In this document: positions 1 through 64,000 of the stretch, piece by piece | Layout of the letters: every line of letters begins with the position of its first letter | Position numbering within the stretch: position 1 is the stretch's first letter | NCBI RefSeq assembly: GCF_016026235.1 | Contig: NZ_CP065613.1 | Length of the DNA: 64,000 nucleotides | Origin: Escherichia coli | GTDB lineage: Bacteria; Pseudomonadota; Gammaproteobacteria; Enterobacterales; Enterobacteriaceae | Reading direction: 5' to 3' (one strand) | Notes under the pieces: generated by a model | What the model was told of the DNA's origin: nothing | What the model saw: the letters and a program-made list of their open reading frames with translations, nothing else | Databases searched by the model: none | Translations under genes and position numbers: made by a program

Positions 1-15145: not shown

Positions 15146-15907
15146 GTGATGTTGTCTGCTACTCAACCACTTAGCGAAAAATTGCCAGCGCATGGCTGCC
15201 GTCATGTTGCGATCATTATGGACGGCAATGGTCGCTGGGCAAAAAAGCAAGGGAAGATTCGTGCCTTTGGGCATAAAGCCGGGGCAAAATCCGTCCGCCG
15301 GGCTGTCTCTTTTGCGGCCAACAACGGTATTGAGGCGTTAACGCTGTATGCCTTTAGTAGTGAAAACTGGAACCGACCAGCGCAGGAAGTCAGTGCGTTA
15401 ATGGAACTGTTTGTGTGGGCGCTCGATAGCGAAGTAAAAAGTCTGCACCGACATAACGTGCGTCTGCGTATTATTGGCGATACCAGTCGCTTTAACTCGC
15501 GTTTGCAAGAACGTATTCGTAAATCTGAAGCGCTAACAGCCGGGAATACCGGTCTGACGCTGAATATTGCGGCGAACTACGGTGGACGTTGGGATATAGT
15601 CCAGGGAGTCAGGCAACTGGCTGAAAAGGTGCAGCAAGGAAACCTGCAACCAGATCAGATAGATGAAGAGATGCTAAACCAGCATGTCTGTATGCATGAA
15701 CTGGCCCCTGTAGATTTAGTAATTAGGACTGGGGGGGAGCATCGCATTAGTAACTTTTTGCTTTGGCAAATTGCCTATGCCGAACTTTACTTTACAGATG
15801 TTCTCTGGCCCGATTTCGATGAACAAGACTTTGAAGGGGCGTTAAATGCCTTTGCTAATCGAGAGCGTCGTTTCGGCGGCACCGAGCCCAGTGATGAAAC
15901 AGCCTGA
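15146..15907 (+). CDS. ispU: ditrans,polycis-undecaprenyl-diphosphate synthase
   Basis: 253-aa ORF MMLSATQPLSEKLPAHGCRHVAIIMDGNGRWAKKQGKIRAFGHKAG... Confidence 0.92.
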   Translation: MMLSATQPLSEKLPAHGCRHVAIIMDGNGRWAKKQGKIRAFGHKAGAKSVRRAVSFAANNGIEALTLYAFSSENWNRPAQEVSALMELFVWALDSEVKSLHRHNVRLRIIGDTSRFNSRLQERIRKSEALTAGNTGLTLNIAANYGGRWDIVQGVRQLAEKVQQGNLQPDQIDEEMLNQHVCMHELAPVDLVIRTGGEHRISNFLLWQIAYAELYFTDVLWPDFDEQDFEGALNAFANRERRFGGTEPSDETA

Positions 15908-15919
15908 TGGGGGGCGCTT

Positions 15920-16777
15920 TTGCTGAAGTATCGCCTGATATCTGCTTTTGTGTTAATACCCGTCGTCATCGCGGCGTTGTTTCTGTTGCCGCCGGTGGGG
16001 TTCGCCATTGTAACGCTGGTGGTCTGCATGCTGGCAGCGTGGGAATGGGGACAGCTTAGCGGTTTTACCACTCGTTCGCAGCGAGTATGGTTGGCGGTGT
16101 TATGCGGGTTATTGTTGGCGCTGATGCTTTTTCTGTTGCCGGAATATCACCGAAATATTCATCAACCGCTGGTTGAAATCTCACTTTGGGCTTCGCTGGG
16201 TTGGTGGATTGTCGCGCTATTGCTGGTGCTGTTTTACCCAGGTTCCGCAGCAATCTGGCGTAACTCTAAAACATTGCGCCTTATTTTTGGCGTGCTAACC
16301 ATTGTTCCCTTCTTCTGGGGCATGCTGGCGTTACGGGCCTGGCACTACGACGAGAATCATTACAGTGGCGCAATATGGCTGCTCTATGTCATGATCCTGG
16401 TATGGGGCGCTGACTCTGGCGCATATATGTTTGGCAAATTGTTTGGTAAACATAAGCTGGCACCGAAGGTTTCTCCGGGTAAAACCTGGCAAGGCTTTAT
16501 AGGTGGACTAGCGACCGCAGCGGTAATCTCATGGGGTTATGGCATGTGGGCGAATCTCGACGTCGCTCCCGTCACCTTACTCATTTGCTCTATTGTCGCA
16601 GCGTTAGCCTCAGTGCTCGGCGATCTGACCGAGAGTATGTTTAAGCGTGAAGCAGGAATTAAGGACAGCGGTCATTTAATTCCAGGACACGGTGGTATTT
16701 TAGATCGTATTGATAGCCTGACGGCTGCGGTACCGGTCTTTGCTTGCTTGTTGTTACTGGTATTCAGGACGCTTTAA
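15920..16777 (+). CDS. cdsA: phosphatidate cytidylyltransferase (CDP-diglyceride synthase)
   Basis: 285-aa polytopic membrane ORF starting at a TTG (per ORF track), [25 protein letters not shown]... Confidence 0.88.
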
Positions 16778-16788
16778 CGGAAGGTAAT

Positions 16789-18141
16789 ATGCTGAGTTTT
16801 CTCTGGGATTTGGCTTCGTTCATCGTTGCACTGGGTGTACTTATCACCGTGCATGAATTTGGTCATTTCTGGGTTGCCCGGCGTTGTGGTGTTCGCGTTG
16901 AGCGTTTCTCAATAGGGTTTGGTAAGGCGCTCTGGCGGCGAACTGATAAGCTCGGCACCGAATATGTTATCGCCCTGATCCCGCTGGGCGGTTATGTCAA
17001 AATGCTGGATGAGCGCGCAGAACCGGTCGTTCCGGAACTCCGCCGCCATGCCTTCAATAATAAATCTGTCGGCCAACGAGCTGCGATTATTGCCGCAGGT
17101 CCGGTTGCAAACTTCATTTTTGCTATCTTTGCCTACTGGCTGGTTTTTATTATTGGTGTGCCTGGCGTACGTCCGGTGGTTGGCGAAATAGCAGCCAATT
17201 CGATAGCTGCGGAAGCACAAATTGCACTAGGTACGGAACTAAAAGCCGTAGATGGTATCGAAACGCCTGATTGGGATGCCGTGCGTTTGCAGTTGGTCGA
17301 TAAAATTGGCGATGAAAGCACCACCATTACAGTAGCGCCATTTGGCAGCGACCAACGGCGGGATGTAAAGCTCGATTTACGTCACTGGGCGTTTGAGCCT
17401 GATAAAGAAGATCCGGTATCTTCGCTGGGGATTCGTCCTCGTGGGCCGCAAATTGAACCTGTACTGGAAAATGTGCAGCCAAACTCGGCGGCAAGCAAGG
17501 CAGGTTTGCAAGCAGGCGACAGGATCGTTAAAGTCGATGGTCAGCCCTTAACGCAGTGGGTGACCTTTGTGATGCTTGTCCGGGATAACCCGGGTAAATC
17601 CTTAGCGTTAGAAATCGAAAGGCAGGGGAGTCCCTTGTCTTTGACATTAATCCCGGAGAGTAAACCGGGTAATGGTAAAGCGATTGGTTTTGTCGGTATT
17701 GAGCCGAAAGTCATTCCTTTGCCAGATGAGTATAAAGTTGTACGCCAGTATGGGCCGTTCAACGCCATCGTCGAAGCCACGGACAAAACGTGGCAGCTGA
17801 TGAAGCTGACGGTCAGTATGCTGGGAAAATTGATCACCGGTGATGTGAAACTGAACAACCTCAGTGGGCCGATCTCTATCGCCAAGGGGGCTGGGATGAC
17901 AGCGGAACTCGGGGTAGTTTATTACCTGCCGTTTCTTGCGCTTATTAGCGTGAACTTAGGGATAATTAACCTGTTTCCGTTGCCCGTACTTGACGGGGGG
18001 CATCTGCTGTTCCTTGCGATCGAAAAGATCAAGGGCGGACCGGTATCCGAGCGGGTTCAAGACTTTTGTTATCGCATTGGCTCGATTCTGCTGGTGCTGT
18101 TAATGGGGCTTGCACTTTTCAATGATTTCTCTCGGTTATGA
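16789..18141 (+). CDS. rseP: regulator of sigma-E protease RseP (site-2 protease)
   Basis: ORF-track frame 16744..18141 trimmed to ATG at 16789 ([32 protein letters not shown]...), 450 aa; HEFGH zinc motif, PDZ region. Confidence 0.9.
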
Positions 18142-18152
18142 GAGTTAGTTAG

Positions 18153-20603
<2,451 letters not shown>

Positions 20604-20724
20604 GTGTTCTCCACAAAGGAATGTAGTGGTAGTGTAGCGATGACTTTAGGCGATCAATATAAGATCGCCGGGCCACGCAAAGAACTGCACCCTCCGGTGC
20701 AAATGGGATGGTAAGGAGTTTATT

Positions 20725-21210
20725 GTGAAAAAGTGGTTATTAGCTGCAGGTCTCGGTTTAGCACTGGCAACATCTGCTCAGGCGGCTGACAAAATTGCAA
20801 TCGTCAACATGGGCAGCCTGTTCCAGCAGGTAGCGCAGAAAACCGGTGTTTCTAACACGCTGGAAAATGAGTTCAAAGGCCGTGCCAGCGAACTGCAGCG
20901 TATGGAAACCGATCTGCAGGCTAAAATGAAAAAGCTGCAGTCCATGAAAGCGGGCAGCGATCGCACTAAGCTGGAAAAAGACGTGATGGCTCAGCGCCAG
21001 ACTTTTGCTCAGAAAGCGCAGGCTTTTGAGCAGGATCGCGCACGTCGTTCCAACGAAGAACGCGGCAAACTGGTTACTCGTATCCAGACTGCTGTGAAAT
21101 CCGTTGCCAACAGCCAGGATATCGATCTGGTTGTTGATGCAAACGCCGTTGCTTACAACAGCAGCGATGTAAAAGACATCACTGCCGACGTACTGAAACA
21201 GGTTAAATAA
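20725..21210 (+). CDS. skp: periplasmic chaperone Skp
   Basis: 161-aa ORF (GTG start) with signal peptide ...[24 protein letters not shown]... Confidence 0.9.
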
Positions 21211-21213
21211 GTA

Positions 21214-22239
21214 ATGCCTTCAATTCGACTGGCTGATTTAGCGCAGCAGTTGGATGCAGAACTACACGGTGATGGCGATATCGTCATCACCGGCGTTGCG
21301 TCCATGCAATCTGCACAAACAGGTCACATTACGTTCATGGTTAACCCAAAATACCGTGAGTATTTAGGCTTGTGCCAGGCGTCCGCGGTTGTCATGACCC
21401 AGGACGATCTTCCTTTCGCGAAAAGTGCCGCGCTGGTAGTGAAGAATCCCTACCTGACTTACGCGCGCATGGCGCAAATTTTAGATACCACGCCGCAGCC
21501 CGCGCAGAACATTGCACCCAGTGCGGTGATCGACGCGACGGCGAAGCTGGGTAACAACGTATCGATTGGCGCTAACGCGGTGATTGAGTCCGGCGTTGAA
21601 CTGGGCGATAACGTGATTATCGGTGCCGGTTGCTTCGTAGGTAAAAACAGCAAAATCGGTGCAGGTTCGCGTCTCTGGGCGAACGTAACCATTTACCATG
21701 AGATCCAGATCGGTCAGAATTGCCTGATCCAGTCCGGAACAGTGGTAGGCGCAGACGGCTTTGGTTATGCCAACGATCGTGGTAACTGGGTGAAGATCCC
21801 ACAGATTGGTCGCGTAATTATTGGCGATCGCGTGGAGATCGGTGCCTGCACAACCATCGATCGCGGCGCGCTGGATGACACTATTATTGGCAATGGCGTG
21901 ATCATTGATAACCAGTGCCAGATTGCACATAACGTCGTGATTGGCGACAATACGGCGGTTGCCGGTGGCGTCATTATGGCGGGCAGCCTGAAAATTGGTC
22001 GTTACTGCATGATCGGCGGAGCCAGCGTAATCAACGGGCATATGGAAATATGCGACAAAGTGACGGTTACGGGCATGGGTATGGTGATGCGTCCCATCAC
22101 TGAACCAGGCGTCTATTCCTCAGGCATTCCGCTGCAACCCAACAAAGTCTGGCGCAAAACCGCTGCACTGGTGATGAACATTGATGACATGAGCAAGCGT
22201 CTGAAATCGCTTGAGCGCAAGGTTAATCAACAAGACTAA
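21214..22239 (+). CDS. lpxD: UDP-3-O-(3-hydroxymyristoyl)glucosamine N-acyltransferase
   Basis: 341-aa [44 protein letters not shown]...; hexapeptide repeats. Confidence 0.92.
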
Positions 22240-22343
22240 CGTTCCATCTTTTGTTCGCCAAACTTTACGGCCTGTCTCATTCTTACGATTGCGGCAGGCC
22301 GTGTTATTATTGTCGTTTCTTATATTTTGACAGGAAGAGTATC

Positions 22344-22799
22344 TTGACTACTAACACTCATACTCTGCAGATTGAAGAGATTTTAGAACTTCTGCCGCAC
22401 CGTTTCCCGTTCTTACTGGTGGATCGCGTGCTGGATTTTGAAGAAGGTCGTTTTCTGCGCGCAGTAAAAAATGTCTCTGTCAATGAGCCATTCTTCCAGG
22501 GCCATTTCCCTGGAAAACCGATTTTCCCGGGTGTGCTGATTCTGGAAGCAATGGCACAGGCAACAGGTATTCTGGCGTTTAAAAGCGTAGGAAAACTGGA
22601 ACCGGGTGAGCTGTACTATTTCGCTGGTATTGACGAAGCGCGCTTCAAGCGCCCGGTCGTGCCTGGCGATCAAATGATCATGGAAGTCACTTTCGAAAAA
22701 ACGCGCCGCGGCCTGACCCGTTTTAAAGGGGTTGCTCTGGTCGACGGTAAAGTAGTTTGCGAAGCAACGATGATGTGTGCTCGTAGCCGGGAGGCCTGA
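22344..22799 (+). CDS. fabZ: 3-hydroxyacyl-ACP dehydratase FabZ
   Basis: ORF-track frame 22251..22799 trimmed to TTG at 22344 giving 151 aa ([34 protein letters not shown]...). Confidence 0.88.
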
Positions 22800-22802
22800 T
22801 AC

Positions 22803-23591
22803 GTGATTGATAAATCCGCCTTTGTGCATCCAACCGCCATTGTAGAAGAGGGCGCGTCGATTGGCGCGAACGCTCACATTGGTCCTTTTTGTATCGTTGG
22901 ACCCCATGTCGAAATTGGTGAGGGTACCGTACTGAAATCTCACGTTGTCGTGAATGGTCATACTAAAATTGGCCGCGATAATGAGATTTATCAGTTCGCC
23001 TCCATCGGCGAAGTTAACCAGGATCTGAAATATGCTGGCGAACCGACCCGCGTGGAAATCGGCGATCGTAACCGCATTCGCGAAAGCGTCACCATTCATC
23101 GTGGCACAGTCCAGGGCGGTGGATTGACGAAGGTGGGCAGCGACAACTTACTGATGATCAACGCGCACATTGCGCACGATTGTACGGTAGGTAACCGCTG
23201 TATTCTCGCCAACAACGCAACGCTGGCGGGTCACGTATCGGTTGACGACTTCGCGATCATCGGCGGCATGACCGCAGTCCATCAGTTCTGCATCATTGGT
23301 GCGCATGTGATGGTTGGCGGCTGCTCCGGTGTGGCGCAGGACGTCCCTCCTTATGTCATTGCGCAGGGTAACCACGCCACGCCGTTCGGTGTCAATATCG
23401 AAGGGCTGAAGCGCCGCGGATTCAGCCGTGAGGCGATTACCGCTATCCGCAATGCGTATAAGCTAATTTATCGTAGCGGTAAAACGCTCGATGAAGTGAA
23501 ACCGGAAATTGCTGAACTGGCGGAAACATATCCGGAAGTGAAAGCCTTTACCGATTTCTTTGCACGCTCAACGCGCGGTCTGATTCGTTAA
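22803..23591 (+). CDS. lpxA: acyl-ACP--UDP-N-acetylglucosamine O-acyltransferase
   Basis: 262-aa ORF (GTG start) [34 protein letters not shown]... Confidence 0.92.
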
Positions 23592-24739
23592 TGACTGAAC
23601 AGCGTCCATTAACGATTGCCCTGGTCGCCGGAGAAACCTCCGGCGATATCCTGGGGGCCGGTTTAATCCGCGCTCTGAAAGAACGTGTGCCCAACGCCCG
23701 CTTTGTTGGTGTTGCCGGGCCACGAATGCAGGCTGAAGGCTGCGAAGCCTGGTACGAAATGGAAGAACTGGCGGTGATGGGCATTGTTGAAGTGCTCGGT
23801 CGTCTGCGTCGCTTACTGCATATTCGTGCCGATCTGACAAAGCGTTTTGGCGAACTGAAGCCAGATGTTTTTGTTGGTATTGATGCGCCTGACTTCAATA
23901 TTACTCTTGAAGGTAACCTCAAAAAGCAGGGTATCAAAACCATTCATTACGTCAGTCCATCCGTCTGGGCGTGGCGACAGAAACGCGTTTTCAAAATAGG
24001 CAGAGCCACCGATCTGGTGCTCGCATTTCTGCCTTTCGAAAAAGCGTTTTATGACAAATACAACGTACCGTGCCGCTTTATCGGTCATACCATGGCTGAT
24101 GCCATGCCATTAGATCCAGATAAAAATAGTGCCCGTGATGTGCTGGGGATCCCGCACGATACTCACTGTCTGGCATTGTTGCCGGGAAGTCGTGGCGCGG
24201 AAGTTGAGATGCTTAGCGCCGATTTCCTGAAAACGGCCCAGCTTTTGCGCCAGACATATCCGGATCTCGAAATCGTGGTGCCACTGGTGAATGCCAAACG
24301 CCGCGAGCAGTTTGAACGCATCAAAGCTGCAGTCGCGCCAGACCTGTCGGTTCATTTGCTGGATGGAATGGGCCGTGAGGCGATGGTCGCCAGCGATGCG
24401 GCACTACTGGCGTCGGGGACGGCAGCCCTGGAGTGTATGCTGGCGAAATGCCCGATGGTGGTGGGATATCGCATGAAGCCTTTTACCTTCTGGTTGGCGA
24501 AGCGGCTGGTGAAAACTGATTATGTCTCGCTGCCAAATCTGCTGGCGGGCAGAGAGTTAGTCAAAGAGTTATTGCAGGAAGAGTGTGAGCCGCAAAAACT
24601 GGCTGCGGCGCTGTTACCGCTGTTGGCGAATGGGAAAACCAGCCACGCGATGCACGATACCTTCCGTGAACTGCATCAGCAGATCCGCTGCAATGCCGAT
24701 GAGCAGGCGGCACAAGCCGTTCTGGAGTTAGCACAATGA
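23591..24739 (+). CDS. lpxB: lipid-A-disaccharide synthase
   Basis: 382-aa [34 protein letters not shown]...; 1-nt overlap with lpxA stop. Confidence 0.92.
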
Positions 24740-25332
24740 TCGAATTTGTCTATCCGCACACGCAGCTGGTTGCGGGTGTGGATGAAGTCGGACGTGGGCC
24801 GTTAGTTGGCGCGGTCGTCACCGCTGCGGTGATTCTCGACCCGGCGCGCCCGATTGCCGGGCTGAATGATTCCAAAAAGCTGAGCGAAAAACGTCGTCTG
24901 GCGCTCTGTGAAGAGATCAAAGAGAAAGCGTTGAGCTGGAGTCTGGGCCGCGCGGAACCTCACGAAATCGACGAACTGAATATTTTACATGCGACCATGC
25001 TGGCGATGCAGCGAGCCGTCGCTGGGCTGCATATTGCGCCGGAATATGTGTTGATTGATGGTAACCGCTGCCCGAAATTACCGATGCCTGCGATGGCTGT
25101 GGTGAAAGGCGATAGCCGCGTACCGGAAATCAGTGCCGCGTCTATCCTGGCGAAAGTGACGCGCGACGCCGAAATGGCGGCGCTGGATATTGTTTTCCCG
25201 CAATATGGTTTTGCCCAACACAAAGGGTATCCAACCGCTTTTCATCTGGAAAAACTGGCTGAACACGGCGCGACCGAACACCATCGGCGCAGCTTTGGGC
25301 CTGTCAAACGCGCACTGGGACTTGCGTCCTGA
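24736..25332 (+). CDS. rnhB: ribonuclease HII
   Basis: 198-aa [39 protein letters not shown]...; ATGA overlap with lpxB. Confidence 0.92.
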
Positions 25333-25368
25333 TTCTTGTGTCGAGATTAAGTAAACCGGAATCTGAAG

Positions 25369-28300
25369 ATGTCTGAACCACGTTTCGTACACCTGCGGGT
25401 GCACAGCGACTACTCGATGATCGATGGCCTGGCCAAAACCGCACCGCTGGTAAAAAAGGCGGCGGCGTTGGGTATGCCAGCACTGGCGATCACCGATTTC
25501 ACCAACCTTTGCGGTCTGGTGAAGTTCTACGGAGCGGGACATGGCGCAGGGATTAAGCCTATCGTCGGGGCAGATTTTAACGTCCAGTGCGACCTGCTGG
25601 GTGATGAGTTAACCCACCTGACGGTACTGGCGGCGAACAATACCGGCTATCAGAATCTGACGTTGCTGATCTCAAAAGCGTATCAGCGCGGGTACGGTGC
25701 CGCCGGGCCGATCATCGATCGCGACTGGCTTATCGAATTAAACGAAGGGTTGATCCTTCTTTCCGGCGGGCGCATGGGCGACGTCGGACGCAGTCTTTTG
25801 CGTGGTAACAGCGCGCTGGTAGATGAGTGTGTCGCGTTTTATGAAGAACACTTCCCGGATCGCTATTTTCTCGAGCTGATCCGCACCGGCAGGCCGGATG
25901 AAGAAAGCTATCTGCACGCGGCGGTGGAACTGGCGGAAGCGCGCGGTTTGCCCGTCGTGGCGACTAACGATGTGCGCTTTATCGACAGCAGCGACTTTGA
26001 CGCACACGAAATCCGCGTCGCGATCCACGACGGCTTTACCCTCGACGATCCTAAACGCCCGCGTAACTATTCGCCGCAGCAATATATGCGTAGCGAAGAG
26101 GAGATGTGCGAGCTGTTTGCCGACATCCCAGAAGCCCTTGCCAACACCGTTGAGATCGCCAAACGCTGTAACGTAACTGTGCGTCTTGGTGAATACTTCC
26201 TGCCGCAGTTCCCGACCGGGGACATGAGCACCGAAGATTATCTGGTCAAGCGTGCAAAAGAGGGCCTGGAAGAGCGTCTGGCCTTTTTATTCCCTGATGA
26301 GGAAGAACGTGTTAAGCGCCGCCCGGAATATGACGAACGTCTGGAGACTGAACTTCAGGTTATCAACCAGATGGGCTTCCCGGGCTACTTCCTCATCGTT
26401 ATGGAATTTATCCAGTGGTCGAAAGATAACGGCGTACCGGTAGGGCCAGGCCGTGGCTCCGGTGCGGGTTCACTGGTGGCCTACGCGCTGAAAATCACCG
26501 ACCTCGATCCGCTGGAATTTGACCTGCTGTTCGAACGTTTCCTTAACCCGGAACGTGTCTCCATGCCTGACTTCGACGTTGACTTCTGTATGGAGAAACG
26601 CGATCAGGTTATCGAACACGTAGCGGACATGTACGGTCGTGATGCGGTATCGCAGATTATCACCTTCGGTACGATGGCGGCGAAAGCGGTGATCCGCGAC
26701 GTAGGCCGCGTGCTGGGGCATCCGTACGGCTTTGTCGATCGTATCTCGAAACTGATCCCGCCCGATCCGGGGATGACGCTGGCGAAAGCGTTTGAAGCCG
26801 AGCCGCAGCTGCCGGAAATCTACGAAGCGGATGAAGAAGTTAAGGCGCTGATCGACATGGCGCGCAAACTGGAAGGGGTCACCCGTAACGCCGGTAAGCA
26901 CGCCGGTGGGGTGGTTATCGCGCCGACCAAAATTACCGATTTTGCGCCGCTTTATTGCGATGAAGAGGGCAAACATCCGGTCACCCAGTTTGATAAAAGC
27001 GACGTTGAATACGCCGGACTGGTGAAGTTCGACTTCCTTGGTTTGCGTACGCTCACCATCATCAACTGGGCGCTGGAGATGATCAACAAGCGGCGGGCGA
27101 AGAATGGCGAGCCGCCGCTGGATATCGCCGCGATCCCGCTGGATGACAAGAAAAGCTTCGACATGCTGCAACGCTCGGAAACCACGGCGGTATTCCAGCT
27201 TGAATCGCGCGGCATGAAGGACCTGATCAAGCGTCTGCAACCTGACTGCTTCGAAGATATGATCGCACTGGTGGCACTGTTCCGCCCTGGTCCGTTGCAG
27301 TCAGGGATGGTGGATAACTTTATCGACCGTAAACATGGTCGCGAAGAGATCTCCTATCCGGACGTACAGTGGCAGCATGAAAGCCTGAAACCGGTACTGG
27401 AGCCAACCTACGGCATCATCCTGTATCAGGAACAGGTCATGCAGATTGCCCAGGTGCTTTCTGGTTATACCCTCGGTGGCGCGGATATGCTGCGTCGTGC
27501 GATGGGTAAGAAAAAGCCGGAAGAGATGGCTAAGCAACGTTCTGTATTTGCTGAAGGTGCAGAAAAGAACGGAATCAACGCCGAACTGGCGATGAAAATC
27601 TTCGACCTGGTGGAGAAATTCGCTGGTTACGGATTTAACAAATCGCACTCTGCGGCCTATGCTTTGGTGTCATATCAAACATTATGGCTGAAAGCGCACT
27701 ATCCGGCAGAGTTTATGGCGGCGGTAATGACCGCCGATATGGACAACACCGAGAAGGTGGTGGGCCTGGTGGATGAGTGCTGGCGGATGGGGCTGAAAAT
27801 CCTGCCACCAGATATAAACTCCGGTCTTTACCATTTCCACGTCAACGACGACGGCGAAATCGTGTATGGTATTGGCGCGATCAAAGGGGTAGGTGAAGGT
27901 CCGATTGAGGCGATCATCGAAGCCCGTAATAAAGGCGGCTACTTCCGCGAACTGTTTGATCTCTGCGCCCGAACCGACACCAAAAAGTTGAACCGTCGCG
28001 TGCTGGAAAAACTGATCATGTCCGGGGCGTTTGACCGTCTTGGGCCACATCGCGCAGCGCTGATGAACTCGCTGGGCGATGCGTTAAAAGCGGCAGATCA
28101 ACACGCGAAAGCGGAAGCTATCGGTCAGGCCGATATGTTCGGCGTGCTGGCCGAAGAGCCGGAACAAATTGAACAATCCTACGCCAGCTGCCAACCGTGG
28201 CCGGAGCAGGTGGTGTTAGATGGGGAACGTGAAACGTTAGGTCTGTACCTTACGGGACACCCTATCAACCAGTATTTAAAAGAGATTGAGCGTTATGTCG

Positions 28301-28851
28301 GAGGCGTAAGGCTGAAAGACATGCACCCGACAGAACGTGGTAAAGTCATCACGGCTGCGGGGCTCGTTGTTGCCGCGCGGGTTATGGTCACCAAGCGCGG
28401 CAATCGTATCGGTATCTGCACGCTGGATGACCGTTCCGGGCGGCTGGAAGTGATGTTGTTTACTGACGCCCTGGATAAATACCAGCAATTGCTGGAAAAA
28501 GACCGCATACTTATCGTCAGCGGACAGGTCAGCTTTGATGACTTCAGCGGTGGGCTTAAAATGACCGCTCGCGAAGTGATGGATATTGACGAAGCCCGGG
28601 AAAAATATGCTCGCGGGCTTGCTATCTCGCTGACGGACAGGCAAATTGATGACCAGCTTTTAAACCGACTCCGTCAGTCTCTGGAACCCCACCGCTCTGG
28701 GACAATTCCAGTACATCTCTACTATCAGAGGGCGGATGCACGCGCGCGGTTGCGTTTTGGCGCGACGTGGCGTGTCTCTCCGAGCGATCGTTTATTAAAC
28801 GATCTCCGTGGCCTCATTGGTTCGGAGCAGGTGGAACTGGAGTTTGACTAA
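25369..28851 (+). CDS. dnaE: DNA polymerase III alpha subunit
   Basis: 1160-aa [47 protein letters not shown]...; PHP domain N-terminus. Confidence 0.95.
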
Positions 28852-28863
28852 TACAGGAATACT

Positions 28864-29823
28864 ATGAGTCTGAATTTCCTTGATTTTGAACAGCCGATTG
28901 CAGAGCTGGAAGCGAAAATCGATTCTCTGACTGCGGTTAGCCGTCAGGATGAGAAACTGGATATTAACATCGATGAAGAAGTGCATCGTCTGCGTGAAAA
29001 AAGCGTAGAACTGACACGTAAAATCTTCGCCGATCTCGGTGCATGGCAGATTGCGCAACTGGCACGCCATCCACAGCGTCCTTATACCCTGGATTACGTT
29101 CGCCTGGCATTTGATGAATTTGACGAACTGGCTGGCGACCGCGCGTATGCAGACGATAAAGCTATCGTCGGTGGTATCGCCCGTCTTGACGGTCGTCCGG
29201 TGATGATCATTGGTCATCAAAAAGGTCGTGAAACCAAAGAAAAAATTCGCCGTAACTTTGGTATGCCAGCGCCAGAAGGTTACCGCAAAGCACTGCGTCT
29301 GATGCAAATGGCTGAACGCTTTAAGATGCCTATCATCACCTTTATCGACACCCCGGGGGCTTATCCTGGCGTGGGCGCAGAAGAGCGTGGTCAGTCTGAA
29401 GCCATTGCACGCAACCTGCGTGAAATGTCTCGCCTCGGCGTACCGGTAGTTTGTACGGTTATCGGTGAAGGTGGTTCTGGCGGTGCGCTGGCGATTGGCG
29501 TGGGCGATAAAGTGAATATGCTGCAATACAGCACCTATTCCGTTATCTCGCCGGAAGGTTGTGCGTCCATTCTGTGGAAGAGCGCCGACAAAGCGCCGCT
29601 GGCGGCTGAAGCGATGGGTATCATCGCTCCGCGTCTGAAAGAGCTGAAACTGATCGACTCCATCATCCCGGAACCGCTGGGCGGCGCTCACCGTAACCCG
29701 GAAGCGATGGCGGCATCGTTGAAAGCGCAACTGCTGGCGGATCTGGCCGATCTCGATGTGTTAAGCACTGAAGATTTAAAAAATCGTCGTTATCAGCGCC
29801 TGATGAGCTACGGTTACGCGTAA
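28864..29823 (+). CDS. accA: acetyl-CoA carboxylase carboxyltransferase alpha subunit
   Basis: 319-aa [58 protein letters not shown]... Confidence 0.93.
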
Positions 29824-29842
29824 TTCGCAAAAGTTCTGAAAA

Positions 29843-29866
29843 AGGGTCACTTCGGTGGCCCTTTTT
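29843..29866 (+). terminator. terminator hairpin after accA
   Basis: GGGTCAC-TTCG-GTGGCCC stem followed by TTTTTT. Confidence 0.5.
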
Positions 29867-29921
29867 TATCGCCACGGTTTGAGCAGGCTATGATTAAGGA
29901 AGGATTTTCCAGGAGGAACAC

Positions 29922-32063
29922 ATGAACATCATTGCCATTATGGGACCGCATGGCGTCTTTTATAAAGATGAGCCCATCAAAGAACTGGAGTCGGCGCTGG
30001 TGGCGCAAGGCTTTCAGATTATCTGGCCACAAAACAGCGTTGATTTGCTGAAATTTATCGAACATAACCCTCGAATTTGCGGCGTGATTTTTGACTGGGA
30101 TGAGTACAGTCTCGATTTATGCAGCGATATCAATCAACTTAATGAATATCTCCCGCTTTATGCCTTCATCAACACCCACTCGACGATGGATGTCAGCGTG
30201 CAGGATATGCGGATGGCGCTCTGGTTTTTTGAATATGCGCTGGGGCAGGCGGAAGATATCGCCATTCGTATGCGTCAATACACCAACGAATATCTTGATA
30301 ACATTACGCCGCCGTTCACGAAAGCCTTGTTTACCTACGTTAAAGAGCGGAAGTACACCTTTTGTACGCCGGGGCATATGGGCGGCACCGCATATCAAAA
30401 AAGCCCGGTTGGCTGCCTGTTTTATGATTTTTTCGGCGGGAATACCCTCAAGGCTGATGTCTCTATTTCGGTCACCGAGCTTGGTTCGTTGCTCGACCAC
30501 ACCGGGCCACACCTGGAAGCGGAAGAGTACATCGCGCGGACTTTTGGCGCGGAACAGAGTTATATCGTTACCAACGGAACATCGACGTCGAACAAAATTG
30601 TGGGTATGTACGCCGCGCCATCCGGCAGTACGCTGTTGATCGACCGCAATTGTCATAAATCGCTGGCGCATCTGTTGATGATGAACGATGTAGTGCCAGT
30701 CTGGCTGAAACCGACGCGTAATGCGTTGGGGATTCTTGGTGGGATCCCGCGCCGTGAATTTACTCGCGACAGCATCGAAGAGAAAGTCGCTGCCACCACG
30801 CAGGCACAATGGCCGGTTCATGCGGTGATTACCAACTCCACCTATGATGGCTTGCTCTACAACACCGACTGGATCAAACAGACGCTGGATGTCCCGTCGA
30901 TCCACTTCGATTCCGCCTGGGGGCCGTACATCCATTTTCATCCGATCTACCAGGGGAAAAGTGGTATGAGCGGCGAGCGTGTTGCGGGAAAAGTGATCTT
31001 CGAAACGCAATCGACCCACAAAATGCTGGCGGCGTTATCGCAGGCTTCGCTGATCCACATTAAAGGCGAGTATGACGAAGAGGCGTTTAACGAAGCCTTT
31101 ATGATGCATACCACCACCTCGCCCAGTTATCCCATTGTTGCTTCGGTTGAGACGGCGGCGGCGATGCTGCGTGGTAATCCGGGCAAACGGCTGATTAACC
31201 GTTCGGTGGAGCGGGCGCTGCATTTTCGCAAAGAGGTCCAGCGGTTGCGGGAAGAGTCTGACGGTTGGTTTTTCGATATCTGGCAACCGCCGCAGGTGGA
31301 TGAAGCCGAATGCTGGCCCGTTGCGCCAGGCGAACAGTGGCACGGCTTTAACGATGCGGATGCCGATCATATGTTTCTCGATCCGGTTAAAGTCACTATT
31401 TTGACACCGGGGATGGACGAACAGGGCAATATGAGCGAGGAGGGGATCCCGGCGGCGCTGGTGGCAAAATTCCTCGACGAACGTGGGATCGTAGTAGAGA
31501 AAACCGGCCCTTATAACCTGCTGTTTCTCTTTAGTATTGGTATCGATAAAACCAAAGCAATGGGATTATTGCGTGGGTTGACGGAATTTAAACGCTCTTA
31601 CGATCTCAACCTGCGGATCAAAAATATGCTACCCGATCTCTATGCTGAAGATCCCGATTTCTACCGCAATATGCGTATTCAGGATCTGGCGCAAGGGATC
31701 CATAAGCTGATTCGTAAACACGATCTTCCCGGTTTGCTGTTGCGGGCATTCGATACTTTGCCGGAAATGATCATGACGCCACATCAGGCATGGCAGAGAC
31801 AGATTAAAGGTGAAGTAGAAACCATTGCGCTGGAACAACTGGTCGGTAGAGTATCGGCAAATATGATCCTGCCTTATCCACCGGGCGTACCGCTGTTGAT
31901 GCCAAGAGAAATGCTGACCAAAGAGAGCCGCACGGTACTCGATTTTCTACTGATGCTTTGTTCCGTAGGGCAACATTACCCCGGTTTTGAAACGGATATT
32001 CACGGCGCGAAACAGGACGAAGACGGCGTTTACCGCGTACGAGTCCTAAAAATGGCGGGATAA
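29922..32063 (+). CDS. ldcC: constitutive lysine decarboxylase
   Basis: 713-aa ORF MNIIAIMGPHGVFYKDEPIKELESALVAQGFQIIWPQNSVDLLKFIEHNPRICGVIFDWDEY...; fold-type I PLP decarboxylase; position after accA. Confidence 0.9.
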   Translation: MNIIAIMGPHGVFYKDEPIKELESALVAQGFQIIWPQNSVDLLKFIEHNPRICGVIFDWDEYSLDLCSDINQLNEYLPLYAFINTHSTMDVSVQDMRMALWFFEYALGQAEDIAIRMRQYTNEYLDNITPPFTKALFTYVKERKYTFCTPGHMGGTAYQKSPVGCLFYDFFGGNTLKADVSISVTELGSLLDHTGPHLEAEEYIARTFGAEQSYIVTNGTSTSNKIVGMYAAPSGSTLLIDRNCHKSLAHLLMMNDVVPVWLKPTRNALGILGGIPRREFTRDSIEEKVAATTQAQWPVHAVITNSTYDGLLYNTDWIKQTLDVPSIHFDSAWGPYIHFHPIYQGKSGMSGERVAGKVIFETQSTHKMLAALSQASLIHIKGEYDEEAFNEAFMMHTTTSPSYPIVASVETAAAMLRGNPGKRLINRSVERALHFRKEVQRLREESDGWFFDIWQPPQVDEAECWPVAPGEQWHGFNDADADHMFLDPVKVTILTPGMDEQGNMSEEGIPAALVAKFLDERGIVVEKTGPYNLLFLFSIGIDKTKAMGLLRGLTEFKRSYDLNLRIKNMLPDLYAEDPDFYRNMRIQDLAQGIHKLIRKHDLPGLLLRAFDTLPEMIMTPHQAWQRQIKGEVETIALEQLVGRVSANMILPYPPGVPLLMPREMLTKESRTVLDFLLMLCSVGQHYPGFETDIHGAKQDEDGVYRVRVLKMAG

Positions 32064-32119
32064 CTTGCCAGAGCGGCTTCCGAGCGAGTAACGTGCTGTT
32101 AACAAATAAAGGAGACGTT

Positions 32120-32509
32120 ATGCTGGGTTTAAAACAGGTTCACCATATTGCGATTATTGCGACGGATTATGCGGTGAGCAAAGCTTTCTACTGCGATATT
32201 CTTGGTTTCACGCTGCAAAGCGAAGTCTATCGCGAAGCGCGCGACTCGTGGAAAGGGGATTTGGCGCTTAATGGGCAATATGTGATTGAGCTTTTCTCAT
32301 TTCCGTTCCCGCCGGAGCGCCCCAGCCGACCGGAAGCTTGCGGCCTGCGTCATCTGGCTTTTAGCGTTGATGATATCGATGCGGCAGTGGCGCACCTTGA
32401 AAGCCATAACGTGAAGTGTGAAGCCATCCGTGTCGATCCATACACGCAAAAACGCTTCACGTTCTTTAACGATCCGGACGGGCTGCCGTTGGAACTGTAT
32501 GAGCAGTAA
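32120..32509 (+). CDS. yaeR: glyoxalase/VOC-family protein YaeR
   Basis: ORF-track frame 32093..32509 trimmed to ATG at 32120 (MLGLKQVHHIAIIATDYAVSKAFYCDILGF...), 129 aa. Confidence 0.8.
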   Translation: MLGLKQVHHIAIIATDYAVSKAFYCDILGFTLQSEVYREARDSWKGDLALNGQYVIELFSFPFPPERPSRPEACGLRHLAFSVDDIDAAVAHLESHNVKCEAIRVDPYTQKRFTFFNDPDGLPLELYEQ

Positions 32510-32573
32510 GGCTTGTCATCGCCGCATTTGCCCGGTAACGTGCCGGGCATTGCTACTGTAAAATCGCATCATC

Positions 32574-33869
32574 ATGACACTCACGCTCAATAGACAACTT
32601 CTCTCCTCACGCCAGATTCTGGTGGCCTTTAGCGGCGGGCTTGACTCCACCGTTCTGCTGCATCAGTTGGTGCAGTGGCGGACGGAAAATCCGGGCGTCA
32701 CTCTGCGCGCTATTCATGTGCATCACGGTTTAAGTGCCAATGCCGACGCCTGGGTTATGCATTGCGAGAACATCTGCCAACAGTGGCAGGTGCCGCTGGT
32801 GGTCGAGCGCGTGCAACTTGCGCAAGAAGGACTGGGCATTGAGGCCCAGGCGCGGCAGGCGCGTTATCAGGCATTTGCCCGCACCTTGTTGCCCGGTGAA
32901 GTGCTGGTCACCGCGCAACATCTCGACGATCAATGTGAAACCTTTCTGCTGGCGCTAAAACGCGGTAGCGGCCCTGCCGGGCTTTCGGCTATGGGGGAAG
33001 TCTCGGAGTTTGCCGGAACACGGCTTATCCGCCCGTTGCTTGCCCGCACGCGGGGGGAACTGGAGCAGTGGGCATTGGCGCATGGTTTACGCTGGATTGA
33101 AGACGAAAGTAATCAGGACGACTCATACGATCGTAACTTTCTGCGCCTGCGCGTAGTGCCGTTATTGCAGCAGCGTTGGCCGCATTTTGCGGAAGCAACG
33201 GCCCGCAGCGCCGCACTTTGTGCTGAACAAGAGAGTCTGTTGGATGAACTGCTGGCGGATGATTTAGCACACTGCCAAACGTCGCAGGGGACGCTGCAGA
33301 TTGCGCCAATGCTGGCGATGAGTGATGCCCGCCGCGCGGCGATTATCCGTCGCTGGCTGGCAGGGCAGAATGCACCAATGCCTTCCCGCGACGCGCTGGT
33401 GCGGATCTGGCAGGAAGTGGCGCTGGCGCGGGAAGATGCCTCCCCCTGTTTACGCTTGGGCGCGTTTGAAATCCGCCGCTATCAGTCGCAACTGTGGTGG
33501 ATTAAATCCGTCACCGGGCAAAGTGAAACCATTGTGCCGTGGCAGACGTGGCTACAACCGCTGGAATTACCGGCGGGGCTGGGAAGCGTACAGCTTACTG
33601 CGGGAGGCGATATTCGCCCTCCGCGTGCAGACGAAGCGGTCAGCGTGCGTTTCAAAGCGGCAGGATTGCTGCATATTGTCGGGCGCAACGGCGGACGTAA
33701 GCTGAAGAAAATCTGGCAAGAGTTAGGCGTGCCGCCGTGGCTACGTGACACCACGCCACTGCTGTTTTATGGCGAAACGCTGATTGCGGCGGCAGGGGTA
33801 TTTGTGACGCAAGAAGGTGTGGCTGAAGGTGAGAATGGCATAAGTTTTGTCTGGCAGCGAAACGCTTAG
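32574..33869 (+). CDS. tilS: tRNA(Ile)-lysidine synthetase
   Basis: 431-aa [35 protein letters not shown]...; SGGxDS PP-loop motif. Confidence 0.9.
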
Positions 33870-33896
33870 TTAAGTGAAGGCCGGATATGACGCATT

Positions 33897-34805
<909 letters not shown>

Positions 34806-35356
34806 TCCAGGAGATGCTCCTGCATGGCTTTCAGATATGCATTTTCTGCGCGAAGATAACGCAGCTCATTCTTCATCTCTTCCGGCGTCATGTTTCCCTC
34901 GTTTTCATGGGTATCATCAGAACGGGTCATGCTTTTCTCCTTCCTGCGCCTGATAAAGGCCTCATTACCAGATTTGCGGTAGCCTTTTATCCAGTTTTTA
35001 ACCATGTTGTGGCTGGGAATGTTAAACCGGGCGGCTACCCGGGGTAGAGACTCAGAATGCCCGAGAGCATAAAGAACCACGCAAAGTTTATCTTCAGGAG
35101 AATAGCTACGCTTGTGTCTGCAATCCAGTGCCTGAGGACCGTGAAGAAGAAAAAGATTAATCCAGTGTGAGAGGCTGGTGTGAGAAAGTTGAAAGAGTTT
35201 TGCCGTAGAAATGATGCCTGCATGACCGGCCAGGTAATGATTTACAGCGGCAAGTTTTACTTCAAATGAATGTTTCATAAACTGCACCTTCAGATGTCAG
35301 ATTATGTCCAACATTTGGGGTGCAGTTCATTAAGCGTCGCATCCGGCGAAAGTCAA

Positions 35357-35617
35357 TCAGGACTCGCTCACCACCACCGTACCGATTTCCGGGTGGCTAA
35401 AGCTGGTAATTTTATCCAGACGTAGCTCACGGGTTTCGCCAGCGGCCTCGACGACCAGATACTCCACATTTTTGCGGGAGACTAAATCGCTGGCTTTTGC
35501 CTGCAATTTTTCGCCATCTTTCAGCTCAAGTGTCAGCATTAAATGATGCTGGCAGGCGAGCTCAAGATTATCGTAATCATCACAATTGATTGGTTGATAC
35601 GTATCATTCATTGACAT
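35357..35617 (-). CDS. rof: Rho-specific inhibitor of transcription termination Rof (YaeO)
   Basis: 86-aa [63 protein letters not shown]...; true start may be the internal Met (84 aa). Confidence 0.85.
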
Positions 35618-35804
35618 AATCGCTCACCAGTAAGTTTGCCGCAGCGTATGCTGCTTTTTCCCTGACAGCCTCAGAAAGGGCGTCGTCGGCAGCCATTTCA
35701 TTCAGCACTTTCAAAACGCAGCCCAGCGCGTCCGGAACGTATCCTAAGTCTCCGCTGGCGATTTCCGCGTACCGCTTGCGTATTAACTCACAATATTTTT
35801 CCAC
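35604..35804 (-). CDS. yaeP: UPF0253 protein YaeP
   Basis: ORF-track frame 35604..35822 trimmed to GTG giving 66 aa ([65 protein letters not shown]). Confidence 0.75.
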
Positions 35805-35969
35805 ATGCCCTCCTGTCAGCACTCTGACTTAACCGTGGATGCAAGTCTAAGCCTACGAAGATAAACTCTGTTTCGCAAGGTGACTATACCACACTCATTT
35901 CTGCAATATCAGCGCCGCAACTGCACGTATTCCGTTACAATGGCCTCCTGATTCGAAAGGAGTTTTCTT

Positions 35970-36515
35970 ATGGCGCTTAAAGCGACAATTTATAAAGCGA
36001 CGGTTAATGTGGCCGATCTCGACCGCAACCAGTTTCTCGATGCCTCTCTGACGCTGGCGCGCCACCCTTCAGAAACCTAGGAGCGTATGATGCTGCGCTT
36101 GCTGGCGTGGCTGAAATATGCTGATGAACGTCTGCAATTTACCCGTGGTTTGTGTGCCGATGATGAGCCGGAAGCGTGGCTGCGTAACGATCACCTGGGC
36201 ATTGATTTGTGGATTGAGCTGGGGCTGCCGGATGAGCGGCGGATTAAGAAAGCCTGCACCCAGGCCGCAGAAGTGGCGCTGTTTACCTATAATAGTCGGG
36301 CGGCGCAAATCTGGTGGCAGCAAAATCAGAGCAAATGTGTGCAGTTTGCCAATCTTTCCGTCTGGTATCTGGACGATGAACAACTGGCGAAAGTAAGCGC
36401 CTTTGCCGATCGTACCATGACGCTGCAGGCAACGATTCAGGATGGCGTGATCTGGTTATCGGATGATAAGAATAATCTGGAAGTGAACTTAACCGCCTGG
36501 CAACAACCTTCATGA
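35970..36515 (+). pseudogene. yaeQ: yaeQ-family gene interrupted by an in-frame TAG at 36078..36080
   Basis: ATG at 35970 opens [36 protein letters not shown] then TAG in the same frame as the 142-codon ORF 36087..36515 ([22 protein letters not shown]...); total span 546 nt equals a full-length ~181-aa YaeQ. Confidence 0.6.
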
Positions 36516-36934
36516 TTGTGATTTCCCGACATGTTGCTATTCCCGATGGTGAGCTTGAGATCACCGCCATTCGTGCGCAGGGCGCGGGCGGGCAGCATGT
36601 TAATAAGACCTCAACGGCTATTCATCTGCGTTTTGACATTCGGGCGTCCAGCCTGCCAGAGTATTACAAAGAGCGTCTGCTCGCCGCCAGCCATCATTTG
36701 ATCAGCAGTGATGGCGTGATTGTCATTAAGGCACAGGAATACCGCAGTCAGGAACTGAACCGCGAAGCCGCTCTGGCCCGGCTGGTGGCTGTGATTAAAG
36801 AATTAACAACAGAACAAAAAGCCCGACGACCCACGCGGCCCACCCGTGCATCGAAAGAGCGCAGGCTGGCATCGAAAGCACAAAAATCAAGCGTGAAGGC
36901 GATGCGCGGCAAAGTGCGCAGCGGTCGGGAATAA
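36512..36934 (+). CDS. arfB: peptidyl-tRNA hydrolase ArfB (YaeJ), alternative ribosome-rescue factor
   Basis: 140-aa [44 protein letters not shown]...; GGQ motif; basic C-terminal tail. Confidence 0.88.
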
Positions 36935-36947
36935 AAAGAAGGAATGG

Positions 36948-37658
36948 ATGGTGAAAAAAGCGATAGTGACAGCGATGGCTGTAATCAGCCTCTTTACTCT
37001 GATGGGTTGTAATAATCGGGCCGAAGTCGATACGCTTTCTCCGGCGCAGGCAGCCGAACTGAAACCGATGCCGCAAAGTTGGCGCGGCGTGCTGCCGTGT
37101 GCCGATTGCGAAGGAATCGAAACCTCTCTGTTCCTCGAAAAAGACGGAACATGGGTGATGAATGAGCGTTATCTCGGTGCTCGTGAAGAACCTTCCTCCT
37201 TCGCTTCCTACGGTACATGGGCGCGAACCGCTGACAAGCTGGTATTAACCGACAGCAAAGGTGAAAAGTCATATTATCGGGCGAAAGGCGATGCGCTGGA
37301 GATGCTCGATCGTGAAGGCAATCCGATTGAATCGCAGTTCAACTATACGCTGGAACCGGCACAATCCAGTTTACCCATGACGCCGATGACCCTGCGGGGC
37401 ATGTATTTTTATATGGCTGATGCGGCGACCTTCACTGATTGCGTGACCGGAAAACGTTTCATGGTAGCGAATAACGCAGAGCTGGAGCGTGGCTACCTGG
37501 CTGCGCGTGGTCACAGTGAAAAACCGGTGTTACTGTCAGTAGAAGGTCACTTTACGCTTGAGGCTAATCCGGATACCGGTGCGCCAACCAAAGTATTAGC
37601 GCCCGATACGGCGGGTAAATTTTACCCGAATAAGGATTGCAGTAGTTTGGGGCTGTAA
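36948..37658 (+). CDS. nlpE: outer-membrane lipoprotein NlpE (CutF), Cpx-pathway sensor
   Basis: 236-aa ORF MVKKAIVTAMAVISLFTLMGCNNRAEV... (lipobox LMGC); CxxC motif. Confidence 0.88.
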   Translation: MVKKAIVTAMAVISLFTLMGCNNRAEVDTLSPAQAAELKPMPQSWRGVLPCADCEGIETSLFLEKDGTWVMNERYLGAREEPSSFASYGTWARTADKLVLTDSKGEKSYYRAKGDALEMLDREGNPIESQFNYTLEPAQSSLPMTPMTLRGMYFYMADAATFTDCVTGKRFMVANNAELERGYLAARGHSEKPVLLSVEGHFTLEANPDTGAPTKVLAPDTAGKFYPNKDCSSLGL

Positions 37659-37733
37659 CCCGTCTTGAGACAGAAACAAACGCAAAACAGGCCAGAAGGA
37701 TATATTTCAACATTTTGAATTTGCACGTTTTTT

Positions 37734-37870
<137 letters not shown>

Positions 37871-37907
37871 CCAACAAAGCGACCCGCCTTGATATAAATC
37901 CCTGGCT

Positions 37908-38735
37908 TCAGGTGCCCAACATACTGTAACTGCGTTTCTGCTTAAACGCAGAGACATCACCAATACGCATATGCATCAGATCGGCAGGGCTAATCCATCC
38001 CGATTGCGCCAGCGTAAGCGGATGCCCGGCTTTGGCAAATGCATCAGTGACAAATTCCGAACAAAACCACGACTTTTTGTCTCCTTCGCCCACACTGCTT
38101 AACTGCGCTTTCGCCAGGCCGCTGACGCACTGTTGGCGAAAATCCTCGGAGAACGGATTCAGTGAGCACATCTGGCGAGTCACCATAAAGGGAATAAATT
38201 CGACAATGCCGCGATAGTTATAACCGCTATCTTTGATTTTATTGGCAAACGCGGTGATATCTGTGGCTTGTTGCGGGGTAAGATCCGGGACTCGTAAGAC
38301 GAAAAGCTTATCACTATGCTTCATCGCTTTTTTAAGGGAAACGATCTGGACGCCAGCGCCTGTCGCTTCTGCAACGTTATTATCACCCAGATAGATTGCA
38401 ACGTGACTCACAGAGGAAGTGCTGAAGACGCGGATTCCAAATGAGGTTACCCCAAGGCTTGAGGAGAACAGCAAATCGCCGGGTTTGAGATCAGGTACCG
38501 TTATTTCTTTTATTGATTGTTCGGTGAAAGAGCTTTGATGCTGGAATTTGACAGCCCATGTTTTTGCCTCGGCATCTACTGCTGTGGCTGATGGGTCTGG
38601 CTGGCTGATATCAACGGTACAAGCCGAAAGTAAAAGAAAGCTGGGGAGAAACAGGCGGCAGTACGCCTTTGGTTTATCCATTTTATACAATCCATGTAAA
38701 AAAAGGGCCCTGAAATTCAGGACCCTTTCTGGCAT
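37908..38735 (-). CDS. yaeF: putative lipoprotein YaeF (NlpC/P60-like)
   Basis: 275-aa ORF; internal MDKPKAYCRLFLPSFLLLSACTV resembles a lipoprotein signal, so the true start may be that Met. Confidence 0.65.
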   Translation of the reverse strand: MPERVLNFRALFLHGLYKMDKPKAYCRLFLPSFLLLSACTVDISQPDPSATAVDAEAKTWAVKFQHQSSFTEQSIKEITVPDLKPGDLLFSSSLGVTSFGIRVFSTSSVSHVAIYLGDNNVAEATGAGVQIVSLKKAMKHSDKLFVLRVPDLTPQQATDITAFANKIKDSGYNYRGIVEFIPFMVTRQMCSLNPFSEDFRQQCVSGLAKAQLSSVGEGDKKSWFCSEFVTDAFAKAGHPLTLAQSGWISPADLMHMRIGDVSAFKQKRSYSMLGT

Positions 38736-40453
38736 CAGCCTTTAATCTGTTTCACCAGATATTCGACGATGTCACCAGTCTTAATTAACTGTTTCTCGCC
38801 GTTGCGACGATATTTATATTCGATATCGTCGTTGTCGAGGTTACGGTCGCCCAGCACAATAGTGTGCGGAATACCGATCAGTTCCATATCAGCAAACATC
38901 ACGCCCGGACGCTCTTTGCGGTCATCCAGCAGCACTTCGATACCTTGTGCACGCAGTTCGCTGTACAGTTTCTCAGCAAGCTCTTGTACGCGGAAGGATT
39001 TGTGCATGTTCATCGGCAGAATCGCCACCTGGAACGGCGCGATAGCGTCAGGCCATACGATGCCGCGTTCGTCGTAGTTCTGCTCAATCGCCGCAGCTAC
39101 CACACGCGTTACCCCGATACCGTAGCAACCCATCGTCAGGATTTGGTTACGGCCATCTTCACCCTGTACGGAGGCTTTCAGTGCTTCGGAGTACTTGGTA
39201 CCCAGCTGGAAGATGTGACCAACTTCGATACCACGTTTGATCAGCAGCGTACCCTGGCCATCCGGGCTTGGATCGCCAGCCACCACGTTACGGATATCTG
39301 CAACTTCCGGGGTAGCGACATCGCGATCCCAGTTGATGCCGAAGTAGTGTTTACCATCGATGTTAGCACCAGCAGCGAAATCACTCATCGCCGCAACGGT
39401 ACGGTCAATCACCACCGGAATCGGCATGTTTACCGGACCCAGTGAACCCGGACCGGCTTTAACCACAGCACGAATTTCTTCTTCGGTCGCGAAAGTCAGC
39501 GGGCTTGCAACCTGCGGCAGTTTTTCTGCTTTAACTTCGTTCAGCTCGTGATCACCGCGCACCAGCAGCGCAACCAGCGGGAAGCTGCTGCCTTCAACCG
39601 CTTTAACCAGCAGAGTCTTAACCGTTTTCTCAATCGGCAGATTGAACTGTTCAACCAGTTCCGCGATGGTTTTCGCGTTCGGCGTATCAACCAGCGTCAT
39701 TTCCTGGGTAGCAGCAGCGCGCGGTTCTTTCGGCGCGATAGCTTCTGCCAGTTCAATGTTCGCTGCATAGTCAGAGGTGTCGGAGAAGACCACATCGTCT
39801 TCACCGCTCTGCGCCAGCACCTGGAATTCGTGAGAGGCGCTGCCGCCGATAGAACCGGTGTCGGCTTGTACGGCGCGGAAATCCAGCCCCATGCGGCTGA
39901 AGATTTTGCTGTAGGCCGCATACATTGCATCGTAGGTTTCCTGCAGGGATTCCTGAGAAGTATGGAAAGAGTAAGCATCTTTCATCAGGAATTCGCGGGA
40001 ACGCATGACGCCGAAACGCGGACGCACTTCGTCGCGGAACTTGGTCTGGATCTGATAGAAGTTCAGCGGCAGCTGTTTGTAAGAGCTAAGCTCGTTACGA
40101 ATCAGGTCAGTGATAACTTCTTCATGAGTTGGGCCGAGTACGAACGGACGCTCGCCACGGTCAACAAAACGCAGCAGTTCCGGACCGTACTGTTCCCAAC
40201 GACCACTCTCTTGCCACAAATCGGCTGGCTGAACCACCGGCATCGACACCTCGATCGCACCGGCGTTGTTCATCTCTTCACGCACGATGTTTTCGACTTT
40301 TTTCAGAACGCGCACGCCGGTCGGCAGCCAGGTATATAACCCGGAGGCCAGCTTGCGGATCATCCCGGCGCGCAGCATCAGCTGATGGCTGATCACCTCG
40401 GCGTCGGCAGGTGTCTCCTTGAGAGTGGAGAGCAGGTATTGGCTAGTACGCAT
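38735..40453 (-). CDS. proS: proline--tRNA ligase
   Basis: ORF-track frame 38735..40507 trimmed to ATG giving 572 aa ([46 protein letters not shown]...). Confidence 0.92.
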
Positions 40454-40564
40454 GTTGTTACGGTTCCAGTTGGAAGGTAGAACAGGCTCAAGGCGAGCCT
40501 GGGACAAAAAAAAGTGATTTAGTTTACCAGTGCAAAAGAAATGTCAAAAGAGAAGGGCGTGAAT

Positions 40565-41272
40565 TTAACGCGGTTCCAGCGCAAAGACTTCAAAACCTGC
40601 GTCGGTGACGCGCCAGCGAACGTTAAAATCATGTAGCCAGACGGCATAGGTTTTGCCCGTTTCCTCACCTTTACGATAGGCCGGGCGCGGGTCCTGCGCC
40701 AGTACTTCGCGGATAAACAGCGTTAACTGCGGATAACGCTTCTCCAGCGTCAAAAGCTGCTTTTCGACCTCTGCGGTAAAACTCACCGCCATCTCTGCCG
40801 CTGGCGCACTTTGCGCATAGCTGGCACTGGCATCGGGAAGCGATTCGGCAAAGGGGAGATACGGTTTGATATCCACCACCGGCGTACCATCGACCAGATC
40901 CAGACTGCCGAGCTTCAGAATCACGCTGTCTTTATGGCAAACAACCTCTTTCAGCTCTACCAGCGACATACCAATTGGGTTAGGGCGAAAAGTGGAGCGC
41001 GTAGCGAAAACACCCATTCTGGCATTACCGCCAAGACGAGGCGGACGCACAGTCGGACGCCAGCCGCCTTCCATCGTTTGATGAAAGACGAAAAGGATCC
41101 ATAAATGGCTGAATGCTTCCAGGCCGCGAACGGCGTCGGCCTGGTTGTAGGGAGCAATGAGATGCAGTTCGCCGTTGGCGCTTTTTACCAGACCTGGCTG
41201 GCGCGGAACGGCGAACTTTTCTTTATAGGGCGAGCGAATAACGCCTATTTGCTCGAACTGGAAACTGCTCAT
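40565..41272 (-). CDS. tsaA: tRNA (adenine37-N6)-methyltransferase TsaA (YaeB)
   Basis: 235-aa ORF MSSFQFEQIGVIRSPYKEKFAVPRQPGLV... Confidence 0.85.
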   Translation of the reverse strand: MSSFQFEQIGVIRSPYKEKFAVPRQPGLVKSANGELHLIAPYNQADAVRGLEAFSHLWILFVFHQTMEGGWRPTVRPPRLGGNARMGVFATRSTFRPNPIGMSLVELKEVVCHKDSVILKLGSLDLVDGTPVVDIKPYLPFAESLPDASASYAQSAPAAEMAVSFTAEVEKQLLTLEKRYPQLTLFIREVLAQDPRPAYRKGEETGKTYAVWLHDFNVRWRVTDAGFEVFALEPR

Positions 41273-41673
41273 TTCGCCGTAATGTTAAGCGCAGAACCGA
41301 TACATACAGCCTGACGATAGCAGCCTGGCGTACCGCTGGTGACTTCGCAGCTATGCAGTAATACCGCATTGGCTTTCATTTTCGAGGCGTTGATTTGCAT
41401 CCGCTTACGTGCGGTTGGAATGCTCGGCGGAGAGTCCTGATTAGAGGCCTGGCAAGAGTCGCCACTGACTTCGCCGAGATCGCGGAACGGTTTGCCGACT
41501 AATTCTTCTGCATTGGTATAAATTCGGACCGGCGTGGCGCGCGGCGCTTTCGGTTTTGCAGGCTCCGCTTTCGGCTGGGGTGCAGTGCTTTGAACGGGTT
41601 CGACAGGGGATCTGCTTAACATGGAACAGCCGCTTAGCATGAGTGCTACTAAACAGATCGGTAAAGCACGCAT
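41269..41673 (-). CDS. rcsF: outer-membrane lipoprotein RcsF (Rcs phosphorelay sensor)
   Basis: 134-aa ORF MRALPICLVALMLSGCSMLSRSPVEPVQSTAPQPKAEPAKPKAPR...; lipobox LSGC; 4-nt overlap with tsaA. Confidence 0.9.
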   Translation of the reverse strand: MRALPICLVALMLSGCSMLSRSPVEPVQSTAPQPKAEPAKPKAPRATPVRIYTNAEELVGKPFRDLGEVSGDSCQASNQDSPPSIPTARKRMQINASKMKANAVLLHSCEVTSGTPGCYRQAVCIGSALNITAK

Positions 41674-41721
41674 AGTATTTCCTCAATGTATGATCAAAAC
41701 GTCAATATTGAATCAGGAGCT

Positions 41722-41753
41722 TGTAAAAATGACAAGACGGGCAAGCGCCCGTC
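41722..41753 (-). terminator. terminator hairpin downstream of metQ (minus strand)
   Basis: GACGGGC-AAGC-GCCCGTC stem followed on the minus strand by TTGTCATTTTTAC. Confidence 0.45.
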
Positions 41754-41790
41754 CTGAATGATATTACAAATTGTGGAAACAGCCTAAAAA

Positions 41791-42606
41791 TTACCAGCCT
41801 TTAACAGCGCCGCCGTTAAACACTTTGTTTGCTGCTTCGTAAACTTCATCAGACTGATAAGCCTGGACGAATTTCTTCACGTTCTCGGCGTCTTTGTTAT
41901 CTTCACGCGTTACGATCAGGTTTACGTACGGGGAGTCTTTATCTTCGACAAAGATACCGTCTTTCGCTGGAGTCAGGCCAATCTGGCTGGCATAGGTGGT
42001 ATTGATAACTGCCAGAGCGATTTGCGCGTCGTCCAGAGATCGAGGCAGCTGCGGTGCTTCCAGCTCAACAATTTTCAGATTTTTTGGGTTCTCAACAACA
42101 TCAAGAACGGTCGGCAGCAGGCCAACGCCATCTTTCAGTTTGATCAAGCCCACTTTTTGCAGCAGCAGCAGTGAACGACCAAGATTAGTTGGATCGTTTG
42201 GCACGGCAACCTGCGAACCATCCTGCAGTTCATCCAGTGATTTGATTTTCTTGGAGTAACCAGCAATCGGATAAACAAAAGTGTTGCCTACTGCGACCAG
42301 TTTGTAGCCACGATCTTTCAGTTGCTGATCAAGGTACGGTTTATGCTGGAAGGCGTTGGCGTCGATATCGCCTTTGCTCAATGCTTCGTTTGGCAGAACA
42401 TAGTCGTTGAAGGTTACCAGCTCAACGTCCAGGCCATATTTGTCTTTCGCAACTTTCTGCGCGACTTCTGCTACCTGCTGTTCGGCACCAACAATCACGC
42501 CGACTTTAATGTGGTTTGGATCTTTTTCATCCTGACCGCAGCCTACCAGTGCCAGTGATCCAATCAGGGCTCCCACTGCCGCAAAGGTTTTGAATTTGAA
42601 CGCCAT
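41791..42606 (-). CDS. metQ: D-methionine ABC transporter substrate-binding lipoprotein
   Basis: 271-aa ORF MAFKFKTFAAVGALIGSLALVGCGQDEKDPNHIKVGV... Confidence 0.9.
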   Translation of the reverse strand: MAFKFKTFAAVGALIGSLALVGCGQDEKDPNHIKVGVIVGAEQQVAEVAQKVAKDKYGLDVELVTFNDYVLPNEALSKGDIDANAFQHKPYLDQQLKDRGYKLVAVGNTFVYPIAGYSKKIKSLDELQDGSQVAVPNDPTNLGRSLLLLQKVGLIKLKDGVGLLPTVLDVVENPKNLKIVELEAPQLPRSLDDAQIALAVINTTYASQIGLTPAKDGIFVEDKDSPYVNLIVTREDNKDAENVKKFVQAYQSDEVYEAANKVFNGGAVKGW

Positions 42607-42645
42607 ACCTTATTCCTTCTTCAATTATTTATGTTGTGTTGAACG

Positions 42646-43299
42646 TTACTTGCGAGTGACAGCCCGGACGATGCGGTCGCCTGCGAACTGAATTAAATAA
42701 ACCAGAATGACCAGCAATACCAGTACCGTATTCATCACCGTCGCGTTATAGCCGATGTAGCCATACTGATAGCCAATCTGACCTAAACCACCGGCACCGA
42801 CTGCACCACCCATCGCGGAATAACCGACCAGGGTAATCAGGGTGATAGTTGCCGCATTCACCAGACCCGGCAGTGCTTCCGGTAACAGCACCTTACGGAC
42901 GATCTGCATCGGCGTGGCACCCATTGCGCGGGAAGCTTCAATTAACCCGGTTGGGATCTCCAGCAGAGCGTTCTCGACCATACGGGCAATAAACGGTGCT
43001 GCACCAACGGTTAACGGAACAATCGCTGCCTGCAAACCAATCGATGTACCGACAATAACGCGGGTAAACGGAATCATCCATACCAGCAAGATAATGAACG
43101 GGATGGAACGGAAAATGTTCACAATCGCAGAAACGGTACGATACAGCTTCGCGTTAGCAATAATTTGCCCCGGGCGCGTAACATAAAGCAGGACGCCGAC
43201 CGGCAGACCAATCACAAAGCCAAAAAATCCGGATACGAAGGTCATTGCCAGCGTTTCCCATACGCCACGAACCAGCAACCACATCATCGGCTCAGACAT
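42646..43299 (-). CDS. metI: D-methionine ABC transporter permease
   Basis: 217-aa membrane [31 protein letters not shown]... Confidence 0.9.
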
Positions 43300-44323
43300 A
43301 ACCCAGTACCTCTACTTTTACATGGTGTTCCTGCAGCCAGGCAATGGCGGCTTGCGTATCTTGTTGTGTGCCGTGCATTTCAGTCAGCATGATGCCGAAC
43401 TTAACGCCACCGGCGTAATCCATCTGCGCGCTAATAATGTTGTTGTTGACGTTGAAACGACGCGCGGTTTCAGAAAGCAGCGGGGCATCGACCGATTGAC
43501 CGGTAAACTCCAGGCGCAACATCGGCACGCAGTCAGTAAATGGCTCCGCTTGCAGACGTTCCTGGTAATCTTCCGGGATATCCAGATGCAGGGTCGACTG
43601 AATAAACTTCTGCGCCAGCGGCGTTTTCGGATGCGAGAACACTTCACTTACCGTGTCCTGCTCGATCAGTTCGCCATTGCTGATGACCGCCACGCAATCA
43701 CAAATACGCTTCACAACGTCCATTTCGTGGGTGATCAACAGAATCGTCAAACCCAGACGGCGGTTAATGTCTTTCAGCAGTTCGAGAATAGAACGTGTCG
43801 TTGCCGGGTCTAGCGCGCTGGTGGCTTCATCACACAGCAATACTTTGGGATTGCTGGCTAATGCACGGGCAATCGCCACACGTTGTTTCTGCCCACCGGA
43901 AAGATTCGACGGGTAGCTATCATGCTTATCTCCAAGACCAACCAATGACAGCAATTCCGTCACGCGACGTTTGATCTCGTCTTTCGGTGTATTGTCCAGC
44001 TCCAGCGGCAGAGCCACGTTGCCAAAAACAGTACGCGAAGAGAGCAGGTTAAAATGCTGGAAAATCATACCAATCTGGCGACGAGCTTTGGTCAACTCGG
44101 ATTCTGACAGCGTGGTCAGTTCCTGGCCATCGACCAGCACGCTACCCTCGGTTGGGCGCTCCAGCAGGTTTACACAACGTATAAGCGTACTCTTACCCGC
44201 GCCTGAGGCACCGATAACGCCATAAATTTGTCCAGCTGGCACATGCAGGCTGACGTTGTTCAACGCCTGGATGGTGCGGGTGCCCTGGTGGAACACTTTG
44301 GTGATATTCGAAAGTTTTATCAT
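43292..44323 (-). CDS. metN: D-methionine ABC transporter ATP-binding protein
   Basis: 343-aa [53 protein letters not shown]...; Walker A, LSGGQKQR signature. Confidence 0.92.
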
Positions 44324-44413
44324 TGATTATTTATTATCGTCATTAAGTTAGTCGTGGCATTTCGCATGCCTGAAACGGGCAACGCCGTCAATGAAATGGA
44401 TGTTAAGGCATCC

Positions 44414-44421
44414 AGACGTCT
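44414..44421. promoter_or_regulatory. candidate MetJ operator box (AGACGTCT) in the metN promoter region
   Basis: Perfect AGACGTCT octamer in the divergent metN/gmhB intergenic region; tandem phasing with neighbours not confirmed. Confidence 0.4.
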
Positions 44422-44510
44422 AAATCAATCAGGTTTATGCGAAGAGCACTTTCTTGCAGGTCGAAACATGCGATACTAGCGTCACATGCCTTATTAAGGA
44501 GCTATAAAAG

Positions 44511-45086
44511 GTGGCGAAGAGCGTACCCGCAATTTTTCTTGACCGTGATGGCACCATTAATGTCGATCACGGCTATGTCCATGAGATCGACAACTTTGAA
44601 TTTATCGACGGTGTTATTGACGCCATGCGCGAGCTAAAAAAAATGGGCTTTGCGCTGGTGGTAGTAACCAACCAGTCTGGCATTGCTCGCGGTAAATTTA
44701 CCGAAGCACAGTTTGAAACGCTGACCGAGTGGATGGACTGGTCGCTGGCGGACCGAGATGTCGATCTGGATGGTATCTATTATTGCCCGCATCATCCGCA
44801 GGGTAGTGTTGAAGAGTTTCGCCAGGTCTGCGATTGCCGCAAACCACATCCGGGGATGCTTTTGTCAGCACGCGATTATTTGCATATTGATATGGCCGCT
44901 TCTTATATGGTGGGCGATAAATTAGAAGATATGCAGGCAGCGGTTGCGGCGAACGTGGGAACAAAAGTGCTGGTGCGTACGGGTAAACCTATTACACCTG
45001 AAGCAGAAAACGCGGCAGATTGGGTGTTAAATAGCCTGGCAGACCTGCCGCAAGCGATAAAAAAGCAGCAAAAACCGGCGCAATGA
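44511..45086 (+). CDS. gmhB: D-glycero-beta-D-manno-heptose-1,7-bisphosphate 7-phosphatase
   Basis: 191-aa [37 protein letters not shown]...; HAD-family DxDGT motif. Confidence 0.9.
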
Positions 45087-45126
45087 TTAAAAGATGAGCG
45101 GTTGAAATAAAAATGCATTTTTCCGC

Positions 45127-45154
45127 TTGTCTTCCTGAGCCGACTCCCTATAAT
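45127..45154 (+). promoter_or_regulatory. rRNA operon promoter P1 (-35 TTGTCT, 16-bp spacer, -10 TATAAT, GC-rich discriminator GCGCCTCC)
   Basis: TTGTCT at 45127..45132 and TATAAT at 45149..45154, preceded by an A/T-rich UP-like tract. Confidence 0.7.
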
Positions 45155-45237
45155 GCGCCTCCATCGACACGGCGGATGTGAATCACTTCACACAAACAGC
45201 CGGTTCGGTTGAAGAGAAAAAATCCTGAAATTCAGGG

Positions 45238-45265
45238 TTGACTCTGAAAGAGGAAAGCGTAATAT
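45238..45265 (+). promoter_or_regulatory. rRNA operon promoter P2 (-35 TTGACT, -10 TAATAT)
   Basis: TTGACT at 45238..45243, 16-bp spacer, TAATAT at 45260..45265. Confidence 0.65.
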
Positions 45266-45306
45266 ACGCCACCTCGCGACAGTGAGCTGAAAGCCGCGTC
45301 GCAACT

Positions 45307-45318
45307 GCTCTTTAACAA
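45307..45318 (+). promoter_or_regulatory. boxA antitermination element of rRNA leader
   Basis: GCTCTTTAACAA exact boxA consensus; second boxA-like TGCTCTTTAAAAATC in the 16S-23S spacer near 47318. Confidence 0.75.
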
Positions 45319-45449
45319 TTTATCAGACAATCTGTGTGGGCACTCGAAGATACGGATTCTTAACGTCGCAAGACGAAAAATGAATACCAAGTCTCAAGAG
45401 TGAACACGTAATTCATTACGAAGTTTAATTCTTTGAGCATCAAACTTTT

Positions 45450-46989
<1,540 letters not shown>

Positions 46990-47057
46990 CCTTAAAGAAG
47001 CGTTCTTTGTAGTGCTCACACAGATTGTCTGATGAAAATGAGCAGTAAAACCTCTAC

Positions 47058-47134
<77 letters not shown>

Positions 47135-47176
47135 AATTTGCACGGCAAATTTGAAGAGGTTTTAACTACATGTTAT

Positions 47177-47252
47177 GGGGCTATAGCTCAGCTGGGAGAG
47201 CGCCTGCTTTGCACGCAGGAGGTCTGCGGTTCGATCCCGCATAGCTCCACCA
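47177..47252 (+). tRNA. alaV: tRNA-Ala (TGC)
   Basis: 76-nt GGGGCTATAGCTCAGCTGGGAGAGCGCCTGCTTTGCACGCAGGAGGTCTGCGGTTCGATCCCGCATAGCTCCACCA. Confidence 0.95.
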
Positions 47253-47435
47253 TCTCTGTAGTGATTAAATAAAAAATACTTCAGAGTGTACCTGCAAAGG
47301 TTCACTGCGAAGTTTTGCTCTTTAAAAATCTGGATCAAGCTGAAAATTGAAACACTGAACAACGAAAGTTGTTCGTGAGTCTCTCAAATTTTCGCAACAC
47401 GATGATGAATCGAAAGAAACATCTTCGGGTTGTGA

Positions 47436-50336
<2,901 letters not shown>

Positions 50337-50429
50337 ACAACGCCGAAGCTGTTTTGGCGGATGAGAGAAAGATTTTCAGCCTGATACAGATTAAATCAGA
50401 ACGCAGAAGCGGTCTGATAAAACAGAATT

Positions 50430-50549
50430 TGCCTGGCGGCCGTAGCGCGGTGGTCCCACCTGACCCCATGCCGAACTCAGAAGTGAAACGCCGTAGCGCC
50501 GATGGTAGTGTGGGGTCTCCCCATGCGAGAGTAGGGAACTGCCAGGCAT
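50430..50549 (+). rRNA. rrfH: 5S ribosomal RNA
   Basis: 120 nt, TGCCTGGCGGCCGTAGCGCGGTGGTCCCACCTGACCCCATGCCGAACTCAG...GGGAACTGCCAGGCAT. Confidence 0.95.
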
Positions 50550-50601
50550 CAAATTAAGCAGTAAGCCGGTCATAAAACCGGTGGTTGTAAAAGAATTCGG
50601 T

Positions 50602-50678
50602 GGAGCGGTAGTTCAGTCGGTTAGAATACCTGCCTGTCACGCAGGGGGTCGCGGGTTCGAGTCCCGTCCGTTCCGCCA
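50602..50678 (+). tRNA. aspU: tRNA-Asp (GTC), distal tRNA of the rRNA operon
   Basis: 77-nt GGAGCGGTAGTTCAGTCGGTTAGAATACCTGCCTGTCACGCAGGGGGTCGCGGGTTCGAGTCCCGTCCGTTCCGCCA. Confidence 0.95.
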
Positions 50679-50690
50679 CTTATTAAGAAG

Positions 50691-50718
50691 CCTCGAGTTA
50701 TCGCTCGAGGTTTTTTTT
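50691..50718 (+). terminator. rRNA operon rho-independent terminator
   Basis: CCTCGAG-TTATCG-CTCGAGG stem followed by TTTTTTTT. Confidence 0.75.
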
Positions 50719-50840
50719 CGTCTACATTTCTATTATTGCTAAAATCGCAAAAATCCTCTGCGTTTTACGCTCTTTTTCCGCAACAGTCTGAAGCCCATAA
50801 TCACCTCAGTTAACGAAAATAGCATTAAAAGAGGCATATT

Positions 50841-51644
50841 ATGGCTATCCCTGCATTTGGTTTAGGTACTTTCCGTCTGAAAGACGACGTTGTTATTTCA
50901 TCTGTGAAAACGGCGCTTGAACTTGGTTATCGCGCAATTGATACCGCACAAATCTATGATAACGAAGCTGCCGTAGGTCAGGCGATTGCAGAAAGTGGCG
51001 TGTCACGTCATGAACTCTATATCACCACTAAAATCTGGATTGAAAATCTCAGCAAAGACAAATTGATCCCGAGTCTGAAAGAGAGCCTGCAAAAATTGCG
51101 TACTGATTATGTTGATCTGACGCTAATCCACTGGCCGTCACCAAACGATGAAGTCTCTGTTGAAGAGTTTATGCAGGCGCTGCTGGAAGCCAAAAAAGAA
51201 GGGTTGACGCGTGAGATCGGTATTTCCAACTTCACGATCCCATTGATGGAAAAGGCGATTGCTGCTGTTGGCGCTGAAAACATCGCTACTAACCAGATTG
51301 AACTCTCTCCTTATCTGCAAAACCGTAAAGTGGTTGCCTGGGCTAAACAGCACGGCATCCATATTACTTCCTATATGACGCTGGCGTATGGTAAGGCCCT
51401 GAAAGATGAGGTTATTGCTCGTATCGCAGCTAAACACAATGCGACTCCGGCACAAGTGATTCTGGCGTGGGCTATGGGGGAAGGTTACTCAGTAATTCCT
51501 TCTTCTACTAAACGTAAAAACCTGGAAAGTAATCTTAAGGCACAAAATTTACAGCTTGATGCCGAAGATAAAAAAGCGATCGCCGCACTGGATTGCAACG
51601 ACCGCCTGGTTAGCCCGGAAGGTCTGGCTCCTGAATGGGATTAA
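50841..51644 (+). CDS. dkgB: 2,5-diketo-D-gluconate reductase B (aldo-keto reductase)
   Basis: 267-aa [49 protein letters not shown]... Confidence 0.9.
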
Positions 51645-52555
51645 GCCTCTCTGACAGCTCCTCCGGGAGCTGTTTTTACATGCTCGCTAAGGAAATCGAT
51701 AAAAGCCCGGATGCGCGTACTTACCGCACGGTCGCTGTAATAGACTGCACTGAATGGCATTTCCACTGGCAACACTTTATCTGCCATTAACTCCACCAAT
51801 TCTCCGCGAGCGATTTCTCTGTCGATCATATAGTCGGACAAACACGCAATCCCGTTGCCACTCAGGCAAAGCTGTTTCAGTGTTTCCCCACTATTGGATG
51901 ACAAACCGTACTTCACCTCATGTAATTGTCCATCGCTACAGGCTATCGGCCAGGTATTGAGGGAAGCGGGTTCAGTGAATCCCAGGCAAACATGTTGCTT
52001 TAAATCGTCGATCGTTTCTGGCTTCCCGTAGCGGGAAATATAATTGGGGGAGGCGATAATTTTTCGATAACTGTTAAATAACGGCCTGGCACGTAAGCTG
52101 GAATCCGTTAACGTACCAGCGCGTATCGCGACATCCACTTTTCTTTCGATCAAATTAATAATCGTTTCGGAGGAGACTAGCGACAAAGTGACTTCCGGAT
52201 AGCGTTCACGGAAAGGCTTAATTAACGGCATCAGAAAGTGCAGCACCACTGGAGTTGCGGCATCGATCCGTAACAGTCCACGCGGTGTATTACGCGTCTC
52301 CATAATTTCTGATTCTGCCGCTGCCATCTCCTGCAAAATTGACTGTACGCGACGAAAATAACGCTCGCCTTCTTCCGTCAGGCTAAGTTGTCGCGTGGTC
52401 CGATTAAGCAGGCTAACGCCAAGTTTCATCTCCAGCTTTTTCACCGCCCGGCTTACCGCAGAGTTTGCTTGCCCTAATTGTTCCGCTGCCCGGCTAAAGC
52501 TGCCGCTTTCTACGACCGAAACAAAAATGGCGAGTTCTTCCGACGTGGCTTTCAT
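51641..52555 (-). CDS. yafC: LysR-family transcriptional regulator YafC
   Basis: 304-aa [67 protein letters not shown]... (LysR HTH). Confidence 0.85.
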
Positions 52556-52744
52556 TTTTGCTCCTGTTGCAAAATAGAAGAGATATTTTGAATTTATTTG
52601 TCATTAAACCATCAGGATGCGTGATATGTCATCCGATTTAATGTTCTCAATAATGAGCAAAATTCTGACCGGTGTAAGCACTTGCTTACATAACAATATA
52701 CAATTGCTCGTTGAAAGAGTGAGCTAAAATCCCTATAACAGTAG

Positions 52745-53596
<852 letters not shown>

Positions 53597-53673
53597 GGTA
53601 TGTCAGGTCTGCCACAGGGCAGACCAACGTATGGCGCTGCCCTTTTATACTCAAACAACAAAAGGACAGCGTA

Positions 53674-54444
53674 ATGACAACACAATCCCACCATGACCAC
53701 GTAGAAAAGCAGTTTAGCTCTCAAGCCAGCGAATATCTGACCAGTACCGTACATGCATCCGGACGAGATTTACAGCGCCTGGCGGTGCGTCTGGCTGATT
53801 ATCCTGATGCAAGTGTACTTGATATGGGCTGCGGAGCAGGGCATGCCAGCTTTGTCGCTGCGCAAAACGTGAGCACGGTGGTGGCGTATGACTTATCTGC
53901 CCATATGCTGGATGTCGTGGCACAAGCTGCCGAAGCCCGGCAACTGAAAAATATCACCACCCGCCAGGGATATGCCGAAAGTCTGCCATTTGCCGATAAC
54001 GCATTTGATATTGTTATCAGCCGTTATTCTGCCCATCACTGGCATGATGTTGGTGCAGCACTGCGTGAAGTGAACCGGATATTGAAACCTGGCGGTAGGC
54101 TGATTGTGATGGACGTAATGTCTCCGGGCCACCCAGTGCGCGACATCTGGTTACAGACGGTAGAAGCATTACGCGATACCTCTCACGTACGAAACTACGC
54201 CAGCGGTGAGTGGTTGAGGTTAATCAATGAAGCCAATCTGATAGTTGATAATTTAATTACAGATAAGTTACCGCTGGAATTTTCTTCATGGGTCGCGAGA
54301 ATGCGTACGCCAGAAGCGTTAGTAGACGCTATTCGCATTTACCAACAGAGCGCATCGACAGAGGTGAGAACGTATTTTGCCTTGCAGAATGATGGCTCTT
54401 TCACCAGTGATATCATCATGGTAGATGCACATAAAGCGGCATAA
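53674..54444 (+). CDS. yafE: SAM-dependent methyltransferase YafE
   Basis: 256-aa ORF with class I methyltransferase motif VLDMGCGAGH; position after yafD. Confidence 0.8.
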   Translation: MTTQSHHDHVEKQFSSQASEYLTSTVHASGRDLQRLAVRLADYPDASVLDMGCGAGHASFVAAQNVSTVVAYDLSAHMLDVVAQAAEARQLKNITTRQGYAESLPFADNAFDIVISRYSAHHWHDVGAALREVNRILKPGGRLIVMDVMSPGHPVRDIWLQTVEALRDTSHVRNYASGEWLRLINEANLIVDNLITDKLPLEFSSWVARMRTPEALVDAIRIYQQSASTEVRTYFALQNDGSFTSDIIMVDAHKAA

Positions 54445-54446
54445 AT

Positions 54447-54480
54447 AAAAAAGGCACCGGGGGAATCGGTGCCTTTTTAT
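54447..54480. terminator. bidirectional terminator between convergent yafE and mltD
   Basis: AAAAAA-GGCACCG-GGGGAAT-CGGTGCC-TTTTTAT. Confidence 0.6.
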
Positions 54481-54491
54481 TATCTGGTTTG

Positions 54492-55850
54492 TCAGGAATC
54501 TGGCATGTTGTTGTTTTTCACAAACAACGTCAGCTTATCGCCTGGTTGCAGATTCGCAGTGTCGCTGTTCCAGCGCATCACATCTTTGATGTTCACGCCG
54601 TGGCGTTTAGCAATGCTTGAAAGCGAATCGCCTTTGCGCACACGATACGTAATGCTATCGCTGTTGTTTGCCAGTCGCTGTGCGCTACTGCCTGCACCAA
54701 TCGTCAAACTTTGGCCTGGCTTCAGCTTAGATCCGCGCAGTTTGTTCCACTGCTGCAAATCTTTGGTGCTTACGCCGAGACGTGAAGCGATACTTGAAAG
54801 CGTGTCGCCAGAGCGTACGGTGTAAACACGGCTGTTAAGCGGCGTATTGTCGGCAACCAGCGTCGACTGTACAGCAGCAATTTCGCCTGAAGCCAGAGAT
54901 TCACGCAGTTGATCTGCATGCTTCTTTGGCACCATCACGTATTGCGGACCACTTGCGCCCAGCGTGGAGCCTTTCACGCCAGCGTTGAATGTCTTCAGCT
55001 TGCTGACGGAAATCCCCGCCATATCTGCAACCTTCGCCATTTCAACCGGGCTGCTCAGGTGCACACGCGCCAGAGCACGGCTTTCATCGGTCGTTGGCAG
55101 ACGTACGCCATAACGCTTGCTGTTTTTGAGAATATCACTCAATGCCAGCATTTTAGGCACGTACTGCTTCGTTTCCTGCGGCAACGGTAACGACCAGAAG
55201 TCCGTGGATTTCCCACGCGCTTTGTTCGTTTTAATTGCCTTCATGACCCGACCTTCGCCGCTGTTATAAGCCGCTACGGTCAGAAGCCAGTCGCCGTCAA
55301 ACATTTTGTTCAGACGCTGCATCATGTTCAGCGCGGCAGTTGTTGAAGCAACAACATCGCGACGCGCGTCATAATTGCGGGTCTGTTTCAAACCATAATT
55401 GCGCCCCGTGCTCGGAATGATCTGCCAGATGCCTGCGGCATTGGCGCCAGACGTTGCGTGAGGATCAAAAGCGCTCTCCACTATGGGTAGTAGTACCAGT
55501 TCCATAGGCATGTTACGTTTTTTAACTTGCCCGGCTATCCAGTACATATACGGCTCTGCCCGTAAAGTTACATCGTGGAGATAGCTCTTATTGCGTAAAT
55601 ATTTCTGTTTCTGTTCGCGAATCCGGTCATTTTCCGGAATTCCCATCTTTAGCTCGTCGCCAATGAAAGCCCACAAGTCACCATCTGGCGCGATAGACGT
55701 CCCATCGTCCATCCATCGTGCCTGACTTGTAAACTTTGCTGCTTCCCCTTGACCAGCTGCAGAAAGGCTCTGTGCGTGCTGTTGAACGTTGCCGGTACTC
55801 TGGCAACCCACGAGCAGGACAGAGGCGAGTAATATCGCTTTTGCCTTCAT
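54492..55850 (-). CDS. mltD: membrane-bound lytic murein transglycosylase D
   Basis: 452-aa ORF MKAKAILLASVLLVGCQSTGN... (lipobox); transglycosylase SLT domain and two C-terminal LysM repeats. Confidence 0.9.
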   Translation of the reverse strand: MKAKAILLASVLLVGCQSTGNVQQHAQSLSAAGQGEAAKFTSQARWMDDGTSIAPDGDLWAFIGDELKMGIPENDRIREQKQKYLRNKSYLHDVTLRAEPYMYWIAGQVKKRNMPMELVLLPIVESAFDPHATSGANAAGIWQIIPSTGRNYGLKQTRNYDARRDVVASTTAALNMMQRLNKMFDGDWLLTVAAYNSGEGRVMKAIKTNKARGKSTDFWSLPLPQETKQYVPKMLALSDILKNSKRYGVRLPTTDESRALARVHLSSPVEMAKVADMAGISVSKLKTFNAGVKGSTLGASGPQYVMVPKKHADQLRESLASGEIAAVQSTLVADNTPLNSRVYTVRSGDTLSSIASRLGVSTKDLQQWNKLRGSKLKPGQSLTIGAGSSAQRLANNSDSITYRVRKGDSLSSIAKRHGVNIKDVMRWNSDTANLQPGDKLTLFVKNNNMPDS

Positions 55851-55921
55851 GTGTGTGTCAATAGTTGCTTAAAAGACGACCGATCATAACGGCGAACGGA
55901 GCCGATGACAAGAAAGTTTTA

Positions 55922-56680
<759 letters not shown>

Positions 56681-56710
56681 TTACCTCTCAGTGTGAAACG
56701 GAAGGTTGTG

Positions 56711-57433
56711 ATGAAACCGGCAAGAGTCCCTCAAACTGTCGTGGCTCCTGATTGCTGGGGCGATTTGCCCTGGGGAGAGCTTTATCGCAAGGCGCTGGAG
56801 CGCCAGCTCAACCCGTGGTTCACTAAAATGTATGGTTTTCATCTGCTTAAGATTGGCAATTTAAGCGCAGAAATCAATTGCGAAGCGTGCGCGGTTTCTC
56901 ATCAAGTGAATGTTTCTGCGCAAGGAATGCCCGTCCAGGTGCAGGCGGATCCACTTCATCTTCCTTTTGCCGATAAATCCGTTGATGTTTGTCTACTGGC
57001 ACATACATTGCCGTGGTGCACCGATCCGCATCGTTTATTGCGTGAAGCCGATCGGGTATTGATTGATGATGGCTGGCTGGTGATTAGTGGCTTCAATCCC
57101 ATTAGTTTAATGGGATTACGCAAACTTGTGCCGGTATTGCGAAAAACCTCGCCCTATAACAGCCGGATGTTTACTCTGATGCGGCAACTGGACTGGCTCT
57201 CTTTGTTGAATTTTGAAGTGCTACACGCCAGCCGTTTCCACGTTCTCCCGTGGAATAAACATGGTGGAAAACTATTGAGCGCGCATATTCCTGCGCTTGG
57301 TTGCTTACAACTTATCGTTGCCCGGAAACGGACTATTCCTTTAACGCTCAACCCGATGAAACAGAGCAAAAACAAACCGCGAATTCGCCAGGCGGTCGGC
57401 GCCACCCGGCAATTTCGTAAACCACAGGCTTAA
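56711..57433 (+). CDS. yafS: SAM-dependent methyltransferase-like protein YafS
   Basis: ORF-track frame 56693..57433 trimmed to ATG at 56711 ([31 protein letters not shown]...), 240 aa; start uncertain. Confidence 0.75.
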
Positions 57434-57897
57434 ACTTCGACTTGGTAGCCCGTATCTTCCAGTGTGGGATTCATTGCCGCGGCACGAGCCAGTTCATCGC
57501 AACGTTCGTTTTCTGGATGACCGGCATGGCCTTTTACCCATTCCCATTTGATTTGATGCTGCCCCAGCGCAGCATCAAGACGTTGCCAGAGATCGACATT
57601 TTTTACTGGTTTTTTGTCTGCGGTTTTCCAGCCACGTTTTTTCCAGTTATGGATCCACTGGGTGATACCCTGGCGGACATACTGGCTGTCGGTACTCAAA
57701 ATGACTTCGCAATGTTCTTTTAACGCCTCCAGCGCGACAATAGCGGCCATCAACTCCATGCGGTTGTTGGTGGTGCGGGTGTAGCCAGCGCTAAAAGTTT
57801 TCTCGCGTCCGCGATAGCGTAAAATAGCGCCATAACCCCCAGGTCCGGGATTGCCCAGACACGAACCATCGGTGAAAATTTCTACCTGTTTAAGCAT
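57430..57897 (-). CDS. rnhA: ribonuclease HI
   Basis: ORF-track frame 57430..58008 trimmed to ATG giving 155 aa ([74 protein letters not shown]...). Confidence 0.93.
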
Positions 57898-57961
57898 CTC
57901 TGGTAGACTTCCTGTAATTGAATCGAACTGTAAAACGACAAGTCTGACATAAATGACCGCT

Positions 57962-58693
57962 ATGAGCACTGCAATTACACGCCAGATCGTTCTCGATACC
58001 GAAACCACCGGTATGAACCAGATTGGTGCGCACTATGAAGGCCACAAGATCATTGAGATTGGTGCCGTTGAAGTGGTGAACCGTCGCCTGACGGGCAATA
58101 ACTTCCATGTTTATCTCAAACCCGATCGGCTGGTGGATCCGGAAGCCTTTGGCGTACATGGTATTGCCGATGAATTTTTGCTCGATAAGCCCACGTTTGC
58201 CGAAGTAGCCGATGAGTTCATGGACTATATCCGCGGCGCGGAGTTGGTGATCCATAACGCAGCGTTCGATATCGGCTTTATGGACTACGAGTTCTCGTTG
58301 CTTAAGCGCGATATTCCGAAGACCAATACCTTCTGTAAGGTCACCGATAGCCTTGCGGTGGCGAGGAAAATGTTTCCTGGTAAGCGCAACAGCCTCGATG
58401 CGTTATGTGCCCGCTACGAAATAGATAACAGTAAACGAACGCTACACGGGGCATTACTCGATGCCCAGATCCTTGCGGAAGTTTATCTGGCGATGACCGG
58501 TGGTCAAACGTCGATGGCTTTTGCGATGGAAGGAGAGACACAACAGCAACAAGGTGAAGCAACAATTCAGCGCATTGTACGTCAGGCAAGTAAGTTACGC
58601 GTTGTTTTTGCGACAGATGAAGAGCTTGCAGCACATGAAGCCCGTCTTGATCTGGTGCAGAAGAAAGGCGGAAGCTGCCTCTGGCGAGCATAA
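57962..58693 (+). CDS. dnaQ: DNA polymerase III epsilon subunit (3'-5' proofreading exonuclease)
   Basis: ORF-track frame 57953..58693 trimmed to ATG at 57962 ([39 protein letters not shown]...), 243 aa. Confidence 0.93.
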
Positions 58694-58768
58694 ATACCTG
58701 TGAAAGGCGCTAAAAATAGCGACTTGGGCGATTTTTGCAGCAAACGATTCAAAAGATGAGAAAAACCA

Positions 58769-58797
58769 TTGACGACGGGTGAGGCAATCCGTAATAT
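58769..58797 (+). promoter_or_regulatory. candidate aspV promoter (-35 TTGACG, 17-bp spacer, -10 TAATAT, GC-rich discriminator)
   Basis: TTGACG at 58769..58774 and TAATAT at 58792..58797, about 28 bp upstream of the tRNA 5' end. Confidence 0.5.
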
Positions 58798-58825
58798 TCG
58801 CCTCGTTCCCAACGGAACACAACGC

Positions 58826-58902
58826 GGAGCGGTAGTTCAGTCGGTTAGAATACCTGCCTGTCACGCAGGGGGTCGCGGGTTCGAGTCCCGTCCGTTCCGC
58901 CA
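58826..58902 (+). tRNA. aspV: tRNA-Asp (GTC)
   Basis: 77-nt sequence identical to the aspU copy at 50602..50678; lies directly after dnaQ. Confidence 0.95.
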
Positions 58903-58932
58903 AATTCACCTCATGAAAATGAGGTTCAGAGA

Positions 58933-58962
58933 ACCGCAAGATTTTTAATTTTGCGGTTTTTT
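58933..58962 (+). terminator. rho-independent terminator after aspV
   Basis: ACCGCAA-loop-TTGCGGT followed by TTTTTT; preceded by a 7-bp GAAA tetraloop hairpin (ACCTCAT-GAAA-ATGAGGT, 58907..58924). Confidence 0.6.
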
Positions 58963-59260
58963 GCATTTAAATCCCGCTATTTCTTCGGTCTATGATTTTG
59001 TTATGCTGTAAATGTGTTAATCACATATGGTAGACCATATCATTAATATTTAATCATACTATCGAATCATTCAATTTAAATATATTTGCATGTTATGATT
59101 TTCATTTTTCTATTGATTTAATGAATTTATATTTGCTGTTATTTTTGTTTGTTCTGATTCAAGTGGAGTATATAATTAAAAATCGTTAGCTAAACATTAC
59201 CATGATTATGACAGGCGAGGGAGTGTCCGATTATGAATTTAAGAAGGGTTTGTTGTATAT

Positions 59261-59845
59261 GTGTATTATTCTCGCTGCTTGCAGGATGTGCCTCTTAATT
59301 CTCCCGTTATACTTGTTCAGTCTGGCAGTCGCGCACCGGAAACCATTATGCAGGAGGAGATGAGAAAATATTATACAGTTGCCACATTTTCTGGCATTCC
59401 TGACAGGCAAAAACCTGTAACTTGTAATAAAGACAAAAACAAAGATGAAAGTCTGGATGTTGTAGATGCCGAAAATATGAACTGGATGCAGGCATTACGT
59501 TTTGTTGCGGCAAAAGGCCATCAGAAAGCGATTATTGTTTTCCAGGATACGTTGCAGACAGGAAAATATGACTCTGGATTGAAATCAATAGTTTGGTCAG
59601 ATTATAAAAATCAAAAATTGACTGACACGATGTCACTGCGTTATTTGGTTCGATTCACGCTGGTGGATGTGGCTACAGGTGAGTGGGCTACCTGGTCGCC
59701 TGTGAATTATGAATCGAAAGTGATTTTTCCGCAGATAGGGAATAAAAATTCTGACAGCCTTGATGTGGCAGAACAGCAGATTTCACAACTTAAGCAGAAA
59801 ACGTACGCAGCAGTGGTTAAAGATCTGGTGAATCGCTATCAGTAG
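59261..59845 (+). CDS. yafT: YafT-like protein body ORF; lipoprotein signal peptide lies upstream in a different frame
   Basis: 194-codon ORF (...[55 protein letters not shown]...); upstream ATG at 59233 encodes [21 protein letters not shown] then TAA at 59296 in a different frame. Internal ATGs at 59348 and 59360, the latter just after AGGAGG. Confidence 0.5.
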
Positions 59846-60186
59846 TAAGGTTTTATACCAGACGTTTTAATGGTACTTAGCAAGAAAGAGCATTTTCTTT
59901 TCTATTTATACTCTGGTTCAAGTCTGCTAATTAATTTTACATATATATTTTTTTAGAAGTAGTAAAAAACTTTACTAAAGTTATTTATTGTTCTCTCAAC
60001 ATATAAGCTGTAGTTCGAGTTTTCGGTTGAACTGTCAAAAATACATCATACACATCTATAAAACAGCAGGTACGGTTAATTAAGAATTTTTATTCGTGAT
60101 TAACCGTACTTTATCATTTTATTTTATAATGTTAAATTGCCTTTTTAAAATATAACAATAATGCAGATGAAAAACTCCCAGGTAAC

Positions 60187-60666
60187 TTAGAAAATCCGTT
60201 CACTCCAAAGGCTGTACGCACTGGTTCCGGCGACGCTGTGCTCCCAGTTAATGCTCTCATAGGTAAATGACACAGACTCTTCCGGCTGTCCTGGGCTGTC
60301 GTTAATGGTATGGGGAACGGTAAGGCCGATGTTTGAGATCCGGGCGTTAGTCAGTTTCACCTTGTAGTACGGTTCATTAACACCAAAGCGGTTGGTGCGA
60401 TAGAATACAAAATCACAGGTCAGACATTCATTCTCCGAAATGGCCTTGCCCAGCAGGGGGGAAGATTTGTCCACCGGTTTCGTGATGGTCAGCTCCTGGT
60501 GGTTGACATTCTGCGCCCGGCTCAGACCATGGGACAGTGACGTCACCATGATCTGATCCTGATGTGCAATCTGGGCTTTGTTACCGATGGACGGCATTGA
60601 CGAGCATCCGGATGAAATCAGCCCCTGAAGTTCTCCGTTCAGTGTCAGATAGACGGGATTTGCCAT
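60187..60666 (-). CDS. hcp: type VI secretion tube protein, Hcp family
   Basis: ORF-track frame 60187..61053 trimmed to ATG (complement 60664..60666) preceded by AAGGAGAATAAC; 159 aa MANPVYLTLNGELQGLISSGCSSMPSIGNKAQIAHQDQIMVTSLSHGL...YKVKLTNARISNIG...FTYESINWEHSVAGTSAYSLWSERIF, Hcp-like length and N/C-terminal pattern. Confidence 0.65.
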   Translation of the reverse strand: MANPVYLTLNGELQGLISSGCSSMPSIGNKAQIAHQDQIMVTSLSHGLSRAQNVNHQELTITKPVDKSSPLLGKAISENECLTCDFVFYRTNRFGVNEPYYKVKLTNARISNIGLTVPHTINDSPGQPEESVSFTYESINWEHSVAGTSAYSLWSERIF

Positions 60667-60683
60667 TGTTATTCTCCTTAAAC

Positions 60684-62042
60684 TCAATGGGTCGGAGGGA
60701 CTGGCACGGTGCTGTTGTCCGTTGCCATATCCTGTCCGGTATTTTTCAGCAACAGCCAGCGGCTTAACAGCCCATCCAGCCGTTGGTTGATCTCTTTTGC
60801 TAGCGCCTGTGTGTCCTGATTCTGCGTGCGGGTCTCCTGGTACTGCGTCAGCAGGTACTCCAGTGGAGTTTCCTGATTCAGTAACCGTTCGGCCTGCCAG
60901 GTCACCGTTTTGATATACGAGAGGGTGAAACCCTGTTTCTCCGTCTCCTTTTTCATCATCAGATCCGCAAAATCCCGCAAATTCTGCCGCGCCTGTTGCC
61001 AGCCCTTCATCTGCGGACTGGCTTGCGCCCGGTTTCTCAGCGTGGTGCTCCACATCCGGCTGGCTTCCTGCTGTTGCAGGCTTTCCGGCCAGAGGGTGTC
61101 TGCGGTGCGCATCATCTGCATTCCGGTTTCCAGCGGCTGTAGCGGTGGGGTATCCAGAAGCTGTTGCAGGTACTGTTCATATTCTTTCAGTACCGGTGAT
61201 GCCAGCCAGACGGTGGCGGCTCCCTGTGCGGTATCCCTGACCTGCGTAAGCTGCCGCTGCATCGGGTACGCCTGCCACCACCAGAGTGCAGCGGCGATAA
61301 CGGCAGTACAGGCGGCACCGGCAACAAAACCTTTTACAGTGCTGCCCTGTCTAACGTTGTCGGCGTTATTTGCCACACCGCGCACCTCCACCCGCATTTC
61401 CGGCAGGTCGGGCAGGGGAGGCACGGCTTCCGCTGTGGTGGAAGCCGTGCTTTCCGGCGCATAGACCAGCGTCCGGACCGTGGTCTGTGCCGCCGTATCA
61501 GTACGGTTTCCGGGCTGCGGTTCAAACCGCTTGCGTGTGTTCTGCACAAAATAAAGCAGGTTTTCCACGCGCGGCTGGCGCTTCAGTTCCACCTGCTGGA
61601 GTTTGTCACAGATAAGCTGTAAAGCCCGTTCCGTGCGGTAGAGCAACGGCAGATCATTTTCGGAAAAGGACACCTGCTGGCGCAGGATATTCCCGGTGCG
61701 GGTATTGAACCAGTCCAGCATCTCAGTCCGCGCCGGGCCACCCTGCGGCCAGAATTTATCCCATTCGTGGTTGATCATCGCTGCCAGCAGTTCCGCGCCT
61801 TCGCAGAACCCTGCCAGTCCCTGATTACGGGTACGCGCCAGTGTATAGTAGGTGGCGGTATGCAAATCCACCCCGTTGGCCTTAAAAATCGACAGCGCCA
61901 GCGATTCCACCAGTTTCCAGTTCAGCTCCGGCTGTGACGGGTGATTAGCCTTGTTAATTTCTTCGCGGATGGCGCTGAACTCCGGCAGGGCGCGCGGATC
62001 GCTGCCGGTAACGATAGTTTGAGTCAGTGCGTTGTTGTTCAT
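60684..62042 (-). CDS. T6SS-associated ImpA-N-domain protein (TssA-family, VasL/TagA-like) with central transmembrane segment
   Basis: ORF-track frame 60684..62183 trimmed to ATG at 62042 (MNNNALTQTIVTGSDPRALPEFSAIREEINKANHPSQPELNWKLVESLALSIFKANGVDLHTATYYTLARTRNQGLAGFCEGAELLAAMINHEWDKFWP...); hydrophobic stretch GFVAGAACTAVIAAALWWW; 10 bp after the tssM stop, 17 bp before hcp. Confidence 0.55.
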   Translation of the reverse strand: MNNNALTQTIVTGSDPRALPEFSAIREEINKANHPSQPELNWKLVESLALSIFKANGVDLHTATYYTLARTRNQGLAGFCEGAELLAAMINHEWDKFWPQGGPARTEMLDWFNTRTGNILRQQVSFSENDLPLLYRTERALQLICDKLQQVELKRQPRVENLLYFVQNTRKRFEPQPGNRTDTAAQTTVRTLVYAPESTASTTAEAVPPLPDLPEMRVEVRGVANNADNVRQGSTVKGFVAGAACTAVIAAALWWWQAYPMQRQLTQVRDTAQGAATVWLASPVLKEYEQYLQQLLDTPPLQPLETGMQMMRTADTLWPESLQQQEASRMWSTTLRNRAQASPQMKGWQQARQNLRDFADLMMKKETEKQGFTLSYIKTVTWQAERLLNQETPLEYLLTQYQETRTQNQDTQALAKEINQRLDGLLSRWLLLKNTGQDMATDNSTVPVPPTH

Positions 62043-62052
62043 CACTATCCCC

Positions 62053-64000
62053 TTAATACAATGTATCCGGTAAACGGAACTGGCTGAACAGACCGCCGGT
62101 GAACGGGTTATCTTCGGTATCCACATGCACCCGGTAAACCATCGCGCCGCCGTCCACGTTAAAGCGCACGTTAAAGGTGTCACTGGTTACGTTGGTCAAC
62201 TGGCCCGCGCCGAACAGGCGGAACTGCGCCCACGGTCCACTGAACGCGATACTGCGCGGTGCTCCGCCGCTGGTGCCAATCAGCGTCAGCTTGCTTTCAT
62301 TGCCTTCACGCATGTTGTTCGGCCAGACCAGATGGGCGGTATAGTTGCGTCCCTGGCTGTAGTCCACTAACTGGCCGTCCAGGTTAAGTACGCTGCGCCG
62401 CTTATTGCCGGAAAGCGATACGGTTTCCACGGCAAACTGTGCGCCCAGTCCGTTCTGCTGGCTAAAGAAGATGTCGCGGATTTTCTGTGCGGTATCCAGT
62501 TGTTGCCGGATATCTTCACGGATCAGCACTCTGCCGTCGTCGCCAAAGGTCAGATCGTTTTCCAGGAACAGTCGCAGGTTGTCCCTGTAGAACGAGTCCA
62601 GAATGCCATCCGGTTTAAAGAAGCGCTCAAACGCATCCAGTGAGGCATCCTGTGGGGCGCGTGGATTAAACGGATAGTTACCGGCAAGCTGTTCGTTGAA
62701 GGGTTTCACCACATTGTCGCGCCAGTCCACTTCCATGTAATGAACGGCTTCCACCATCACTACATGCCAGGCCTGATCCGCCAGCTTGCCCACCCAGCGG
62801 TTAAGAGGCGCAGGCAGGGTTTTTGCCATCTGACGGGTGGCGAAGATTGGATCGCTGCTGTTTTGATCCAGCCGTAGCTGTACTGCTTTCAGCGCCGATT
62901 TCCCAGACACTGGCGAGTTCTGAATCGCCAGCAGGTAACGGTGCAGCTCGGTCAGTTGCTGGTACACGGCCTGTAGCGTACTCGCCTTGTCCTTTTGCTC
63001 CTCCAGTGCGCTATTTTCCGGCGCGAGCTCATGTCCCAGCCGGGATAACAGGCGGTAATCCATCTCATTTATCGCCGCTTCCCTCGCCTTATCATCCAGT
63101 TTGCCGGAGAGCGTCAGCGCGTGTGTATTATCGCGCAGCGCCGTCAGCGCACGCTGGAATGGCTGATCGCCGCTGATAATCTGCTCCAGCGCGTCGGTCA
63201 GCACCGGCATGGCCTCATAGTCACGGACGTTGAGATTATCCATTCCGGCACGCCATGTAGCGGTATAGTCACTGAGGTACTGTTCAGTGATATGGCGCTG
63301 GATCTCTTCACGGTCGGCCTCGCTGTAGGCGACGCTTTGCGTCAGGTTCAGCACCCACGAATCCAGCGCGGTCAACTCAACGAGACCGTCGTGTTGTTTG
63401 ATAAAATAGCTTTGCAGGCCATAGCGGGTGAGAAACTGCGGGATCACCAGTTTTTCATCATTACCGGCGACGAACACGTTGTCGAAGGTGGGACCAACCT
63501 GGTCGCGCAAATTCAAATCGGCGGGCAACACGCTTAATGCTTTGGTGCGCAGGGTCTGGTAGACACGCTGGTATATCGGCAGTTTGCTCAGTTCATGTTG
63601 CGCATTAATGACCGCTTTATCATAGGGTGTCCAGCGGCTGATGGCGTCGCTGTCGCCGCTCTGGCGCTGCGCGTGCCAGTCGGTGTGTTCCAGCGCATAG
63701 TCCAGATGTGCCATCAGTTGCGCCTGAATATCACGCTGGCCGTGAAATTCATTGCTCCAGCGCCGCGCCATGTACTGTTTTACCGCCTCGTTGTTGCGCC
63801 CACTTTTGTCTTCCATCATGCGCACTACGCGCAGCACGGCGAGTTTTTCTTCACTCTCAGGCGGGGCATTGTTCAGATCCCGGATCAGGCCGTTCATTAA
63901 CGAGGGGAGATAACGCTGCTCAAGAAGCTGAATGTAGGTTTGTTCCACATATGACCCTACGCGGACGCCCTGGTACAATCCCATATCCGCCAGAAAACCG
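62053..64000 (-). CDS. tssM: type VI secretion membrane protein TssM (IcmF-like), C-terminal part; gene continues beyond window end
   Basis: More than 640 codons open on the minus strand from the window edge to the stop at 62053; size, the downstream ImpA-like and Hcp genes, and recalled IcmF C-terminal character support TssM; not verified by search. Confidence 0.55.
   Translation of the reverse strand, partial: GFLADMGLYQGVRVGSYVEQTYIQLLEQRYLPSLMNGLIRDLNNAPPESEEKLAVLRVVRMMEDKSGRNNEAVKQYMARRWSNEFHGQRDIQAQLMAHLDYALEHTDWHAQRQSGDSDAISRWTPYDKAVINAQHELSKLPIYQRVYQTLRTKALSVLPADLNLRDQVGPTFDNVFVAGNDEKLVIPQFLTRYGLQSYFIKQHDGLVELTALDSWVLNLTQSVAYSEADREEIQRHITEQYLSDYTATWRAGMDNLNVRDYEAMPVLTDALEQIISGDQPFQRALTALRDNTHALTLSGKLDDKAREAAINEMDYRLLSRLGHELAPENSALEEQKDKASTLQAVYQQLTELHRYLLAIQNSPVSGKSALKAVQLRLDQNSSDPIFATRQMAKTLPAPLNRWVGKLADQAWHVVMVEAVHYMEVDWRDNVVKPFNEQLAGNYPFNPRAPQDASLDAFERFFKPDGILDSFYRDNLRLFLENDLTFGDDGRVLIREDIRQQLDTAQKIRDIFFSQQNGLGAQFAVETVSLSGNKRRSVLNLDGQLVDYSQGRNYTAHLVWPNNMREGNESKLTLIGTSGGAPRSIAFSGPWAQFRLFGAGQLTNVTSDTFNVRFNVDGGAMVYRVHVDTEDNPFTGGLFSQFRLPDTLY

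Follow-up and report, generated by a model that had tools for sequence, protein, structure and literature searches.

An amber codon at a former Dcm site interrupts yaeQ in Escherichia coli: a probable recurrent product of cytosine deamination

The amber hotspots of lacI at CCAGG sites are the textbook precedent for mutation by deamination of 5-methylcytosine. These lacI hotspots at CCAGG sites were reportedly described by Coulondre and Miller in 1978, and Cherry is said to have described methylation-induced hypermutation in natural populations in 2018 (J Bacteriol). The CCWGG motif is an established hotspot of G:C to A:T changes at the methylated base, which are countered by Vsr very-short-patch repair (PMC13250602, PMC10710837, PMC2715241). 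The yaeQ locus analysed here has several features in common with the lacI hotspots, namely the change from CCAGG to CTAGG, the conversion of a CAG glutamine codon into an amber codon, the position at the inner C of a Dcm site, and recurrence at that base. The lacI hotspots were observed under laboratory selection, whereas the yaeQ change is a natural polymorphism across wild lineages, and its dependence on dcm and vsr is proposed by analogy.

YaeQ belongs to the PD-(D/E)XK superfamily and consists of one compact domain (PMC3424549). Reports of rfaH suppression by YaeQ have been disputed; synteny points to a connection with translation (PMC9252766, PMC3424549). The copy described here agrees with the YaeQ family (PF07152, COG4681; PD-(D/E)XK-like fold; PDB 3C0U, 2G3W, 7TCB, 2OT9) in sequence and in its operon-like place upstream of arfB, and differs by a stop at codon 37, with which the full domain cannot be made. 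It also resembles the young single-hit pseudogenes of E. coli and Shigella, in which one point mutation interrupts an otherwise intact, dispensable gene while the neighbours and synteny are unchanged. In contrast to these, the surrounding DNA is not generally decaying, and the lesion does not mark a lineage but is a recurrent hotspot allele.

The interrupted yaeQ frame and its chromosomal surroundings

The window, a stretch of 64,000 nucleotides of E. coli DNA (contig NZ_CP065613.1), contains yaeQ in two pieces. A sequence-only reading had proposed that a 36-codon frame opened by the ATG at 35970 ends at TAG 36078..36080, that a 142-codon ORF continues in the same frame from 36087, and that the two pieces together have the length of an intact YaeQ-family protein. 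All three statements hold. The features of the frame are as follows.

35970..36515, plus strand: yaeQ, interrupted (pseudogene), a 181-codon frame with an internal TAG as codon 37
35970..36080, plus strand: N-terminal fragment ORF, 36 codons and the TAG, comprising strands b1 and b2 and the residues H32-P33-S34-E35
36078..36080, plus strand: premature amber stop TAG, created by a change at 36078 from the ancestral C of CAG (Gln37)
36087..36515, plus strand: downstream ORF, 142 codons from ATG 36087 or 141 from ATG 36090, beginning inside helix a1

The frame ends at TGA 36513-36515, as read from the sequence, and 36 codons, the stop, two codons and 142 codons add up to 181, the length of intact YaeQ. 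The restored protein matches the Pfam family PF07152 (YaeQ) with 239.3 bits over profile positions 1-172 of 173. Each piece matches the same profile separately, the N-terminal one with 55.1 bits (positions 1-36) and the C-terminal one with 164.5 bits (positions 40-172), the gathering score of the family being 25 bits. The restored protein does not differ from E. coli YaeQ (WP_001185290; crystal structure 3C0U). The locus is a member of PF07152 by descent, with the domain frame broken at codon 37, and is a pseudogene. A chance pattern of open reading frames was ruled out: one base interrupts a gene which, with CAG at this codon, is full-length in about 5,423 complete E. coli genomes.

The chromosomal surroundings are those of an ordinary strain. 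The gene order is standard (ldcC-yaeR-tilS / rof-yaeP / yaeQ-arfB-nlpE / yaeF-proS), and alignment with E. coli O8:H8 16F5M1D1 shows collinearity over the whole window at about 99% identity. About 45 of the approximately 50 reference genes checked are gap-free and intact, and yaeQ is the sole cleanly aligned gene with an internal stop. Given this identity and the integrity of nearly all genes, the window represents an ordinary E. coli chromosome that is not broadly decaying. Genome decay of the Shigella type had been suspected from an insertion sequence next to tilS; this was rejected, since the element is IS1397 and nearly all genes are intact. The element, the only insertion sequence in the window, comprises the following features.

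33896-35327: IS1397 (IS3 family), located between the convergent genes tilS and rof, with a 3-bp flank overlap (target duplication)
34757-35287, minus strand: IS1397 orfA
33930-34652, minus strand: IS1397 orfB

It shares 99.0-99.7% identity with annotated copies of IS1397, and the same insertion is found in UGFA01000002.1 (retrieved as L020/L068).

Several smaller differences from the reference were observed elsewhere in the window. The yaeF gene (37858-38681, minus strand) has a 1-nt deletion after gene nucleotide 741, which gives a protein of 257 instead of 274 aa with an altered C-terminus; this frameshift is also present in L020 and could be either a real second lesion or an indel error. 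In tilS, a 1-nt insertion 15 nt before the stop (33855-33873) changes the last four residues and gives 431 instead of 432 aa. The C-terminus of TilS is variable, with 432- and 437-aa versions in other strains. No yaeI gene, which encodes a phosphodiesterase and has about 813 bp in the reference, lies between yaeH and dapD; the interval is occupied by an unrelated sequence of 128 nt (5468-5595). In 59300-64000, downstream of tRNA-Asp (aspV, 58826-58902), only 77-86% similarity to the reference is retained, or none. This region resembles a strain-specific island at a tRNA gene used for integration, where the reference has a type VI secretion cluster.

The base change at position 36078

Matches that cover 80% or more of the region 35900-36600 of the window are present in 5,417 of the 5,426 complete E. 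coli genomes. No genome reaches 100%, and the best ones differ by one base. In the comparison with NZ_CP027355, the only difference over 701 nt is T36078 here versus C there, where codon 37 is CAG (Gln). The window differs from locus L001 at two sites, one of which is 36078. Codon 37 is CAG in all complete genomes checked, and no orthologue with a natural start at the position of 36087 was found. Two 33-nt exact-match tests, which covered both local haplotypes around codon 37, each gave no TAG37 match at 99% or more among 5,423 complete E. coli genomes. As yaeQ is otherwise identical to the nearest CAG allele, the mutation appears to be recent, with no secondary decay. We therefore regard the stop as very probably a real, recent, single-hit nonsense mutation that has turned yaeQ into an ordinary pseudogene.

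The sequence-only reading had left the choice between a nonsense mutation and a sequencing error. The first part of this claim is supported by CAG in other strains and by TAG in many independent assemblies. The second would imply that the strain truly carries CAG and that T36078 is a consensus miscall, perhaps from a methylated base, which we consider quite improbable. Nanopore basecalling is known to be error-prone at methylated motifs (PMC11610603), and 36077-36081 is a Dcm motif. Error-prone assemblies do miscall the codon-37 motif, and the two single-base indels in the neighbouring genes yaeF and tilS could be assembly noise. The miscalls were traced in four assemblies with many split genes (L003, L008, L066 and L067), where they fall at the window equivalent of 36075-36083. 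In L008, 8 of 10 mismatches lie in or adjoin CCWGG, a motif that accounts for only about 1.7% of the sequence; for L067 the corresponding figures are 5 of 9 among the mismatches and 6 of 16 among the indel columns. However, the signature of these artefacts is different: they change CCWGG to CCGGG or introduce an indel, and never produce CTAGG, which argues that the clean C to T change in the window is not an artefact of this type. In addition, the same TAG is found in many independent assemblies and projects, including two complete chromosomes, on nine backgrounds, and the window is otherwise clean, with about 45 genes gap-free and intact. A real mutation is thus the preferred reading of T36078.

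The clustering of miscalls at CCWGG lends indirect support to methylation of the codon-37 site in vivo in several other strains. Dcm-motif miscalls (CCGGG and indels) also yield spurious 39-aa and 142-aa yaeQ proteins in public databases. The difference in signature is of use for quality control, since true deamination (CTWGG) can be told apart from the basecalling artefact (CCGGG or indel). In a set of loci of metagenome and SRA-derived origin (L005-L012), contigs end at the window equivalent of 36085-36087, 0-2 nt from ATG 36087. These contig starts adjoin the polymorphic sites 36078 and 36086, which suggests that assembly graphs break there.

Recurrence of the stop and the Dcm context of nonsense mutations

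Records of the exact 36-aa fragment come from 193 contigs, and TAG was found at codon 37 in all ten retrieved long-contig loci that carry it. The carriers include draft, complete and metagenome assemblies, among them the two complete chromosomes CP026803.1 and UGFA01000002.1. The latter (L020, assembly GCA_900449985.1) shows no difference from the window across the locus, shares its IS1397 insertion, and may be the same strain. Counts of the 141/142-aa product (up to 729 contigs) were rejected as a measure of TAG37 frequency, since this product is a catch-all for upstream lesions and contig ends; it also results from a Q21 stop, start loss and indels.

Over 1,578 bp from rof to arfB, the TAG37 alleles represent at least nine backgrounds that differ at 9-48 sites. 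In two comparisons, of L015 (TAG) with the complete genome of SK1144 (CAG) and of L016 (TAG) with that of 13P484A (CAG), the codon-37 base is the sole difference over the 1,578 bp. The many backgrounds, together with CAG neighbours only one base away, indicate that TAG37 arose independently several times.

The recurrent base lies in one of three Dcm sites of yaeQ that are relevant to nonsense mutation.

36077..36081, plus strand: former Dcm site that reads CTAGG in the window and CCAGG in other strains; the inner C, the target of Dcm, corresponds to 36078
36260..36264, plus strand: second Dcm site CCAGG, intact; its inner C (36261) is the first base of CAG codon 98, a sister amber hotspot
36496..36500, plus strand: third Dcm site CCTGG, intact; a minus-strand deamination (G to A at 36499) would change TGG (W177) to TAG

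At 36078 the ancestral motif is CCWGG, the inner C is the base that was hit, and the change is C to T giving CTWGG, all of which are expected of a Dcm hotspot. We infer that the CCAGG at 36077-36081 is methylated in the window strain. In the proposed mechanism, Dcm would methylate the inner C of the ancestral CCAGG, and hydrolytic deamination of the 5-methylcytosine at 36078 would yield thymine in a T:G mismatch. If Vsr repair misses this mismatch, CTAGG would be fixed and CAG (Gln37) would become the amber codon TAG. At such a hotspot, the same TAG37 allele would arise repeatedly and independently, and would stay rare and young. We consider it highly likely that yaeQ was knocked out by one spontaneous C to T change in the Dcm context, and that TAG37 is a recurrent hotspot allele, its recurrence being explained by the site being a Dcm mutational hotspot.

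The distribution of stops along yaeQ was compared between routes. The gene has 30 single-transition routes to a stop at 21 codons, of which three are on Dcm-methylated positions (Q37, Q98 and W177). The 97-aa fragment expected from the Q98 stop was found on 148 contigs. All nine retrieved loci with the Q98 amber read CTAGG, on nine different backgrounds, in agreement with the predicted recurrence. At W177, all three true stops are TAG and none is TGA, as predicted for the Dcm route, the numbers being small. At the non-Dcm tryptophan codons W47, W70 and W81, the ratio of TAG to TGA is 5:6. The frequencies below count those collection blocks in which the longest carrier contig has a length of 20 kb or more.

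Q37, Dcm route: 51 blocks
Q98, Dcm route: 79 blocks
W177 (one haplotype only), Dcm route (TAG): 18 blocks
W47, no Dcm route: 9 blocks
Q56, no Dcm route: 10 blocks
W70, no Dcm route: 9 blocks
W81, no Dcm route: 6 blocks
Q120, no Dcm route: 2 blocks

Per route, the Dcm routes are approximately 10-fold more frequent than the controls (five control sites, eight routes), a descriptive figure that is confounded by clonal sampling and contig-end truncations. Many of the control places are contig-end truncations, and the retrieved Q37 (10/10) and Q98 (9/9) loci are true stops.

These figures bear on a second reading, in which the change is an ordinary replication-error transition, its Dcm position is coincidental, and its recurrence reflects the dispensability of yaeQ. 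Non-Dcm alleles (Q21, W47, Q56, W70, W81, Q120 and start loss) do occur on several backgrounds, and a window-wide test for Dcm enrichment was negative: transitions relative to a genome of about 1% divergence amounted to 6/324 for Dcm versus 449/29,439, with a ratio of 1.2 and no significant excess (p = 0.64). At this divergence, old selected polymorphism dominates, and we therefore treat the window-wide test as uninformative; it lends no support to an excess at Dcm positions. Against replication error, only three of the 30 routes are Dcm routes, yet those three are the most frequent, with the approximately 10-fold excess per route, and W177 shows only the Dcm route (TAG). We therefore hold an ordinary replication error to be unlikely to the same degree as a miscall.

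A third reading attributes the recurrence to positive selection for yaeQ loss, that is, to adaptive convergent inactivation rather than mutation bias. It is consistent with the many different yaeQ loss-of-function alleles in public assemblies, but TAG37 is absent from the approximately 5,423 complete genomes, and the tested TAG alleles are one base from the nearest CAG allele over 1,578 bp, so that no expanded clade is seen. Moreover, the distribution of stop sites follows the methylation context and not the place in the protein. Adaptive inactivation thus appears very unlikely, and recurrent deamination at the Dcm site remains the preferred explanation. The absence of TAG37 from these genomes despite its recurrent origin fits weak purifying selection. 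Vsr-stimulated reversion of CTAGG to CCAGG may, speculatively, be a further cause of its rarity (PMC2715241).

Loss of a Dcm site by transitions was also observed at another position of the gene in a natural lineage. In the B2-like yaeQ alleles (L014, L015, L017, L019 and L021), the CCTGG at codon 76 reads TTTGG (window equivalent 36194-36195), both C having changed to T. Dcm deamination itself is textbook knowledge. The yaeQ hotspot pair Q37/Q98 together with W177 appears to be undescribed, as no description was found among the best full-text literature matches for YaeQ.

Consequences for YaeQ and arfB

The part of YaeQ upstream of the stop is the most conserved one. When YaeQ is aligned with enterobacterial homologues and with the three further family members of known structure (31-41% identity), residues 1-36 contain 10 of the 31 invariant columns, including H32-P33-S34-E35 directly before the stop. 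A single-sequence AlphaFold model was unusable (pLDDT 39), and an alignment-based model was used instead (pLDDT 85.6; TM 0.91 to PDB 3C0U). In this model, strands b1 (residues 6-16) and b2 (21-31) and the HPSE loop precede residue 37, and helix a1 spans residues 37-50. The expectation of the sequence-only reading that a restart at 36087 would cost the protein its conserved N-terminal segment is borne out by these data. A product starting at M40 or M41 would have neither the two core strands nor HPSE, and for this reason YaeQ function is most likely lost in the window strain.

A stop codon with close ATG codons and an upstream Shine-Dalgarno-like sequence is an arrangement that favours translational restart. 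Such an arrangement is present here, with two features relevant to the translation of the downstream genes.

36079..36083, plus strand: Shine-Dalgarno-like AGGAG overlapping the stop, also present in the wild type as CAGGAG; a function in restart is putative
36512..36515, plus strand: ATGA overlap of the arfB start and the yaeQ stop, a putative site of translational coupling

The adjacent codons ATG-ATG (36087 and 36090) lie 6-9 nt downstream of the TAG, and AGGAG lies 3 nt before the first and 6 nt before the second. Gene callers choose ATG 36090 in TAG-bearing loci. The AGGAG and the ATG codons are part of the ordinary wild-type coding sequence (Q-E-R-M-M), and the Shine-Dalgarno core is unchanged by the mutation. 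The locus thus shares with known cases of termination-reinitiation, such as the lacI and T4 rIIB restarts, the ATG codons 6-9 nt after the stop and the preceding AGGAG, and differs from them in that these elements are not an evolved restart signal and are recognized here from the sequence. RNA folding around the restart site was unremarkable for both alleles (z about -0.9), and a scan of the yaeQ-arfB-nlpE unit for promoters and terminators gave nothing decisive.

The location of yaeQ directly upstream of arfB (yaeJ) is conserved in enterobacterial synteny (PMC9252766) and is found here as well, with the overlap of the two genes. The arfB gene (36512-36934) is intact and has no obvious Shine-Dalgarno sequence of its own. 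With the AGGAG that overlaps the stop as an aid, ribosomes that end at the TAG would probably start again at one of the two codons, ATG 36087 or ATG 36090. Translation of the remaining frame would then continue, Rho-dependent polarity would be limited, and arfB would stay coupled. From the arrangement of these signals, reinitiation after TAG37 with kept arfB coupling may occur.

The same arrangement makes a second polypeptide plausible. In a fourth reading the gene is still functional, either as a split protein of 36 and 141 aa or through an amber suppressor tRNA. A suppressor of the supE type (glnV) inserts glutamine at UAG, and glutamine at this codon would restore the native YaeQ sequence. 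On the other hand, the split form is kept in no complete genome, and the break parts the two core strands and HPSE from the rest of a compact single domain. A search for an amber suppressor tRNA (CUA anticodon), which the sequence-only reading had suggested, was confined to the window; none was found among its four tRNAs, which are ordinary (Ile-GAT, Ala-TGC and two Asp-GTC). We consider retained function exceedingly improbable, and loss of YaeQ remains the favoured outcome.

A more elaborate role may be imagined for the Dcm sites at codons 37 and 98, that of a reversible switch. Deamination of 5-methylcytosine would turn yaeQ off at a raised rate, Vsr-stimulated reversion of CTAGG to CCAGG would turn it on, and reinitiation aided by the Shine-Dalgarno-like sequence would keep arfB expressed while yaeQ is off. 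This is a highly doubtful scenario; if true, yaeQ would be a contingency-like locus built on a methylation site instead of a repeat tract.

For annotation, the 36-aa ORF and the 141/142-aa ORF should become one entry that is marked as a yaeQ pseudogene, and not be listed as two proteins; public databases contain hundreds of such yaeQ fragment calls. In population genomics, Dcm-driven homoplasy of this kind can mimic convergent selection in genome-wide association studies or distort SNP phylogenies. The locus provides a natural example in which one Dcm site yields the same loss-of-function allele repeatedly, and a mutational explanation is enough here. The repeated inactivation of yaeQ shows that many wild lineages of E. 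coli can do without this gene.

What the first reader, a model, noticed from the sequence alone, without database searches (positions are those of the whole stretch)
51641..51644. Convergent genes sharing a palindromic TTAA stop (dkgB/yafC and yafS/rnhA)
The dkgB stop TAA (51642..51644) and the yafC stop on the opposite strand (complement of 51641..51643) overlap within one TTAA. The same arrangement recurs at yafS/rnhA (57430..57433). The 3' ends therefore overlap with no room for terminators, implying transcriptional interference or very short 3' UTRs.
Basis: seen in the sequence. Interest (0 to 1): 0.15.

Follow-up and report, generated by a model that had tools for sequence, protein, structure and literature searches.

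The report
Convergent genes sharing a TTAA stop
Two pairs of tail-to-tail E. coli genes really do share a four-base TTAA that ends both genes, but this is the commonest known kind of convergent gene overlap, and their transcription terminators are not missing but sit inside the neighbouring gene's coding sequence.

Summary
dkgB (50841..51644, +) and yafC (51641..52555, -) share TTAA at 51641..51644. yafS (56711..57433, +) and rnhA (57430..57897, -) share TTAA at 57430..57433. RefSeq annotates both overlaps the same way. The class is already described: TTAA, CTAA, TTAG and CTAG are the only tetramers that allow a 4-nt stop-stop overlap, and E. coli has 58-75 convergent overlaps. Both pairs are also already listed as RNA-seq "convergent excludons".

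The inference "no room for terminators" does not hold. dkgB has a canonical hairpin plus U5 starting 8 nt after its stop, inside yafC's last 11 codons. This hairpin is conserved across genera with compensatory changes, and yafC reads it in two different frames, so the RNA structure is what is kept. yafC and rnhA have strand-specific hairpin plus U-tract candidates inside dkgB and yafS. These are predictions with inconclusive covariation. yafS has none, so Rho-dependent termination or read-through is inferred.

The dkgB/yafC overlap is derived in Escherichia, apparently through a ~25-bp spacer deletion between two TTAA repeats. The yafS/rnhA overlap is old and cycles through all four allowed tetramers.

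Verdict: real, ordinary and already known.

The parts
50841..51644 (+). dkgB coding sequence (267 aa), stop TAA at 51642..51644
   Evidence: ORF; RefSeq annotation; C-terminus aligned 267/267 in about 60 other genera
51641..52555 (-). yafC coding sequence (LysR-type regulator, 304 aa); its stop is the complement of 51641..51643
   Evidence: The C-terminal tail after ...FIDFLSEH is variable in length (294-308 aa) and in reading frame between genera
51641..51644 (.). Shared TTAA holding both stop codons (dkgB/yafC)
   Evidence: Among the fetched loci it is present in the six Escherichia loci, plus an independent case in Citrobacter sp. NCU1 and R56
51653..51677 (+). dkgB intrinsic terminator. 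The stem is G-ACAGCTCC / GGAGCTGT-U with loop UCCG, followed by a U-run to 51677. It lies inside yafC codons 294-304 ([11 protein letters not shown])
   Evidence: dG -15.8 and z-score -2.5. In 49 sequences 100% of 344 cells are paired and 2 pairs show compensatory changes; 0/500 shuffles reach this. The same DNA is read in two yafC frames. It occurs once in the window
51564..51607 (-). Candidate yafC intrinsic terminator: a 13-14-bp hairpin (51607..51574) with four G-U pairs, then UUUUUUAUCUU. It lies inside dkgB codons for [15 protein letters not shown]
   Evidence: Found by the consensus scan. dG is -20.6 on the yafC-sense strand and -9.2 on the opposite strand. Only 7 hits this strong occur per 128 kb of strand in the window. 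Covariation is inconclusive
56711..57433 (+). yafS coding sequence (class I SAM-dependent methyltransferase, 240 aa), stop TAA at 57431..57433
57430..57897 (-). rnhA coding sequence (RNase HI, 155 aa); its stop is the complement of 57430..57432
   Evidence: identical to the PDB 155-aa RNase HI
57430..57433 (.). Shared TTAA holding both stop codons (yafS/rnhA)
   Evidence: A 4-nt overlap is kept in 45 of 72 Enterobacteriaceae loci (31 TTAA, 7 CTAA, 6 TTAG, 1 CTAG)
57359..57417 (-). Candidate rnhA terminator: an interrupted 15-bp hairpin (57417..57380), then CGG, then UUUGUUUUUGCUCUGUUU (57376..57359). It lies inside the last ~25 codons of yafS
   Evidence: dG is -22.9 on the rnhA-sense strand and -13.8 on the opposite strand. 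Covariation is weak (73.0% paired against 71.2% in shuffles). The 3-nt gap before the U-tract is not canonical

Best explanation
Both sites are ordinary members of the well-known class of 4-nt tail-to-tail overlaps, in which one YTAR tetramer (here TTAA) carries a stop codon on each strand. The arrangement needs no special mechanism, because the two mRNAs are made and translated separately. 3'-end formation is simply moved into the partner's coding sequence. dkgB transcripts end at a canonical hairpin plus U-tract that yafC happens to translate as its C-terminal tail. yafC and rnhA transcripts most likely end at strand-specific hairpin plus U-tract signals 35-75 nt inside dkgB and yafS. yafS has no intrinsic signal and is inferred to end by Rho or to read through antisense to rnhA. 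As a result the paired mRNAs carry about 60-115 nt of complementary 3' ends. The dkgB/yafC overlap arose in the Escherichia lineage when a ~25-bp spacer flanked by two TTAA stops was deleted, which left both proteins at their previous lengths. The yafS/rnhA overlap is old and persists because the only tolerated substitutions within the tetramer are the doubly silent Y and R positions. Shown here: gene ends, hairpins, conservation and covariation of the dkgB terminator, and the comparative pattern. Inferred: actual 3' ends, Rho involvement and the deletion mechanism.
For: The sequence and annotation agree. The class and its four tetramers are described, and 23 of 116 E. coli convergently overlapping genes were already found to have rho-independent terminators inside the partner. 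Both pairs are listed as convergent excludons, and 146 of 165 such pairs have terminators overlapping the neighbour's transcription unit. The dkgB hairpin has dG -15.8 plus U5. It is 100% paired in 49 sequences, with U-A to C-G and C-G to U-A compensatory changes and with G-U pairs that exist only on the dkgB-sense strand. It is translated as TAPxGAV in 34 loci and KQLPKEL* in 14 loci because of a 1-nt indel in the T-run, and its loop changes are non-synonymous. The yafC and rnhA hairpins are much more stable on the relevant strand. Hairpins this strong are rare in the window background (27 at dG <= -15.7 and 7 at <= -19.9 per 128 kb of strand). Spacers of 6-123 bp occur in 57 of 66 non-Escherichia-type loci. 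Citrobacter has TTAA-21 nt-TTAA with YafC still 304 aa. All four allowed tetramers occur at yafS/rnhA.
Against: I could reach no measured RNA 3' ends for these genes. The Term-seq and related supplements that are held contain no entries for them. Covariation for the yafC hairpin is indistinguishable from shuffles (80.1% against 79.7%, with 71.6% when slid by +3), so that hairpin could be a by-product of conserved DkgB codons. The rnhA hairpin is separated from an interrupted U-tract by 3 nt, and many sequences break several of its pairs. A lenient consensus scan finds no more terminator-like sites in this 8.3-kb region than in shuffles (9 against 9.8). The set used for the dkgB hairpin test was picked with a degenerate motif, which biases it towards presence of the hairpin, though not towards pairing. 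The polarity of the spacer deletion rests on outgroup parsimony, not on a dated tree.
Confidence: 0.85

Rival explanations
1. One reading: the overlap leaves no terminators, so polymerases read through into the partner gene. The pairs would then be regulated by transcriptional interference or antisense RNA, as a functional excludon with mutually exclusive expression.
For: Both pairs are called convergent excludons in at least 50% of 58 RNA-seq samples. The predicted 3' ends imply 60-115 nt of complementary RNA. yafS has no intrinsic terminator in 70 of 72 loci. The tight yafS/rnhA juxtaposition is kept across the family.
Against: With overlapping coding sequences, any pair that is co-expressed meets the excludon coverage criterion automatically (method). 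Terminator signals do exist for three of the four genes. The dkgB/yafC overlap is absent from most genera that keep the same genes and the same hairpin, so the overlap itself is not what is conserved. I found no data showing anticorrelated expression or RNase III cleavage for these pairs.
Confidence: 0.15
2. The hairpins inside the coding sequences are incidental, and all four transcripts end by Rho-dependent termination once the RNA is untranslated downstream of the stop codon.
For: Covariation for the yafC and rnhA hairpins is inconclusive. No Term-seq intrinsic 3' ends were found for these genes in the held supplements. The untranslated antisense RNA downstream of yafS has C at or above G in most 80-nt windows (C/G 1.0-1.5). 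Rho suppression of antisense transcription in E. coli is established knowledge.
Against: The dkgB hairpin shows compensatory changes, frame-independent conservation and an adjacent U5. The yafC hairpin plus U6 has dG -20.6, and only 7 comparably strong hits occur in 128 kb of strand. The RNA downstream of rnhA is G-rich (C/G 0.73), which is unfavourable for Rho loading.
Confidence: 0.12
3. The overlap is an annotation artefact: one or more of the four stop codons is not the real end of the protein.
For: The YafC C-terminal tail is poorly conserved and varies in length between genera. One apparent 4-nt overlap among the relatives (L072) was an artefact of my own stop-finding.
Against: A stop codon position follows from the reading frame and is not a prediction choice. 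The frames are fixed by full-length homology in 66-80 loci. RnhA matches the crystallised 155-aa protein exactly. RefSeq annotates the same ends.
Confidence: 0.01

Closest known systems
4-nt convergent (tail-to-tail) stop-stop gene overlaps of prokaryotes (Lillo & Krakauer 2007, PMC2174442; model of Kingsford, Delcher & Salzberg 2007, cited from memory and from the reference list seen)
   Same: There are two opposite-strand genes whose stop codons share one of the four permitted tetramers (TTAA, CTAA, TTAG, CTAG). This is the modal overlap length. E. coli examples with rho-independent terminators inside the partner gene were already counted.
   Different: Nothing differs in kind. What is added here is the history of two particular junctions and the evidence that one embedded terminator is under selection as RNA.
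Convergent excludons (ExcludonFinder, Sanmartin et al. 2025, PMC12288877)
   Same: dkgB-yafC and yafS-rnhA are named in that paper's E. coli MG1655 list, and terminators lie within the neighbour's transcription unit.
   Different: The excludon concept implies mutually exclusive expression and RNase III processing, and neither is shown for these pairs. Classical excludons overlap through long UTRs, not through coding sequences.
Bidirectional intrinsic terminators between convergent genes, for example the yafE/mltD hairpin at 54448..54478 in this same window
   Same: They serve convergent gene pairs with very little intergenic space, and the 3' ends of the two mRNAs are complementary.
   Different: A bidirectional terminator is one symmetric hairpin flanked by an A-tract and a U-tract. 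At the two TTAA junctions the hairpins are separate, strand-asymmetric (they contain G-U pairs) and lie in coding sequence. Kosakonia and Trabulsiella do have a single intergenic hairpin at the dkgB/yafC junction.

Membership tests
4-nt convergent stop-stop overlap | Two genuine protein-coding genes on opposite strands, arranged tail to tail | tested here: met
   Supported by ORFs and RefSeq annotation, by full-length orthologues in 66-80 loci, and by RnhA being identical to the PDB protein.
4-nt convergent stop-stop overlap | Both stop codons lie within one tetramer of the set TTAA, CTAA, TTAG, CTAG | tested here: met
   TTAA is at 51641..51644 and at 57430..57433. The set of tetramers is as given in PMC2174442.
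4-nt convergent stop-stop overlap | The frequency here is no greater than the class normally shows, so no special explanation is needed | tested here: met
   The window has 2 such overlaps in 7 convergent junctions. E. coli has 58-75 convergent overlaps genome-wide. The binomial P is about 0.15, using my rough estimate of the number of convergent junctions.
Intrinsic (Rho-independent) terminator: dkgB hairpin 51653..51677 | A G+C-rich stem-loop immediately followed by a U-tract, downstream of the stop codon | tested here: met
   It has a 9-bp stem, a tetraloop, dG -15.8 and U5, and starts 8 nt after the stop.
Intrinsic (Rho-independent) terminator: dkgB hairpin 51653..51677 | The structure is conserved with compensatory changes | tested here: met
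   All cells are paired (100%), 2 pairs show double changes and 0/500 shuffles reach this. The hairpin is conserved across two yafC reading frames.
Intrinsic (Rho-independent) terminator: dkgB hairpin 51653..51677 | An RNA 3' end is measured at the U-tract, and termination occurs without Rho | not testable with these tools
   There are no entries for these genes in the held Term-seq supplements, and other supplements are not held.
Intrinsic terminator: yafC candidate 51564..51607 (-) | Stem-loop plus adjacent U-tract | tested here: met
   It has a 13-14-bp stem, dG -20.6 and U6.
Intrinsic terminator: yafC candidate 51564..51607 (-) | The structure is conserved beyond what the dkgB coding constraint explains | tested here: inconclusive
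   80.1% of cells are paired against 79.7% in shuffles, and sliding by +3 still gives 71.6%.
Intrinsic terminator: rnhA candidate 57359..57417 (-) | Stem-loop plus adjacent U-tract, conserved | tested here: inconclusive
   The hairpin has dG -22.9, but there is a 3-nt gap before an interrupted U-tract. 73.0% of cells are paired against 71.2% in shuffles.
Intrinsic terminator: downstream of yafS | Stem-loop plus U-tract within 200 nt of the stop | tested here: not met
   There is none in the window, and only 2 of 72 related loci have a weak hit.
Bidirectional terminator | One symmetric hairpin flanked by an A-tract upstream and a U-tract downstream, so that it terminates both strands | tested here: not met
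   The opposite strand of the dkgB hairpin is followed by AGAGAGGC, not by U residues. The yafC and rnhA hairpins lose 9-11 kcal/mol on the other strand.
Convergent excludon | Overlapping transcripts from neighbouring opposite-strand genes | not testable with these tools
   This is reported in the literature for both pairs. With overlapping coding sequences it follows from co-expression.
Convergent excludon | Mutually exclusive expression, or RNase III processing of the duplex | not tested
   I found no data for these pairs.

The most novel reading that the evidence does not exclude
The dkgB terminator hairpin is the conserved element at this junction, and YafC's C-terminal tail is merely its translation. 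The tail is read in either of two frames that are switched by a 1-nt indel in the terminator's U-tract. In Escherichia, the obligatory ~115-nt antisense pairing of the dkgB and yafC 3' ends (and the ~60-75 nt pairing for yafS/rnhA) might couple the expression of each pair through RNase III or polymerase collision. On this reading the overlaps would be small regulatory devices rather than neutral packing.
Probability: 0.12. Interest if true: 0.35.

Novelty: already known. Interest (0 to 1): 0.1.

Why it matters
It matters little as a discovery. It is useful as a correction: a coding overlap of convergent genes does not mean there are no terminators, because terminators can be embedded in the partner's codons. 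The dkgB/yafC junction is a clean teaching example. Its terminator hairpin is kept by compensatory substitutions while the protein tail it encodes drifts and even changes reading frame. The 4-nt overlap itself can be traced to a spacer deletion between two TTAA stop sites. The predicted 3' ends give simple, checkable positions for anyone holding E. coli 3'-end data.

Tried and rejected
1. I looked for measured 3' ends. The Adams et al. 2021 Term-seq supplements have no entries by gene name or by coordinate prefix. The TERMITe supplements have none. The ExcludonFinder, 3'-UTR valve, Rend-seq annotation and nanopore papers hold no supplements as text.
2. The built-in consensus terminator scan missed the dkgB hairpin, because greedy G-T extension of the stem uses up the T-run. 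It also found no excess over shuffles. I replaced it with an energy-based scan.
3. Covariation tests for the yafC and rnhA hairpins were inconclusive, so I did not claim these structures as selected.
4. Rfam has no known RNA family at either junction. The hairpin is not a repeated element in the window.
5. The DkgB search of solved structures found nothing at E <= 1e-80, so I used comparative alignment instead.
6. Kingsford et al. 2007 is not held.
7. An apparent 4-nt overlap in Kluyvera cryocrescens (L072) was rejected as an artefact, because an in-frame stop lies earlier.
8. I rejected stop-codon loss with ORF extension as the origin of the Escherichia overlap. YafC is 304 aa both in Citrobacter, which has the spacer, and in Escherichia, which lacks it.

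Full report
**Observation.** The window is E. coli chromosome. An 8.3-kb stretch around the finding is 95-100% identical in 5415 of 5426 complete genomes. Direct reading shows ...GGGA TTAA GCC... with TTAA at 51641..51644, and ...GGC TTAA ACT... with TTAA at 57430..57433. The ORF list ends a + strand ORF at 51644 and a - strand ORF at 51641, and likewise at 57433 and 57430. RefSeq annotates these as follows:

- dkgB at 50841..51644 (+) and yafC at 51641..52555 (-)
- yafS at 56711..57433 (+) and rnhA at 57430..57897 (-)

The gene ends are supported by homology in 80 Enterobacteriaceae loci fetched with YafC. The RnhA translation is identical to the crystallised 155-residue RNase HI.

**Is it more than chance?** No. 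The window holds seven convergent junctions: cdaR/yaeH, tilS/IS3, nlpE/yaeF, dkgB/yafC, yafE/mltD, yafS/rnhA and a hypothetical gene/hcp. Two of them are 4-nt overlaps. Lillo & Krakauer counted 58 convergent overlaps in E. coli. They state that 4 bp is the modal overlap and that exactly four tetramers (CTAA, TTAA, CTAG, TTAG) allow two opposite-strand stops to coincide. Huvet & Stumpf counted 75 convergent overlaps. The class is therefore textbook knowledge. On my rough estimate that about 1 in 10 convergent junctions overlap, two in seven gives P of about 0.15.

**Terminators at dkgB/yafC.** There is no intergenic room, but the signals lie in the partner's codons.

- *dkgB.* Eight nt after the dkgB stop lies G-ACAGCUCC-UCCG-GGAGCUGU-U followed by a U-run (51653..51677). 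It has dG -15.8 kcal/mol and z-score -2.5 against shuffles. On the other strand this DNA encodes the last eleven residues of YafC ([11 protein letters not shown]).
- *yafC.* Thirty-four nt after the yafC stop, inside dkgB, the - strand forms a 13-14-bp hairpin (51607..51574, dG -20.6) followed by UUUUUUAUCUU. It contains four G-U pairs, so the dkgB-sense strand folds to only -9.2.

In the whole window only 27 hairpin-plus-T-tract hits reach dG -15.7, and only 7 reach -19.9, per 128 kb of strand. Most of those sit at obvious gene ends. Two such signals within 70 nt of one junction are therefore unlikely to be accidental.

**Comparative evidence for the dkgB terminator.** The motif ACAGCYYY-N4-RRRGCTGY is present at this junction in 48 of 80 loci, from Escherichia to Klebsiella, Leclercia, Yokenella and Cedecea. 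The evidence for selection on the RNA is as follows.

- In an alignment of 49 sequences, every one of 344 cells forms a standard pair.
- One pair switches U-A to C-G in five sequences, and another switches C-G to U-A in one sequence.
- Four G-U cells would be C-A mismatches on the yafC-sense strand.
- No shuffle out of 500 reaches the observed covariation.
- Loop changes are non-synonymous for YafC (G, E, A, K).
- The same DNA is read as TAPxGAV in 34 loci and as KQLPKEL-stop in 14 loci. The two frames differ by a single-base indel in the T5/T4 run next to the stem.

The sequences were selected with a degenerate motif. That choice biases towards presence of the hairpin but does not force pairing. 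I conclude that the RNA hairpin is what is conserved and that the YafC tail is its incidental translation.

**The other three genes.**

- *yafC hairpin.* This hairpin lies in conserved dkgB codons. Its pairing (80.1%) is no better than shuffles (79.7%), and a +3 slide still gives 71.6%. Selection on the structure cannot be shown. It remains a physically strong prediction.
- *rnhA.* Downstream of rnhA, an interrupted 15-bp hairpin (57417..57380, dG -22.9, against -13.8 on the other strand) is followed by CGG and UUUGUUUUUGCUCUGUUU. Its covariation is weak and the 3-nt gap is not canonical.
- *yafS.* Downstream of yafS nothing is found in the window, and only two weak hits appear among 72 loci. 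Rho-dependent termination or read-through antisense to rnhA is inferred, not shown.

**Published expression evidence.** ExcludonFinder (NAR 2025) lists both dkgB-yafC and yafS-rnhA among 165 convergent excludons seen in at least half of 58 MG1655 RNA-seq samples. It also reports that 146 of the 165 have predicted terminators overlapping the neighbour's transcription unit. With overlapping coding sequences, co-expression alone satisfies that paper's criterion, so this shows overlap and not interference. I could not reach any table of measured 3' ends for these genes.

**History of the two junctions.**

- *dkgB/yafC.* Only 9 of 66 loci scored as a 4-nt overlap. These are the six Escherichia loci, two Citrobacter sp. 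with a different tail and a different inverted repeat, and one artefact. The rest have spacers of 6-123 bp. Citrobacter has yafC-stop TTAA, 20-22 nt, then dkgB-stop TTAA, with YafC at 304 aa as in E. coli. Alignment shows Escherichia lacking exactly that ~25 bp. A deletion between the two TTAA repeats explains the shared tetramer without changing either protein's length. This is an inference from outgroup parsimony.
- *yafS/rnhA.* Here 45 of 72 loci keep a 4-nt overlap, using all four permitted tetramers (31 TTAA, 7 CTAA, 6 TTAG, 1 CTAG). Another 16 have abutting stops (TGATCA-type), 2 have a 2-bp spacer and 9 overlap by 16-56 bp. The central TA cannot change without destroying both stops. The outer Y and R positions are silent for both genes.

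**Comparison and verdict.** The sites meet every tested feature of the 4-nt convergent overlap class. They are not bidirectional terminators, because the hairpins are strand-asymmetric. The yafE/mltD hairpin at 54448..54478 in the same window is a true bidirectional terminator. Excludon membership in the functional sense is untested. No known RNA family lies at either junction. The finding is real, ordinary and already known. Interest is low, and the frame-switching terminator-encoded tail of YafC is a minor curiosity.

Noticed in passing
window 54448..54478: A symmetric hairpin, AAAAAGGCACCGGGGGAATCGGTGCCTTTTT, lies in the 47-bp spacer between convergent yafE (53674..54444, +) and mltD (54492..55850, -). 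It scores as a terminator on both strands (dG -18.7 and -17.4). It is a textbook bidirectional terminator and a useful contrast to the two TTAA junctions.
   Followed up: partly
window about 52540..52549 (between yafC and yafD): The otherwise near-identical genome FDAARGOS_943 carries an IS1A insertion here, ending 9 nt upstream of the yafC start codon. The window lacks it. This insertion polymorphism probably disrupts the yafC promoter in that strain.
   Followed up: partly
window 58826..58899 and onwards to about 64000: The tRNA-Asp gene (aspV) after dnaQ is followed by a hypothetical gene and by type VI secretion genes (hcp, a VasL-domain gene, tssM). This looks like a genomic island at the tRNA gene. 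A second, identical-scoring tRNA-Asp lies at 50602..50675, after the rRNA operon.
   Followed up: no
window about 33927..35275: An IS3-family transposase with a programmed frameshift lies between rof and tilS. It creates one of the window's convergent junctions.
   Followed up: no
window about 37855..38678: yaeF is annotated as a frameshifted pseudogene in the near-identical reference genome.
   Followed up: no
window 56693 against 56711: The yafS ORF can start at GTG 56693 (246 aa), but RefSeq starts it at ATG 56711 (240 aa). Similarly, the rnhA ORF extends mechanically to a GTG at 58008, against the true start at 57897.
   Followed up: no
L044, L045, L053 (Trabulsiella); L068-L070, L075 (Kosakonia), dkgB/yafC spacer: These genera have a different, fully intergenic hairpin between the two stops (for example AGCGAGTGGC-N-GCCACTCGCT and AACGGGAGC-N-GCTCCCGTT). 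In them YafC ends earlier, at 295-299 aa. The terminator at this junction has therefore been replaced at least once.
   Followed up: partly
L048, L049, L050 (Citrobacter sp. NCU1, R56, Awk 4), yafC 3' end: The usual hairpin is replaced by another inverted repeat (CATGCGGG-N11-CCCGCATG), and the YafC tail is unrelated. L048 and L049 reach a 4-nt TTAA overlap with dkgB independently of Escherichia.
   Followed up: partly
window 13688..13731: A very stable hairpin (dG about -28 on both strands) lies between the co-directional genes frr and ispC. It scores as a terminator on both strands although no gene converges there.
   Followed up: no

Follow-up and report, generated by a model that had tools for sequence, protein, structure and literature searches.

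The AT-rich segment at positions 58903-60186 of the 64,000-nt stretch of Escherichia coli DNA analysed here (the window) is very probably the end nearest aspV of the T6SS island already known between aspV and yafV in E. coli. In this joint explanation the segment would be built of four pieces: a terminator for aspV, the promoter and leader of yafT, a broken yafT, and a terminator-containing spacer between convergent genes. The island would start no more than 6 nt from the CCA end of the tRNA and would supply a terminator of aspV in place of the ancestral one. yafT would be a lipoprotein gene that in several genera flanks such T6SS clusters on the hcp side and that a deletion has inactivated here. 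The island would be passed on vertically, with homologous recombination in the core genes on its flanks and inside the left end as the means of exchange, and would erode by IS-associated deletions, as in K-12.

Several parts of this picture are already published, namely the aspV T6SS island, the use of aspV as an insertion hot spot, the silent yafT locus of K-12 and the finding that T6SS islands of this kind lack obvious repeats at their flanks. What is added is precision about the exact junction, about the absence of an integrase and an att repeat (with a positive control at the same tRNA), about the roles of the spacers and about the status of K-12. Beyond correct annotation the significance is small.

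The boundary at the 3' end of aspV

The tRNA gene at the boundary is a tRNA-Asp(GTC) that lies downstream of dnaQ and is therefore aspV (Table 1). dnaQ is 96-100% identical to its K-12 counterpart. The paralogue aspU lies upstream at 50602-50678 and provides the sole other copy of the aspV 3' end in the window. An Rfam search of 58600-60400 at permissive thresholds returned no known RNA besides the tRNA.

The earlier note had described an abrupt shift to AT-rich sequence directly after the CCA end, with accessory genes starting at that point, and both observations hold. The GC content falls from about 0.50 to 0.22-0.31 directly past aspV. In 200-nt windows it is 0.47-0.53 over 58000-58999, then 0.295, 0.225 and 0.31 at 58900-59299, 0.38-0.43 in the body of yafT, 0.265-0.295 at 59800-60199 and 0.50-0.635 from 60200 on. 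As a whole, 58903-60186 has a GC content of 0.34 (aspV-yafT spacer, 0.288; yafT remnant, 0.409; yafT-hcp spacer, 0.267), the part of the window upstream of 58903 has 0.513 and the T6SS part at 60187-64000 has 0.561. The minimum among 1,255 sliding windows of 1,284 nt lies exactly at 58901. The description of an AT-rich island does not hold, since only 58903-60186 is AT-rich and hcp, vasL and tssM have a GC content of 0.52-0.58. At the effector end of the island in a relative the GC content is 0.29-0.45, to be set beside 0.34 for the left 1.3 kb here and 0.51 for the window.

Genomes with an empty site align to the window only up to 58906-58908, and AATTCA (58903-58908) is the last sequence that the window shares with the empty-site allele (ATATTCA). 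Identity to K-12 drops at 58903 from 96-100% to 64-89%. The boundary between core and accessory DNA at the 3' end of aspV is real. It is placed 4-6 nt past the CCA end, just where the att core (CGTCCGTTCCGCCA followed by nTATTC) of P4-type aspV islands has its 3' edge.

Table 1. Features at and around the aspV-proximal end of the island (window coordinates)
Feature	Position	Strand	Basis
dnaQ, last core protein gene before the junction	57953-58693	+	ORF; dnaQ annotated at matching position in relatives
Promoter-like site 5' of aspV (TTGACG, 17 nt, TAATAT)	58769-58797	+	consensus scan; consensus match only
aspV, tRNA-Asp, anticodon GTC, CCA end	58826-58902	+	ARAGORN; Rfam RF00005, 67.7 bits
Exact left junction	58903-58908		BLAST end points 58906-58908; trailers of nine aspV alleles side by side
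Two RNA hairpins, predicted intrinsic terminator of aspV	58908-58925, 58927-58963	+	RNA fold
AT-rich putative yafT promoter and leader, GC ~0.27	58964-59232	+	GC; TATAAT
yafT 5' remnant: signal peptide and lipobox, then premature TAA	59233-59298	+	alignment with intact yafT
Deletion junction, single surviving 9-nt repeat TGTGCCTCT	59287-59295		alignment columns 468-640
yafT 3' remnant, not in frame with the start codon	59299-59845	+	ORF 59261-59845; alignments
AT-rich yafT-hcp spacer (convergent genes), GC 0.267	59846-60186		inverted repeat, folds
hcp/tssD, last gene of the T6SS core operon	60187-60666	-	PF05638 1.9e-24; TIGR03344 9.3e-61; operon order in relatives
vasL (ImpA_N and VasL domains)	60684-62042	-	PF12486 7.8e-25; PF06812 1e-20
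tssM, 3' part; gene runs past the window end	62053-64000	-	ORF; tssM annotated in relatives

The four pieces of the AT-rich segment

The two hairpins past the tRNA fold with -28.8 kcal/mol (z = -7.9), a value matched by none of 200 shuffles. The second hairpin is followed by U6, and the structure is conserved in K-12. This predicted terminator of aspV is judged to be supplied by the island side. In the leader that follows, a perfect TATAAT stands at 59171-59176, and the same element is found 55-67 nt 5' of the yafT ATG at nine loci in seven genera. The spacer between aspV and yafT is thus best read as an aspV terminator joined to a yafT promoter, and not as a T6SS promoter. A comparison of the tRNA-yafT spacers of Lelliottia and Hafnia with that of E. 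coli yielded no shared island-end motif, the yafT -10 element being all they have in common.

Intact yafT alleles contain two copies of TGTGCCTCT. Here the 173 bp between the copies are missing and the frame is shifted, which marks yafT, from the alignments, as a pseudogene formed by a deletion between 9-nt repeats. Every top genome match crosses the deletion point in two pieces (304 versus 131 nt; 5,270 versus 5,098 nt). The 3' remnant corresponds approximately to residues 80-261 of the 261-residue YafT protein (Pfam PF25851). The same frameshifting deletion was found in none of 5,426 complete genomes, and it is usable as a strain marker. A 172-residue YafT cluster (P0090) was considered as a second instance and rejected, since on its contig the 5' end is intact and the disruption, a different one, comes later.

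The 341-bp spacer beyond yafT carries a hairpin with 18-nt arms at 60068-60111, which folds well on both strands (z = -6.4 on the plus strand and -4.6 on the minus strand) and has a U-rich tail on each. It could terminate transcription in both directions. A simple consensus scan missed both terminators, which have long stems and A-U pairs. Judging from the gene order in relatives, hcp is the final gene of a 15-gene operon, and an AT-rich region with the divergent tssB/hcp promoters lies about 16 kb beyond the window end. This spacer, too, would be a terminator region between convergent genes and not a T6SS promoter.

yafT and the T6SS cluster

What kind of gene is yafT? Sequence searches of the local Pfam, NCBIfam and PDB collections assigned the protein to no family; the labels obtained are the precomputed PF25851 ("YafT") and a match at the level of the fold. 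In a model of medium confidence the fold is LptE/PelC-like, a type known from lipoproteins that plug outer-membrane channels or form a ring around them. In Lelliottia, yafT adjoins tRNA-Phe and is convergent to hcp-vasL-tssM; in Enterobacter it lies near tRNA-Phe, convergent to hcp-tssM; and in Hafnia it is located about 1.1 kb downstream of an rrn-distal tRNA-Asp, convergent to hcp-vasL. Because of this recurrent orientation toward the hcp side of T6SS clusters, yafT is taken to belong to the island. It also occurs with no T6SS neighbour: in Citrobacter amalonaticus it stands by itself, and in E. fergusonii its neighbours are immunity-like genes.

It is conceivable, though in our estimate unlikely, that YafT is an outer-membrane lipoprotein with an accessory role in this T6SS lineage that has so far gone unrecognised. 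The suggestion draws on the conserved place of its gene at the end of the cluster, convergent to hcp, in four genera (Escherichia, Lelliottia, Enterobacter and Hafnia), on the perfect TATAAT across the seven genera and on the modelled fold. If so, the silent AT-rich domain at the island edge would control a component of the T6SS envelope machinery, and the loss of yafT here would be a functional change.

Probable silencing at the island edge

The AT-rich spacers had been proposed as H-NS targets that silence the T6SS. The binding of nucleoid proteins to them is plausible, but silencing of the T6SS would not act through them, because one holds the aspV terminator and the yafT promoter and the other separates convergent 3' ends, with hcp terminal in its operon. 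In K-12 the yafT locus is a transcriptionally silent protein-occupancy domain (tsEPOD) that silences an inserted reporter (PMC4191405), lac-gfp in this case (PMC4191405, PMC9561378), and tsEPODs co-localise with H-NS (PMC4390576). The segment described here is likewise AT-rich relative to its surroundings (0.34 against 0.51) and aligns to the proven silencing locus of K-12 at 64-89%. By homology, H-NS-type nucleoid proteins probably cover the AT-rich yafT segment as well. The target of silencing would then be yafT, together with read-through and spurious transcription at the island edge, and not the T6SS promoters. In EHEC an allelic T6SS at aspV, with the same gene order, is repressed by H-NS (PMC5363993); this repression concerns the T6SS genes of that allele, and not the window allele or its spacers.

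The empty site and the distribution among genomes

Among 5,426 complete E. coli genomes, 757 have an empty site that consists of aspV, 98 bp and yafV, and 4,144, K-12 among them, carry the yafT region. The island end is thus present in some strains and replaced by an empty site in others. The yafT-hcp spacer together with this hcp allele occurs in 579 genomes; only 52 are at least 99% identical over the two, so that the window allele represents a minority subgroup.

In strains with the empty site, the terminator hairpin of aspV differs from that of the window. The 98-bp spacer opens with a trailer and terminator that resemble the aspU trailer. This trailer is kept at the attR of an integrase island and also ahead of another T6SS in strain Rb-50, and it is therefore regarded as the ancestral state. 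We also considered GCCATATTCACC, which stands in the empty site 88 nt past the tRNA, as a scar of the junction between tRNA end and island, GCCAAATTCACC. This resemblance was noticed post hoc and is too weak to be used, as 47 of 5,000 shuffles scored at least as well for the window and 228 of 5,000 for K-12.

It could be argued that no island begins here: yafT, along with the AT-rich DNA around it, would be ancestral core DNA, the empty genomes would be secondary deletions, and the AT-richness would simply be that of intergenic DNA and a lipoprotein gene. The wide occurrence of the yafT region fits such a reading, as does a second AT-rich dip within core genes at about 55900-56300. It is nevertheless very unlikely, given that the 98-bp spacer of the empty site is not a subset of the island sequence and carries the ancestral trailer, that yafT travels with hcp-vasL-tssM at other chromosomal sites in other genera, and that yafT alleles diverge by 15-20%, against 0-4% in the flanking core DNA.

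K-12 as a decayed sister island

K-12, to which the earlier note appealed as a reference, is not a clean negative control. It has a homologous aspV terminator, AT-rich leader and yafT (64-89% nucleotide and 82% amino acid identity), which start at the same base past the CCA end. Its aspV-yafV interval holds yafT, ykfM, yafU' and the ISAs1 remnant yafF, with no T6SS. In strain STEC1587 the order is aspV-yafT-ykfM-gene-hcp-vasL-tssM, and K-12 is 95.7% identical to this arrangement until the match breaks off within the gene that precedes hcp, where an ISAs1 fragment is joined on. The comparison argues that the K-12 interval is what deletion has left of a sister T6SS island, which makes K-12 unfit as an island-free reference. 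The sister allele has ykfM and a gene for 304 residues between yafT and hcp, whereas the window has only the spacer there. STEC1587 mixes a window-type leader (96.8%) with a K-12-type YafT (99.2% amino acid identity), and from this we infer homologous recombination within the left end of the island.

Search for an integrase and an attachment-site repeat

As the earlier note had reported, no repeat of the aspV 3' end is present in 58903-64000, whether sought as a 25-mer with up to 3 mismatches, as a 16-mer with up to 2 or as any 10-mer of the last 45 nt. Its expectation that the far boundary lies outside the window is also borne out. In the complete genomes nearest over 58903-64000, FDAARGOS_943 (99.9%) and AHM8C212RI (98.6%), the islands run for 38-43 kb and end at yafV; the right end of the island in the source strain is inferred from these relatives, as the window stops at 64000. 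The integrase and att repeat that were expected past the window failed to appear in the whole islands of both. No integrase is annotated there, no remnant of one was found, and tblastn with an aspV-specific P4-type integrase gave nothing at E ≤ 1 in either island while finding the positive control; the evidence for the absence is the annotation plus tblastn runs with two integrase queries. The aspV 3' end is not repeated in either island. Degenerate repeats (16-mers with up to 3 mismatches; 10-mers of the last 45 nt of aspV) were matched at chance level, the only matches being single 10-mers and, in both relatives, one 3-mismatch site inside vgrG, on the opposite strand.

The positive control is the 29.6-kb island at aspV in strain 2017.09.02CC, which contains a P4-type integrase (Arm-DNA-bind_3, Phage_int_M and Phage_integrase domains) and is followed by the 14-nt copy CGTCCGTTCCGCCA and then by the ancestral trailer. 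As judged from the relatives, the integrase and the att repeat are absent from the aspV T6SS island, rather than out of view. The island of today is not a self-mobile integrative element, because it has no integrase and no duplicated tRNA 3' end.

How did the block come to lie next to aspV?

Adjacency to a tRNA, variable presence, the use of aspV as a real att site by P4-type islands and a left junction at the edge of the P4 att core all suit a classical integrative island, with a tRNA-targeting integrase and an attR just past the window. Such an island is barely credible in view of the two nearest complete genomes, whose full islands hold no integrase, remnant or tRNA 3' repeat and lack, at their yafV end, the ancestral aspV trailer that is present past attR in a real integration. 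Alternatively, an aspV-specific integrase may once have delivered the yafT-T6SS block, with the integrase, attR, the ancestral trailer and the final yafV codons lost afterwards in a deletion at the yafV side. The right junction does fall within the last four yafV codons, which would fit a deletion. The arm of the island, beginning at CCA+(n)TATTCA, starts no more than 1 nt from where P4-type arms start, and K-12 has the variant CTATTC in common with the attL of CFT073 and 2017.09.02CC, not the ancestral ATATTC. Furthermore, T6SS clusters with yafT first adjoin tRNA genes in three other genera. However, such a history leaves no remnant to test. The aspU trailer also begins with C, so CTATTC may be an old variant of tRNA-Asp trailers, and yafT of Lelliottia and Hafnia lies 300-1,000 nt away from the tRNA terminator, with unrelated DNA in between. 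We therefore regard past delivery by an integrase as a real possibility, although not the one that we would favour.

Comparison with known aspV islands

The P4-type integrase islands at aspV (CFT073 PAI-aspV; 2017.09.02CC) use the same tRNA, and their arms start after the same CCA+nTATTC. They have a tyrosine integrase and a 14-nt (19/20 nt) direct repeat followed by the ancestral trailer, whereas the T6SS island has none of these. Strains Rb-50 and 2017.09.02CC also carry a T6SS at aspV, with the order ImpA-tssG-tssF-tssE-tagJ-tagK, which starts past the ancestral terminator and not at the tRNA end; we take this cluster to be SPI-6-like. In Salmonella, SPI-6 and SPI-20 are T6SS islands that adjoin aspV, SPI-20 being reported to lack obvious direct repeats, and aspV is described as a hot spot (PMC2907695). 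They differ from the window in T6SS lineage and gene order.

A further T6SS at aspV is the 37-kb one of EHEC EDL933, which is of the vasK/clpV/dotU/hcp type and is the H-NS-repressed system mentioned above (PMC5363993). It shares the locus and the cluster type, and the STEC-type allele in STEC1587 has the same hcp-vasL-tssM order. This is an allelic form, with amino acid identities to the window of 56% for Hcp and 73% for VasL and no megablast match.

T6SS clusters have been described at aspV in E. coli (PMC2941450, PMC2808357), and the aspV T6SS islands of LF82 (PAI I), EAEC 042 (third T6SS, Ec042-0210-0226), UTI89, 536, S88 and APEC O1 are judged to be the same island as that of the window. 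The LF82 PAI I type has the same dnaQ-aspV left side and the same hcp-vasL-tssM order. According to Pfam and NCBIfam, the core operon of the window likewise ends tssM-vasL-hcp toward aspV, and the yafT-hcp spacer with hcp is 93.7-94.7% identical to the aspV loci of UTI89 and EAEC 042. As to the location between aspV and yafV, the left end lies in the window and the right end is seen in relatives that are 98.6-99.9% identical.

The left junction of the aspV-yafV island

The tRNA-Asp(GTC) gene bordering the AT-rich stretch at 58903-60186 is aspV, since it lies downstream of dnaQ and the gene order is annotated alike in every relative retrieved (rrnH, aspU, dkgB ... rnhA, dnaQ, tRNA-Asp). In 200-nt windows, GC content is 0.47-0.53 up to the tRNA, falls to 0.295, 0.225 and 0.31 just past it (58900-59299), runs at 0.38-0.43 in mid-interval and 0.265-0.295 at 59800-60199, and is 0.50-0.635 from 60200 on, bearing out the abrupt shift after the tRNA CCA end described in the earlier note. 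The stretch as a whole has a GC content of 0.34 vs 0.513 in the window upstream, the minimum among all 1,255 sliding windows of equal size. Low GC alone is no island marker here, because a second sharp dip (0.30-0.37, 55900-56300) falls in core DNA, at the mltD-gloB spacer and the 3' end of gloB; it is 98-99% identical to K-12.

The aspV 3' end is a real junction on two independent grounds, empty sites and divergence from K-12. An empty site, with the yafV stop codon 98 bp after aspV, is found in 757 of the 5,426 complete E. coli genomes, and their similarity to the window stops at 58906-58908. Identity to K-12 is 96-100% per 100-nt bin over 55000-58899, except for a patch at 57200-57599, and drops to 82, 64 and 70% in the bins following the tRNA. 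Placed side by side, the trailers of nine aspV alleles have only (A/C)(T)ATTCA in common after the CCA, beyond which the types diverge. The patch, around yafS/rnhA and 1.3 kb upstream of aspV, is 93-95% identical to K-12 vs 98-100% around it and may mark recombination that extended inward from the hot spot. As had also been noted, no copy of the tRNA 3' end follows aspV in the window (58903-64000); the sole other aspV-like copy is the paralogous gene aspU, upstream at 50602-50678.

Features at the left end of the island
Feature	Coordinates	Strand	Remarks
dnaQ	57953-58693		just upstream of tRNA-Asp
aspV, tRNA-Asp(GTC)	58826-58902	+	ARAGORN and Rfam concordant
predicted aspV terminator	58908-58963		two hairpins, the second into a U-run; fold -28.8 kcal/mol, z = -7.9
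yafT leader	58964-59232		GC ~0.27; perfect TATAAT at 59171-59176
yafT	59233-59845	+	261-aa lipoprotein gene in relatives
spacer 2	59846-60186		GC 0.267; between 3' ends of yafT and hcp
spacer 2 hairpin	60068-60111		18-nt arms, U-rich tails on both strands; z = -6.4 and -4.6
hcp	60187-60666	-	
vasL	60684-62042	-	
tssM, 3' part	after vasL	-	

Anatomy of the left end and the yafT family

The interval has four parts: terminator, leader, yafT and spacer 2. The terminator lies past the junction, in island DNA; strains with the empty site have a different terminator hairpin, with a trailer like that of aspU. In all nine loci examined, from seven genera, the TATAAT box precedes the yafT start by 55-67 nt. 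In the window yafT is a pseudogene: 173 bp are absent between two copies of TGTGCCTCT (surviving copy, 59287-59295), so that the frame stops at a TAA after the lipobox and the other 547 nt are out of frame. The missing segment includes LTDKDxxGNETTLxVSEEDIQAAL, the best-conserved motif among YafT proteins. Across 5,426 complete E. coli genomes, no match spans the deletion point in one piece and the deletion recurs in none; FDAARGOS_943, 99.9% identical here, keeps an intact yafT.

YafT is assigned to Pfam PF25851 in precomputed tables, and homologues occur in E. albertii, E. fergusonii, Citrobacter, Pseudocitrobacter, Salmonella, Enterobacter, Lelliottia, Hafnia and Buttiauxella. The gene adjoins tRNA-Phe in Lelliottia, convergent to hcp-vasL-tssM, is close to tRNA-Phe in Enterobacter, convergent to hcp-tssM, and lies ~1.1 kb downstream of the rrn-distal tRNA-Asp in Hafnia, convergent to hcp-vasL. 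Its neighbours are Rhs/VgrG genes in Salmonella and immunity-like genes in E. fergusonii; in C. amalonaticus it is found on its own. yafT is part of the T6SS block, and T6SS clusters with yafT first are seen beside tRNAs in three further genera, Lelliottia, Enterobacter and Hafnia (L013 7513-9441, L021 3956-8837, L011 6830-10166).

The complete island and its K-12 counterpart

In the two nearest complete genomes, FDAARGOS_943 and AHM8C212RI (99.9% and 98.6% identical over 58903-64000), the island spans 38.0 and 43.4 kb from aspV to yafV. In both, yafT is followed by a 15-gene core operon, tssB-hcp, transcribed toward aspV, then by an AT-rich divergent region, hcp, vgrG, variable effector modules and ISAs1 remnants. 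The integrase and attachment repeat that the earlier note expected beyond the window are present in neither complete island: no integrase is annotated, tblastn with an aspV-specific P4-type integrase gave no match at E<=1 (the positive control was recovered), and the aspV 3' end has no second copy there. The right junction falls within the last four codons of yafV, and the ancestral 98-bp spacer is absent from that end. In FDAARGOS_943 (L015 26769-30388), an IS21 element interrupts tssC and IS600 truncates a vgrG, which probably leaves the T6SS of its lineage inactive.

K-12, proposed as a control, differs in gene set and has no T6SS, but its terminator is the same, its AT-rich leader is homologous and its YafT is 82% identical (aa), so it is no island-free reference. 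Past yafT it carries ykfM, a truncated gene, an ISAs1 fragment and then yafV. This interval is what a deletion left of a sister island: strain STEC1587 has the intact form (aspV-yafT-ykfM-(304-aa gene)-hcp-vasL-tssM), which K-12 matches at 95.7% up to a break within the 304-aa gene. Between the two island alleles, Hcp is 56% and VasL 73% identical (aa), and tssM/vasL DNA ~75%. In STEC1587, moreover, a window-type aspV-yafT leader (96.8%) is joined to a K-12-type YafT (99.2% aa; L008 4001-5316 vs window 58702-59848). This mixture points to homologous exchange, with the breakpoint within the left end, near the yafT 5' end.

The K-12 ykfM and truncated yafU (L002 9453-10298) are what is left of a two-gene module that, in the sister island, comes immediately downstream of hcp. 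In STEC1587 (L008 5453-6856) it comprises the 304-aa protein gene and the 159-aa membrane protein YkfM, and an Hcp-linked effector/immunity pair is suggested by where it lies. In the window, the 341-bp spacer is all that occupies this place.

Other inserts at aspV and origin of the island

In strain 2017.09.02CC (L016 18617-20060, L018 10420-10496), a 29.6-kb P4-type integrase island runs from a full aspV through DUF4942, CbtA/YeeU, a restriction-modification system and IS100 to a tyrosine integrase (Arm-DNA-bind_3, Phage_int_M, Phage_integrase). About 175 nt past the integrase gene lies CGTCCGTTCCGCCA, a direct repeat of 14 nt (19 of 20 nt), and then the ancestral trailer ATATTCAGAAAGCCCG... 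aspV is therefore a genuine att site, at which real integration leaves the signature sought in the earlier note. A related island adjoins aspV in CFT073. 2017.09.02CC and Rb-50 (L017 5943-7197) also carry, after the ancestral terminator, a T6SS cluster of another gene order, ImpA-tssG-tssF-tssE-tagJ-tagK, which we take to be SPI-6-like. With the T6SS island and the P4-type island, at least three unrelated kinds of insert thus occupy this interval.

How did the T6SS island arrive? An ancient integrase-mediated entry, with later loss of attR and the integrase, would loosely fit: the island arm starts within 1 nt of the P4-type arm starts, and K-12 has the CTATTC variant of P4-type islands, although the aspU trailer likewise begins with C. 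For its present state, we infer that the island is now kept vertically, exchanged by homologous recombination and eroded by IS-element-associated deletions.

Possible silencing and relation to known islands

In K-12, the yafT locus forms a transcriptionally silent extended protein occupancy domain that silences an inserted lac-gfp cassette (PMC4191405; see also PMC9561378), and replacing the domain relieves silencing (PMC4191405). H-NS binding coincides with domains of this kind (PMC4390576), and an hns mutation de-represses the allelic EHEC T6SS at aspV (PMC5363993). Given this homologue and the AT-rich composition, binding of an H-NS-type protein to 58903-60186 is plausible. The earlier proposal that the AT-rich spacers are H-NS targets for the T6SS island stands to that extent, but neither of the two is a promoter of the T6SS; an AT-rich divergent tssB/hcp region (GC 0.30-0.38) lies ~16 kb beyond the window end in a relative.

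The interval 58903-60186 is a known feature, which the earlier note read correctly, its expectation for the region beyond the window being partly wrong. What is new, the yafT deletion of this strain and detail at junction level, is minor. The P4-type island of 2017.09.02CC has integrase and repeat; the T6SS island lacks that signature. In Salmonella, aspV has been termed a hot spot, and SPI-20 is reported to be without obvious direct repeats (PMC2907695). The aspV T6SS island itself has been described in LF82 (PAI I, 35 kb, GC 50.1%), 536, UTI89, S88 and APEC O1 (PMC2941450), as well as in EHEC (PMC5363993).

Follow-up and report, generated by a model that had tools for sequence, protein, structure and literature searches.

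The DNA analysed here, referred to throughout as the window, is a stretch of 64,000 nucleotides of the Escherichia coli chromosome (contig NZ_CP065613.1), and all positions are counted from its first base. The genes of interest follow one another in the order rnhA, dnaQ, tRNA-Asp, yafT, hcp, a VasL-domain gene and tssM, and the dnaQ, tRNA-Asp, yafT, hcp order is common to the window and its relatives. The tRNA-Asp gene (aspV; 58826 to 58902, plus strand), identified by ARAGORN and by the Rfam tRNA model at 67.7 bits, is a landmark upstream of both yafT and the T6SS island. The hcp gene lies on the minus strand from about 60187 and is followed by the VasL-domain gene and tssM, with yafT at the edge of the T6SS cluster. 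Since yafT and hcp are convergent, disruption of yafT should exert no polar effect on genes downstream. An Rfam scan of 58600 to 60300 returned the tRNA only, with no RNA element that might explain the locus, and a promoter and terminator scan of 58880 to 60200 gave no plus-strand promoter-like site upstream of yafT, with counts near the shuffle expectation.

We observe the same placement of yafT, at a T6SS cluster edge and convergent with hcp, in Hafnia alvei, Buttiauxella, and Salmonella Oslo. An ImpA_N/VasL gene adjoins hcp in Hafnia, Buttiauxella, and E. coli, and the gene content on the other flank of yafT varies by genus. YafT appears to move together with the T6SS island, in which it may serve as an accessory component. 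Literature searches turned up yafT only in passing, once among the genes that border the T6SS/1 cluster (PMC5422975) and once in connection with an RpoS-holoenzyme binding site mapped to the aspV-yafT-ykfM interval of K-12 (PMC5493296).

At yafT itself, two reading frames share what would normally be one gene. The native Shine-Dalgarno sequence GAGGGAG (59217 to 59223, plus strand), which pairs with the 16S 3′ end at −8.3 kcal/mol, stands upstream of an ATG at 59233. From this codon a 5′ remnant of yafT runs to 59298 on the plus strand, comprising the start codon, a complete lipoprotein signal peptide with the lipobox LAGC (Cys19), Ala20, Ser21, and a TAA stop at 59296 to 59298. All 21 codons are identical to the leading codons of intact yafT (WP_001053626.1). 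The second frame is a long open reading frame (ORF) of 194 codons from 59261 to 59845, which differs in phase from the signal ORF (59261 mod 3 = 2, against 59233 mod 3 = 1) and encodes the YafT body, ending in NRYQ, with no signal peptide of its own. A precomputed PF25851 (YafT) match on an identical 194-aa ORF assigns this body to the YafT family by homology. Within it, positions 59288 to 59845 (plus strand) correspond with 100% identity to codons 77 to 261 and the TAG stop of intact yafT, in the +1 frame relative to the signal.

As both halves are 100% identical to the ends of the intact 786-bp gene, the arrangement is not a chance pattern of ORFs. The first-pass annotation had described a lipobox signal from 59233 that stops at 59296 after 21 codons and a body ORF to 59845 in a different frame without a signal peptide, and had taken the two mainly for a frameshifted, disrupted lipoprotein gene, yafT-like and shorter than the yafT of K-12. 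The sequence and the ORF list bear this description out, the identity of the two halves to intact yafT supports the disruption, and the locus measures 613 bp, compared to the normal 786 bp. The cause that it had suggested, a small indel, proved wrong, and the lesion is instead a deletion of 173 bp between two 9-bp direct repeats.

The 173-bp deletion and the repeats that bound it

The deletion is seen in an alignment of the window with the intact yafT region of E. coli O145 RM9872, in which 801 of 801 window bases (59100 to 59900) are identical and a single gap of 173 columns is opened. In the intact allele this gap is flanked by two copies of TGTGCCTCT. A repeat search found two copies of this 9-mer in intact alleles, 173 bp apart from start to start, and one copy in the window and in each of two draft assemblies discussed below. 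The sole surviving copy, at 59287 to 59295 on the plus strand, is the deletion junction, and the junction string is CTGCTTGCAGGATGTGCCTCTTAATTCTCCCGTTA. When extended, the two copies in the intact allele are TGTGCCTCTGAAT and TGTGCCTCTTAAT, which match at 12 of 13 positions and keep the spacing of 173.

Placed on the intact coding sequence, the first repeat copy coincides with codons 19 to 21 (Cys-Ala-Ser, that is, the cysteine of the lipobox and the two residues after it), and the second extends from the last base of codon 76 into codon 79. The lost segment encodes residues 22 to 76. With a length of 3 × 57 + 2 bases, or 57 2/3 codons, the deletion is not a multiple of three and therefore shifts the reading frame, and the TAA directly after the surviving repeat forms a premature stop in the frame of the signal peptide.

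Endpoints that both fall within a short direct repeat, of which one copy is kept, are a recognised footprint of slipped-strand or short-homology deletion, and this footprint points to a slipped-strand, microhomology-mediated mechanism. The two copies of TGTGCCTCT would have mispaired in the intact allele, through replication slippage or another RecA-independent short-homology route, with the removal of one repeat copy and all of the intervening sequence. The resulting shift would then have led the signal-peptide frame into the TAA at the junction and left the body (codons 77 to 261) in the +1 frame, devoid of a start signal and an export signal.

We read the locus, at a probability of roughly 0.93, as a pseudogene of yafT, an outer-membrane-type lipoprotein gene, that arose through a 173-bp deletion between 9-bp direct repeats. 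Everything by which sequence can identify a direct-repeat deletion pseudogene is present, namely an intact counterpart, endpoints within a repeat of which one copy is kept, and a disrupted frame with a premature stop. From these features it would follow that functional YafT is probably not made in this strain.

Occurrence of the intact and deleted alleles

Intact yafT is 786 bp long and encodes 261 aa with the signal peptide in frame with the body (WP_001053626.1); in relatives it is a single coding sequence (CDS), which several records name lipoprotein YafT. We searched 5,426 complete E. coli genomes by megablast with positions 59100 to 59900 as an 801-bp query. Matches were obtained in 4,182 genomes, and in 581 complete genomes at least 80% of the query was matched. 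Among the best 60 of the 4,182 matching genomes, the query is spread in two pieces over 974 to 976 bases, which points to approximately 173 extra bases in each of these 60, and in all three genomes that were inspected yafT is annotated as a 786-bp CDS. One candidate for a further lesion, a frameshift in O145:H28 RM12761 suggested by a match one base longer, was rejected, as the CDS is intact and the extra base falls outside it.

The junction itself was sought with a 45-mer (59269 to 59313), neither half of which can seed a 28-base word in the intact allele, and it was found in 0 of the 5,426 complete E. coli genomes. A control 45-mer that crosses the left repeat of the intact allele is present in 3,773 of these genomes, which makes the negative result for the junction meaningful. 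Orthologues with the same arrangement, which the first-pass annotation had said would count against its reading, were thus looked for and none appeared: 3,773 complete genomes have the intact left junction and none the deletion junction. An exact look-up of the 194-aa ORF did lead to two draft assemblies that share the junction, GCA_002467135.1 and GCA_002467115.1, each at 100% identity to the window (over 5,700 and 3,498 bases, respectively). These two look like the same clone, and as such they support the sequence and not a repeated origin of the deletion. The deletion allele appears to be confined to one clone.

The rarity of the junction among complete genomes is also what would be expected if the true genome held an intact yafT and 173 bp had been lost during sequencing or assembly. 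The presence of the allele in two draft assemblies at 100% identity makes such an artefact unlikely, since the exact junction recurs in other public data within otherwise identical sequence. Furthermore, assemblers work with k-mers or overlaps longer than 9 bp, so that the collapse of a repeat this short is not expected, and endpoints that fall precisely within a direct repeat are what slippage in the living cell should leave behind. We consider an artefact very unlikely and retain the reading of a true deletion.

The flanks hardly differ from those of the closest complete genome, FDAARGOS_943, with 4 substitutions on the upstream side (52540 to 59286) and 3 downstream of the junction. The only further indel nearby is in an intergenic T-run at 59948, in the AT-rich noncoding sequence between yafT and hcp, which is one T longer than in FDAARGOS_943. 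An IS1A lies between yafC and yafD in FDAARGOS_943 (8554 to 9320 of record L002) and is absent from the window (52540 to 52549). In aspV, the FDAARGOS_943 copy differs by one base at window position 58873 (L002, 15654), G for T, and the aspV of the window matches the region's other tRNA-Asp gene (50602 to 50678) base for base. As far as the T6SS cluster is visible, nothing suggests that it has decayed more widely.

In Logan assemblies of public runs, yafT of the same allele type is also disrupted in other ways, at approximately window positions 59233 to 59350. Seven of these assemblies (L007 to L013), which represent at least three SNP backgrounds, have lost one base from an A7 run; in L006 a T is inserted in yafT, and in L005 the gene carries an 8-bp tandem duplication, CAGTCTGG. 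These lesions may reflect repeated loss of yafT, or some of them may be homopolymer assembly errors.

What was removed and what remains

The weight of the loss can be judged from an alignment of 24 YafT sequences, consisting of the intact E. coli allele and 23 enterobacterial homologues from Escherichia, Citrobacter, Pseudocitrobacter, Salmonella, Enterobacter, Lelliottia, Hafnia, and Buttiauxella. All 23 homologues are full-length (253 to 269 aa) and 65 to 82% identical to the intact E. coli allele. All 24 members have the lipobox cysteine in the reading frame of the body, an arrangement that the window has lost. Of the 83 invariant columns, 22 fall within the deleted residues 22 to 76, and they include the motif LTDKD..GNETTL..E.DIQAAL; the window encodes neither this N-terminal motif nor a protein of the family’s full length (about 253 to 269 aa). 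Judging by this conservation, an in-frame version of the deletion would still have cost the protein a conserved part.

When the intact and truncated proteins were scanned against NCBIfam and a local Pfam copy without the PF25851 model, no match exceeded the threshold, and the only subthreshold ones were on the signal peptide or to DUF1869. A sequence search of the PDB gave only an insignificant lipoprotein match (E = 0.31). Given the lack of a significant Pfam or NCBIfam match, the label “aminopeptidase” in some records is unsupported. The predicted fold of the intact protein may resemble that of the periplasm-facing lipoproteins LptE, PelC, and CsgG, and a core beta-strand is predicted at residues 82 to 87.

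Translation of the body could in principle restart within it, at ATG 59348 (Met97 of the intact protein) or ATG 59360 (Met101), both on the plus strand within 59348 to 59362, and the first-pass annotation had offered a shorter cytoplasmic product from these codons. What stands of that suggestion is that the frame stays open between 59261 and 59845 and that AGGAGG at 59352 to 59357 pairs strongly with the anti-Shine-Dalgarno sequence (−10.3 kcal/mol) ahead of ATG 59360. Gene callers have also used these internal starts in public records, annotating products of 165 and 161 aa. However, the spacer between AGGAGG and ATG 59360 is only 1 to 3 nt, much shorter than the usual spacing, and the Shine-Dalgarno match ahead of ATG 59348 is weak (−3.5 kcal/mol). 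A fragment of 161 to 165 aa would have no signal peptide or lipid anchor, and it would lack residues 1 to 96 or 1 to 100, including invariant residues 23 to 96 and the predicted core strand at 82 to 87. If the predicted LptE/PelC/CsgG-like fold is right, the protein faces the periplasm and would not be expected to work in the cytoplasm. Neither is the arrangement the normal state of any orthologue examined. That the locus still yields a cytoplasmic YafT fragment with some activity is, on balance, highly improbable.

The annotation of these starts varies between databases. GenBank records of O145:H28 (e.g., AHG06925.1) give a 165-aa “putative aminopeptidase” or “lipoprotein” from an internal Met, and the matches in O145:H28 span 974 to 975 bases, consistent with the intact allele. 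RefSeq gives a 261-aa CDS in O145 RM9872 and in O145:H28 RM12761, and its start-site annotation is therefore inconsistent with that of GenBank.

The 21-codon ORF, for its part, keeps the native Shine-Dalgarno sequence, the start codon, and the complete lipoprotein signal. It might be exported and processed to a lipidated tripeptide (acyl-Cys-Ala-Ser), and, as a separate matter, the loss of YafT might alter T6SS assembly or self-protection in the lineage; we give these ideas only a slim chance.

The pseudogene beside known alleles and mechanisms

The position of the stop codon invites a comparison with the programmed +1 frameshifting of prfB (RF2), as in both cases a +1 shift at a stop codon would lead back into the downstream frame. 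At yafT, a +1 ribosomal frameshift at UCU-UAA-U (59293 to 59299) would fuse signal and body into a lipoprotein without residues 22 to 79, and a skip of one base at the stop codon does restore the frame of the body exactly. The resemblance ends there, as the yafT site reads UCU UAA U and not CUU UGA C, and has neither the conserved slippery CUU-U nor a suitably spaced stimulatory Shine-Dalgarno sequence; nothing like that of prfB lies 3 nt upstream. A tRNA that decodes UCU is unable to re-pair on CUU, and in E. coli UAA-U provides a strong context for termination. The arrangement moreover stems from a recent deletion and is conserved in no orthologue examined, and the product would still be without the conserved residues 22 to 79. 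Recoding is therefore vanishingly improbable, and the arrangement around the stop codon is an accident of the deletion.

Compared to intact E. coli yafT, the pseudogene occupies the same chromosomal position and is identical in all retained bases to the allele encoding WP_001053626.1, but it has 173 bp missing, signal and body in different frames, and residues 22 to 76 lost. The b0217-type allele of K-12 (WP_001086141.1) is more distant and matches the 801-bp query at approximately 84% DNA identity along about its first three quarters. This K-12-type allele (2632 to 3417 of record L014) contains one exact copy of TGTGCCTCT, and the substrate for the exact 173-bp deletion is consequently absent there.

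The locus is a lineage-specific yafT pseudogene with an ordinary explanation, and both yafT as an E. coli lipoprotein gene and the formation of pseudogenes by short-repeat deletion are already known. For annotation, it should be recorded as a yafT pseudogene due to a 173-bp deletion, and not as the “lipoprotein” or “aminopeptidase” of 161 to 194 aa that gene callers label. The junction, found in 0 of 5,426 complete genomes and in two draft assemblies, is a convenient clonal marker for the lineage. For studies of YafT itself, its conservation, its location bordering T6SS-1 islands of several genera, and its predicted, possibly LptE/PelC-like fold may be of use.

The closest likeness is to pseudogenes formed by deletion between short direct repeats, with which the yafT locus shares endpoints in a perfect 9-bp repeat, the retention of one copy, a nontriplet length, and an immediate stop. 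Set against such deletions it has nothing unusual about it: it is a textbook case, in which the footprint is seen directly and the slippage is what we infer from it.

What the first reader, a model, noticed from the sequence alone, without database searches (positions are those of the whole stretch)
59846..64000. Distal end of a type VI secretion gene block at the aspV tRNA island
Three co-directional minus-strand genes (tssM partial, an ImpA-N/TssA-family membrane protein, hcp) are packed with 10-bp and 17-bp spacers and read toward tRNA-Asp aspV. They sit in the AT-rich segment that starts right after the tRNA, a classic island integration site. This locus carries no T6SS in E. coli K-12 as I recall it, so this is accessory content. 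Only the tail of the cluster is visible; core genes, effectors and immunity genes would lie beyond 64000.
Basis: partly seen in the sequence, partly recalled or inferred. Interest (0 to 1): 0.6.

Follow-up and report, generated by a model that had tools for sequence, protein, structure and literature searches.

The report
Tail of known E. coli T6SS-2

Summary

- **hcp**, 60187-60666, 159 aa.
- **An ImpA_N / transmembrane / VasL protein**, 60684-62042, 452 aa.
- **The C-terminal 648 codons of tssM**, 62053 to beyond 64000.

The spacers are 10 and 17 bp, and each holds a Shine-Dalgarno motif. Profile HMMs confirm all three families, with E-values from 1e-20 to 1e-161.

The DNA is 99.9% identical to E. 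coli FDAARGOS_943. In that strain the same genes end a complete T6SS-2-type cluster of about 37 kb lying between yafT and yafV. The DNA is about 95% identical to ExPEC S88, and the proteins are 69-81% identical to those of O157:H7 Sakai.

K-12 carries ykfM-yafU-yafF at this position and shows no T6SS similarity. At least 894 of 5426 complete E. coli genomes carry the block.

- The middle gene is the accessory sheath stopper TagA, not core TssA.
- The three genes are not AT-rich (51.5-58% GC). Only yafT and the intergenic regions are.
- The junction with K-12 lies after yafT, not at the tRNA.
- No integrase or tRNA repeat was found.

The aspV-linked T6SS is published for EAEC 042, EHEC and APEC. 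It is already known and of low interest.

The parts
58826..58902 (+). tRNA-Asp (GTC) aspV. This is the landmark of the locus and is not part of the T6SS.
   Evidence: ARAGORN and Rfam tRNA. It is identical to K-12 aspV. The hairpin at 58927-58963 followed by a T-run is probably its terminator (I3).
59233..59848 (+). yafT lipoprotein gene, disrupted here by a 173-bp deletion between two copies of TGTGCCTCT. The surviving copy is at 59287-59295. The reading frame from the ATG at 59233 stops after 21 codons. The gene is shared with K-12, so it lies outside the accessory block.
   Evidence: Alignment with FDAARGOS_943, translation, and blastn against K-12, where similarity ends at 59848.
59849..60186 (.). 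AT-rich (26.9% GC) spacer between the convergent yafT and hcp genes. It begins at the point where similarity to K-12 ends. It contains a hairpin at 60070-60109, which I infer to be a bidirectional terminator for the T6SS operon and yafT.
   Evidence: GC content. Inverted repeat I2 has 18-nt arms that are 89% complementary. The minus-strand RNA folds at -17.5 kcal/mol with z = -3.65. The simple terminator scan did not flag it.
60187..60666 (-). hcp (tssD), 159 aa, the last gene of the main T6SS operon. Its position identifies it as the 'Hcp2A' type, because the operon is described as vipA2-hcp2A. It lacks the extended L2,3 (Vs2) loop.
   Evidence: TIGR03344 at 204.6 bits against a cutoff of 58.9 and PF05638 at 3e-24. 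The closest solved Hcps are 6a2v, 3he1 and 5mxn. It is 100% identical to FDAARGOS_943, 96.9% to S88 and 69% to Sakai. It is 29% identical to the vgrG-linked Hcp, with a 9-residue gap at position 55/56. Nomenclature follows PMC5874247.
60684..62042 (-). tagA (vasL), 452 aa. It has ImpA_N at residues 12-113, one hydrophobic segment at about 235-257, and VasL at 288-432. It is a class-B TssA-like accessory protein (sheath stopper and membrane anchor).
   Evidence: PF06812 at 6.9e-20 and PF12486 at 7.8e-25. It falls below both TssA equivalog cutoffs: 88 against 230 bits and 39 against 161 bits. The Kyte-Doolittle peak is at residue 235. It is 28.9% identical over 450 aa (E = 2.6e-51) to the ImpA_N-TM-VasL ORF beside Sci-1 in EAEC 042. 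PGAP calls the orthologue a 'VasL domain-containing protein'. The class definition comes from PMC6745524.
62053..64000 (-). The 3' 56% of tssM (icmF/vasK). This is the periplasmic part of the inner-membrane subunit of the TssJLM membrane complex. The 5' 510 codons lie beyond the window.
   Evidence: TIGR03348 at 539 bits against a cutoff of 388, covering profile positions 510-1168. IcmF-related, IcmF_helical and IcmF_C are all hit. It aligns to residues 511-1158 of the 1158-aa TssM of FDAARGOS_943 at 99.7% identity.

Best explanation
The segment is the promoter-distal end of the main operon of the E. coli type VI secretion system 2 (T6SS-2). This is the Vibrio cholerae VAS-like cluster that fills the variable interval between yafT and yafV, next to tRNA-Asp aspV.

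The three genes are tightly packed and probably co-transcribed from a promoter upstream of tssB, outside the window.
- **TssM.** Only its periplasmic half is visible. Together with TssJ and TssL it forms the envelope-spanning membrane complex on which the baseplate docks.
- **Hcp.** It forms the hexameric rings of the inner tube that is expelled when the TssBC sheath contracts.
- **TagA.** It is anchored in the inner membrane by its single hydrophobic segment. It captures the distal end of the growing sheath through its ImpA_N domain, stops polymerisation and holds the sheath extended until firing.

Transcription probably ends at the hairpin at 60070-60109, before the convergent yafT.

Shown here: gene identities, order, intactness, location, near-identity to complete clusters in other strains, and absence from K-12. 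Inferred from published work on homologues: the molecular roles. Unknown: whether the rest of the cluster is intact in this strain.
For: - Family assignments come from NCBIfam and Pfam and from solved Hcp structures.
- The spacers are 10 and 17 bp, each with an SD motif.
- The DNA is 99.9% identical to FDAARGOS_943, whose annotated cluster runs tssB-tssC-tssE-tssF-tssG-tagH-tssJ-tssK-tssL-tssH-vasI-tssA-tssM-VasL-hcp. A divergent hcp-vgrG-effector arm follows, up to yafV.
- S88 and O157:H7 Sakai show the same order at the same site, and the gene lengths are the same in S88.
- Literature: a T6SS at aspV is described in EAEC 042 and many ExPEC (PMC2808357). A 37-kb aspV-linked, H-NS-repressed functional T6SS is described in EHEC EDL933 (PMC5363993).
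- Literature: an FHA gene plus two tssA-like and two hcp genes is described as a T6SS-2-type structure (PMC10711316). The vipA2-hcp2A operon is described in PMC5874247. TagA function is described in PMC6745524.
Against: - Only the last three genes are visible, so completeness and activity in this strain cannot be judged.
- The closest relative has tssC split by IS21.
- No expression or secretion data exist for this sequence.
- The hairpin terminator is AT-rich, and the consensus scan did not call it.
- TagA is only 29% identical to the experimentally studied EAEC TagA, so its role is inferred from shared architecture.
Confidence: 0.95

Rival explanations
1. The block is a decayed remnant. The T6SS-2 in this strain is inactivated by an IS insertion or a deletion beyond 64000, so the three genes seen here are intact but functionless passengers.
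For: - The nearest relative (99.9% identical) has tssC interrupted by IS21, plus IS1, IS600 and ISAs1 copies in the effector arm.
- This window's strain also shows local decay and IS activity: a yafT deletion and an IS3-family insertion at 33896-35327.
- Lineage-wide T6SS loss through IS insertion in tssM is documented in ST131 (PMC10711316).
Against: - All three visible genes are full-length and free of frameshifts, and they have the same lengths as in S88.
- The window lacks the yafC-yafD IS1 of FDAARGOS_943, so it is a different strain and need not share tssC::IS21.
Confidence: 0.3
2. The middle gene is the core TssA that primes and caps sheath polymerisation, as the reader's label 'TssA-family' would allow.
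For: There is an ImpA_N domain, and there are weak hits to the TssA equivalogs TIGR03362 and TIGR03363 over the N-terminal ~200 residues.
Against: - The scores are far below the curated cutoffs: 88 against 230 bits, and 39 against 161 bits.
- The C-terminal part is a hydrophobic segment plus VasL, not a TssA C-terminal domain.
- Relatives have a separate bona fide tssA immediately upstream of tssM.
Confidence: 0.03
3. The block is a classic integrase-mediated genomic island inserted into the 3' end of aspV.
For: It lies close to a tRNA gene, it is absent from K-12, and its flanks are AT-rich. Published descriptions call it tRNA-associated (PMC5363993).
Against: - yafT, which K-12 shares, lies between the tRNA and the junction. 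Similarity to K-12 ends at 59848.
- No integrase is annotated anywhere from aspV to yafV in FDAARGOS_943, S88 or Sakai.
- There is no repeat of the aspV 3' end in the relative's island beyond chance 10-14-mers.
- K-12 holds a different small cassette (ykfM-yafU) plus an ISAs1 remnant (yafF) that matches the ISAs1 copy at the yafV end of the T6SS islands. This points to replacement by flanking homologous recombination or to IS- or Rhs-mediated deletion.
Confidence: 0.07

Closest known systems
E. coli T6SS-2 of ExPEC/APEC/NMEC (e.g. S88; the 'vipA2-hcp2A' main operon with a divergent hcp2B-vgrG2 operon)
   Same: - Same site (aspV-yafT | cluster).
- Same order tssM-VasL/tagA-hcp, and same gene lengths (159 and 452 aa).
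- 95% DNA identity. Protein identities are 96.9% (Hcp), 93.4% (TagA) and 95.8% (TssM).
- The published operon structure fits (PMC5874247).
   Different: - The allele is about 5% diverged.
- The effector arm in the closest relative carries M35 peptidase, DUF4123 and a Tle1-like protein rather than the DUF2169 arm of S88. All of this lies outside the window.
- yafT is disrupted in this window.
aspV-linked T6SS of EHEC O157:H7 (EDL933 z0243-z0275; Sakai ECs_0216-0218 for these three genes)
   Same: The location and gene order are the same. The EHEC system is functional and H-NS-repressed (PMC5363993).
   Different: - It is a clearly diverged allele: Hcp 69%, TagA 76% and TssM 81% identical.
- Sakai has four extra small ORFs (ECs_0212-0215) between yafT and hcp, and Rhs effectors.
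Vibrio cholerae VAS cluster end, vasK (tssM)-vasL (tagA, VCA0121)
   Same: The tssM-tagA adjacency is the same, as is the ImpA_N + hydrophobic + VasL architecture. The wider order (FHA, tssJ, tssK, tssL, clpV, vasI, tssA, tssM, tagA) is seen in the relatives. TagA_VC stops sheath polymerisation and anchors the sheath (PMC6745524).
   Different: No V. cholerae sequence was compared here. The E. coli cluster lacks a VasH-type sigma-54 activator in the annotated relatives and ends with an hcp gene.
TagA of EAEC (Sci-1/T6SS-1 accessory protein, Santin et al. 2018, as cited in PMC6745524)
   Same: The three-part architecture is the same, and the alignment runs over 450 aa with E = 2.6e-51.
   Different: - Identity is only 28.9%.
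- It belongs to a different T6SS subtype.
- That the 042 ORF at NC_017626.1 4884070-4885437 is EC042_4550 is my recollection, not checked here.
Core TssA (TIGR03362/TIGR03363)
   Same: It shares the N-terminal ImpA_N domain.
   Different: The score is below cutoff, the C-terminus is different, and a membrane segment is present. It is not a member.

Membership tests
Hcp / TssD tube protein | Full-length match to the family profile above the curated cutoff | tested here: met
   TIGR03344 scores 204.6 bits against a cutoff of 58.9, covering residues 1-156 on profile positions 1-166 of 167. PF05638 scores 3.3e-24. Solved Hcps are hit at 2e-22.
Hcp / TssD tube protein | Forms hexameric rings and is secreted in a T6SS-dependent way | not testable with these tools
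   This needs biochemistry or a secretion assay.
TssM (IcmF-like membrane-complex subunit) | Match to the TssM equivalog above cutoff, with the periplasmic IcmF-related, helical and C-terminal domains | tested here: met
   TIGR03348 scores 539 bits against a cutoff of 388 on a partial protein. PF06761, PF21070 and PF06744 are hit.
TssM (IcmF-like membrane-complex subunit) | N-terminal transmembrane helices and cytoplasmic NTPase domain | not testable with these tools
   These lie beyond 64000. They are present in the 1158-aa orthologue of FDAARGOS_943, which is 99.7% identical over the shared part.
TagA (class-B TssA-like, ImpA_N + membrane segment + VasL) | N-terminal ImpA_N domain | tested here: met
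   PF06812 scores 6.9e-20 over residues 12-113.
TagA (class-B TssA-like, ImpA_N + membrane segment + VasL) | Central hydrophobic / transmembrane region | tested here: met
   There is a single Kyte-Doolittle peak (1.72 over 19 residues) at 235-257, VKGFVAGAACTAVIAAALWWW. No dedicated TM predictor was run.
TagA (class-B TssA-like, ImpA_N + membrane segment + VasL) | C-terminal VasL domain (PF12486) | tested here: met
   PF12486 scores 7.8e-25 over residues 288-432, covering the full model 1-146 of 147.
TagA (class-B TssA-like, ImpA_N + membrane segment + VasL) | Localises to the distal sheath end, stops polymerisation and stabilises the extended sheath | not testable with these tools
   This is known for the EAEC and V. 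cholerae homologues (PMC6745524). Here it is inferred.
Core TssA | Score at or above the equivalog cutoff, with a TssA-type C-terminal oligomerisation domain | tested here: not met
   The scores are 88.2 against 230.1 bits and 39.2 against 160.85 bits, and only the N-terminal ~200 residues align.
E. coli T6SS-2 cluster | Chromosomal position next to aspV, between yafT and yafV, with the terminal order tssM-tagA-hcp | tested here: met
   The window layout is the same as in S88, Sakai and FDAARGOS_943. The aspV location is published.
E. coli T6SS-2 cluster | FHA protein TagH, a second tssA-like gene and a second hcp gene (PMC10711316); no tagL annotated (tagL marks the T6SS-1 locus in that paper) | not testable with these tools
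   These lie outside the window. They are seen only in near-identical relatives, and the criteria come from PMC10711316.
Integrase-type tRNA-linked genomic island | Integrase gene adjacent to the tRNA, and a direct repeat of the tRNA 3' end at the far boundary | tested here: not met
   No integrase is annotated from aspV to yafV in three strains. There is no repeat longer than chance 10-14-mers. K-12-shared yafT separates the tRNA from the junction.

The most novel reading that the evidence does not exclude
The operon-terminal hcp encodes a loop-less (Vs2-lacking, 'type IIa') Hcp that is not the main tube-building subunit. That role would fall to the 172-aa Hcp next to vgrG. The terminal Hcp would instead be a specialised secreted or chaperone Hcp, and its co-transcription with tagA would tie its supply to termination of sheath growth.
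Probability: 0.12. Interest if true: 0.3.

Novelty: already known. Interest (0 to 1): 0.08.

Why it matters
The finding mainly helps annotation. It marks this genome as a T6SS-2-positive E. coli, a trait the literature links to virulent lineages and interbacterial competition. It gives correct names for three genes, tagA in particular. It places the boundary of the accessory block after yafT rather than at the tRNA. It opens no new question, because the system, its location and the roles of all three proteins are published.

Tried and rejected
- **K-12 ykfM as a decayed hcp.** ykfM is also 159 aa, lies on the same strand and sits in the same position, so I suspected it was a remnant of hcp, and yafU a remnant of tagA. 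This is rejected. BLASTP finds no alignment, tblastn of all three proteins against the K-12 locus finds nothing, and ykfM/yafU DNA has no counterpart in the T6SS-positive islands.
- **att-like repeat or integrase.** I looked for a repeat of the aspV 3' end and for an integrase in the relative's island. Neither was found.
- **Terminator scan.** The consensus scan did not call a terminator after hcp. A hairpin at 60070-60109 was then found by repeat search and folding. It remains an inference.
- **The yafT deletion in other genomes.** I searched 5426 complete E. coli genomes for the same deletion junction. All twelve best-ranked genomes listed (of 4150 with a match) match in two pieces spanning 373 bp, so they are undeleted.
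- **Rfam scan of the window.** Within the finding's coordinates it found nothing. Elsewhere it found only tRNAs, rRNAs and known small RNAs.
- **Plus-strand ORFs inside the genes.** ORFs of up to 184 aa (e.g. 60910-61464) overlap the GC-rich genes. They are unannotated in all relatives, and I treated them as antisense artefacts.
- **Searches not run.** I did not use the large protein-database, metagenome or structure-prediction searches, because the identification was already unambiguous.


Full report
**The observation.**
ORF listing and translation show three minus-strand reading frames in 60187-64000:
- a 159-aa frame at 60187-60666;
- a 452-aa frame at 60684-62042, taking the ATG that has an SD motif; the mechanical ORF extends further upstream into tssM;
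- a frame that is open from its stop at 62053 to the window end, 648 codons with no internal stop.

Each is preceded by AAGGGGA or AAGGAGA. tRNA-Asp(GTC) lies at 58826-58902 on the plus strand, so the genes do read toward it.

One descriptive element is wrong. The three genes are not AT-rich: GC is 0.515, 0.581 and 0.560, against 0.512 for the whole window. The AT-rich sequence is the aspV-yafT spacer (0.288), yafT (0.407) and the yafT-hcp spacer (0.269).

**Gene identities.**
- *Hcp.* NCBIfam gives TIGR03344 (Hcp/TssD) at 204.6 bits against a cutoff of 58.9, and Pfam adds T6SS_HCP. The closest solved Hcps are 6a2v, P. aeruginosa Hcp3 (3he1) and 5mxn, a haemolysin co-regulated protein entry.
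- *TssM.* NCBIfam gives TIGR03348 at 539 bits against a cutoff of 388. The window fragment covers profile positions 510-1168. Pfam adds IcmF-related, IcmF_helical and IcmF_C.
- *Middle protein.* Pfam gives ImpA_N at residues 12-113 and VasL at 288-432. A single hydrophobic segment lies at about 235-257. It hits the two TssA equivalogs only over its N-terminus and far below their cutoffs.

This is the architecture that the literature defines as TagA, the class-B TssA-like protein: an ImpA_N domain, a membrane segment, then VasL (PMC6745524). The protein aligns over 450 residues (28.9% identity, E = 2.6e-51) with the ImpA_N-TM-VasL ORF beside the Sci-1 cluster of EAEC 042.

**What lies beyond the window.**
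The 5.3 kb from aspV to the window end is 99.9% identical to E. coli FDAARGOS_943. In that genome the order continues tssM, tssA, vasI, tssH, icmH/tssL, tssK, tssJ, tagH (FHA), tssG, tssF, tssE, tssC and tssB. A divergent arm follows with a second hcp, vgrG, an M35 peptidase, DUF4123, DUF3304 proteins and a Tle1-like phospholipase, then ISAs1 remnants and yafV. The whole block is about 37 kb. In that strain tssC is split by IS21.

ExPEC S88 has the same layout and the same gene lengths at about 95% DNA identity. O157:H7 Sakai has it as a diverged allele, with Hcp 69%, TagA 76% and TssM 81% identical. By megablast, 894 of 5426 complete E. coli genomes carry the block: 579 at 90% identity or more, and 315 at 60-80%.

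**K-12 and the nature of the 'island'.**
Similarity to K-12 MG1655 runs through aspV and yafT and stops 3 bp after the yafT stop codon, at window position 59848. K-12 then has ykfM, yafU, yafF and yafV.

I tested whether ykfM (also 159 aa) is a decayed hcp, and it is not. K-12 yafF is an ISAs1 remnant that matches the ISAs1 copy next to yafV in the T6SS-positive strains. ykfM-yafU has no counterpart there.

No integrase is annotated in the interval in three strains, and no repeat of the tRNA 3' end was found. The locus therefore looks like a yafT-yafV replacement hotspot with alternative cargo, rather than an integrase-type tRNA island.

**Mechanism (inferred from characterised homologues).**
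- *TssM* forms the membrane complex with TssJ and TssL.
- *Hcp* forms the expelled tube. Its position as the last gene of the tssB-to-hcp operon makes it the 'Hcp2A' of the APEC/NMEC nomenclature (PMC5874247). It lacks the extended L2,3 loop that is present in the vgrG-linked Hcp.
- *TagA* sits in the membrane, captures the distal sheath end, stops polymerisation and holds the sheath extended (PMC6745524).

A hairpin at 60070-60109 lies about 80 nt past the hcp stop. Its arms are 18 nt long, and the minus-strand RNA folds at -17.5 kcal/mol with z = -3.65. It is a plausible terminator shared with the convergent yafT, although the consensus scan did not call it.

**Comparison with what is known.**
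An aspV-linked T6SS was described in EAEC 042 and many ExPEC (PMC2808357). It was shown to be functional and H-NS-repressed in EHEC EDL933 (PMC5363993). The combination of an FHA protein with two tssA-like and two hcp genes is described as a T6SS-2-type structure, and no tagL, which marks the T6SS-1 locus, is annotated in the relatives (PMC10711316). Nothing about the three genes here departs from that description.

**Verdict.**
The locus is already known, so interest is low. The main open point is whether the cluster is intact in this strain, and the window cannot answer that.

**Side observations.**
- yafT carries a 173-bp deletion between 9-bp repeats, which removes everything after the lipoprotein signal peptide. 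All twelve best-ranked complete genomes listed (of 4150 with a match) are undeleted there.
- An IS3-family element is inserted between tilS and rof.
- yaeI is missing relative to K-12.

Noticed in passing
window 59233-59848 (junction repeat at 59287-59295): yafT has a 173-bp out-of-frame deletion between two copies of TGTGCCTCT. The frame from the ATG stops after 21 codons, just past the lipobox cysteine. All twelve best-ranked complete E. coli genomes listed (of 4150 with a match) match this junction in two pieces, which means they are undeleted.
   Followed up: yes
window 33896-35327: A ~1.43-kb insertion lies between tilS and rof relative to K-12. It carries two minus-strand ORFs (176 aa and 240 aa) that match the IS3-family transposase model, consistent with an OrfA/OrfB frameshift arrangement. 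I did not look for element ends or a target duplication.
   Followed up: partly
window 5468-5595: The K-12 yaeI phosphodiesterase gene (~840 bp between yaeH and dapD) is absent. It is replaced by 128 bp that do not align to K-12.
   Followed up: partly
window 11113-11124 and 13015-13019: Two intergenic stretches of ~130-145 bp that are present in K-12 (rpsB-tsf and pyrH-frr spacers) are missing from the window. I suspect REP/BIME elements but did not check.
   Followed up: no
L001 13089-13786, 40645-42614 and 20127-20203 (FDAARGOS_943): The 99.9%-identical relative differs from the window in three ways. It has an IS1 between yafC and yafD, flanked by a 10-bp duplication at window 52540-52549. 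Its tssC is split by IS21. Its aspV copy has a T48G difference.
   Followed up: partly
L004 1873-3514 (O157:H7 Sakai): Four small hypothetical ORFs (ECs_0212-0215) lie between yafT and hcp in Sakai and are absent from the window and from S88. They could be cargo or immunity genes downstream of hcp.
   Followed up: no
L002 4099-4378 (K-12 yafF region): The K-12 pseudogene yafF is an ISAs1 (H-repeat) remnant, 98% identical to the end of the ISAs1 copy in the Sakai T6SS island. K-12 ykfM-yafU has no counterpart in the T6SS-positive islands. The two states of the locus therefore share the yafV-side scar.
   Followed up: partly
L007 4071-5438 (EAEC 042, NC_017626.1 4884070-4885437): RefSeq annotates this ImpA_N-TM-VasL gene as three partial pseudogene pieces. 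Yet frame 0 is an uninterrupted 455-codon ORF, so this is probably an annotation artefact.
   Followed up: partly
window 60070-60109: An 18-nt-arm hairpin lies in the AT-rich spacer between the convergent yafT and hcp genes, with T-rich tracts on both sides. It is a candidate bidirectional terminator.
   Followed up: partly
summary: One of the 894 matches to the hcp-tagA-tssM block is on a plasmid, which is consistent with the published note of a T6SS-2 region on an F-type plasmid (PMC10711316).
   Followed up: no

What the first reader, a model, noticed from the sequence alone, without database searches (positions are those of the whole stretch)
60070..60109. Perfect 11-bp inverted repeat in the convergent yafT-hcp spacer
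GTACGGTTAAT-N18-ATTAACCGTAC is followed on the plus strand by a T-rich tract. It could be a bidirectional terminator closing the hcp operon and yafT, or a dimeric protein-binding palindrome; the 18-nt spacer is long for a simple terminator loop.
Basis: seen in the sequence. Interest (0 to 1): 0.25.

Follow-up and report, generated by a model that had tools for sequence, protein, structure and literature searches.

The report
Conserved terminator-like hairpin after hcp
The reported inverted repeat is real and is the outer stem of a stable, conserved 40-base hairpin between the converging yafT and hcp genes of an E. coli type VI secretion island; it is most likely an ordinary, rather weak transcription-end signal and nothing unusual.

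Summary
The "18-nt spacer" is not a loop. It pairs with itself (GAAT-TTTT-ATTC), so the element is a 40-nt hairpin with a 4-nt loop. Predicted energy is -18.6 kcal/mol on the + strand and -14.4 on the - strand (z about -6.6 to -6.8). It is the only strong structure in the 341-bp, 27% GC spacer between yafT (+) and hcp (-), the last gene of the known E. coli "T6SS2"/aspV island. It occurs once per genome in 579 of 5426 complete E. coli genomes, and the 49-nt core is identical in 575 of them. It varies far less than the rest of the spacer (1/40 versus 71/304 variable columns). The single change in E. whittamii turns U·G into C-G. As an intrinsic terminator it is marginal on the + strand (score +5.7, against 40-50 for canonical terminators in this window). 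On the hcp strand it is non-canonical, with six non-U bases before UUUU. It matches no Rfam family, is not a repeat family, and resembles no supported operator. Best reading: a transcript 3'-end hairpin at a convergent junction. No transcript data were available.

The parts
60070..60109 (.). 40-nt imperfect palindrome forming the hairpin. On + strand RNA it has 13 outer pairs (11 Watson-Crick, then U60081·G60098 and A60082-U60097), a 1x1 internal loop (A60083/G60096), 4 inner pairs and a UUUU loop. On - strand RNA it has 11 + 4 pairs with a 3x3 internal loop and an AAAA loop.
60070..60080 (.). Left arm of the perfect 11-bp inverted repeat, GTACGGTTAAT
60099..60109 (.). Right arm of the perfect 11-bp inverted repeat, ATTAACCGTAC
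60084..60095 (.). Inner stem GAAT / ATTC around the 4-nt loop TTTT (60088-60091).
60110..60125 (+). T-rich tail directly after the stem on the + strand (TTTATCATTTTATTTT), tail score 4.28. It is weakened in B2-type strains (TTTGTCATTTTATCCT).
60055..60069 (-). Sequence after the stem on the - strand (CUGCUGUUUUAUAGA). The four-U run (complement of the A run at 60060-63, within ATAAAA 60058-63) starts only 6 nt after the stem. It mirrors TTTTAT at 60117-60122.
   Evidence: 31-nt arms at 77% in L009
59846..60186 (.). 341-bp AT-rich (26.7% GC) convergent spacer with no annotated feature in RefSeq genomes. Homology to K-12-type loci stops at the yafT stop codon, so the spacer travels with the hcp/T6SS side.
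60187..60666 (-). hcp (159 aa), the terminal gene of the minus-strand tssM-vasL-hcp operon. Its stop codon lies 77 nt upstream of the hairpin.
59233..59845 (+). yafT lipoprotein gene, disrupted in this window by a deletion of about 173 nt. Its stop codon lies 224 nt upstream of the hairpin.

Best explanation
The inverted repeat is the outer stem of a single 40-nt hairpin that marks transcript 3' ends at the convergent yafT/hcp junction of the E. coli T6SS2 (aspV) island. On the + strand it behaves like a weak intrinsic terminator: a 17-pair AU-rich stem directly followed by UUUAUCAUUUUAUUUU. There it would stop read-through from yafT or from spurious promoters in the AT-rich spacer before it runs antisense into hcp. 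On the - strand it forms about 77 nt after the hcp stop. The U-run there is offset by 6 nt, so the hairpin more likely acts as a pause or collision point and as a 3'-end protective stem for the hcp-terminal operon mRNA than as an efficient stand-alone terminator. Shown here: existence, predicted stability, uniqueness in the spacer, position, conservation, and single-copy status. Inferred: that RNA polymerase actually terminates there, and which strand matters.
For: The hairpin is stable on both strands (-18.6 and -14.4 kcal/mol, z -6.6 and -6.8). It is the only 50-nt window in the spacer folding below -9 kcal/mol. The loop is 4 nt, not 18. The + strand tail passes the simple 5-T-in-8 rule, and the d'Aubenton-Carafa-type score is +5.7. 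The genes converge on it: hcp is the last gene of a minus-strand operon and yafT is on the plus strand. It is single copy and always at this locus in 579 genomes, and the 49-nt core is identical in 575. It has 1 of 40 variable columns against 71 of 304 in the rest of the spacer, Fisher p = 6e-4. The only substitution in E. whittamii converts U·G to C-G, keeping and strengthening the pair. Relatives with different spacers (K-12, E. coli E50, Kluyvera, S. enterica salamae) also carry a hairpin in the hcp-side/yafT convergent spacer, of unrelated GC-rich sequence. The position is conserved although the sequence is not. Published single-molecule work reports that a nascent-RNA stem-loop positions RNAP collisions that terminate convergent gene pairs (bioRxiv 10.1101/2022.10.23.513370).
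Against: The terminator score is marginal, about rank 39 of 267 candidates in the window, where canonical terminators score 34-50. The stem is AU-rich (30% GC) and unusually long. On the hcp strand the tail CUGCUGUUUU fails the tail threshold. In most strains (B2 type) the + strand T-tract is further interrupted. yafT is 224 nt away, and in this window it is a pseudogene. Loop and internal-loop bases are as invariant as the stem, so conservation does not distinguish RNA structure from DNA sequence recognition. There is no true compensatory double change. No transcript 3'-end data were found.
Confidence: 0.58

Rival explanations
1. It is the terminator of a separate, unannotated small + strand transcript (sRNA) encoded in the conserved block 60013-60125. 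Transcription would start from a weak promoter (TTGAAC at 60027-32, 16 nt, then TACACA / TATACA / TATAAA in different lineages) and end at the hairpin.
For: The block 60013-60125 is the best-conserved part of the spacer (7/58 and 1/40 variable columns against 50/168 further left). G·U pairs favour the + strand: -18.6 versus -14.4 kcal/mol. The T-tract abuts the stem only on the + strand.
Against: The promoter scan finds no + strand promoter upstream of the hairpin in the spacer. The hand-picked -10 lacks the conserved final T. The predicted RNA would be little more than the hairpin (about 65 nt). The U-tail is interrupted, which is poor for Hfq-type sRNAs. There is no Rfam match.
Confidence: 0.1
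2. It is a DNA-level protein-binding palindrome, such as an operator or nucleoid-protein site that regulates hcp/T6SS2 or marks the island end.
For: All 40 bp are conserved, including the unpaired loop bases. The palindrome extends weakly to about 31-nt arms. The same 11-mer arms occur as palindromes in two Pseudomonas genomes.
Against: There is no second copy in the window or in any E. coli genome. It lies at the 3' ends of both genes, not at a promoter. The arm centres are 29 bp apart, about 2.8 helical turns, so the half-sites face different sides. The inner ARG-box-like core matches at chance level (16 hits versus 8.7 +/- 3.7). The Pseudomonas cases have other loops and flanks and also sit in convergent spacers, which fits unrelated terminator hairpins. 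The E. whittamii change improves pairing rather than preserving sequence.
Confidence: 0.08
3. It is a functionless palindrome in horizontally acquired AT-rich DNA, possibly a remnant of a decayed cargo gene region between hcp and yafT, and its conservation reflects recent common descent.
For: Only about 4 independent lineages are available. The slot between hcp and yafT holds variable cargo genes in relatives. One clinical strain (MS20645) tolerates a 3-nt change that breaks three pairs.
Against: The hairpin is significantly less variable than the adjacent spacer in the same lineages (p = 6e-4). Long palindromes are normally unstable rather than preserved (general knowledge). It is retained in O145 strains that lost almost the whole T6SS.
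Confidence: 0.14

Closest known systems
Rho-independent (intrinsic) terminators of E. coli, including bidirectional terminators between convergent genes
   Same: A stable stem-loop with a 4-nt loop lies in a convergent intergenic spacer, downstream of the stops of both genes. A T-rich tract follows on one strand. An A-run/T-run pair (ATAAAA ... TTTTAT) flanks the stem. It is single copy.
   Different: The stem is long (17 pairs over 40 nt) and AU-rich (30% GC) with an internal loop. The U-tracts are interrupted on the + strand and offset by 6 nt on the - strand. The discriminant score is far below the canonical bidirectional terminators in the same window, for example 54453-54473, 13691-13727 and 9198-9213.
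3'-UTR stabiliser hairpins (REP-type or other stem-loops that block 3'-5' exonucleases)
   Same: A stable hairpin sits a short distance (77 nt) after the last gene of an operon, with no good U-tract on that strand.
   Different: It is not a member of the REP/BIME repeat families: there is one copy per genome and no REP consensus.
The GC-rich hairpin CTGCCGCC...GGCGGCAG next to the yafT stop in K-12, E. coli E50 and Kluyvera
   Same: The position is the same in kind: the convergent spacer between yafT and the gene on the hcp side.
   Different: The sequence is unrelated. That hairpin is GC-rich, short (9-10 bp) and 12-17 nt from the yafT stop. The window's hairpin is 224 nt from yafT and nearer to hcp.

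Membership tests
Intrinsic (Rho-independent) terminator, + strand | Stable stem-loop with a short (3-8 nt) loop | tested here: met
   -18.6 kcal/mol, 17 pairs, UUUU loop, z -6.6. The stem is AU-rich and bulged, so the simple scanner missed it.
Intrinsic (Rho-independent) terminator, + strand | U-rich tract of about 7-9 nt immediately 3' of the stem | tested here: inconclusive
   UUUAUCAUUUUAUUUU has 5 U in the first 8 and a tail score of 4.28. The combined discriminant is +5.7, just above zero, against 34-50 for canonical sites. The tract is weaker in B2-type strains.
Intrinsic (Rho-independent) terminator, + strand | Lies downstream of a co-oriented gene or transcript | tested here: met
   yafT ends at 59845, 224 nt upstream, with no other strong structure in between.
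Intrinsic (Rho-independent) terminator, - strand (hcp operon) | U-rich tract immediately 3' of the stem | tested here: not met
   The tail is CUGCUGUUUUAUAGA and scores below the 3.0 threshold. The U-run starts 6 nt after the stem.
Intrinsic terminator (either strand) | Mapped RNA 3' ends and factor-independent termination in vitro | not testable with these tools
   No transcript data were found in the literature searched.
Bidirectional terminator of a convergent gene pair | Symmetric hairpin flanked by an A-tract upstream and a U-tract downstream, between convergent genes | tested here: inconclusive
   The convergent context is met. ATAAAA (60058-63) and TTTTAT (60117-22) are symmetric but lie 6-7 nt from the stem.
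REP / BIME / ERIC-type repeated extragenic palindromes | Many copies per genome | tested here: not met
   Exactly 1 place per genome in 579 genomes and none in the other 4847. There is no second copy in the window.
Any curated RNA family (Rfam 15) | Covariance-model match | tested here: not met
   Only tRNA-Asp matched in 58500-61200 at E <= 1.
ArgR operator (ARG box) | Match to TNTGAATWWWWATTCANW, normally as a tandem pair | tested here: not met
   There is a single 3-mismatch match at 60081-60098. Such matches are at chance level in the window (16 versus 8.7 +/- 3.7), and there is no partner box.

The most novel reading that the evidence does not exclude
The fully invariant 40-bp core (a weak palindrome of up to about 66 bp) is not mainly a terminator. 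It would instead be a sequence-specific element: either the gene for a very small + strand RNA, or a binding site for a T6SS2-linked or nucleoid protein that controls expression of the hcp end of the island from its 3' side. The conservation of the unpaired bases and the recurrence of the same half-site as palindromes in Pseudomonas leave this open.
Probability: 0.1. Interest if true: 0.4.

Novelty: new member of a known kind. Interest (0 to 1): 0.15.

Why it matters
The wider importance is small. It would add a missing annotation, the transcript end of the T6SS2 operon and of yafT, to a pathogenicity-island locus carried by many B2/ExPEC E. coli. It also gives a natural example of an AU-rich, low-scoring hairpin at a convergent junction. 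Such a site could be used to test whether RNAP collisions rescue weak terminators. It does not open a new question.

Tried and rejected
- **Repeat family (REP/BIME/MITE):** rejected. There is one copy per genome.
- **Rfam families:** no match.
- **Island boundary or att site:** rejected. Homology with K-12-type loci breaks at the yafT stop codon (59848), 220 nt from the hairpin.
- **ArgR box:** at chance level.
- **dif/cer XerCD site:** TAATGTTAAAT at 60127-37 resembles a XerD arm, but the XerC arm position matches 2 of 11. Rejected by reading the sequence.
- **Integron attC:** the GTT...AAC order is the reverse of R''/R'. Rejected by reading the sequence.
- **CRP site:** the right half matches 2 of 5. 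Rejected.
- **Small ORFs in the spacer:** 59870-59956 (+), 59988-60083 (+) and 59985-60053 (-) have no Shine-Dalgarno sequence. Their frames or starts are not conserved in UTI89 or E. whittamii.
- **Covariation test:** not possible.
  - The genome-collection scan for the palindrome found only E. whittamii, an E. coli-like 'Citrobacter' MAG, and two unrelated Pseudomonas palindromes.
  - The metagenome scan anchored on the upstream conserved block gave 23 contigs with an invariant hairpin. The one exception is a 1-nt insertion in a contig at 1.4x coverage.
- **Hcp orthologues at 81-86% identity in other genera:** they have non-homologous spacers.
- **Literature search for transcript maps of this locus:** nothing usable.

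Full report
**Observation**

The sequence at 60070-60109 reads GTACGGTTAAT-TAAGAATTTTTATTCGTG-ATTAACCGTAC, followed on the + strand by TTTATCATTTTATTTTATAAT. The arms, coordinates and T-rich tract are as reported.

The window carries rnhA, dnaQ and tRNA-Asp (58826-58902). Next comes a yafT-family lipoprotein gene on the + strand ending at 59845. A 341-bp spacer follows, and then hcp on the - strand (60187-60666), preceded by vasL and tssM. This is the published E. coli "T6SS2" island next to tRNA-Asp/aspV: GI-16 of IMT5155 (PMC4232414) and PAI I of LF82 (PMC2941450).

**Anatomy**

The 18 nt between the arms are not a loop. They contain GAAT-TTTT-ATTC, so the repeat finder reports 18-nt arms at 89% complementarity with 4 nt between them.

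| Strand | Pairs | Internal loop | Loop | 40-mer energy | z-score |
|---|---|---|---|---|---|
| + | 13 outer + 4 inner | 1x1 | UUUU | -18.6 kcal/mol | -6.6 |
| - | 11 outer + 4 inner | 3x3 | AAAA | -14.4 kcal/mol | -6.8 |

With flanks, the + strand folds at -21.4 kcal/mol. The + strand is more stable because U60081·G60098 becomes an A·C mismatch on the other strand. As single-stranded DNA the energies are -11.4 and -9.9 kcal/mol.

In sliding 50-nt windows, nothing else in the spacer folds better than about -8 kcal/mol on either strand. The spacer is 26.7% GC, against 51% for the window.

**Chance**

Perfect 11-bp inverted repeats with 3-30 nt gaps occur at four places in the window. Shuffles give 0.5 +/- 0.9. 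One or more appears in 33% of window shuffles and in 1.3% of shuffles of the spacer alone. The bare repeat is therefore modestly unusual. The extended hairpin and its conservation are what make it a real feature.

**Distribution and conservation**

- The spacer occurs once per genome in 579 of 5426 complete E. coli genomes. It is always chromosomal and never annotated.
- The two main lineages differ by about 7% across the spacer. The 49-nt core 60064-60112 is nonetheless identical in 575 of 579 genomes.
- One strain (MS20645) has GAT to TTA, which breaks three pairs.
- Across four lineages (window type, UTI89 type, CFSAN061770 type, E. whittamii) the hairpin has 1 variable column in 40. The rest of the spacer has 71 in 304 (one-sided Fisher p = 6e-4).
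- The single change, T60081 to C in E. whittamii, turns U·G into C-G.
- A metagenome scan anchored on the conserved block upstream returned 23 contigs. All had the same hairpin, apart from one likely sequencing error.
- No double compensatory change exists, so RNA structure and DNA sequence constraint cannot be separated by comparison.

**Where it belongs**

In about 3500 other E. coli genomes (K-12 type), homology with this region stops at the yafT stop codon (query position 549 = window 59848). The whole spacer therefore travels with the hcp side.

O145 strains that have deleted nearly all of T6SS2 still keep yafT, the spacer, hcp and a vasL fragment.

**Terminator test**

I scored every hairpin-plus-tail candidate in the window on both strands, using a d'Aubenton-Carafa-type discriminant with ViennaRNA energies. 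The formula is recalled from the literature and the energies are modern, so only the ranking within the window is meaningful.

- Canonical terminators score 34-50. Several are bidirectional: 54453-54473, 13691-13727 and 9198-9213.
- The + strand version of this hairpin scores +5.7, about rank 39 of 267.
- The - strand version does not reach the tail threshold. The stem is followed by CUGCUG before UUUU.
- The simple scanner missed the site because of the internal mismatch.
- An A-run and a T-run flank the stem symmetrically (ATAAAA at 60058-63, TTTTAT at 60117-22) but lie 6-7 nt away. In E. whittamii the palindrome extends to 31-nt arms at 77%.

**Positional analogues**

Close Hcp orthologues (81-86% identity) in S. 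enterica subsp. salamae, Kluyvera and Superficieibacter keep the order vasL-hcp-(variable gene)-yafT, with yafT convergent. So does E. coli E50, which carries a more divergent hcp (about 73% DNA identity) at another locus.

Their spacers are not homologous to this one. Several still hold a hairpin in the convergent spacer:
- CTGCCGCC...GGCGGCAG, 12-17 nt after the yafT stop, in K-12, E50 and Kluyvera.
- GCCACCGA...TCGGTGGC in S. salamae.

A hairpin at this junction is thus a recurrent feature of unrelated sequence. That is what one expects of transcript-end signals.

**Interpretation**

The most economical reading is a transcript 3'-end hairpin at a convergent junction.

- On the + strand it would be a weak intrinsic terminator. 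It would protect hcp from antisense read-through out of yafT or the AT-rich spacer.
- On the - strand it would act as a pause or collision point, or as an exonuclease-blocking stem for the hcp-terminal operon. It is unlikely to be an efficient stand-alone terminator there.

Single-molecule work reports that a nascent stem-loop is needed to position the RNAP collisions that terminate convergent gene pairs (bioRxiv 10.1101/2022.10.23.513370). That offers a way for a weak site to work in this setting. This last step is inference, and no 3'-end data for this locus were found.

**Rivals**

- **Separate small + strand RNA.** This is suggested by the conserved block 60013-60125 and the + strand bias of G·U pairs. 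There is no credible promoter and no Rfam match.
- **Protein-binding palindrome.** This is unsupported. The element is a single copy at gene 3' ends, the arm centres are 29 bp apart, and the ARG-box resemblance is at chance level.
- **The Pseudomonas palindromes.** Two Pseudomonas palindromes with the same 11-mer arms have different loops and flanks and also sit in convergent spacers. By my rough estimate, a few such coincidences are expected among terminator-like hairpins in 298 Gb.
- **Neutral relic.** This is disfavoured by the conservation contrast.

**Verdict**

This is a real, conserved and so far unannotated hairpin of an ordinary kind. Interest is low.

Noticed in passing
window 59233-59300 (yafT 5' part): yafT is disrupted in this window. 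Compared with the 786-bp CDS of O145 and UTI89, about 173 nt are missing between two copies of TGTGCCTCT. As a result the lipoprotein signal-peptide frame starting at ATG 59233 hits TAA at 59296-98, and only the ORF 59261-59845 remains.
   Followed up: partly
L013, L016, L018, L011 (loci around Hcp orthologues): A YafT-family gene (PF25851) is the convergent neighbour of the terminal hcp of this T6SS type in S. enterica salamae, Kluyvera and Superficieibacter, and in E. coli E50 at a non-aspV locus. A variable gene slot lies between hcp and yafT (a 301-aa unknown, an AcrVA2-like protein of 214-276 aa, or a 99-aa protein). yafT therefore looks like part of the T6SS module rather than a core-genome flank, and the window's AT-rich spacer occupies the cargo slot.
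   Followed up: partly
L012 1753-1781; L011 1938-1965; L016 2579-2604: K-12, E. coli E50 and Kluyvera share a GC-rich hairpin CTGCCGCC...GGCGGCAG 12-17 nt after the yafT stop. It is absent from the window's lineage.
   Followed up: no
L008 2005-2038; L010 7789-7842: Pseudomonas sp. 2FG and P. mediterranea carry palindromes with the same GTACGGTTAAT arms and a 12-nt gap. The arms extend to 14 nt and 22 nt respectively, and both lie in convergent intergenic spacers. This is probably coincidence, but the shared extra bases (GTACGGTTAATCAC matches the E. coli - strand arm) are curious.
   Followed up: partly
L001 3342-4026 (E. coli O145 RM9872): O145 strains have lost almost all of T6SS2. Only yafT, the spacer, hcp and a 153-bp vasL fragment remain, directly next to yafV.
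   Followed up: no
window 61421-61450: A perfect 13-bp inverted repeat with a 4-nt loop (GCACGGCTTCCGC TGTG GTGGAAGCCGTGC, -24.8 kcal/mol) lies inside the vasL coding region on the antisense (+) strand.
   Followed up: no
L015 2500-2700 (GCA_000397385.1): This draft assembly shows several short tandem duplications in the hcp 3' region, including a duplicated half of the hairpin. They are probably assembly or sequencing artefacts.
   Followed up: no
L028 (metagenome contig ERZ786681): This natural variant has lost one TTTTA unit of the + strand T-tail (TATTTTATTTTATAAT becomes TATTTTATAAT) while the hairpin stays intact.
   Followed up: no

What the first reader, a model, noticed from the sequence alone, without database searches (positions are those of the whole stretch)
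60684..62042. TssA-family protein with ImpA-like N-terminus, single central TM segment and Gln-rich C-terminal half
The N-terminal 100 residues resemble the ImpA-N domain (PEFSAIREEINK...ELNWKLVESLALSIF...YYTLARTRNQGLAGFCEGAELLAAMINHEWDKFWP), followed by a hydrophobic helix (GFVAGAACTAVIAAALWWW) and a periplasmic Q/T-rich region. This is the membrane-anchored TssA variant (VasL/TagA-like) rather than a canonical cytoplasmic TssA, which has implications for how this apparatus caps or anchors its sheath.
Basis: inference. Interest (0 to 1): 0.3.

Follow-up and report, generated by a model that had tools for sequence, protein, structure and literature searches.

The report
TagA-type T6SS sheath membrane anchor
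This gene encodes an ordinary, already described accessory protein of the bacterial type VI secretion "crossbow" (TagA/VasL), which sits in the inner membrane and catches the far end of the firing sheath; the one open point is which side of the membrane its C-terminal domain faces.

Summary
Window 60684-62042 (minus strand) is an intact 452-aa gene, 10 nt after tssM and 17 nt before hcp, in the E. coli type VI secretion island next to the tRNA gene aspV.

- **Domains:** it has an ImpA_N domain (aa 12-113, E 1e-20), a roughly 60-aa disordered linker, one uncharged hydrophobic helix (aa 238-256) and a VasL domain (aa 288-432, E 7.8e-25).
- **Not canonical TssA:** it scores 88 bits against a cut-off of 230 and has no VasJ domain. 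A separate long TssA lies two genes upstream.
- **Family:** it aligns over its full length with the experimentally studied EAEC TagA (29% identity, E 2e-55). This puts it in the TagA/TsmA "class B" family, which stops sheath growth and holds the distal end at the membrane.
- **Prevalence:** RefSeq already names it "VasL domain-containing protein", and 762 of 5426 complete E. coli genomes carry it.
- **Topology:** across 51 homologues the helix is conserved. Basic residues favour its N-terminal flank in 41 of 51 sequences. The C-terminal part is almost free of cysteine (0.03% against 0.93%). Published descriptions call TagA peripheral or cytosolic, so this point is unresolved.

The finding is a known family member and of low interest.

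The parts
60684..62042 (-). tagA/vasL coding sequence (452 aa plus stop), a class B TssA-like protein (TagA/TsmA)
   Evidence: ORF and translation. Pfam ImpA_N and VasL. RefSeq calls it 'VasL domain-containing protein', with 100% identity to WP_038341277.1 in FDAARGOS_943.
62048..62054 (-). Shine-Dalgarno-like AAGGGGA, 5 nt before the ATG and overlapping the tssM stop codon. This is an operon-type junction.
   Evidence: Read directly from the sequence.
61704..62009 (-). ImpA_N domain (aa 12-113), part of a confidently folded all-helical N-terminal domain (aa 10-175, nt 61518-62015)
   Evidence: Pfam E 1e-20. AF2 pLDDT is 93-98 per 10-residue block over aa 11-170 and 80 for aa 171-180. Foldseek hit to the B. 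cenocepacia TssA N-terminal domain 6hs5, E 6.5e-4. A profile of the family hits the PDB sequences 6rju and 6hs5.
61338..61517 (-). Pro/Thr/Ala/Glu-rich linker (aa 176-235), predicted disordered
   Evidence: AF2 pLDDT below 50 over aa 186-235 with no secondary structure. Composition. Poorly conserved in alignment A1.
61275..61331 (-). Single hydrophobic helix GFVAGAACTAVIAAALWWW (aa 238-256), the predicted transmembrane anchor
   Evidence: The best 19-residue Kyte-Doolittle window scores 1.72, with nothing else close. The segment is conserved in position in 51 of 51 homologues, with mean Kyte-Doolittle 1.82, hydrophobic moment 0.07, and a charged residue in 1 of 51. G242 is at least 90% conserved. 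AF2 gives one continuous helix over aa 236-269.
60747..61181 (-). VasL domain (aa 288-432), a Gln-rich all-helical domain. The folded region spans about aa 272-441.
60187..60666 (-). hcp (tssD) tube gene, starting 17 nt downstream of tagA
   Evidence: Pfam T6SS_HCP E 1.9e-24 and TIGR03344 E 9e-61.
62053..64000 (-). 3' part of tssM (icmF). The gene runs off the end of the window.
   Evidence: TIGR03348 E 3.9e-160, covering model positions 514-1168. The full gene is 1158 aa in L001.
58826..58902 (+). tRNA-Asp (aspV), the chromosomal landmark that borders the T6SS island
   Evidence: ARAGORN and the annotation of L001.

Best explanation
The gene encodes the TagA (also called TsmA or VasL) accessory subunit of the E. 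coli aspV-linked type VI secretion system. This system is phylogenetic group 1 and has the V. cholerae-like gene order.

**Shown here**
- The protein has a cytoplasm-type ImpA_N helical domain, a roughly 60-residue flexible tether, one membrane helix and an all-helical VasL domain.
- It is co-encoded with tssM, hcp and a long (VasJ-type) TssA.
- It is a full-length homologue of EAEC TagA.

**Inferred from work on EAEC and V. cholerae TagA**
- The protein waits in the inner membrane.
- This stops polymerisation and clamps the distal end, so the sheath stays extended and straight until it fires.
- Loss of TagA should give over-long, bent or detached sheaths and reduced, but not abolished, killing.

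**My own inference on topology**
The helix is a true N-in/C-out transmembrane anchor. That places the Cys-free VasL domain in the periplasm, where it could fix the anchor laterally or oligomerise it.
For: - **Domain architecture:**
- **Not a canonical TssA:**, and no VasJ domain.
- **Cluster context:** hcp, vasL, tssM, tssA, vasI, tssH, tssL, tssK, tssJ, tagH, tssG, tssF, tssE, tssC, tssB next to aspV.
- **Cognate TssA:** ImpA_N + VasJ.
- **Homology to EAEC TagA:** 29% identity over 450 aa, E 2e-55, with identical architecture.
- **Family size:** 838 cluster representatives at E<=1e-3. Full-length homologues of about 430-480 aa occur across Enterobacterales and Orbales.
- **Structure:** two confident helical domains joined by a disordered linker, with a continuous helix over aa 236-269.
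- **Function of the family:** PMC6745524 (class B; TagA in V. cholerae localises to the membrane, its deletion gives long bent sheaths, its overexpression blocks assembly, and it forms about a hexamer). PMC6450956 (EAEC TagA recruits TssA to the envelope). PMC7896307 and PMC10433429 (groups 1 and 2 pair a long TssA with TagA; the EHEC cluster is group 1).
- **Topology:** K+R counts are higher in the N-terminal flank of the helix in 41 of 51 homologues and lower in 1 (Wilcoxon p 2e-8). Hydrophobic moment is 0.07. Cys is 0.93% in the N-terminal part and 0.029% in the C-terminal part. The periplasmic domain of TssM in the same cluster is also Cys-free.
Against: - No experiment exists on this particular protein.
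- Identity to the characterised EAEC TagA is only 29%. V. cholerae TagA could not be compared directly because its sequence was not retrievable.
- In the nearest sequenced relative (FDAARGOS_943, 99.9% identical DNA) tssC is split by IS21. The apparatus may therefore be inactive in this lineage. The window ends inside tssM, so this cannot be checked here.
- A C-terminal mNeonGreen fusion of V. cholerae TagA is fluorescent and active (PMC6745524). This fits a cytoplasmic C-terminus, though it does not exclude a periplasmic one.
- The homologue statistics are not corrected for shared ancestry.
Confidence: 0.85

Rival explanations
1. Same family and same stop-and-hold role, but the hydrophobic helix is only a monotopic or peripheral membrane anchor. 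Both the ImpA_N and VasL domains would then be cytoplasmic, as published descriptions of EAEC TagA imply.
For: [quoted passage not shown] PMC6450956 calls it 'membrane-associated', in contrast to 'transmembrane' TssM. TagA-mNeonGreen with the tag at the C-terminus is functional in V. cholerae (PMC6745524). My position-independent insertion-energy sum for the E. coli segment is slightly unfavourable (+1.45).
Against: - The segment is 19-23 uncharged residues with almost no amphipathicity (moment 0.07) in 50 of 51 homologues. That is unlike an in-plane helix.
- No conserved mid-helix break is present that would allow a re-entrant hairpin.
- Basic residues strongly favour the N-terminal flank.
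- Cys is 32-fold depleted in the C-terminal part.
- EAEC TagA itself shows the same features.
Confidence: 0.4
2. It is the canonical TssA cap or chaperone of this T6SS, which primes and rides the growing sheath end.
For: It shares the ImpA_N domain. NCBIfam TssA models give weak N-terminal hits. A structural match exists to the TssA N-terminal domain 6hs5.
Against: The scores fall far below the TssA cut-offs, at 88 bits against 230 and 39 against 161. There is no VasJ or other TssA C-terminal ring domain. A bona fide long TssA is encoded two genes upstream.
Confidence: 0.02
3. The gene is an intact but functionless remnant of a decaying T6SS island.
For: In the 99.9%-identical strain FDAARGOS_943, tssC is interrupted by IS21. 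The neighbouring yafT-like gene is frameshifted in the window. Databases hold many deletion chimeras that fuse fragments of other T6SS genes to the 3' half of tagA.
Against: The ORF is full length with all family-conserved residues. It is 94-100% conserved in its own allele group, and 737 of 762 E. coli genomes that carry it have at least 80% of it. An IS insertion in one relative would be recent and says nothing about what the protein does when the system is intact.
Confidence: 0.25

Closest known systems
EAEC 042 TagA (EC042_4550; Santin et al. 2018, Nat Microbiol 3:1304; L002 34071-35438)
   Same: - Same length class (455 and 452 aa).
- Same order of ImpA_N, linker, single hydrophobic helix and VasL.
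- Colinear alignment over 450 residues at 29% identity, E 2e-55.
- Same Cys-free, Gln-rich C-terminal part.
- Both partner a long TssA.
   Different: - Only 29% identical.
- EAEC tagA lies several genes outside the Sci-1 core cluster, which has a different gene order. This gene sits directly between tssM and hcp in a V. cholerae-like cluster.
- The EAEC protein matches the VasL model more strongly (E 1e-37 against 7.8e-25).
Vibrio cholerae TagA / VasL (VCA0121; class B 'TsmA', Schneider et al. 2019, PMC6745524)
   Same: It has the same position directly downstream of tssM (vasK). From my own knowledge of the V. cholerae cluster, the gene order vipA ... vasI-vasJ-vasK-vasL is also the same. PMC10433429 places the EHEC aspV cluster in group 1, and PMC7896307 places the V. 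cholerae T6SS in group 1. The architecture is ImpA_N plus a hydrophobic domain. The Pfam VasL family is named after this protein.
   Different: No Vibrio protein was found among the 20 of the 150 best cluster representatives whose source organisms were looked up, so it is probably more distant than about 25% identity. The E. coli cluster has no vasH regulator gene.
Long TssA (TsaC, class A; e.g. EAEC TssA 6rju, or the cluster's own TssA at L001 24926-26368)
   Same: Shared ImpA_N N-terminal helical domain.
   Different: TssA has a C-terminal VasJ ring-forming domain and no membrane helix. This protein has a membrane helix plus VasL, and it fails the TssA model thresholds.

Membership tests
TagA / TsmA (class B TssA-like proteins: ImpA_N + hydrophobic region + VasL) | N-terminal ImpA_N domain (PF06812) | tested here: met
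   aa 12-113, E 1e-20, 74 bits against a cut-off of 26.9. Fold match to 6hs5.
TagA / TsmA (class B TssA-like proteins: ImpA_N + hydrophobic region + VasL) | Central hydrophobic or transmembrane region | tested here: met
   aa 238-256; the best 19-residue Kyte-Doolittle window scores 1.72. Conserved in 51 of 51 homologues.
TagA / TsmA (class B TssA-like proteins: ImpA_N + hydrophobic region + VasL) | C-terminal VasL domain (PF12486) | tested here: met
   aa 288-432, E 7.8e-25, 88 bits against a cut-off of 27.3.
TagA / TsmA (class B TssA-like proteins: ImpA_N + hydrophobic region + VasL) | Encoded with a T6SS that has a separate long (VasJ-type) TssA | tested here: met
   Cluster map from the 100%-identical locus. 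The TssA has ImpA_N plus VasJ, E 3e-73.
TagA / TsmA (class B TssA-like proteins: ImpA_N + hydrophobic region + VasL) | Full-length sequence homology to an experimentally characterised TagA | tested here: met
   EAEC 042 TagA: 29% identity over 450 aa, E 2e-55. V. cholerae VCA0121 was not compared.
TagA / TsmA (class B TssA-like proteins: ImpA_N + hydrophobic region + VasL) | Membrane localisation, binding to TssA, and capture of the distal sheath end (stop-and-hold phenotype) | not testable with these tools
   Known only for the EAEC and V. cholerae proteins (PMC6745524, PMC6450956, PMC7545191).
Canonical TssA (NCBIfam TIGR03362 / TIGR03363) | Whole-protein score above the curated equivalog cut-off | tested here: not met
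   88.2 bits against 230.1, and 39.2 against 160.85. Only the N-terminal part of the protein matches (aa 8-213 for TIGR03362, aa 13-126 for TIGR03363).
Canonical TssA (NCBIfam TIGR03362 / TIGR03363) | C-terminal oligomerisation domain (VasJ PF16989, or the short-TssA C-terminal domain) | tested here: not met
   No VasJ hit at E<=0.1. The neighbouring tssA has one.

The most novel reading that the evidence does not exclude
TagA/VasL proteins, including the studied EAEC TagA, are true bitopic inner-membrane proteins whose VasL domain lies in the periplasm. They would not be cytosolic proteins stuck to the membrane.

The sheath anchor would then have a periplasmic foot. Such a foot could brace against the cell wall or the TssJLM complex and set where and how firmly the distal sheath end is held.
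Probability: 0.5. Interest if true: 0.4.

Novelty: already known. Interest (0 to 1): 0.15.

Why it matters
For genome annotation it matters only a little. The gene should be labelled tagA (tsmA/vasL), the sheath membrane anchor, and not tssA. Its presence together with a long TssA marks this island as a "slow, anchored" type of T6SS.

The sequence-based topology argument is the one point that could feed an experiment. [quoted passage not shown] The function of the so-far uncharacterised VasL domain should then be sought outside the cytoplasm.

Tried and rejected
- **Canonical TssA:** rejected on NCBIfam thresholds and the absence of VasJ.
- **Santin et al. 2018:** I tried to read it for the original topology experiments, but the paper is not held.
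- **V. cholerae VCA0121:** I looked for it among cluster representatives through two name look-ups. Only Enterobacterales and Orbales turned up. I ran no further search on this.
- **Internal terminator-like site at 61686-61673:** a 5-bp stem, and the number of such sites is no more than shuffles give. Disregarded.
- **Plus-strand ORFs overlapping the gene (60910-61464 and others):** shadow ORFs, not pursued.

Full report
**1. Observation**

The finding's coordinates are exactly one coding sequence on the minus strand. The ATG is at 62042 and the TGA stop at 60686-60684, giving 452 aa. The plus-strand translation of the same interval is full of stops.

The start lies 10 nt after the tssM stop (62053). 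It is preceded by AAGGGGA, which overlaps that stop codon. hcp starts 17 nt after the gene's own stop, behind AAGGAG. The three genes are therefore packed as in an operon.

- The ImpA-like stretch lies in aa 19-145.
- GFVAGAACTAVIAAALWWW is aa 238-256.
- The part after it has 14.3% Gln and 11.2% Thr, against 5.9% Gln before the helix.

**2. What it is**

Pfam gives two hits above threshold. ImpA_N covers aa 12-113 (E 1e-20) and VasL (PF12486) covers aa 288-432 (E 7.8e-25).

NCBI's TssA equivalog models match only the N-terminus and fall far below their cut-offs, at 88 bits against 230 and 39 against 161. The protein is therefore not a canonical TssA.

The DNA is 100% identical to a gene of E. 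coli FDAARGOS_943 that RefSeq labels "VasL domain-containing protein". Of 5426 complete E. coli genomes, 762 carry a recognisable copy, and 737 of those have at least 80% of it.

The annotated neighbourhood in that strain is: aspV tRNA-Asp, a lipoprotein gene, hcp, this gene, tssM, tssA, vasI, tssH, tssL, tssK, tssJ, tagH, tssG, tssF, tssE, tssC, tssB. The tssA two genes upstream encodes a long TssA with ImpA_N plus VasJ (E 3e-73). The window itself ends inside tssM.

The EHEC cluster at aspV is described as homologous to the V. cholerae vas genes (PMC5363993). It is placed in phylogenetic group 1 (PMC10433429). Groups 1 and 2 typically pair a long TssA with a TagA anchor (PMC7896307).

**3. 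Relation to characterised proteins**

I located the experimentally studied EAEC 042 TagA as an intact 455-aa ORF downstream of the Sci-1 cluster (L002 34071-35438). It has the same ImpA_N and VasL architecture. It aligns colinearly with the window protein over 450 residues at 29% identity, E 2e-55.

An exhaustive HMMER search of 1.8 billion cluster representatives found 838 relatives at E<=1e-3. They include dozens of full-length proteins of about 430-480 aa at 24-41% identity. These come from Pantoea, Providencia, Moellerella, Xenorhabdus, Pragia, Gilliamella and others.

I could not retrieve V. cholerae VCA0121, so orthology with it rests on gene position and cluster type only.

**4. Structure**

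AlphaFold2 was run on a 51-sequence alignment and gave mean pLDDT 84.9. The model has four parts:
- A confident all-helical N-terminal domain (aa 10-175).
- A linker without structure (pLDDT below 50 over aa 186-235).
- One continuous helix over aa 236-269 that contains the hydrophobic segment.
- A helical bundle running to aa 441.

The only significant structural match is the N-terminal domain of B. cenocepacia TssA (6hs5, E 6.5e-4). Sequence profiles hit only 6rju and 6hs5, again through the N-terminus.

**5. Membrane helix and topology**

In all 51 aligned homologues a hydrophobic stretch sits at the same place, although its sequence varies. Its features are:
- Mean Kyte-Doolittle score 1.82 and mean Eisenberg hydrophobicity 0.70.
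- Hydrophobic moment only 0.07.
- A charged residue in 1 of 51 sequences.
- A glycine at least 90% conserved (G242) in an F-x-A-G motif at its start.

These are the features of a membrane-spanning helix, not of an in-plane amphipathic one.

Lys+Arg counts in the 15 residues before the helix exceed those in the 15 residues after it in 41 of 51 sequences. The reverse holds in 1 (Wilcoxon p 2e-8). By the positive-inside rule this predicts N-in/C-out.

Independently, cysteine frequency differs sharply between regions (Fisher p 4e-26):

| Region | Cys frequency |
|---|---|
| N-terminal part | 0.93% |
| Hydrophobic helix | 2.9% |
| C-terminal part | 0.029% |

As an internal control, the periplasmic domain of TssM from the same cluster has no Cys in about 700 residues. 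Most cytoplasmic subunits have 0.5-2%. EAEC TagA shows the same pattern.

These statistics are not corrected for shared ancestry, and they are predictions only.

[quoted passage not shown] The functional C-terminal mNeonGreen fusion of V. cholerae TagA (PMC6745524) does not settle it. To my knowledge mNeonGreen can fluoresce in the periplasm. I leave the topology open at roughly even odds.

**6. Mechanism**

This is inferred from the family. Published evidence on the two studied TagA proteins is as follows.

*V. cholerae*
- TagA localises to the membrane.
- It appears at the point where the sheath's distal end touches the far side of the cell.
- It forms about a hexamer.
- Its deletion gives longer, bent and sometimes detached sheaths with fewer contractions.
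- Its overproduction blocks assembly by holding TssA at the membrane (PMC6745524).

*EAEC*
- TagA recruits TssA to the envelope.
- Its loss makes the distal end slide (PMC6450956).

For the window protein the most likely mechanism is therefore this. The ImpA_N domain sits on a roughly 60-residue flexible tether from a membrane helix. It captures the TssA-capped sheath end, stops polymerisation and holds the sheath extended until firing.

The domain anatomy and the co-encoded long TssA are shown here. The interactions and the phenotype are inferred.

**7. Novelty and score**

This is a correctly recognised member of a described family, already named as such in RefSeq. A specialist would not be surprised. 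The only lead with some value is the consistent sequence signal that the uncharacterised VasL domain faces the periplasm.

Interest is 0.15. Novelty is "already known".

**8. Side observations**

- The neighbouring yafT-like lipoprotein gene is frameshifted in the window by a 173-bp deletion between short repeats.
- The closest sequenced strain has tssC split by IS21, and an IS1 that the window lacks.
- RefSeq splits the intact EAEC tagA into pseudogene fragments.
- Public data contain many deletion chimeras that join fragments of other T6SS genes to the 3' half of tagA.

Noticed in passing
window 59233-59845 (+): The yafT-like lipoprotein gene ([19 protein letters not shown]...) between aspV and hcp is broken here. 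Relative to FDAARGOS_943 (L001 18378-19163, 261 aa) the window lacks 173 bp flanked by the short direct repeat TGTGCCTCT. This shifts the frame and stops translation after 21 codons. The remaining 194-codon ORF (59261-59845) is the out-of-frame 3' part.
   Followed up: yes
L001 37090-40709 (FDAARGOS_943; beyond the window's right end): In the strain whose DNA is 99.9% identical to window 52000-64000, tssC is split by an IS21 element (istA/istB). The T6SS that this tagA serves is probably inactive there. The window stops inside tssM, so whether the same insertion is present in the window's genome is unknown. That strain also has an IS1A between yafC and yafD which the window lacks (window about 52549/52540).
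   Followed up: partly
L002 34071-35438 (E. coli 042, NC_017626.1 4884070-4885437): RefSeq/PGAP annotates the experimentally characterised EAEC TagA as three 'incomplete' pseudogene pieces (ImpA_N, a spurious POTRA fragment, VasL). The region is in fact one uninterrupted 455-codon ORF with both Pfam domains. This looks like an annotation artefact.
   Followed up: yes
Proteins P0026, P0126-P0137, P0147, P0160, P0166; locus L003 2252-3751: Many database proteins are chimeras. An N-terminal fragment of TssF, TssA (VasJ), TssK, TssC, TssM or TagH is fused in frame to the membrane helix plus VasL part (or all) of a TagA allele 65-75% identical to this one. L003 shows that one of them is a real deletion remnant (tssB, tssC'-'tagA, hcp, two ORFs, yafT). 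The aspV T6SS island seems to decay repeatedly by internal deletions whose right end falls in or just before tagA.
   Followed up: partly
Proteins P0001, P0002, P0003, P0013 (611-618 aa): A few E. coli entries carry ImpA_N, VasL and Hcp domains in a single protein of 611-618 aa, which is about the length of TagA plus the downstream Hcp. These may be real frameshift variants or sequencing or assembly errors. I did not examine their DNA or alignments.
   Followed up: no
window 60684-62042 compared with E. coli genomes: Allelic divergence of this gene within E. coli is large. Identity bands are >=99% in 3 genomes, 95-99% in 227, 90-95% in 346 and 60-80% in 186. The most populous E. coli protein cluster (P0031, 3152 members) is only 74% identical, similar to the Salmonella, Citrobacter and Enterobacter versions (about 75-80%). 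This suggests exchange of the island between genera.
   Followed up: no
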